A stretch of DNA of 32,000 nucleotides, from the NCBI RefSeq assembly GCF_000400465.1, contig NW_008806291.1, forward strand, positions 165,680 through 197,679, in the 5' to 3' direction. Each line of letters opens with the position of its first letter. Positions within the stretch are counted from its first letter, which is position 1. This document shows positions 1 to 32,000 of the stretch, in pieces. A program made the position numbers and the translations under genes. The notes below the pieces were generated by a model. It was given only the letters and a program-made list of their open reading frames with translations. It was not told the origin of the DNA and did not search any database. The DNA is from Wallemia ichthyophaga EXF-994. Taxonomy: Eukaryota > Fungi > Basidiomycota.

Positions 1-1012
1 GAGCATCGTGAGCCACCACCCCTGGTGCATCAAACGGTTGCGGTTGGTGCTCTACTTGATATGCTTCGTATGGTTGCTGAGGTGTTTCTACTTTAACAGA
101 TTGCCCATTCACTCCTTCATCAGTTTGTTCTGGTTCTGCTTTGACTGCATGGTGCTCTTGTGGGTTTGATTTACCAGCTTGTTGATACGGTGCTACTTCC
201 TCACCTTGAGCATCAGCAGGTTGTGCCTGCGATTGTGCTGTGACTTCCATTGCCTGTGGTTGGGGTTCAGTCGAACTTGCAGCGACAGGTTGGTGAGTTT
301 GCTCAAGTGGTGGTTGGGCTACAGCATCAGTAGAAGGTGGCAAGGATGAGTGGGTAAGATTTGGCTGTGGTTCGGAAGACTGCTGCACTTCGGGTTGGGG
401 TGGTGCCAGTGGTTGATTAAGAGGCTGTGGTTGGCCTTCGGCAGCAATAGCGGGCTTAACATCTAATGACTCAGCTGATGGTGCCTCTGTTGATGGCTCT
501 ACTGGTGCTGCCGATGTCTCAGATTGAGTAACAGGAGCTGGGAGTGCTGGAGAGTCTGCTTTAACAGTCTGAGGTACTTGTGAGGGTTGAAAGTGTTGCG
601 GCGTGTCAGCAGGAATGTCAGTTGGTGTAGCCATTGCGGCAGGTTGAGGTGTTGGAGGATCTTGAGGAATTGGAGTAGGCTGAGTAGATTGATTTAACTG
701 ATCTGATTCCAAAGGAGGTTGTGGAGGTTCAGAGGGAGCGGGAGTTGGAAGTTGATTTGATTGATGAAAATTCTCAAGCTTCTCAGGACCATCTAAAGGC
801 TTAGTAGTTGGATTATCGATAACTTGAAACACGTTAATAAGACTAATAGTATACATTAACAACATTTACACACCTTGTGACAAAGGTAAGGATACATGAT
901 TTGATGATGTCGATCTAAGATCAGATTCTTGTGGCTGATCGTATTTCTGTCTCTTATTACTAACATCTCCTTCCTCTTCAGATAGTGGCCTTTTATCTTC
1001 TACTATTGACAT
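1..1012 (-). CDS. 5' part of an unidentified gene, runs off the window; Pro/Gln/Glu/Ser-rich low-complexity N-terminus with a bipartite NLS-like motif
   Basis: ATG at 1012 gives MSIVEDKRPLSEEEGDVSNKRQKYDQPQ...; a 51-nt GT..AG intron at 873-823 restores an open frame (VIDNPTTKPLDGPEKLENF...) down to base 1. No domain is visible in the window. Confidence 0.75.
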
Positions 1013-2265
1013 TGTCTTTCAAACTAAAAATCAATCACGGTTCAGATTCAATTTTTAATTTTTATTAAAATTAATTTTGACACGCGCAAAATTTACTGTT
1101 GGATGTACGAGAACAACAAGCGGAATGATATACCCAGCCGGTCCGATCACGTGAAAATAATCTCAAAATTTAAATTTCACCAAAAATTAATACTTTTTGG
1201 CGATTAAAAATTATTTTATTGTAAAGCATGTAGGCTTTGTCATGGATATATGTTTTTTATTTGGCTAGACTGCGTATAAGGCGATTTATCAGCCGCAGAG
1301 ACTGCTGACGTGGTAATTTTAGTGCGAGTCGGTGACCGCTGATTTTGAGATTTGTAAGCATATTAAATAGCGTTGTTGTGGTCATTGGCGGTGGTGGCAA
1401 TGTAAGCTACCAACGTGCAATCACGCAATCAGTGTGTCAGCAGCAAGCCATCCTTCAGCCGATGACAGCTGTGATCCAGCTGGAATATCTTGAGATATTC
1501 AAAGTTAACACTGGGTGTATAATGACTCTTAAATCCTACTAGACCTAGAGTCACCAATAAACTTTTTGCGGCGATATTCCCAACCCTCTCAATCGACAAG
1601 ATTATACCGGATTGCTACCTTTAAATTACTTGTATACCTTTCCAGATCATGGTTGTTGTTCTGCTAAACTTGATACGGCCTCGACAGGGGCTGTCTGTAA
1701 CCTCTCCTATCTCCCAATCCACGCTTCAAAACCTCACTGTCCCTTACTTACTAATAAATTGCTTGATATCTCGTTCTGTATTCCTTTCTTACATTCTCTC
1801 CATTCATCCCTCCTGACCTCACGAATCGTGTTGTTGATCGACCAAAAAATGACCGTTTTCGGTGTAAAATTGCATTTGAAAAATTAACAATCCAAGAATG
1901 TTGGATGTCTTGAGTATTATAAGCTGCTTATAAGCCTTTTGTCGGTTAAATGGAGATTGCGGCTCAAACTATCGAATTATCTTTGTTGATTATGAGGATC
2001 GCTGGAGCAGAAAAGCTACATAGGATAATTCTAGCCTATTGAAATTCTATGGAGCTTTCAAATTGTTCTTTCGCCAAATAGTTCAGGCTGTGATGTCATC
2101 GAAGAACCACATATCTTTCGATTCTGTAGAAAGATGAAAAAGTAAATTGCGCCTTTATAAAGCACATCAGGATCAAAAATGGTGAAATGCAGGAGTTTGG
2201 AATATATTAGTTTTGTCTCTATTGACGAGAAATTCGAAAATGGCTTAGCGGCAGCTGTCTATTCC

Positions 2266-2337
2266 GCCGTAGTGTACCAATGGTAGGTGACTAGCCTCCT
2301 AAGCTAGGGGTTGCGGGTTCGAGTCCCGTCTACGGTA
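2266..2337 (+). tRNA. tRNA-Arg(CCT), intronless
   Basis: Cloverleaf: acceptor GCCGTAG/CTACGGT, D stem TACC/GGTG, anticodon stem CTAGC/GCTAG with loop CTCCTAA (CCT at 2298-2300), T arm GCGGG-TTCGAGT-CCCGT. Confidence 0.96.
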
Positions 2338-2345
2338 AAGGACAC

Positions 2346-2350
2346 TTTTT
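2346..2350 (+). terminator. Pol III oligo-T terminator of the tRNA
   Basis: TTTTT 8 nt after the discriminator base. Confidence 0.7.
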
Positions 2351-2610
2351 GCTTCTCATTCATTGTGATCAATTTTTGACTGGCTCGTATGTTATCGAAC
2401 TTAATGTCATTTTGTTGAATTATAGTCCTATAACTAGTGAGTGGGTGGTATGGGCAGATTAGCTGACTTGGGCAGCAATCGAGGGCGGCAAAACGGGGTG
2501 AGGTGAGTATATGACCAATGCAGAACTACTACGGTCTCAAAATGGTTCTCATAAAGTTACAAGTCCCATTGAGTAATTTATATTTCTCTCAGATCACAAC
2601 TTTCATAGTC

Positions 2611-3736
2611 ATGCCAGCGTGAGTGGGGAGAGAACTGAATAGAGCGGAACCAGCTCACCAGCAATTCCAGTAAACTCTTTGCCATCGGAAACCCACTCCT
2701 CGACAGTAAGCAACGATATATTCTCAGAGTGCGACATACTGACAGCTTCTCAGTCTCAGTCACAGAGGGAGCGGAGAAATTACTTTCACAATATGCGCTG
2801 AAATCAAATGACGCTATTCTCGCTGGACCAGAACACACAGCAATCTACGAACAAGTAAGGACAACGCTGAAACCATTATATCTGGCAGGTGGTGCTGGAC
2901 AGAACACAGCTCGCGCAGCCAGCTATGTTTTGCCAGCTGGTTCAGTTGTGTACACGGGCTCAGTCGGTAGTGATAACTTTGCGAACACTCTTCGCGAAGC
3001 TAATGACAAAGAGGGCGTAGAGAGCGCTTACTATGTTCGCCAAGATACACCTACAGGAGCATGTTGTGTCCTCATTACAGGTCATGATCGTTCATTGGTT
3101 ACTAACTTGGCTGCTGCTCAAGAATTCAGCGTTGATCACCTTCGTACTCCTCAAATGAAACAGAGAATGGACGAAGCTTCTCATTTTTACATTGGTGGTT
3201 TCTTCCTTACTCATGGTATTGAAAGCGCGCTCGAAGTTGCCAAACACTCCTCACAGTCTGGTAAGACACTCGCTTTCAACCTCTCTGCTCCTTTCATTCC
3301 ACAATTCTTCAAGGATCAAGTTGATCAGCTCATTCCATACGCTGATATCGTCTTTGGTAATGAGTCTGAGGCCGAAGCTTACGCACAATCACATGGTCTT
3401 GAGGACACCTCTGCTAAGGGTGTTGCTAAACACATAGCTAACCTCTCAAAGACTAACTCTGGCAAGGATAGAATCGTAGTCATCACCCAAGGTGCTTTAG
3501 AGACTGTTGTCGCTGTTGGTGACAAGTCACTCACATCTTTCCCTGTTTCACCTCTTTCAAAGGATGCCATTGTTGACACAAACGGTGCAGGTGATGCTAC
3601 TGCTGGTGGATTTATCGCTGCCTTTGTCCTCGGCTCTCCTATCCCAGAATGTGTTCAACTTGGTCACAAACTTGGTGCCTTGTGTATTCAACAAAATGGT
3701 CCACAGCTCCCTTACCCAAAACAGAACCTCCTTTAA
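2611..3736 (+). CDS. ADO1: Adenosine kinase (PfkB family), 3 exons, 341 aa
   Basis: Exons 2611-2618, 2671-2705, 2754-3736 give MPAKLFAIGNPLLDISV...; motifs GGAGQN, TGACCVLI, DTNGAGD. Confidence 0.95.
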
Positions 3737-3839
3737 AAGTTGTGTAAATGGATTTTTAGATAGATAACATTTTAACGTGGTAACATTTCAACAAAAAAAA
3801 ATGTATTACATTCAACCGTTTCTTTTGCTTTCTATACAA

Positions 3840-5321
3840 CTAGTTATATTGCATGTATTGACCAGTTGATGAGAACTTTGTTCCTTGTCTAATAACCTTA
3901 TCAACACTGTCAAGGAAATCCTTCTCACATGCCACCTTGCGTCTTGCTCTTATAGCAAACATACCAGCTTCAGTTGCGACAGATCTAAGTTCAGCACCCG
4001 TAGCGTTTGGACATAGTCTTGCAATCAACTCGAATCTAATATTCCTTTCACAAGACATGGATCTTGCGTGGATTTTCAAGATGAGAGCTCTACCTTGATT
4101 ATCAGGTAGGTTAAATTCTACCCTTCTATCCAATCTACCTGGACGTAAGAGAGCAGGATCGAGAGTGTCTGGTCTGTTAGTTGCCATGAGAACTTTTATG
4201 TTACCCCTAGAGTCAAAACCATCCAATTGATTAATCAATTCCAACATGGTTCTTTGTACTTCGTTATCACCACCAGCACCGTCATCAAATCTAGCACCAC
4301 CGACAGCATCAATCTCATCAAAGAAGATGATACATGCCCTTTTACTCCTTGCCATTTCAAAGAGTTCTCTAACCATTCTTGCACCTTCACCGACGTATCT
4401 TTGTACCAATTCTGAACCGATAACTCTAATGAAAGTGGAGTCCGTTCTGTTTGCGACTGCTCTTGCGCAGAGTGTCTTACCTGTACCAGGTGGACCATAG
4501 AGAAGAACACCTTTTGGAGGATCAATGCCGAGTTTCTCGAATCTCTCTGGGTTGAGTAGGGGGAGTTCAACAACTTCTCGTAATTTATCGATTTGTTCTT
4601 TACAACCACCGACATCAGAGTAAGTAATGTCTGGTTTCTCCTCAACCTGCATCATAGTAACAGTTGGATCAATTCTTGGTGGTAATGGAATTTGAATTTG
4701 ATATTTCTGTCGATCAACACCAACTCTCATACCTTCTTCAATATCAGTTGGAGCAATTCTGTCGCCTAAACCGACGACGAATTTGGCGACGTGTTTGATG
4801 TCAATGACGTATTTATCATCGCCTTCACCGCCAGATTGTTCAGCAGAGGTACCAGCGCCCAAAACACCTTGACCAGCCTGAGCCATGCGTTGAGTGAGAG
4901 GGATGGAAGGTTGTTGTTGGGGTTGTTGTGGCTGCTGTTGAGAATTATCTGCAGACTCAGCTTGCTGTGCTCCCTGTGCTGCCTGCTGAGCCATCAAGTG
5001 AGGCCTAATAATCTTTGTACACCTCGCAACTTGAAGTGGATGCTCAGATTCCATACGCTGTCTGTCAGCGGGTAAATCCCAAAGGTTAGGAGGAGCTAAA
5101 CCGGTATCAGATTCCTTAATTCCCATTCTCTCGTTAACACGCTTTTGTACTTGATTTATATCATTTTCTGCTTTCTTGAGCTGCCTGGCGTAAGGTCCTT
5201 GGCCGTAAGTCTTGAGTATTTGAATATCTGTGTCATCGAGCGCTTCAACTTTCCCTTGATCCTTCTTTGATGGATCTGTTGGATCTGCGCGATATTTCTC
5301 CCAATCTGCTTTTGGTGCCAT
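3840..5321 (-). CDS. RPT1: 26S proteasome AAA-ATPase subunit Rpt1 (PSMC2), intronless
   Basis: Walker A GPPGTGKT, Walker B IIFFDE, N-terminal LKTYGQGPY and [16 protein letters not shown]-terminal HbYX-like YMQYN. Confidence 0.97.
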
Positions 5322-5407
5322 GTTGAGTGTTTGGAAGAGGCCTACGTAATCACCAAAGATACTCTATTGTAAATTAAATTATGGTGTACAAATTTATTCT
5401 TTATTTT

Positions 5408-7718
5408 CTAATCGAGGGATATAGCAGGCATTTCCTCATCGCTGGATTCTTGCCCTTCCTTATCCTTATTCATAACTGGCAGCGGATTGCTAAATGACTT
5501 GGTCGACTCAATTGGCGGTGGTCGAGCTGTTGTTATCTTCTCCATCGTCTTGGGTTCATCTTTTGCCACTGCAAAATCAAGCTGTCCATTCGCACTGGCG
5601 GTGCTAGTTGGGTTGTGCTGAGACACGCTCTTTTCTTCCTCTTTTTCTTTTTCATCTTTTTCATCTTGCTCCTCTTGCTCTTCTTTCTCCATGGCTTCAT
5701 CTTGATCCTCATCCTCATCCTCATCCTCATCCTCATCCTCACCTTGCTCACCTTGCTCACCACCGCCAACAACACCCAACGCCAATTTGATATTCTCCAA
5801 TTCCTTCTTCAAATTGACACGCTTATCGTCAATATCAGCGTGAACAACTGGCGGTGGAGCAACGGGATGAATGATAGCGTCAAGCAGCTCACTTGAGCCA
5901 GTAACTTGGACAATCCAGCTCGACATTGGCGAAGTGAGAGCGCGTTTACTCTGAATAACTCCTACGACAGCCTTCCAAACGCGCTGAGACGCAGCTTCAC
6001 TCGGCATCACTCCCCTCCATTCCTGATCTAGCGCCAAGGCTACGACAATTTTCAAACCGAGTGTTTCTAAACTAGGTACGGTGTGTAAGGCCTTCTTGAT
6101 GACTGCATGTGTTGGGATTAGATTGGTGTTAACACTATATCCTACTAAATAAACACTCACACTCAAGAGATGCGAGCAATATCTTCACGTCTACCGCTGA
6201 CATTCTCACACTAGCTGAAAATGCTTCGTCTACTTCAAACTGTGCTCGACTCCGTTTCTTCCCTTTCCCTGACGCTTTCCCTGACGCTTTTGTGTTACTC
6301 CCTCCCACTGCTGTCTGCTTGGCTGGTGCAGCTAAAGCGAGTGAGCCGAGTGCACATTTAGCAATGCGAGTCATATGTGCATTATCGACACTAGACGCTG
6401 CTCCGGTGGCAGTCAGTGAACTTGAGAGCATCAGGAGGGAGTGTTTGATTTGGCTGTGCGTTTTTAGTATGTCAGAATGGATTGATAATGTACTGCTCAC
6501 CCATTCACCTCTGCGCTAGACAGATGGAAAGCAACAGCGTTGAGAATGGTGCTGGTGTGCGGTGCGAGTGAGACGCCCACCAGTGTCGATAACTGGGAGA
6601 GCAGTCCACAGGCAAAGCTGGTCAGCTGCACTGTACTACTAATGCGCAGCACCTCTTCCTCTTTCGAAGAGTTTTCTTTCTATTTCACAGTCAGCAGACT
6701 ACACGCTAGCTGGAATTCGCGCATCACTCACTATAGTAGCCGGTGTGAGGTGGAGAATGCGAGTACACAGACTGACAATATTCCCGACGGGGATACTGAC
6801 AAAGGTGTCGTATTTCGCAGTCAGCGCACTGCATATCGCGTAGAATAACACACCAATACGTCTAGTCAGGAAGGGTGCATCTACTAGTAAATCACCAGTA
6901 ACTGCTCTGATTTTGCCCAGATTGATACTTTCTCCTTTGCTGCTCTTTGCATATGCCCACGTCTCGCCTTGCAGATGGCCGACATCCTCATCGATGCTCG
7001 TCAGCGTGCTCTCTATCAGCTTCTTGAGCGTAGGCGATACATTCGCTTTACCGGCAGCGCGAGCCGAGGAGGAGAAGAGACGAGTGACGGCGTCGACGAG
7101 CTTCTTGTTGGTGGAGTCTGGTGAATGTGCGAGCAACTCCGTCACTACGCCATTGAGGGCGTTCAACTGAGGTCTGAAGCTGCTTGGGTGGGTAATGAGA
7201 TGATCGCTAGCAGCGTGCATAGCGTCTATTTGTACATCACGGCGTTGTTTAACGAGATCGACGAGTCTTTGTGCGTACTTGACCGACAGCGGCTGCGTGA
7301 CAGCTCTGCCGAACTCGGGAAGCCGCGTCGCAGCGGTGAATATGAGCGTGGTAAGGGTGAGAGCGTGCTTGAGCGTCGCCGCCTCCTCGTTCCCCCTGTT
7401 CACAACTGCAATAGCTTTCTCCAGCCACTGCTTGCCGTATTGGCGGATGCAGTCGAGGGAGGACACCCGCGCATTGGCCCAGACCACAGCCAGTTGGAAA
7501 CCTAGCGATCTTTCGAATTGATCGCGGGATTGCTGGAGTGTGTTTATGCGTGTGTTCAGCTGCGTTAGCATTTCGCTGCTCTCATCCGGGTTGAATACAC
7601 TAGCATCCGATTCAAGTAGCTGTAGCGCAGCCAACGCTGGTTTCTCCTCTGGATTGCTCAAGTAATTTCTAAGCACTAGCTTTATCACCCTCGCTTTATT
7701 GCTGCTATTGCTGCTCAT
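5408..7718 (-). CDS. RIX1: Rix1/PELP1-like pre-60S (rixosome) protein, 4 exons, 717 aa
   Basis: Joins three track ORFs through introns 6731-6680, 6500-6454 and 6160-6103 (2154 nt coding). Helical N-terminal region (RINTL, LPEFGRAVTQP), GKGKKRSRAQFEVDE basic motif, acidic tail ending MPAISLD. Confidence 0.75.
5698..5740. repeat. (TCCTCA)n hexamer repeat encoding the Asp-Glu tract of RIX1
   Basis: Tandem tcctca units, read as EDEDEDEDED on the minus strand. Confidence 0.85.
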
Positions 7719-8007
7719 TTGGTGGGTTTTATCAAGAGACAAGTTTCATTCGTGGGGATCTTGCATACAAAATTAGCATCACTGGTTTGATGTGTATTGT
7801 TTATTTAGATTTACTGCTTATTTAATCTTTCTTGGCTGGCAAAGGGTGCAAATTTCCAATCAACCGAGGGGCACACAGACGCACACACACAGAAACACAA
7901 CACACCCACACCATACCCACAGCAACTCCCTCCATGGCTTATCCTAGGGTTGCATTTTTTAATTTAACCATTTTTAGTTTTTGGTTAATTTTTTTTTCAC
8001 CCCGGGC

Positions 8008-8014
8008 TATAAAA
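8008..8014 (+). promoter_or_regulatory. TATA box upstream of U1 snRNA
   Basis: TATAAAA starting 34 nt before the U1 5' end. Confidence 0.65.
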
Positions 8015-8041
8015 GACGTAGGGCTTCCAGCTTGTTTCTTC

Positions 8042-8213
8042 ATACTTACCTTGGCGAGGCTTCTGATCTCACGTACATTGGAAGTCGTGTTGACCGTCTG
8101 GGCATTGCACGGCGACAGTAGCCTACTCAGAAGGGATGCATTGTGTAGACTTCGGTTTACATATTGCCTGAATATTTTGCACGCCTTCTACTCTACTCTG
8201 TAGGGTGGATGGC
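8042..8213 (+). ncRNA. U1 spliceosomal snRNA
   Basis: 5' end ATACTTACCT (5' splice-site recognition arm); closing helix GGCGA(8053)/TTGCC(8164); SL1 stem GGCTTC/GAAGTC; U1A loop ATTGCAC at 8104-8110; SL3 TGTGTAGAC-TTCG-GTTTACATA; Sm-like site AATATTTTG at 8171-8179; 3' hairpin to about 8213. Confidence 0.92.
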
Positions 8214-8336
8214 ACTGTCCTTGTTGTTTTCGCAGCTTTGATTGTGCTATCTGACCTGTTTGAGTGATTATAATAACTATCGATGCATTTGATTAAGTTG
8301 ATGTTGATTAGTGTGTATGTTTGTACAATGACGCCA

Positions 8337-9609
8337 TTAGACCGTGTTGGAAACTTCTAGGCATTTGTCTACTGCCTCTTCTAAATTACCGTGCTCAGCA
8401 TTGAGTATCATTTCGCACACTCCTGGCTCAACGTGAGGGAATATCTGCAGCAGTGTCTCAAGTGACTTGTTGAACTGCTGTCGAGAACGCTCCATCTCCT
8501 CAAGGTATTGCGAATGAGACCGTTCTAATTGAGTGTTTTCACGCCTGGTATCACCAACACTCTCCACCTCAACCCCATTCCCGTTGCGCTTCGGAGAGGT
8601 CGAATTGGTTAGCTTATCAACACCCTCTTCAACCACTTCACCGAGCAGCTTACCTATCTTGCCAATCCCTTGGGTAGTTCTTTGAAACATCTGCCTGGAT
8701 TCGTTTGCTAGGTTGAGTTGAGGTGTTGTGGGTGTCGATTTAATTGGAGAAGGTGGAGGTGTGGATGGTAATTGGGATATAGCTTCTGCGACGCGCCTGA
8801 ACATTTGTGAGCACTTTACTGTACCACTATGACCCCACAAACCTCTCAAACTCCTCTTTATCTATATTCGACAAGGCTTTGTGATCTAAATTGCTGATAA
8901 AAGAAACAGCAGCTGTGATAGTGTAGAAGTAGTAGCCCACTTCACCAGACAACTGCTCGCTATCAGTGAAACGTTGTATATAATCAATATTGCTGATCAA
9001 ATGTTGCGGATTAGATTGTAGAAGCGTGTAGATGAAGAGTGGAAGTAAGCTATCAGCTGAGGTAGTTGCAGGTGAGTTGTTGAGTATGCTAGTGAGTATA
9101 ATTGAAGTGTTCAAGATGACTAATTTCTTATCCTTTGGGCAATGGTATTTGTTTATTGAGTGTAATTGATGTGTAGCAAGTTTGAATGTTTCACCTAAAT
9201 CAAAGTATAGATCGAGGTTTTCAAGGTTGATCCAGTTGAATATTCTTATTCGCTGTTCAAGCACTTGGTCCTTTGCTAGATCATCAAATTTAGGATTAAA
9301 AGTTCGAGGATATAGCTTAATATGTATCAGCTTATCGATGGAATCCAAAGCCAAATCGAGATCATCAAATTGATTGGATTTACGCATTTCTGCAGCGATG
9401 AAAGATAAGAAATCAGAAATCAATTTGACTTGCTGGGTCGATGTGAAATCTCTCTTTTCAAAACCAGATAAGAAGGAGAGCGTGTACTTGTTCACAGATT
9501 CCACTCTATTGTAGACACTTAAAAACCGATTAAACTGATCATCCTCGTCAATGTCAAATAATTTTTCATTTAATTGGTGTTGATTATCCTCTACAATCGC
9601 GGATGTCAT
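8337..9609 (-). CDS. VPS9: Vps9, Rab5/Vps21 GEF with VPS9 domain and C-terminal CUE domain, 2 exons, 408 aa
   Basis: Intron 8842-8797 joins the two track ORFs (EEFERRVAEAI). Motifs CPKDKKLVILN, SADSLLPLFIYTLLQSNP, IDYIQRF, GEVGYY; CUE motif IFPHVEPGVCEMIL..LEEAVDKCL. Confidence 0.92.
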
Positions 9610-12600
9610 GGACTATGAAGGATCAAGAAATCAATTGGGTTATCTGCTTTCTAAAATTTTTAATATTTAATACGAACAACTGGACAACACTATTGCTTCC
9701 TTACAACCATCATCTACAAATTCATTATTATAAATCGACGATCAATAGGGATGACGTTTACAGGCTGCAACTGTCTACTAGGGAGATGGACAGAATACAA
9801 TTTATAAGGCTTCTAAGTAATCCTGAGTATCTCACTAGCATCCACCCAGCCATCTCCAACGCTATCACTCTCAACGTCATCGACTCTCACACAAAGTTGA
9901 TACGCGTCTTTATTTCCTCTGGTTGGACTAAATCTATAAAATACAGTGATATTATTATAACCATCTTTTACAATCAACACTCTGTCATCTCTGTAGCCAC
10001 TTCAATCGATCCTCAATCTGAAGAACCCTATCAATACGCTCAAATTCCTCTTTTAGCGTGGTCTGCGGAGTTTAATCGCCATTCCACCAAGATAAATCAC
10101 TACTGGCAGTGGAATATCAAAAATCACTCAAATACTGGCTCAATCATGTCAAATCTGGTTGATTTAATGGCGAATTCAAGTGATATCCCCCTGTTGAACT
10201 CGTTTGACCATCTCAATATCAATAATTACTCTATTGACAATCAAAGAGATTGCTTATCGTTTCAAGTTAACGTTGAAAATCACTCTGACTCCTCCCCTCA
10301 TCTTTCTTTGGTCGTTTTAGCTGATTTCGCTTGGGATTTACTCACATCCAGTGATTGTAACGCGCAAATCTCAAATCATTCTTCTTTACTACTCATCCAA
10401 ATCCATTTCACTCACTCCACCTCCCTTTCCATAGAAAAAACTACCGGTCCTCCTTCTTCTGTACGATTTAATGGCATAATCAAGCCCATCTCTATCTCCA
10501 ACGATCCTATACTCAATGAGGCCCTCCCAAAATCATCTGCCCACAAGTTCCATGCCAATTCGATCATGAACCAGCTATCCAACTCCAGCAAGCAGGAGGA
10601 ATCGGCCTTGACTGAACATTCCTCACAATCCACTTCCAATTCCTCTTTACGTTCATCCTCACGTACACCCTCCCAAGCTACCGAGATCGCTTCTATCATT
10701 CGTCATAATTACACCTACTTCTCCAGTTTGCTTCAAGAACCAGAGCCAAAGTGGAAGCACGTGAGCGATACCAAGGGTGTCTCTATCACTCAACTCGATA
10801 CTATCGACCCTGCAGTTGTTTTGTATCGTGGTCAAGGTGAGTGTGCTACTGATTACCCTCCTCGCCTCCCTTACACTCCCCACAGCAACATTTATCGGCG
10901 TTAACATTTTTGATATCTTTGCAGTCTTTGAATCGTACGGCTCAAGGGTTTTTTGGGACAAAACGTTCGAGGATGCAACTTTGCTTGAGGATATCAACAA
11001 CGCTTCTTTTCTTTGGTATTTGAAAACTAAGCCAGTCTGGCCAGCTAATGCCAGAGACAATGTCCTAGTAACGACTTCATACAAATCAATGGCTAGCATA
11101 CACTGCTTCGGTTTCACAGCCCACGACTCTTCTCTATTCCCCACAATCCCACCTATCAAGCCAAATCTCATACGATCTCAAACCGACTTGTCAGGTGTAG
11201 CTATTGAGAGTCTATCGCCTACAACGGTCCAGGTGACTGTACTGGAGCAGAGTGATCCAAAGGGATGGCAGAACAAGTCTGGTATTCCCCAAATCCTCAC
11301 TCAACAGATCTCGGGAGTTGGAGAGTTTGCTATTAAGTATGGAGGCCCTCCAATACTGACGGATATCACCAACGCGCGCACACTCATGAGTCACTACGAC
11401 CACGAGAAAGCCAACTACAAGTTGGAATATGAAATGATTCTGCCATTCGACACTCTCGTACCGGTGCAATCAGAAGAGGAGCTGCATCCAAATAGGTCCA
11501 AGGAGCCATTCACTATCACTTGCTTGCTTCGTTGCGACTTGGATAGGTGGGCGAACAGCATTGATATAATTATTGATCCTCCTGCGACTAATGTCGAGTG
11601 CATAAAACGTCATAGACTCAGCGCCCGAGGCGGAGGACTGTGGATTGCCATCAAACACCAAATCGACCCATCTAATGAGCAGTACGATATTATGGACTCG
11701 AAGCTAGCAGTGAATATATTAAGGAGCAAAAAGGATAAAGATCGTGGTAGTGTTTACGTCAACGGAATGAAAGAGACCATAAATAATGAAGAGATGTCTG
11801 AAGAATCTATTGCAAAATTGAAAGCAATGAAAAGACATCCACCAGCTTGTGTGCCTCTCGACACACTTGCTGAGAGGCATCTCGAAGTGAATGACATAGA
11901 TCCAGTTGAAGGTTGGTTGGATTTGGAGAAGAAGGAGGTAGATGTCAAGTTATTGTCATCGTCATCGTCAGTGCCAGCGTCAGCGTCAAATTCAACATCA
12001 GCTTCTACATCAGTCGCACCTATGAATATACCTAACTCGGCATCAGCTGATAAAGAAGTAGCTTCTAGGTACACATCTAAGATGGGCAGTATCCCCGAAG
12101 CGCCTTCTATCAAGGAAGATTCCAGTATACTCTCACAGAATTTTAATCAAGATGCCACTAAGCACAAGGAGCCAATGAGACGCGCACTCGATTCATTGAG
12201 TTGGACAAGAAGAATACATGAGGATCTTAATACTAACACACATACAACTTCGTCAGCCTTAAAGAACACACTTACATCACAAAAGCAGCAATTATATGGA
12301 TCGAGCGTGTCAACAAGTGGCAGTATTGCCAGTAATAACTCCAACACAGATCTACTATCAACGGATGGCTCAAAAAATACCAACTGGAACGTTATATTTG
12401 AAAAGGATGATCTCACAATAAAGAGAAAAATATTCCACGCACTATCGAATGATGTCCCAGTGCAAGTTGGTCAGCGTGTCATTGAAGGGTGGAGTGTTAA
12501 CGAAGTAGCTTCGGCTATACATTCCTCATACATTTCAAAGTCGTTCAAGGATGGGAAGAATTGGGACAATGAGCGAATTGCACACAATGATGTACTTGAG

Positions 12601-14823
12601 GTGTATGCCAGTGGAAGTTTCAGCTCACACCTCACTCTCAAAACGACGTTCCCATTCAAAGACAGAGCTTTCTTTACGTCCACCATCACCAGCAACATTA
12701 ACGGAAAGTGCTATATAACGTCAGCAAGCATTGACCCATCACTACTCTCGTCTCACAATTTCAATGGTGAAAGTTTGAATAGCGGAAAGCTCCCATATGG
12801 TAGAGTGCTGATCGACAGCTGGGTGTTGGAAGAGATAGATCCATACAGTACCGAGAAATTACTAATACCATCGACGACAGTGAATCATTACGTCGCTGTA
12901 GACTACCGTGGCAATGTGCCATCGACCGTCAACAACCTGTGCAACACACTAAGTGTGAAGGTGCTCAACAATTTAGACCAATTTTTGAAGAACAATGGTC
13001 CACCACTGAGTGTATTAAAGCCTACGCAGAGATTCACTCTGAACAAGAACAGCGAGATTCCGGACGAAGTGAGTCTGAAGGAAGGGGAGTTGAGCTGGGT
13101 GATAGACGGACAGAACAAAGGGGAAGGTGGGTTCGTTGCGTCAAATACATACGACGGGGAGCACCATCTTCAATTTGGGCATGCGCTGTTGAGTGAAGAG
13201 GAGATAGCAGCACAGGCTGGTGTGCACGAGCTGGAGGAGAAGGATGACCCATTGGATGATATAGACATCGATCAAGTCTCATCTGCGCTTCCGGAGAGAC
13301 TAGTCGAGCAGCAGCAGCAGCAGAATTCGAATTCTCATACCAATTCGCAAGCACAGTCTCGCATCGTCACTCCATCAAACCTTGCAAAGAGAGCTTCGTC
13401 AATGTCGCTGCGAGTCTCGCCAGGACTGGGCCAGGTGAAAGGAATGAGCGGGTCGTCGACTGCCACCCTCCGTAGGAGCGACTATAAGAACAATGATGAC
13501 AATCTCTTGCAAGCATTGCGTTTTGGTAAGGACTACATACTCGCTGAAGTGGTAATCGACTTGCAGCTGTATTCTGGAGGAGTGAATATGAATTTCGAGT
13601 CGGTAGTCAGCAATGAGAGGCTTCCTTTGTCTTTACAACACGATAATCGAGATATTAGGGATGACGCCACAGTTGCTGTCAACATGCACAATCTCACATC
13701 GGCCCTGGATCCTGCCAGAGTGAGGCACAAGCAGCTGCTCAGACTGGTGCTGAGGTGCGGTAGCCTCGATGATGGCGTCAGACTGAACCTGCTCAACCAC
13801 CACAAATTGATAACGACACTCACACTCGGCTGCAGCGACGGCCTTACGCCTGAGAAAGAGTTTCTCTGCAATGGTAACACTACAGCTGTTCAGACGGAGA
13901 AGCTGTCGATGCAAGACTTGCTAGACGGCGTCAAGTGCGATATGCTTGACTGTGTTTCGTTGTCTAATTCGAGTGCGTGCTAATGTTTCTTGTCGCACAC
14001 ACTCCTCTCACTGACAAATCCCCAGATGGCGACACTGCAGTCCCGCCAGGCCTTCTCAACCCGCTCTCCGTCTCTCGCAGGCATATCAGGGGTGCAGAGC
14101 GGGAGGGGCAAGCGGAGCAAAGTGAGTTGTCTGAGGCAAAAGCTGCAGTGGGAGCCAGCGAAGCGAAGGAGGTAGTCGATGGTGATACATCTGAGGGCGA
14201 GATTGTGAGTGAGTCCTTCGTAAGCCTGTTAAATACTAAACCGTAATTGCAAGGTTCAGAGCAACTCGCTTATGTCTATATTCGGCACGAATTCCAACGT
14301 GTTCTCCACCTGGGCCCCACCATCATTCCCATCACTCCAGTCTCTCTTCAACATTAGCACTAGCAAGACGGCCACACCTGAGAAGAAAGAGGACGAAAAG
14401 ACCGATATAGCTGAAGAAGCTCGCAGCGCTTCCTCAAGTCCTTCTCCAGAGACGTACCAGACTCCTGAGGGCGTACAATCACCAGCTGCACCTGAGTCTT
14501 TGTCTCCTCCCGCTCACACGCTCCAGGCAGCTGGAGCTGGACATGGAGTTGTAGATGTTGTAAGTGCAACTGCCCATGGCACAAGACACAACTACACACT
14601 CAAGTCGCTCGGTTTGGTCTTCCTCCTCACGGCCATCACCTTCTTCCTCCTTGGCTGTCTCCTCAGATCTCTAACTCTGCCTGACGACTATGTGGTGTAT
14701 GTACACAACAATGTCGTCAACTTTGACCGACTGGCGAACTTGATTAACTACAAGGTCTTCACAAAGTTGCTCCAGCTCAAGATACCCTTTATGAATACAA
14801 ATGTAATAATAGGTCTCGCGTGA
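9603..14823 (+). CDS. Large multi-START (three START-like domains) lipid-binding protein with C-terminal transmembrane segment, 4 exons, 1689 aa
   Basis: Introns 10837-10885, 13973-14025 and 14205-14253 join four track ORFs (5070 nt). START-type motifs WKHVSDTKGV, FWDKTF, WPANARD, FPFKDRAF, VAVDYRGNVP; C-terminal LGLVFLLTAITFFLLGCLLRSL. The start codon is inferred (9603, 9615 or 9786). Confidence 0.8.
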
Positions 14824-15827
14824 TTATATCACATTTAACTCGTTCATTTGTTGTCCGTCGAGTGGTTGTGCTGAGGTTGTTTATCGGTGTCGGCGTGGTT
14901 GATGTCATGGATGCGCTGATAGCGATGTAGCGATGATTGCAGATGAGGAAGGAATAAAAGTGCCATTTACTCTCAGAAACTCCCGAGAATTTCCTGTCTA
15001 ACTTTATCTCAGTCATCTGCTCACTACCGCGTTGAATTACTCTACTACTACCTATCTCATTTCAAACACTGATTTATGACTTTTGATGATCTCCAAATGG
15101 AAAAACAGAATAAATAGTCTTGAATGAGCCTTACAAGAATTTACCAGAATTATTGTTCTTAGACTCCAATCGCGCCCTGTAGGTTGCTCGGAAGTTTTGA
15201 TCCGACATCGCTCCAGGGCAGGCTAAAGGATAGATGCGAAGGATTTCACGCGCTTTATCGATAGAAGAAAACAGTATTAGCTGAATTGGACCACAAGCAC
15301 CCAATGTTTCATTTATACGGCTTTATTATCGCGATTTACATTCTCCGACAAATGGCGTCCACAGGACTTAGTGCTGGCTCCAAGGAGAAAGTATTGCCAT
15401 TATAAATATATTCAAATCTATTGAATGCATTTGATGCAACAAGAAATAGGGGTCAGACTAATTCTGAAATCGGGTCTTTGGCTGGACAGTGCAATTCGAG
15501 ATGTCAAATTATGGGAGTGGAGTAAATGAAATGTTGCGTTGGAAATATTCAAGCCACTATAGTAGGTTTGTGTATTTTTAGATAGCAAATTACTGTCCGT
15601 GTAGATGTAGCACGCCATATGTAGCTGGACGAGAGCAGAGCATATCACTGCGTTATTCATATAGATATTCACATAAGCACTCTATAGCCTTCTCGCACAC
15701 TCGTTTGTTAGCTTCTGCTACGGCCATTGGTCGTATTTGCAGCTGTTCTATTGGAATTGGCAAGCCATATCACACTTGCAAGCATTGATAATGAAGTGGT
15801 ATTATATGTAACTCTATGAACACCCAG

Positions 15828-16401
15828 CTACTCAGTTGCGTTGATCTGATTTGCGTGAGCGTGAGCGTGTACGAAGATTGGGAAGGAGAAAGCAACCCAC
15901 CAATGCAAACAGCTTCTGCTGCTCTTCTAGCCTACAGAGTGGATGAGTGGATTCTGCGACGTGTTCGTCTGGCATCCAAATGTTGAAATCCGTGAAAGTG
16001 TGTCCGGTTGAGTGGAAGGTCTGACGCGTGTCCTGATGAGTGTATGGGATTGATTGATTGTCGTGATTGTCGTTATCCGAATTCTGGGTTGAATGCGCAT
16101 CGAACGAGTCGTTGTGATCGACATCCTCGTCATTATCGTCATCCATCGAATATTTGGTGGATTTGACGCGTTTCTTGGGCTGCATTGGTTGTATATCTGG
16201 TAGAACCTCCTTTACGCACATTCCAATCATTCCCTCACCCAGTTTCGCGCCCTTGGCTGTTATCCTGCGTCCTCTAAACGCAGCTACGTTATTTACGCGA
16301 TGGAAGTAAGTGCTTATATCAGCGACGCCCTCGTAATCAATAGAAAATGGCAATAAATTTGGCTCCACTTTCCTATCGGATTTCTTCTCCACTTGGATCA
16401 T
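15828..16401 (-). CDS. RNH203: Ribonuclease H2 subunit C, 2 exons, 172 aa
   Basis: NLLPFSIDYEG, YF, AAFRGR and FNIW motifs; intron 15900-15846 gives the terminus KLFALINATE*. Confidence 0.85.
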
Positions 16402-16425
16402 CGTCTTGGACAGCAACAGCCATTA

Positions 16426-19400
16426 ATGTCGGCAGCTGAGAAATCTACAGCGGTGCCGGTCGCCCAGTTTAAGCTGGTAAATGACAGCACGCTGGACAAC
16501 AAAGTACTAGACACGTCGATGGCTGCGTTTGGCTGTAAGTTGGCCAGCTGCCTGATATCATCGCATTGACGCAGCCCGCAGACAATACAGTGGATGATAT
16601 TTACACGCAGTCCAAGGCGTATCAGAGGTATATCGAGCCTTTAGAAGATGAATTGAACCAGCAAGTCGAGTACGATATGGATGAGCAGGATAAGATTTGG
16701 CTCGACGATCTCAACAAGTTCCGTAACTCCATCCAGATCGCTGGTGTGTCTTACGAGATTTTTGAAATTATCGTCGATCGTCTCGAGAAGGAGTTCCTCG
16801 ATCTACAGAAGAAGTTACCGCAGAAGACACCGAAACACGCGTTCATCGAGGATTCCACGTGCCTTATCTGCAACGACAGCGAGTGCGATAACTCCAACGC
16901 TATCGTATTTTGCGATGGCTGCAATCTGGCTGTCCATCAGGATTGCTACGGCATACCTTATATCCCAGAAGGGCAGTGGCTGTGCAGGAAATGTACTGTC
17001 TCGCCCGAGAATCCCGTCTCGTGCGTTCTCTGTCCCAACGAAGGCGGTGCGTTTAAGCAGACAAACAACGGAGCGTGGGCACACGTGATATGCGCCAACT
17101 GGATCCCTGAGACTGGTCTTTCCAACCCTGTATACCAAGAGCCAGTCGAAGGTGTAGACAGGATACCCAAATCCAGGTGGAAGCTCATTTGTTACATCTG
17201 CAAGCAGAAATCTGGTGCGTGTATACAATGCGATGACAGGGCATGCTTTGTCGCGATGCATCCAACTTGCGCGCAGAAGTTTGGGCTTTTATGCAAAACT
17301 CGCAATATTATGCAAGGTGATCAGTTGGAGGATACCATCGTTATGAGGGCTTTGTGTCATAGACATCGACCAAAGACGGTTAGAAGCGCTCCTTTGTTTG
17401 ACTTGGATAAAGACGCCTCTATTGTTCCATCACTGGGCGCTGCATCGACTAAAGCAGCTCGAGCTCATAGTCACGCTTTTAATCCTGGTCCTCCACGCGT
17501 CCCACAGTACATTATTGATCGCATTTTGAACCACATCGACACTATCAAATTGGATTACAAGTTGGAGGTTGCGTATGAAGTCACCAAATACTGGGCTTTG
17601 AAGAGGGAGAGAAGGAGAGGGGCTGGTCTTATACGCAGGTTGCATCTTGAGGTTGGTGTGGAATATTCTATCAAAGTTGGTACTAAACACTTGCAGCCCT
17701 GGTCAGCCACTGTAAATTCGCAGCATAGTGAAGCAGACAAGCGACAAAAGTTGGAGGTGAGATGGAAGTCTTTACTCTATTTTAAACACTCACACTGAAC
17801 AACAGTACTTGGCAGCGATCAGAGATGATTTAGAACGCGCAAAGAAGCTTGCAGATTTGGTGATAGAGAGGGAGGCAGCTAAGCAGAACCAAGTAAATCA
17901 TCTGGTCGAGACAATTTTCCATTACCTTTTCCCGCACGACAAGGCACTGCGACTGGTTTTCGAGAGGATAGTAGCGTGAGTGGGGGAGAGTGTTATGTGA
18001 CACAGATACATTCTAACCATACATTCAGACTTGACGAGACTGAGCTTTTCGCTGAGCCAGTGTCGCTCACAGATGCACCCAACTACCTAGACGTCATCAA
18101 GACGCCGATGGACTGGTCGACCATCTACGCGCGCATCGACCGCCGAGCATACACCACCAAGTCACAATTCGTGAGCGATGTGATGACGGTATACGACAAC
18201 GCGCTGCATTACAACCTCGAAGGCTCGCCAATATACGTTGAAACGGAGACGCAAAAGGTTCAGTGCATAGAAATATTATCACAGTCTCTCCCCGCAGTAG
18301 AGTCGTTCGAGGCTGCGGAAGGTGTGATAAGGATGCTAAGTGAAGAGCGCGGCGTGGAGAAGATGTTCGATAGCACTCTCTACACGGAACCGTCGCCCGA
18401 GCCAGTGGGAGAGAGTGGCGACGCAGCAGCCCTGCCCCAACCACCGCGCTCGCGCAGGAGCAAGAAGAGCAAGCGCAAGCGCGAGTATAATCCCGAGCTT
18501 CACAAGGCGATGAAGACGGAGAGAGTAGCTAAACAACGCGCAGAGGCCGATGTAGAACTGCAACGGCTGGTGGAAGCGGGGATGATGAGCAGTCGCAGCA
18601 TGCGCTCGTCTACCCCAGGTGAGAAGAGAGAGGGAGAGAGGGAGGGTGGACGACGCGCGTCAGCCTCAGCTTTAGCATCAACGCCGACTTCCACTCCCGC
18701 TCCGACTCCGACTCCAAAAAGCTTACCGGGCAGGTTGCGCGAGGCGGTTAGTGGTGTCGATGCAAGGAGTGCTAGGAGAGGCGGCGCGAACTCGCCCAAC
18801 ATGCCAAGCAAACTTAGCAGCCAAGTCTTGGAGCAGGAGAAGGAGGAGGAAAATGATCAGGAGGAAGAACAAAAGCAGCCAGAAGGACATCGCAAGACGG
18901 AGCTGCACAGTGTCAAGCGAAGATTAAACGATACTGGGAATGATACCAATAGGGAGGGCGTTCAGTCGAGTGGATCGCCGTCCGTCAGCAATAAGAGGAT
19001 AAAGCCTGAGATACGCACAAGAAGTAGCAGGAGGAGCATGGCTGCTGCGGAAGTTGAGCATGTATATGAGAAGGAGAAGGAGAAGGAGCGCGAGAAAGAG
19101 AAGGAGAAAGAAGAAGTAAAGGAGAAAGAAGAAGAGATTGAGAATAATAACCAAATCGAAGAAGCTAAGCAACGGAAAGAGAAGTTTGAAACACCGAGGA
19201 CGTCGCTCAGAACACGTTCCAAGGTGGATTCAACGAAAGCGGCGAGCAAGATAAAGAGCAAGATGATTGTTGATGTCGACAAAGACGTAGGAGAGAAAGC
19301 GAAAGGTGGTAGGGAAAGCAGGGCAATAACACCACCTGCTCATGACACACCTTCACGGCCACACCGCCAAACGCGCCAGCCGGCTGAAGTGCGCGAAGCG

Positions 19401-19949
19401 CAGGAGCAACGGGAGCGATACGAACGGCGACAATCGGCGAGGAAGAAGACGAAGGCACCTATGAATAAGGCAGAAGCGTCATCATCAAGTAAGCTAATTA
19501 AGCCGAACAGCAACAACAACAATACAACCAACACCAACAACATAAATAACAAAATGAACAAAATGAACACAAAGAAAGAAGCCACCTCTATAACCCACCC
19601 AAACGACCACACAGAAACCGAAAAGTTTACAAGTGGATCACTGGTATGGGCGAAATGGGAGAAATACCCGCACTTCCCGTCTGAGATCTACGACATGAAT
19701 GATGAGGAAGATATTGAGTACATACCACCAAACGTAATCAAAGCGAAACCGCGATCAAAGTTTGAGTGTTTATTAGTGCGATTCTTTGACAGTAAGAGGA
19801 CATGGGCGTGGGTGCCCACGCATAATCTAATTTCACTTGGATGGGATGAAGTAGATGGTCAGTATCTCGACAGGAGTGTATTTAAGAACACAAAGACATA
19901 CGATGGGGTGAGGTTGGCGTATAGGCGAGCGATGGCAGCTTTGCAGTGA
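16426..19949 (+). CDS. NTO1: Nto1/BRPF1-like NuA3 HAT scaffold: EPL-like region, PZP (PHD-Zn knuckle-PHD), bromodomain and PWWP; 5 exons, 1109 aa
   Basis: Introns 16535-16581, 17652-17696, 17757-17805, 17976-18028 (3330 nt). VEYDMDEQD, CLICNDSECDNSNAIVFCDGCN, HQDCYG, bromodomain PMDWSTI...NALHYN, PWWP LVWAKWEKYPHFP. Confidence 0.93.
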
Positions 19950-19964
19950 TGAAGACTAATATTA

Positions 19965-21026
19965 TCAAGTACAAGTGAGTATAAATGATGTAGCGTTTCC
20001 AGCGTGTAGATGTGTGGCAGTGAAAGGGGTAGCAGTGGGTTTGTGTGTGTCGTTGGTATGGCCTAGGCCGAGGTTGCCGTGTTCATTCCAGCCGAAGGAC
20101 CAGACGGTGTTGTCTGAGGTGGTGAAGAGGGAGTGTTCGCTGCCAACTGCCAGTTGAGTGATGGAGGGGGTTGTGGTAATGAGAAGGGGAGTGTTTGAGG
20201 GAGTGCTGGTGGGTGTGTTGGGACTAGCGCCTGTCCTGCCCACTGACCACAGAGAGTGACCATCGTACACAACAGTACCACGCCAAGTGCACCCGTAGTC
20301 CAAAACACGGGTAAAGGCACCCAAACTGAGCTGTCCGTGTGTGTTACTCCCCCAGCCAATCAAACCGTCTGCTGAGTGGAGGATAGTGTGCTCTCTCCCG
20401 GTCCGCGCACTGAAAATTGGAGTCTGGGTCGAGAGGAGGAGGTGGGGAGTAGAGAGGAAAGGTTTTCCAGAATTAGCGGGGCTGAGTTGGCCTTTTCGAG
20501 AGGCACCCCAGCCAAAGACGTTGTATGTGTTGGTGTGCAAGTGTCTCAGAATGACGATAATGTGCCGGAAGGAGGAATTAGCGTGGATGAGAGCGTGATT
20601 GTGTAAAGGGAGGTTAATGGGACTGTGTGGGTGTGTACTAGCCACATCAGCCACGCCTCTGCATCCAAATCCACTATCACCAACGCTTATAAGCAGCGGA
20701 GGGAGAGTATTTGACTCGAGAAAGAAGAAGGAAGTCGACCAACTGGCTAGAATGCGTGTGGTTTGGTGGTTTGGATATAGGCTACTCAACCAATCGAGTT
20801 TTGTGAGTGTGCTTATAGAGTGCCCAGCTAAGCCAAGCTGATTGCAATCATTTAGGCCAGCGCCGTAGACCCGTCGATTAGACAAGATCAGCGTGTGGTT
20901 TCCGCCGGTGGATATTTGGCAGCTACTTTCAAACGACGATACAAATTTAAATTCTGCAAAATCCTCATCGATTGGGCTGAGCTGGTGATTCGAGTTTGAA
21001 CCGGCGTTGAATAGGAGATATGCCAT
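19965..21026 (-). CDS. ATS1: RCC1-repeat protein Ats1/Kti13, intronless, 353 aa
   Basis: N-terminal LFNAGSNSNHQL, repeats GGNHT, GWGASRKGQL, GREHT, GWGSNTHGQL, GSEHSL, FGWNEHGNLG, CTWRGT. Confidence 0.8.
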   Translation of the reverse strand: MAYLLFNAGSNSNHQLSPIDEDFAEFKFVSSFESSCQISTGGNHTLILSNRRVYGAGLNDCNQLGLAGHSISTLTKLDWLSSLYPNHQTTRILASWSTSFFFLESNTLPPLLISVGDSGFGCRGVADVASTHPHSPINLPLHNHALIHANSSFRHIIVILRHLHTNTYNVFGWGASRKGQLSPANSGKPFLSTPHLLLSTQTPIFSARTGREHTILHSADGLIGWGSNTHGQLSLGAFTRVLDYGCTWRGTVVYDGHSLWSVGRTGASPNTPTSTPSNTPLLITTTPSITQLAVGSEHSLFTTSDNTVWSFGWNEHGNLGLGHTNDTHKPTATPFTATHLHAGNATSFILTCT

Positions 21027-21919
21027 CACGCTTAGAGTTGATTAAGCAGCTTAGAAGTAAATTCAATTGCTCAATTAACCAGGCTGTCGCTAGCCTTAAT
21101 CAAAGTGGCAATGACCTATCCACCGCAGAGACAGCGCTGAAATCAATTTTGAACAGCGACAACGCATCTAAAATAAATAAGGCTATGGGCAAGGGCGAAG
21201 GAAGTGAAGGTTTGATTGGCAGTGTTGTTCTTCACAATGGATTCCCTGTTACTGGCGGTGCACCAGCCTTAAACAGGGCTAGAGGTGGTTTACTTGAACT
21301 ATCCTGTCAATCAGATTTCGTGGGCAGAACGAACGAGTTCAAGAGGCTGGTTGAGGATGTTACTCATTCGTTGTCATTCCTCGTCGACGCGGATGGATTC
21401 ACCGATGTAGACGTCAACGGCTGGTTAGATGCACCTCTGATCAGCTCATCACCCACCTCCACTCCTTCCACTCCCTCAACAGAGTCCATCCATCAAGCAA
21501 TCACAAAGACGATCGCTAGTGTCGGTGAAAATATTACCATCAAGCGTTTCACTGCGTTTAACTTACCCAGTGCTAAATCAGCTAACGCAAATATTCGCTC
21601 ACTAGGCCAATTCACCCATTCCATCCAACCGAACAGCCATTTTAACGAGAAATCACCCGTACAACTCGGTTTATTGGCTGCTTTGGTTGATTTGGAGGTT
21701 AGCGGGGGTGTGAAGGAGGAGAACGTCCACCAAATGTCACGCAAGATCGCTAGACAGTCAGTTGCGATGCCTTGTTCGAGTGTAGATGAGTTGCTTGAGC
21801 AGGAGTTGCTTGGCGGTGTCAATGAAGAGAGTGTGAGGGATTATCTGTTAGATTGGTCCACTCAAAACCAAATCGACTCAACAAATGTTAAAGATTTCAG
21901 AAGGTGGCATGTCTCTTGA
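21020..21919 (+). CDS. TSF1: Mitochondrial-type elongation factor Ts
   Basis: UBA-like N-terminus LIKQLR...AVASL, EGLIG, ELSCQSDFV (variant of E.NCETDFV), SVGENITIKRF, IARQSVAM. Confidence 0.85.
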   Translation: MPSRLELIKQLRSKFNCSINQAVASLNQSGNDLSTAETALKSILNSDNASKINKAMGKGEGSEGLIGSVVLHNGFPVTGGAPALNRARGGLLELSCQSDFVGRTNEFKRLVEDVTHSLSFLVDADGFTDVDVNGWLDAPLISSSPTSTPSTPSTESIHQAITKTIASVGENITIKRFTAFNLPSAKSANANIRSLGQFTHSIQPNSHFNEKSPVQLGLLAALVDLEVSGGVKEENVHQMSRKIARQSVAMPCSSVDELLEQELLGGVNEESVRDYLLDWSTQNQIDSTNVKDFRRWHVS

Positions 21920-21942
21920 TAAATTTTACTTTTTTTTGTAAC

Positions 21943-23143
21943 ATGACGTCATTGAAAGATAACAGGAATTATTTAGTTGGTGTGGTTTTTGTGGGTGTTG
22001 CTAGGTGTGAGTTGGCTACAGTATAATAACACACACACACACGCACAGATTATACTCGTTGCCATTCTCTGGGTCTGTAGCTATGAATTGACTGATGAAA
22101 TGTTCAAACTTGGTTACAACAAGCCTTTCTTGTGAGTTTCCTAGTGCGTTTGAGTCTTTGAACCCTATATAAACGTTTAAACAGCCTCACTTACCTCACT
22201 TCCTCCTCATTCTCCCCCTATTTGATTCCATATGTCTTGAATCGCAAATCCACTAGAAACCCAGTCATGCTCACACCAAACCAAACATTCCAATTAGCTG
22301 TAAAGTTCACTCTCTTTTGGACACTTGCCAACTTTTCCATCAACGCCAGCCTCCAATTCACTTCCGTGGCGAGCTCAACCATCCTCAGCTCAACCTCTGG
22401 TCTATGGACATTTCTTATCGGTGTCCTACTCCGCGTTGAGTCATTCGAATTCACCAAGCTATTCGCCATATTCGCCTCCATTTCCGGTTCGTTTTTGGTT
22501 ACGTTTTCGGATTTTAGCGGGATGCGCGGGGAGCCCGAGGAGTTTGGCGGTATGTCTATTGTGAGTTGGCCTTACAGCATCAGACACCACACTCACACTC
22601 ACACCCACGCAGCTCGGCGACACACTCGCTCTCCTTAGCGCCATCAGCTTCTCCGTCTATATGCTCCTGCTCAAGAAGACAGCTGGGAGCGAGTCGCGGA
22701 TCGATTTCCCTTTGTTCCTCGGCTGTATTGGCGCCATCAGCACTGTGTGTTTGTGGCCCCTCCTCGTCATCCTCGACTACACGCAGGTCGAACCTTTTCA
22801 TCTGCCAGAGACGACCGCATTGGGCAGTATAATACTTGTCAACATGGCTATTTCGTTTAGCTCTGACTATCTTTACTTGCAGGCTATGCTCAAGACTAGC
22901 CCGCTCGTCGCTACCATCGGCATCAGCCTCTGTCTCCCCTTTTCCATTGTAGCCGACTGGTGGCGTGGTCAGCTACACTTGACGACGTGTGGGCTAGTGG
23001 GAAGTGCTCTCGTTCTCGCCTCTTTCGTTGTATTGGGCTATGAAGAGGATGAGGAGGAGCAGTTGCGTGGGCATGGACATGTCTCAGACGAGTCTCAGTC
23101 TTTGTTAGGTGCAGACGCAACCACATACGATTCTACCACTTGA
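21943..23143 (+). CDS. SLC35F5/Thi74-like drug-metabolite (EamA) membrane transporter, 4 exons, 345 aa
   Basis: Introns 21991-22048, 22132-22184, 22561-22612 (1038 nt). ILWVCS, YNKPFFLTY, ANFSINASLQFTSVASSTILSSTS, LGDTLALLSA, LKTSPLVATIGISLCLP. Confidence 0.85.
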
Positions 23144-23164
23144 TCTTGTTCATCGTTTATCGTA

Positions 23165-23340
23165 TCTGGCATACGGCATACGGTATCACATATCTACTTG
23201 ACATGGCCTGACATGACATCACATTCACTTTACTTGAAATCACATAACATTCTCATTTCATCCGCATGACATACCCATCCCAATTTCGACCCGGTCCTTA
23301 ATCAAGAATTGGCGGAAGGAATGTCCAGCAGAGTATATAA
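23165..23340 (+). promoter_or_regulatory. Promoter of His-rich gene A: TGACAT repeats, CATTCT/GGAATG sites and TATA box
   Basis: TGACAT at 23199, 23209, 23214, 23267; CATTCT 23248; GGAATG 23318; TATATAA 23334. Confidence 0.5.
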
Positions 23341-23432
23341 GCCTGGATGAATACCTCCTTCTCATCAACAACTCAACAAGTTAACCACTCAGCTTCTCAA
23401 CCACTTTACCACATAAAAAACAATATACAAGT

Positions 23433-24300
23433 ATGCGTTTCACATCAGCAACAGTCGCGGCAGTTTCAGCACTCATGGTAAGCAGTGCAGCTATGCCTGG
23501 AGCCCATGAACAAGGACACGGCCAGCAAATGGGCCAGCACCATCACTTTGGTCACGACGAGCATGGTCCACATGGACTAGAGGGGGATTTCGACATAGGA
23601 CATGGACATGGACATGGACATGAGCACGAACACGACCACCACGTGAGTAGTCAATGATGATTACTGAGTACCTTCTAACACATGCTAGAAACGCAAGACT
23701 GGAAAATTTGCAAATATGTTAGGCATCCCTGCTCAAGATGGTATTGGAGCTAACCGTGGCGGTAGGAATGGCGGAGGACATCGCAGTGGTGGTCGCAACA
23801 ACTACAATTACGACAAGAGACATTTGCACGAGGAGGATCACGATCAGTTCCATGGACACGAGCACGGTCATAAGAGAGGCGGAAAGGGTGAGCACGGTGA
23901 GCACGGTGAGCACGATCACCACGATCACCATGAACATCATGAGCACGGTCCTAGAAATATCGGTAAGGGCCTTGGTGAACACGATCACGATCACCACGAT
24001 CATCACGATAAACACCACGGTGAGCCACACCACCAAAAGAGAGGCGAGCATGGTAAACACCACGAGCACCATGACATGCACCATGGCAAGCCACACCACA
24101 AGAGGGGCGAAGAACACAATGAGCACCACCACGACAAAGAGGGCAAGAAAGAGGGCAAGAAAGGCAAGATGACACAGCACGAATTTGACAGACGCGCTGG
24201 ACGCGATCACCATGATCACCACTCAGGCGCTATGAGTATGCTCACAAGCCCATTCGTTCTCGTCGGTTCTGCAGTGATTGCATTGTTCAACTTTAACTAA
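23433..24300 (+). CDS. His-rich secreted, probably GPI-anchored, Lys-Arg-segmented protein A; 2 exons, 273 aa
   Basis: Signal peptide MRFTSATVAAVSALMVSSAA; intron 23643-23688; about 62 His of 273 by hand count; five KR sites plus RR; C-terminal SGA followed by hydrophobic tail MSMLTSPFVLVGSAVIALFNFN. Confidence 0.88.
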
Positions 24301-24736
24301 AAGAATAAGGCTAAAGTCTTAATGGCTTATGTGGAGTTGCCTGGCTAGCTAACTAGTTAACAAGCTAATTAAATATCTTATTTATTTTCTCATCGACAGA
24401 TATAATGTACATATCTCCTTAATAATTATTCATTTTATCTACTATAATTTTAGTTGTGTTTGTTTTTGTGTTGTGTTTGTTTTTCAATTCTTTGATTTCA
24501 GACATTCATTAATACACTGATATATGGATACAGGGATACATAATTACACAAATACACGGATACAAACCTAACGCCTGTCTTTTACTTTAAATTATACTAG
24601 CCATGTTGAAATTTTGCGATTGGTTCGAAAACACGCCAAAAAGACAGACAGATCTAACTTAAATGTTTAAGTTATCACATTCTTCAATCTTTACTTTGCC
24701 AAGAGGAGAATTGACCAATAAGAGACAGGCATAGCG

Positions 24737-24861
24737 ATGACAAGAATGCCGAGTGAGGAATGTCATGCCATGACAGGCCAAGACATATGTGGGGAGACGC
24801 GAGAATGGGTATGACAGAGCACGGACTTGAGAATGCGAGTGGGAATGAGATTACTATAAAA
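24737..24861 (+). promoter_or_regulatory. Promoter of His-rich gene B: five RGAATG sites, four ATGACA/TGTCAT sites and TATA box
   Basis: RGAATG at 24743, 24757, 24802, 24830, 24842; ATGACA at 24737, 24770, 24811 and TGTCAT at 24761; TATAAAA 24855. Confidence 0.6.
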
Positions 24862-24922
24862 GCCCACTGTCCTTAACTCTCTAACACAACAACAACACAG
24901 TTATCTATCACTCCAAGCTAAA

Positions 24923-25803
24923 ATGAAATTATCAGTCGCATCTATCGCATTCGTCGCAGCTGTCGCATCTACTTCATACGCTGCACCTCAACCAGGACAC
25001 GGCCATGAACATGGAATAGAGCACGGACATGGGCATGGACATGCAGGTGAACACGGTCACTTTGTGAGTTTGTCTTAGTATAGACAAGTGTACCATGCTA
25101 AATTGTTCCATAGGCTCGCTTCGAAGGTCTTCACCCACACGGATACCACAAAGAGCATCACGACGAGCACCACAAGAGAGGCGAGCATGGCAAGCATGGC
25201 AAGCACGGTGAACATCACGATGAGCACCATGGACACAACAAACTCGGTGAGCACCACAAGAGAGGCGACCACCGTGAGCACCACGATATGCAGCACCACG
25301 AACCAAACCACCACGAGCCACATCACGTAAGAGGCGAGCATGGTGAGCACCACGAGCACCATGACATGCACCATGGCAAGCCACACCACAAGAGAGGCGA
25401 TGAACACCACGGACATGTCGACTTGGACCACCACGAACGCCCTCACGAGCACCACCACAGAGACTTGAAAGACGAGAAGGACCACGACCACCACCACGGC
25501 CACGGACACCACGACGACAAGCAGAAGAGCGAGATGGACACTGCACAGAAGCTGAACAACCTGGACAGCACTGCGAACAAAAACGACAACGAGGATGCTA
25601 AGAACGATACCAACCAGAATGCTAATAAGGCAACAACTGACACCAACAAGGCTAAAGCAACTGGCACGACTGAGGATACCAAGAAACAGCAAGCACTGGA
25701 TAGCTTGAACAAGGATGATGACAAATCAGGCGCAATGGCTAGCCTTCTCTCGCCATTAGCACTGATTGTGAGCACTGCGATTACCATCATGCAGTGGAAC
25801 TAA
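24923..25803 (+). CDS. His-rich secreted, probably GPI-anchored, Lys-Arg-segmented protein B (paralog of A); 2 exons, 276 aa
   Basis: Signal peptide MKLSVASIAFVAAVASTSYA; intron 25064-25113; about 60 His of 276; HH-KR-G(E/D) three times; His-free N/D/T/K/A stalk; C-terminal SGA followed by MASLLSPLALIVSTAITIMQWN. Confidence 0.88.
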
Positions 25804-26012
25804 TGAGGAGGATGCGTCAAAACCAATCAAAGCAACCATATCAGCTGTTTCTAATCATTTCTAACTAATTTTTAGCTTCTCTGGGATCATCTCTCAAAAC
25901 CTTTCATACTTCTAATATTAACTAATGTTAAACAAAGACGATACATTCATCTTCAGATTCCTTTTCTTTTGCATTTGGCATAGTTCTATATTTCCTATTT
26001 TCCACGCGATAC

Positions 26013-27639
26013 TCACACCGCTACAGTAGCCAACCTTCTCATTTGAATTTCCTTACGGATCTCCTCAATTTCCTCAACAAGGTAGCCTTCGAGGGCGCTA
26101 TCTTTTCCGTAACCAATTTGTGTCTCCATTCTCGATTCATCGAGAGCCAGAACGCATTTTTCGAGCTTATCAACGACCGCCAACTCCATCATGTTCCTCT
26201 CTTCACCGCTATCGGCCAGCATCTGTTTGGCGACTTCAGCGAGGGTGAGTGCGCGTATGGGATGTCCATATGGTAGGATCAGTTTCAGCGCCCCAACTGT
26301 CTTTCTGCCCAACTCGACGGTGAGTCTTGGCGCCCATGTCGGCATGTTGTCTAGTTGGGCGATAGTGATCATGATAGCGAAGCAAACGCGCAGATAGCGC
26401 ACTCGCACTCTCGACGCAGGAGCGTAAGCGCTTTCGACAGTGTCATAGTAAGGCTGCAAACGCTGGAATGCGCGTAGAGGGTCTGGTGGGGTGTATGTTA
26501 GTGTGAGAGACGCATTCAATGATTCTCATACACACCATCAAAATAGAACTTTTCAGCCGCATTCACTGTGTTGAGTAGTGTATCTTTATCTACATTCCCA
26601 CTCCCTTCATTATTATCCTTTGGACACTCGCCAATATCAAACCTATACTGCTTCCACAAAGCATCGCGCTGCATGTCCCATGGGAGGGTCTGATCGACGT
26701 AGCTAGTTGTGATTTCCTGGCCCTTTTTTACGTCTTTGAAGAGCACAACACTGAGAGTGTCATCAGCGCGAGTGAACTGAGACGTGCAATTCGGGTGCAT
26801 GTCATGATTAACGAGCGCGGCAAGGGGAGCGATTGCGACGCCGACAGCATCTGAGTTCTGCAGAGCAAAAGCGTTTGTCTGTATTTTATTCAACAGACGC
26901 ATAGCGTAGGGTATGGAAACATCCACGTCGCTGTTCTGCAGCCTACTCACTTCGCCCTTAGTGAAATACAGTGCGAATTGTCTCACTCGCTCGCCCAGCC
27001 CTACTTTATCTTCTTCTGAGAGGAGGTCGTATGTTTCGTGGAGCCCATCGAGTTGCTTCTCCCAGTCAGTATCACCGTCTGCGCGCTTGCAGTCGCGCAT
27101 CCACACCAGTCTCGCCATAAGGCGAATGGAATCCTCAGGGGTGGTTTTAGCTGCTCGCAGACACTCACACTCCCGCTTGTGCACCGGCCAGTCTAGCCTT
27201 TGGGCGTGCTTGGAAATGTAGTGTGTCTTCTTGCAGAGGGAACAGCGGGCGAGAGGAGGCTTGCCGTGTGTGCCACCGGGAATGGCGGTGTATGAGCAGT
27301 GTTTGTCCAGGTATGAGTGCTCGAGTGCTATCATTGTCGCTTTGGTGGATAGGACGGTGGTACCTGGAGGATTTGAGCGGTGAGCAAAGAACAATGATCG
27401 GCGCTCGACCCACCTCGCTTTATATCACGACGCGCAAACACACCACGACCTTTTGTCGACGTCTGCTCTACTTGGATGTCATCGTTGAGGATGCTTATCG
27501 GGCGATTAATGGGATTAATGGGATTATCATCGGTGGGTTTCTTATCAGAGGCGATATCATCCGTGACATCATCTATCTTATCACGCTGCTGCTGCTTCAA
27601 CCTTGCGCTTCTCTTGGCTGCCAAATCGGAGAAGCTCAT
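26013..27639 (-). CDS. SMYD-type SET and MYND domain protein, 3 exons, 507 aa
   Basis: Introns 27413-27364 and 26535-26483 (1524 nt). KGRGVFA, degenerate MYND (CSLC..HKREC), NAF, NH..PNC, GQEITTSY, helical C-terminal domain. Confidence 0.85.
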
Positions 27640-27725
27640 TGGTGGTATAGGAATAAGAGGAGTAAAGAGAAATGTATAAATGTTCATGTGTAAAATACAA
27701 TTTATATTTTAATCTTCAAACGCCC

Positions 27726-30111
27726 TCAAATACGCGCTGCCTTTTCAAATGCAATGGCGTCTTTGAATGATCTTCCAAGGAAATCTGGCTGCTTGACTTG
27801 ATAGATTCTCACCAGCCAGTTCTCTGAAGTGAAAGCTTCTTCGAGGGATTCAAGCTGTGGGCCCTTTTTAGGCAGCTGAATTTGTCTCACTCGGTCAACC
27901 GCAGGTCTTGAACCGAACAATTCAGCGAATCTGTGATAAACCATCTTGTAGAGCACGCTGTTCTTCATTGCAGGTGCTGCACCTTCATCCATCCTGAACT
28001 CGCCTCTAGGTGTAAAGTAATCACGCTCGTGAATTTCATCTGGCCAGACACCCTCTGAGATCCTAACCATCCAGAGGAACTTGTTGATGTCATCGCCAGA
28101 GTACCCCAGCAACCCACCAAACACAACGAGCAGATGTGTGACGTCGTGTTTGCGCAGTATGTCATAGCTCACTTCTTCAGGCGACGCCATTATCTTTCCT
28201 ACAGTGGCAATATGCGTGTTGTTCCATGTGTTGTTATCAACCAGTGTAGTCCTGCCAGCCATACCAGCCAATTGATAACCGTAATCCCACCAACTACCAA
28301 CGACGGCATCTTCCGACGTTGTCTGGTTTAGCCAGTTGTACGCTTCTCTGAAGTCATCGATGTAGAGCGTTTCACCTTGTGGCGTCTTTGATGCTAGAAC
28401 CACGGATGGTGAGGAGTAAGCGTTAGAAGTCACCCATGTTGAGTGGAAGACAAAGAAGATCAACATGAGCACCACGTTGATCAACACAACGAGGCGTGCA
28501 TCAGGCGCTCTAATGCCTGCCTTTTCTTGCATTTTTTCTATCACCTTCTCCCTGGTAGATGAGATGGATGTGTCTTTCTTTGTTTTTTTGTTTTTTGGAG
28601 TGAAGGCTTTTTGCGAGGTATTATGCGAGACGTTGTGTTGAGTGTTATGGTCGGTCTCCTTGTTCTCCACCTGATGCTCCCCTTCAACGTCAGGATCTTG
28701 TATGTAATTGTCCAGGAGTGTAGAGAGGGCAACAGCAGCAGCCACACAGACGATTGGAGTGAGAGTGAGCATCAGTCTCACCATAACACTAGCAAAGTAA
28801 CTTCCAAAGACAGCGTAGATGATAACAAAAACGCTAGCCTCTCCCTTGATACTATCGGACAGACGATGGAAGCAGAAGAAGACGCCGGCCGGGAAGAGGT
28901 AAATGAGCATCTGCAGATCAAAGAAGAATGATGGCCAGGAGGTGGGTTGGTGTTCGGAGACGGAAGCAACGATTGGAATATGTACCTTTGCATAACCGGT
29001 ATCCCAAAGAGAGTAGAATCTGCCAGTCCATGGAGCAATAACACCCTTGTGCGATGCCAAGGCCATAGCAGCGACACCAACGACAAATCCTAAGACCAAA
29101 ACAGACCTCAAGAGGGTGTCGAATTGCTGCTTTGATGGGAGGTGCTGACGGATGAGAGTGGAGAAGGCAATCAACTGGAGCAAACCAAATACACCCAATG
29201 CTGCCATGTGGTCAGCCGTTCCAACAGGATTGAAACCAACGAACGGAACTTGCATCGATGCTAGAGTACCGATTGTGTAGAAAGAGCAGTAGGAAATGTA
29301 GAGACGAGGGGAATATCTGCCCATCAAAACCAAGACGAAAGCGTGAAGAGGGATCATGTTGATAATGAAAGCATATCCACCCCATGCGGATACCATATAG
29401 TAGTAAGACATTGCAGTGATTGCACCCCAGAACGCACTGCCAAGACGAAGAGACTTGACCCAGAGGTAAAAAGTGAACATGAGGAGGAAGATAGCGATAG
29501 CTTCGTTGTCGTAAGATCCAGCAACTGATCTAGATATGTAACCGGGAACGATGGCGATAAAAATGGCAGCTAACAGACCAGCTCTAGCGTCTTTAACTTC
29601 TTTGGTGAAAAGGTAGGTCGTGTAAGCAGTAAGAGCAGAGAAAGCGGGGGCGAGTAAGACGCAGATGTTTCTTATGTCGAGGGGGATGTTTATGGAGTGA
29701 AGAATGTTGTGGATGAGACCGGAAGTGAGCATTAGGCCTGGGTAGAGGGTGCCACCTGTTGCCCTGCCAAGGGGGTACCTGGAATTAGAGTAATTTGGTT
29801 ATTTGGTGTGCCTTGCGAAATGTCTCAATGACCCACCACGACGTGTTATCATACCAGTTCCAAAAATGTTTGAAGCCGTGGTTTACGAGTACTTTAGTGG
29901 CACGGCTGAGATTTGAATATTAATCGGGCTATCAAATGACAGAAGCCACCCACAAATTGAACCACGGATCAAACTCATGGATAATCGACTCATGCCTGAT
30001 TACACTAAATAAGCGTGAGCTAATAGCAGCGCCTGCTATAGCCAAGAGGGTGAATAGCTTTAGAAGGCTTTTTAGGGTGTTGTTTGTGTTATTTGCAGCA
30101 CTCCCCGCCAT
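27726..30111 (-). CDS. STT3: Oligosaccharyltransferase catalytic subunit Stt3, 3 exons, 759 aa
   Basis: Introns 29953-29906 and 29836-29779 add the N-terminus (IHEFDPWFN, WYPLGR, GGTLYPG). SRSVAGSYDNE, SVSEHQP, WWDYG, DINKFLWM. Confidence 0.97.
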
Positions 30112-30133
30112 GAATGTTCTTCCTGAGGTTGAA

Positions 30134-30145
30134 ACGTTGCAACGT
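30134..30145. promoter_or_regulatory. Perfect 12-bp palindrome ACGTTGCAACGT in the 36-nt STT3/PDI divergent gap
   Basis: The sequence is its own reverse complement and holds two ACGT cores; function is inferred. Confidence 0.45.
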
Positions 30146-30147
30146 CA

Positions 30148-31011
30148 ATGAAATTATCAATTTTAGCTTATAATTTGATAGTGGCAGTAGCTGTGGCTGG
30201 TGTGGTGCAGCTAGACAGCAGCTCATTCAACCAAGCCATTCTATCCAACGATTATTCAACTTCATTCGTCGCTTTCACTGCTCCGTGGTGTGGACACTGC
30301 CAGAGACTACACGCACCCCTAAACCAGGCTGCAAATAGCTTGGATGGCTTAGTCTCTTTTTACAACGTGGTCTGTCTCTTGTTCACGCCACGGCACTTCC
30401 CTCACCCCCAAACAGAACTGCGACGACTCAAAAAACTCAAACATTTGCTCAAAATACAATGTGAAAGGGTTCCCCACGCTGAAAATGTTCAATCGCGGAT
30501 CTAAATCACCCCCAAAAGACTACAACGGTGAGCGTACTTCTGCGGCTATATCGGAGTGGGCGGGGAGAGAAATGAGGAATGTGGTTAGTCGATTGGGTGA
30601 CTACGGTGCTCTCCAATCGTGGCTCAATAAGGACACACACTCCCCCCACATACTCGTATACACTGCCAAATCATCCACACCCACTCTCCTTAAAGCTTTA
30701 GGTCTGAAATTCCCAGGTGCTAAATTTGGAGTGATGAAGTCCACATCACGTAATGCTGAAGTTAAGGATGCTTTAGGGTTAGGTGAGAATGATATACCCG
30801 CCCTATTCGTAATCACAGATGGCTCTATTGAGAATGCTGAAAGATATCAAGGTTTGTTGTAATTTGGAGTTTCTACACTTTCTTAACGTTCTGACACACT
30901 TTAGGCAAATTGAAATATAAACCACTTAACCAATACCTACAACAAACACTGCCATCTCAATCGAAAACACCTCTTTCAAACGACTCAAAGAAGCCTAGAA
31001 CTGAGTTGTGA
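30148..31011 (+). CDS. Protein disulfide isomerase family protein (Mpd1/PDIA6-like), 3 exons, 254 aa
   Basis: Signal peptide, APWCGHC active site, KGFPTLK, DYNGERT; introns 30370-30415 and 30852-30904; C-terminal RTEL* as an ER-retention variant. Confidence 0.9.
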
Positions 31012-31239
31012 GTTGAGTTTAACACCAACTCGATTATATGTTTCAATTTGTTGTAGTGAAAATTTTGCATGAAAGAGTGACATATTGACTCGGAGGCAAT
31101 TAGCCACAGCCCAACCAAAACAATGAGGAAGCTTTCATTAATGCGTGGAATAAGGGAAGAGGATTATGTCAAGTTGATTAGCGTTGATGGGTATGAGTAT
31201 TCAATAGAGACTGCCACACTCCGGCGCCACTCGACGATA

Positions 31240-32000
31240 ATGTCTACGCTTTTTACTGGGTATGGGGGATGTACGGGTAAGCAGGATAATCAAGATAAGC
31301 AGGAAGTGCAATTCATCCCTACGCACACCACCAACTCATCGATCACCACCCCCACCCGCTCGGCATTCGAGCATGACGACATGGAAGAACGCGGCACACT
31401 TGACACACAACCTATTATTGAAACACCCTCCGCACACACGCTCTCCCGCGTAGCCAGCAAGATACGCAACAAATGCACACCACTCTCTCACCAACGCTCC
31501 TCGTTCAGCGGTGGGAACAACAGCAACGGTAGTGGAGACAGTCACAAGGCGTATACACAGGCACAATCGAGCATGAGCACCGGTGGTATCGGTCTCATGA
31601 ACCGCTCAACCTCCTCTCTACCCTCACCACCACCACCCACTTGGCAGAAATTGCGGGGTGATTCTCCGAAACAGTCACAGTCACAGTCACAATCATGTTC
31701 ACGGTCACTGCCGCGTCCACAATCACATGTTTCACTCTACTCTGGCCACTCTAGCTACTCGCATTACTCAGGTATGAAAAATTTAGCAGCTGCATCGCAC
31801 GAGATAGTAAACACGCCGAGTATCCATAACTCTGCACAATCCGATCACTCAAAGCACTCAACTCACCCTGCTCTCCCCGGCCTGGCTGAGGCTATTGAGC
31901 CACACTGCCAGAACACGCAGGGTGCTCTACGGGCAGTGCCTGCGGTGCGCAGTCGGTGTGGTGCCTGGAGCGATGTCTATAGGTGTAAGGATGAGGATGG
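31240..32000 (+). CDS. 5' part of a gene with a Ser/His/Pro-rich disordered N-terminus, possibly a protein kinase
   Basis: Open frame from ATG 31240 (MSTLFTGYGG...) to the window end. The last residues (RCGAWSDVYRCKDED) loosely resemble kinase subdomain I, so the kinase call is tentative. Confidence 0.6.
   Translation, partial: MSTLFTGYGGCTGKQDNQDKQEVQFIPTHTTNSSITTPTRSAFEHDDMEERGTLDTQPIIETPSAHTLSRVASKIRNKCTPLSHQRSSFSGGNNSNGSGDSHKAYTQAQSSMSTGGIGLMNRSTSSLPSPPPPTWQKLRGDSPKQSQSQSQSCSRSLPRPQSHVSLYSGHSSYSHYSGMKNLAAASHEIVNTPSIHNSAQSDHSKHSTHPALPGLAEAIEPHCQNTQGALRAVPAVRSRCGAWSDVYRCKDED

Follow-up and report, generated by a model that had tools for sequence, protein, structure and literature searches.

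Two tandem genes encoding histidine-rich proteins

The window, that is the whole 32-kb stretch of DNA analysed here, from the salt-loving fungus Wallemia ichthyophaga EXF-994, contains two tandem paralogues on the + strand, and these are the only genes in it with His-rich products. Both have a signal peptide, a single phase-0 GT..AG intron, about 22% His, KR sites that mostly follow HH and a hydrophobic C-terminus with S-G-A (SGAMSMLTSPFVLVGSAVIALFNFN in gene 1 and SGAMASLLSPLALIVSTAITIMQWN in gene 2), and every one of these elements was found where a previous sequence-only reading of this DNA had placed it. The mature parts contain about 26% His and 11-19% Gly, with no Cys and few Ser/Thr. 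BLASTP with composition adjustment aligned the paralogues over 11 residues only, and their paralogy is deduced from the architecture, the C-terminal signal and the DNA modules which are common to both genes. The His-rich open frame at 31601..31774 is short and has nothing to support it, and was not counted as a His-rich gene; the long minus-strand ORFs 23719..24222 and 25075..25692 were set aside as artefacts that arise where CAC is read antisense as GTG. No metal-homeostasis gene, and no ZIP transporter gene, is adjacent to the pair. All features given below lie on the + strand.

Gene 1 (23433..24300; J056_001820) encodes a product of 273 aa with 22.7% His and 16.5% Gly, and its spliced translation is identical to the public model EOQ99497.1/J056_001820. 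Exon 1 (23433..23642) encodes the predicted signal peptide (residues ~1-19, 23433..23489) and a 51-aa N-terminal peptide rich in His, Gly and Glu. The intron (23643..23688; 46 nt, GTGAGT...TTCTAAC...CTAG, phase 0) introduces in-frame stops when retained. Exon 2 of the gene model (23689..24300, including the stop codon) carries five KR codon pairs at 23689-94, 23815-20, 23872-77, 24037-42 and 24100-05, in the contexts HHKRK, YDKRH, GHKRGG, HHQKRGE and HHKRGE, and the first of them begins immediately after the end of exon 1. A non-His, basic 40-aa peptide (23695..23814; computed charge +4) has KR at both ends, and the His-rich modules are located at 23878..24105. The GPI-type C-terminal signal (24223..24297), which follows the De Groot pattern and is conserved in both relatives (L003 and L004, see below), is composed of S249-G-A (24223..24231), the spacer MSMLTSP and the 15-aa hydrophobic tail FVLVGSAVIALFNFN. 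Downstream, a conserved 3'UTR stretch (24377..24413) includes two blocks that all three lineages share unchanged, CTTATTTATT (24377-86) and ATGTACATA (24405-13), the latter including UGUACAUA, a PUF-type UGUANAUA motif.

Gene 2 (24923..25803; GME4057_g) encodes 276 aa with 21.7% His, and its protein is identical to the published, transcriptome-supported model of that name (Zajc et al. 2013, Table S6). Exon 1 (24923..25063) encodes the predicted signal peptide (residues 1-20, 24923..24982, ending between TSYA and APQP) and the first part of a conserved N-terminal peptide. The intron (25064..25113; 50 nt, phase 0) falls between GHF and ARFEG, as it does in L003 and L004. In exon 2 (25114..25803, including the stop codon) KR is encoded at 25174-79, the site conserved in position, and at 25258-63 and 25390-95 (contexts HHKRGE, HHKRGD and HHKRGD), and VR at 25327-32. 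Three G[ED]H...HH[KV]R modules, one of them ending in VR, occupy 25180..25395 and are followed by a low-His stalk rich in N, D, K and T (25528..25725) and by the GPI-type C-terminal signal (25726..25800; S252-G-A, spacer MASLLSP, tail LALIVSTAITIMQWN). The promoter has a footprint invariant in three lineages (24697..24723), made up of TGCCAAG (24697-703), which includes a PacC/Rim101-type GCCAAG, and ATTGACCAATAAGA (24710-23), a CCAAT box; TATAAAAG is found at 24855. In published RNA-seq the gene reached an RPKM of 3.9 at 10% NaCl and 1.7 at 30% NaCl, and this very low level, which points to an uninduced state, suggests that its expression is conditional rather than constitutive.

Both coding regions contain degenerate tandem modules with a 66-69-nt periodicity and 60-70% DNA identity. 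One 78-nt module, R-GEHGKHHEHHDMHHGKPHH-KR-GEEH (24040..24117 in gene 1), shares 95% identity with 25330..25407 in gene 2 while the remaining sequence of the paralogues barely aligns, which suggests gene conversion or module transfer between the two genes. The mature regions of both proteins have a GRAVY of -2.1 to -2.2 and, with their Gly content, the composition of hydrophilins. The AlphaFold2 model (pLDDT 51, pTM 0.14) is devoid of secondary structure at residues 17-189.

Homologues and conservation

Gene 1 had no match in Pfam, and gene 2 only sub-threshold, composition-driven ones (DUF4407, Trypanosoma Mucin and Strabismus), which were rejected because they score far under the gathering thresholds and fall within the low-complexity stalk and tail. 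No PDB sequence matched at E <= 10, and an exhaustive phmmer search against 1.84 billion protein representatives matched only two exon-1 ORFs (P0007 and P0008), one of which led to the third lineage. The earlier impression that these proteins belong to no recognisable family was thus sustained across Pfam, PDB sequences and the 1.84 billion representatives. The full-length gene 2 product had no match in an index of 5.8 billion proteins despite 8000 word-sharing candidates, and we suspect that poly-His words filled this candidate list; a chimeric query made of non-His segments from both proteins recovered gene 1 itself and nothing else. In a scan of JGI metagenome contigs with a pattern derived from the alignment, not one of 600 matches was confirmed, and searches of the full-text literature for Wallemia histidine-rich proteins or for the gene locus tag found nothing. 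The best reading of these searches is that the family is Wallemia-restricted. It is nearly invisible in protein collections, where prokaryote-style callers give exon 1 or an antisense Val-rich ORF only, and such calling together with poly-His word saturation means that lineage-restricted proteins of this kind are probably under-counted.

Three lineages were compared, W. ichthyophaga and the Wallemia-like L003 and L004, whose STT3 is 88.6% and 82.6% identical, respectively, to that of W. ichthyophaga. Both genes are syntenic in the two relatives, between an EamA/SLC35F gene and SET-MYND/STT3. Overall dN/dS is ~0.15-0.17. Identity is 84-88% over the 45-aa N-terminal His/Gly peptide of gene 2 and the HHKR that closes it, at a pS of 0.53-0.76 (synonymous sites being saturated) and a dN/dS of ~0.03-0.10. 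The pair is real and under purifying selection.

The first HHKR of gene 2 is invariant in the three lineages, its Arg being encoded by AGA in two of them and by CGT in the third, and it is the single KR of this gene conserved in position. The second KR of gene 2 in L003 and L004 is HR in W. ichthyophaga, the additional HHKRG sites of W. ichthyophaga fall within a lineage-specific module expansion, and the other KR-bounded modules of 21-28 aa differ between lineages and strains, with fewer in L003 and L004. In gene 1 the last KR is retained in the one relative where it is visible. Among W. ichthyophaga strains no KR has been lost and indels of 3-aa units are present. The conservation of KR sites, named as a check in the sequence-only reading, is supported in part.

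Secretion and C-terminal signals

Signal peptides and GPI signals were called by rule-based inspection together with conservation. The former have a basic n-region (MR/MK), a hydrophobic core of 12-15 residues and small residues at -3/-1, with cleavage predicted between VSSA and A and between TSYA and AP, and they are conserved in the three lineages. At the other end of the protein, the distance of S-G-A from the C-terminus is exactly 25 residues in each of the six sequences available from the two paralogues and three lineages, and all six have a 7-aa spacer and a 15-residue hydrophobic tail of identical lengths with no K/R after it. The strict De Groot pattern for fungal GPI proteins fits the gene 1 lineage; gene 2 departs from it solely through a Q at -3 and passes if this is tolerated. 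Ser and Thr together make up 2.1% of the gene 1 product and 6.0% of the gene 2 product, a single N-glycosylation sequon occurs in the pair, and the Ser/Thr-rich O-glycosylated stalk that is typical, although not obligatory, for GPI wall proteins is absent in both. Secretion and a GPI-type tail, as had been proposed, are therefore supported by the sequence.

Candidate processing at KR sites

When the mature region is shuffled, 1.0 KR is expected in gene 1 and 0.75 in gene 2; the observed numbers are 5 (P ~0.001) and 3 (P ~0.03). KR was enriched over shuffles in three proteins, although the sites are not independent events because they are located in the degenerate 66-69-nt tandem modules. Cutting in silico at KR gives fragments of 17-53 aa, among them GEHGKHHEHHDMHHGKPHH. 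The residue after KR varies between G, D, Q and E; P4, where Kex2 prefers an aliphatic residue, is occupied by His. If the membrane-proximal KR of the L003 and L004 proteins is cut, the anchored stub is left with almost no His, and the anchor would have no obvious purpose.

Kex2-processed repeat proteins (KEPs) are defined by a signal peptide and, among other criteria, by at least three similar motifs between dibasic sites that make up at least 15% of the protein, and W. ichthyophaga is among the species rich in them, which implies that the Kex2 processing route is in use in this fungus (Le Marquer et al. 2019, PMC6339444). With KR and RR as cutting sites, gene 1 has 5 KR and 1 RR and gene 2, with 3 KR, gives 4 fragments, the KEP minimum being four. 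Similar modules between dibasic sites number three in gene 2 when the one that ends in VR is included, and two in gene 1.

Interpretation of the pair

Our leading proposal, which we hold tentatively and a little short of probable, is that these are Wallemia-restricted, GPI-anchored, disordered metal-binding surface proteins from which one or more N-terminal peptides are probably released by Kex2 or a yapsin. We infer the GPI attachment, the proteolysis, the metal binding and the physiological role from the sequences. The protein would enter the ER via its N-terminal signal peptide, and a GPI anchor would probably be attached at the invariant Ser of S-G-A. The dense His/Asp/Glu arrays would then bind transition metals (Zn, Cu or Ni) at the surface of the plasma membrane or wall. 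The functional core may be the conserved N-terminal peptide of ~45 aa (APQPGHGH..EHGHGH..EHGHFARFEGLHPHG..HH), closed by the invariant HHKR. The protease could be Golgi Kex2 or a surface yapsin, and since the chain is disordered the invariant KR and the lineage-specific HHKR sites which follow it would probably be cut. The released His-rich peptides would end in HH after trimming by Kex1, with the stalk stub staying anchored, and the number of KR-bounded modules would shift by unequal recombination and gene conversion. Points that weigh against this proposal are the single positionally conserved KR of gene 2, the HR of W. ichthyophaga where the relatives have KR, the variable residue after KR and the His at P4, the nearly His-free stub, the Q at -3 in gene 2, a Ser/Thr content unlike that of typical fungal GPI wall proteins and the lack of a neighbouring metal-homeostasis gene.

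The KR sites might instead be uncut by-products of a repeat rich in K, R, H, G and E, so that both products would remain intact as GPI-anchored coat proteins. These would act as a sink or buffer for metals, or form a pH-switchable polyelectrolyte with a negative charge above pH 7 and a strongly positive one near pH 5. The predicted charge per segment does shift from about -5 at pH 7 to about +12 at pH 5. Moreover, most KR sites are lineage-specific, with one being HR in W. ichthyophaga, and they move with the duplicated modules, which deprives their enrichment of independent weight. No other feature is conserved across the paralogues as rigidly as the GPI signal, which makes best sense if the His-rich part remains attached. 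Nevertheless, the first HHKR stayed invariant despite a synonymous change of its Arg codon, KR exceeds shuffles in each of the three proteins and exon 1 of gene 1 terminates exactly at a KR boundary. In addition, fungal Kex2 normally cleaves KR where a disordered secretory protein exposes it, as in the precedent of Ywp1 (PMC6258133). We regard intact coat proteins as a doubtful explanation, if the most serious of the alternatives.

In a stronger form of the release proposal the pair would encode polyprotein precursors, tethered by GPI, of metallophores that are ribosomal peptides. The conserved 45-aa GH/EH peptide and a variable set of HH-terminated peptides of 19-26 aa would be freed by Kex2 and Kex1, collect Zn, Cu or Ni from the brine and then be taken back at the stub or by a transporter. 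We think this unlikely; if true, it would be a means of fungal metal acquisition distinct from siderophores and Pra1-type zincophores and specific to the most halophilic fungal lineage.

It is also improbable that the proteins are extracellular protectants of the hydrophilin or dehydrin kind, or metal-crosslinked wall material, whose Gly/His chains hold water or harden the thick wall through His-metal bridges. His-rich plant dehydrins and the His/Gly-rich, Zn-hardened jaw proteins of invertebrates would be the analogues. The Gly content and GRAVY agree with the composition of hydrophilins, the family was recovered from Wallemia-like lineages only, and metals are bound by His-rich dehydrins (Hara et al. 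2005, as it is cited in PMC5293756). However, a bulk protein is expected to be abundant and salt-induced, whereas the RPKM of gene 2 is low and lower at 30% than at 10% NaCl, and no Pfam dehydrin or LEA match was obtained.

Similarly small is the likelihood that the C-terminal segment is the transmembrane anchor of a type I membrane protein instead of a GPI signal. A 15-residue Kyte-Doolittle window does exceed 1.2-2.0 across the last 18-19 residues, and both the failure of gene 2 in the strict GPI pattern and the lack of a Ser/Thr-rich region would suit such an anchor. Nevertheless the hydrophobic run has only ~15 residues and is followed by just 1-3 non-basic ones, and S-G-A with its 7-residue, Pro-containing spacer is invariant across paralogues that otherwise barely align.

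Charge-dependent killing by peptides is screened at high ionic strength. The sequence-only reading had also suggested histatin-like antimicrobials, and that KR-released peptides act in this way or in signalling and not in metal handling is very improbable: a KEP-like architecture in a KEP-rich species, the basic 40-aa peptide of gene 1 and the existence of Gly/His-rich antifungal peptides in plants and insects speak for it, but the His-rich fragments have a computed net charge of only -5.2 to +1.2 at pH 7, the habitat is brine (W. ichthyophaga requires at least 10% NaCl; PMC3849046) and a GPI tail is unexpected on a pure pheromone or toxin precursor.

Should the leading proposal of anchored, peptide-releasing metal-binding proteins hold, the pair would be the first multi-site, Kex2-segmented, His-rich precursor on a GPI anchor in the searchable literature, and would offer a handle on how an obligate halophile secures trace metals, or buffers them, in brines of 2-5 M chloride. 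If it fails, they are still well-conserved orphan surface proteins of a model extremophile.

Comparison with known systems

Very high His together with Gly/Asp/Glu is also found in Helicobacter Hpn, the His-rich region of vertebrate histidine-rich glycoprotein, human histatins, the plant shepherin precursor and His-rich dehydrins. These share with the Wallemia pair HH and HxH arrays, a pH-dependent charge and an expected binding of Zn, Ni and Cu, and shepherins and histatins are moreover cut out of larger precursors. They are nevertheless non-homologous to the pair and none has a GPI signal, and histatins are cationic at neutral pH while the Wallemia peptides are not.

Genes of the Pra1/Aspf2/Zps1 type are induced by alkaline pH and zinc limitation via PacC/Rim101 and Zap1/ZafA, a control which the invariant GCCAAG in the promoter of gene 2 recalls. 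With Candida albicans Pra1, Aspergillus fumigatus Aspf2, yeast Zps1 and the His-rich ectodomain of ZrfC the pair would share extracellular, His-dependent capture of metals. The Pra1 family is however folded, Cys-containing and recognised by Pfam, whereas the Wallemia proteins are disordered, without a Pfam match and without an adjacent ZIP gene.

The comparators among KEPs were the yeast alpha-factor precursor, Ustilago maydis Rep1 and the surveys of Le Marquer 2019 (PMC6339444) and Umemura 2020 (PMC7329392). Like these, the Wallemia proteins have a signal peptide, several KR bounding short modules, a module number that varies between species and no globular domain. Unlike them, they have degenerate modules (60-70% DNA identity, where those of KEPs are near-identical), one of which ends in VR, lack the Ste13 X-Ala/X-Pro signature after KR and carry a GPI-type tail. 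Their His-rich content also sets them apart from the described types, of which the HH-containing G-3 and G-8 are tied to DUF3328 RiPP clusters. The pipeline of the KEP survey drops proteins that TMHMM flags as membrane proteins (Le Marquer 2019, PMC6339444); the C-terminal tail could be flagged in this way, and the pair would then have been removed.

The combination of Kex2 sites with a GPI tail had been called unusual. This was overstated, as Kex2 cleaves the propeptide of the wall-anchored C. albicans protein Ywp1 (PMC6258133) and the GPI proteins Gas1/Utr2 are shed by yapsins at basic residues (PMC4353680); what has no precedent in the searchable literature is the union of multiple KR-bounded His-rich modules with such a tail. 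In Ywp1 there is just one propeptide junction, and the core is large and O-glycosylated, whereas the Wallemia pair has 3-5 KR, 2-6% Ser/Thr, no Cys and ~26% His, and there is no sequence similarity to Ywp1 or Gas1/Utr2. All of them nevertheless unite a signal peptide, a C-terminal GPI signal and basic cleavage sites in one polypeptide, and in Ywp1 and Gas1/Utr2 the N-terminal fragment is made after ER entry, as we propose for the Wallemia pair.

Gene structure and composition

The two His-rich paralogues are arranged head to tail on the forward strand of KE007241.1, the source contig of the window in Wallemia ichthyophaga EXF-994. Gene 1 (23433..23642 joined to 23689..24300, +) carries a 46-nt phase-0 GT..AG intron located immediately 5' of the first Lys-Arg (KR) codons and encodes 273 aa, and gene 2 (24923..25063 joined to 25114..25803, +) carries a 50-nt phase-0 intron and encodes 276 aa. 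Since both introns contain in-frame stops, splicing is required. The spliced product of gene 1 is identical to EOQ99497.1/J056_001820, annotated as 'hypothetical protein', and that of gene 2 to GME4057_g, listed in Table S6 of PMC3849046, the genome paper. Histidine accounts for 22.7% (gene 1) and 21.7% (gene 2) of the precursors and for approximately 26% of the mature parts; both proteins lack Cys and Trp, contain 2-6% Ser plus Thr and have a GRAVY of -2.1 to -2.2. No further His-rich coding region was found within the 32-kb window.

In the neighbouring locus, ORF 21020..21919 is a complete EF-Ts ORF ending in a stop (Pfam PF00889, E = 2e-10). The public model GME4055_g (21185..23143, 545 aa) fuses EF-Ts sequence to EamA/SLC35F transporter exons and may be chimeric; its counterpart in another strain is annotated with a length of 600 aa.

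Relatives and synteny

Word-indexed protein searches recovered no relative and at most gene 1 itself. A Logan contig (L003) was reached through the neighbouring SET-MYND exon. Against 1.84 billion representatives, exhaustive phmmer found two exon-1 ORFs and nothing else; following up one of them gave an ENA metagenome contig (L004). The two contigs show synteny with the window, SET-MYND and STT3 coming next, and their STT3 proteins are 88.6% (L003) and 82.6% (L004) identical to that of the window, which indicates other Wallemia-like lineages. On each, the gene 2 orthologue is complete and its intron lies at the same position, and at the contig edge there is the C-terminal end alone of a gene 1 orthologue; the tandem duplication is therefore older than the split of these lineages. 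The sequence-only reading had recognised no family for these proteins, and indeed no match turned up in Pfam, PDB sequences or JGI metagenomes, nor did a literature search find a publication on His-rich Wallemia proteins. Within the reach of these searches, the family is restricted to Wallemia.

Long Val-rich ORFs lie antisense to the His-rich coding sequences (23719-24222 and 25075-25692 on the reverse strand of the window, 11497-12021 on the forward strand of L003), since a CAC codon is GTG on the opposite strand. Prokaryote-style gene callers applied to Logan and ENA contigs report these ORFs or exon 1 only, which explains why the true proteins are missing from large protein collections.

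Terminal signals

By rule-based inspection, both N-termini run from a basic residue through a hydrophobic core to small residues at -3/-1 (VSSA|A, TSYA|AP). In both C-termini a 7-residue spacer, whose last two residues are Ser-Pro, separates S-G-A from a stretch of 15 hydrophobic residues, with nothing basic afterwards. The De Groot pattern for fungal GPI signals is matched strictly by gene 1 and fails in gene 2 at a single position, a Gln 3 residues before the C-terminal end. Outside the C-terminal signal the two proteins can barely be aligned, and the distance from S-G-A to the C-terminus is exactly 25 residues in both paralogues and all three lineages. This conservation of spacing is a stronger argument for a GPI-type signal than the rule matches, and the signal peptide and SGA-plus-hydrophobic end noted earlier are present in both proteins.

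KR sites, modules and constraint

KR pairs exceed the expectation from shuffled sequences in gene 1 (5 observed against 1.0, P about 0.001), gene 2 (3 against 0.75, P about 0.03) and one orthologue (2 against 0.34, P about 0.04). HH stands before most of them, and in W. ichthyophaga G-E/D usually comes after. DNA repeat analysis showed that they are carried in degenerate 66-69-nt modules, each with AAGAGAGGCGA at its end, so they are not independent events. Gene 1 (24040..24117) and gene 2 (25330..25407) share a 78-nt module at 95% identity and have little alignable sequence in common elsewhere, suggesting recent gene conversion within the tandem pair. As had been predicted, in-silico KR fragments are His-rich (17-53 aa, 31-47% His), the exception being a 40-aa basic, non-His, Gly/Asn/Arg-rich peptide of gene 1 (23695-23814; KTGKFANMLGIPAQDG...NNYNYD), which is flanked by KR on either side and resembles none of the other modules.

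Across the three lineages, where alignment of the low-complexity sequence outside the termini is uncertain, gene 2 has an overall dN/dS of 0.15-0.17. Every pairwise comparison of its N-terminal peptide, taken from the signal peptide cleavage site up to the first KR, gives 84-88% identity with 0.53-0.76 synonymous differences per site (dN/dS about 0.03-0.10, where computable), and no other part of the protein is as constrained. The HHKR closing this peptide is invariant; two lineages encode its Arg with AGA, the third with CGT. The second KR of L003 and L004 aligns to HR in W. ichthyophaga, which has two additional HHKRG sites in an expansion absent from both contigs; the last KR of gene 1, HHKR-(G)EEH, is retained in L003. 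The expected conservation of KR spacing consequently holds for one gene 2 site, while the others turn over with their modules, the behaviour reported for Kex2-processed repeat proteins (KEPs) between species (PMC6339444).

Among W. ichthyophaga strains (L002, a strain with assembly GCA_004918415.1, 6001-8371; P0002-P0004), gene 1 gains or loses 3-aa GEH units in frame and gene 2 has one extra 3-residue Gly/Lys/His unit in its GKH repeat run. Single substitutions are few, including one Gly-to-Cys, and no loss of KR was found among the strains compared.

Regulatory footprints

In the gene 2 promoter, TGCCAAG and ATTGACCAATAAGA (24697-24723) are invariant in the three lineages, the remainder of the region being 66% identical, and several copies of (G)GAATG follow downstream (24757, 24801, 24829, 24842). 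The PacC/Rim101 core is GCCAAG and the CBC/HapX site is CCAAT. The promoter blocks are similar to PacC/Rim101, CCAAT-complex and TEA/AbaA-type sites, and these motifs make PacC/Rim101 and CBC/HapX control of gene 2 a lead. GCCAAG was not found in the gene 1 promoter. Two blocks of the gene 1 3'UTR, CTTATTTATT (24377-24386) and ATGTACATA (24405-24413), are unchanged in the three lineages; the latter includes UGUACAUA, a PUF/Pumilio-type UGUANAUA element, which hints at post-transcriptional control.

Possible function

The leading explanation, which we hold tentatively, is that these are GPI-anchored, disordered, metal-binding surface proteins, probably cut by Kex2 or yapsins at HHKR. Both would be directed into the ER and anchored through GPI at Ser249 (gene 1) or Ser252 (gene 2), and their His/Asp/Glu array would bind Zn, Cu or Ni on the cell surface. 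A single-sequence AlphaFold2 model (mean pLDDT 51, pTM 0.14) has no secondary structure from the signal peptide to residue 189; from this and its composition the His-rich part looks intrinsically disordered, and the KR sites should thus be accessible. Cleavage at the invariant HHKR behind the N-terminal peptide and at the later variable sites would free His-rich peptides, with a stalk stub staying behind on the anchor. The main weakness is that a membrane-proximal cut in L003 and L004 would leave this stub nearly His-free, making the purpose of the anchor obscure. We consider it unlikely that the proteins form an intact, uncleaved coat working as a metal sink or as a polyelectrolyte switched by pH.

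A hydrophilin-like protectant or metal-crosslinked wall component is improbable. In published RNA-seq (PMC3849046) gene 2 reaches an RPKM of 3.9 at 10% NaCl (63 reads) and 1.7 at 30% NaCl (28 reads), and gene 1 is absent from the list of differentially expressed genes; such low levels, lower still at high salt, speak against a protein made in bulk for structure or salt protection and fit a conditionally induced gene. That the hydrophobic tail is a transmembrane anchor instead of a GPI anchor appears equally improbable, the constant S-G-A spacing speaking for the latter. KR-released antimicrobial or signalling peptides, including the histatin-like option raised earlier, are very improbable, the peptides being neutral to acidic at pH 7 and the habitat being brine.

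Comparison with known systems

The overall architecture of the putatively anchored, probably cleaved Wallemia pair is similar to that of KEPs, although its repeats only loosely resemble those required of that group and its GPI-type tail would probably have excluded it from the published KEP survey. The sequence-only reading regarded a Kex2-repeat precursor with a GPI tail as unusual; nevertheless Ywp1 of C. albicans, which is anchored in the wall, sets a precedent for a Kex2 site on such a protein, and yapsins are known to shed GPI proteins at basic residues. The pair is not homologous to Pra1-type zincophores, histatins, Hpn or dehydrins, and we would file it as joining traits of KEP-like precursors, of GPI surface proteins and of disordered, His-rich proteins that bind metals.
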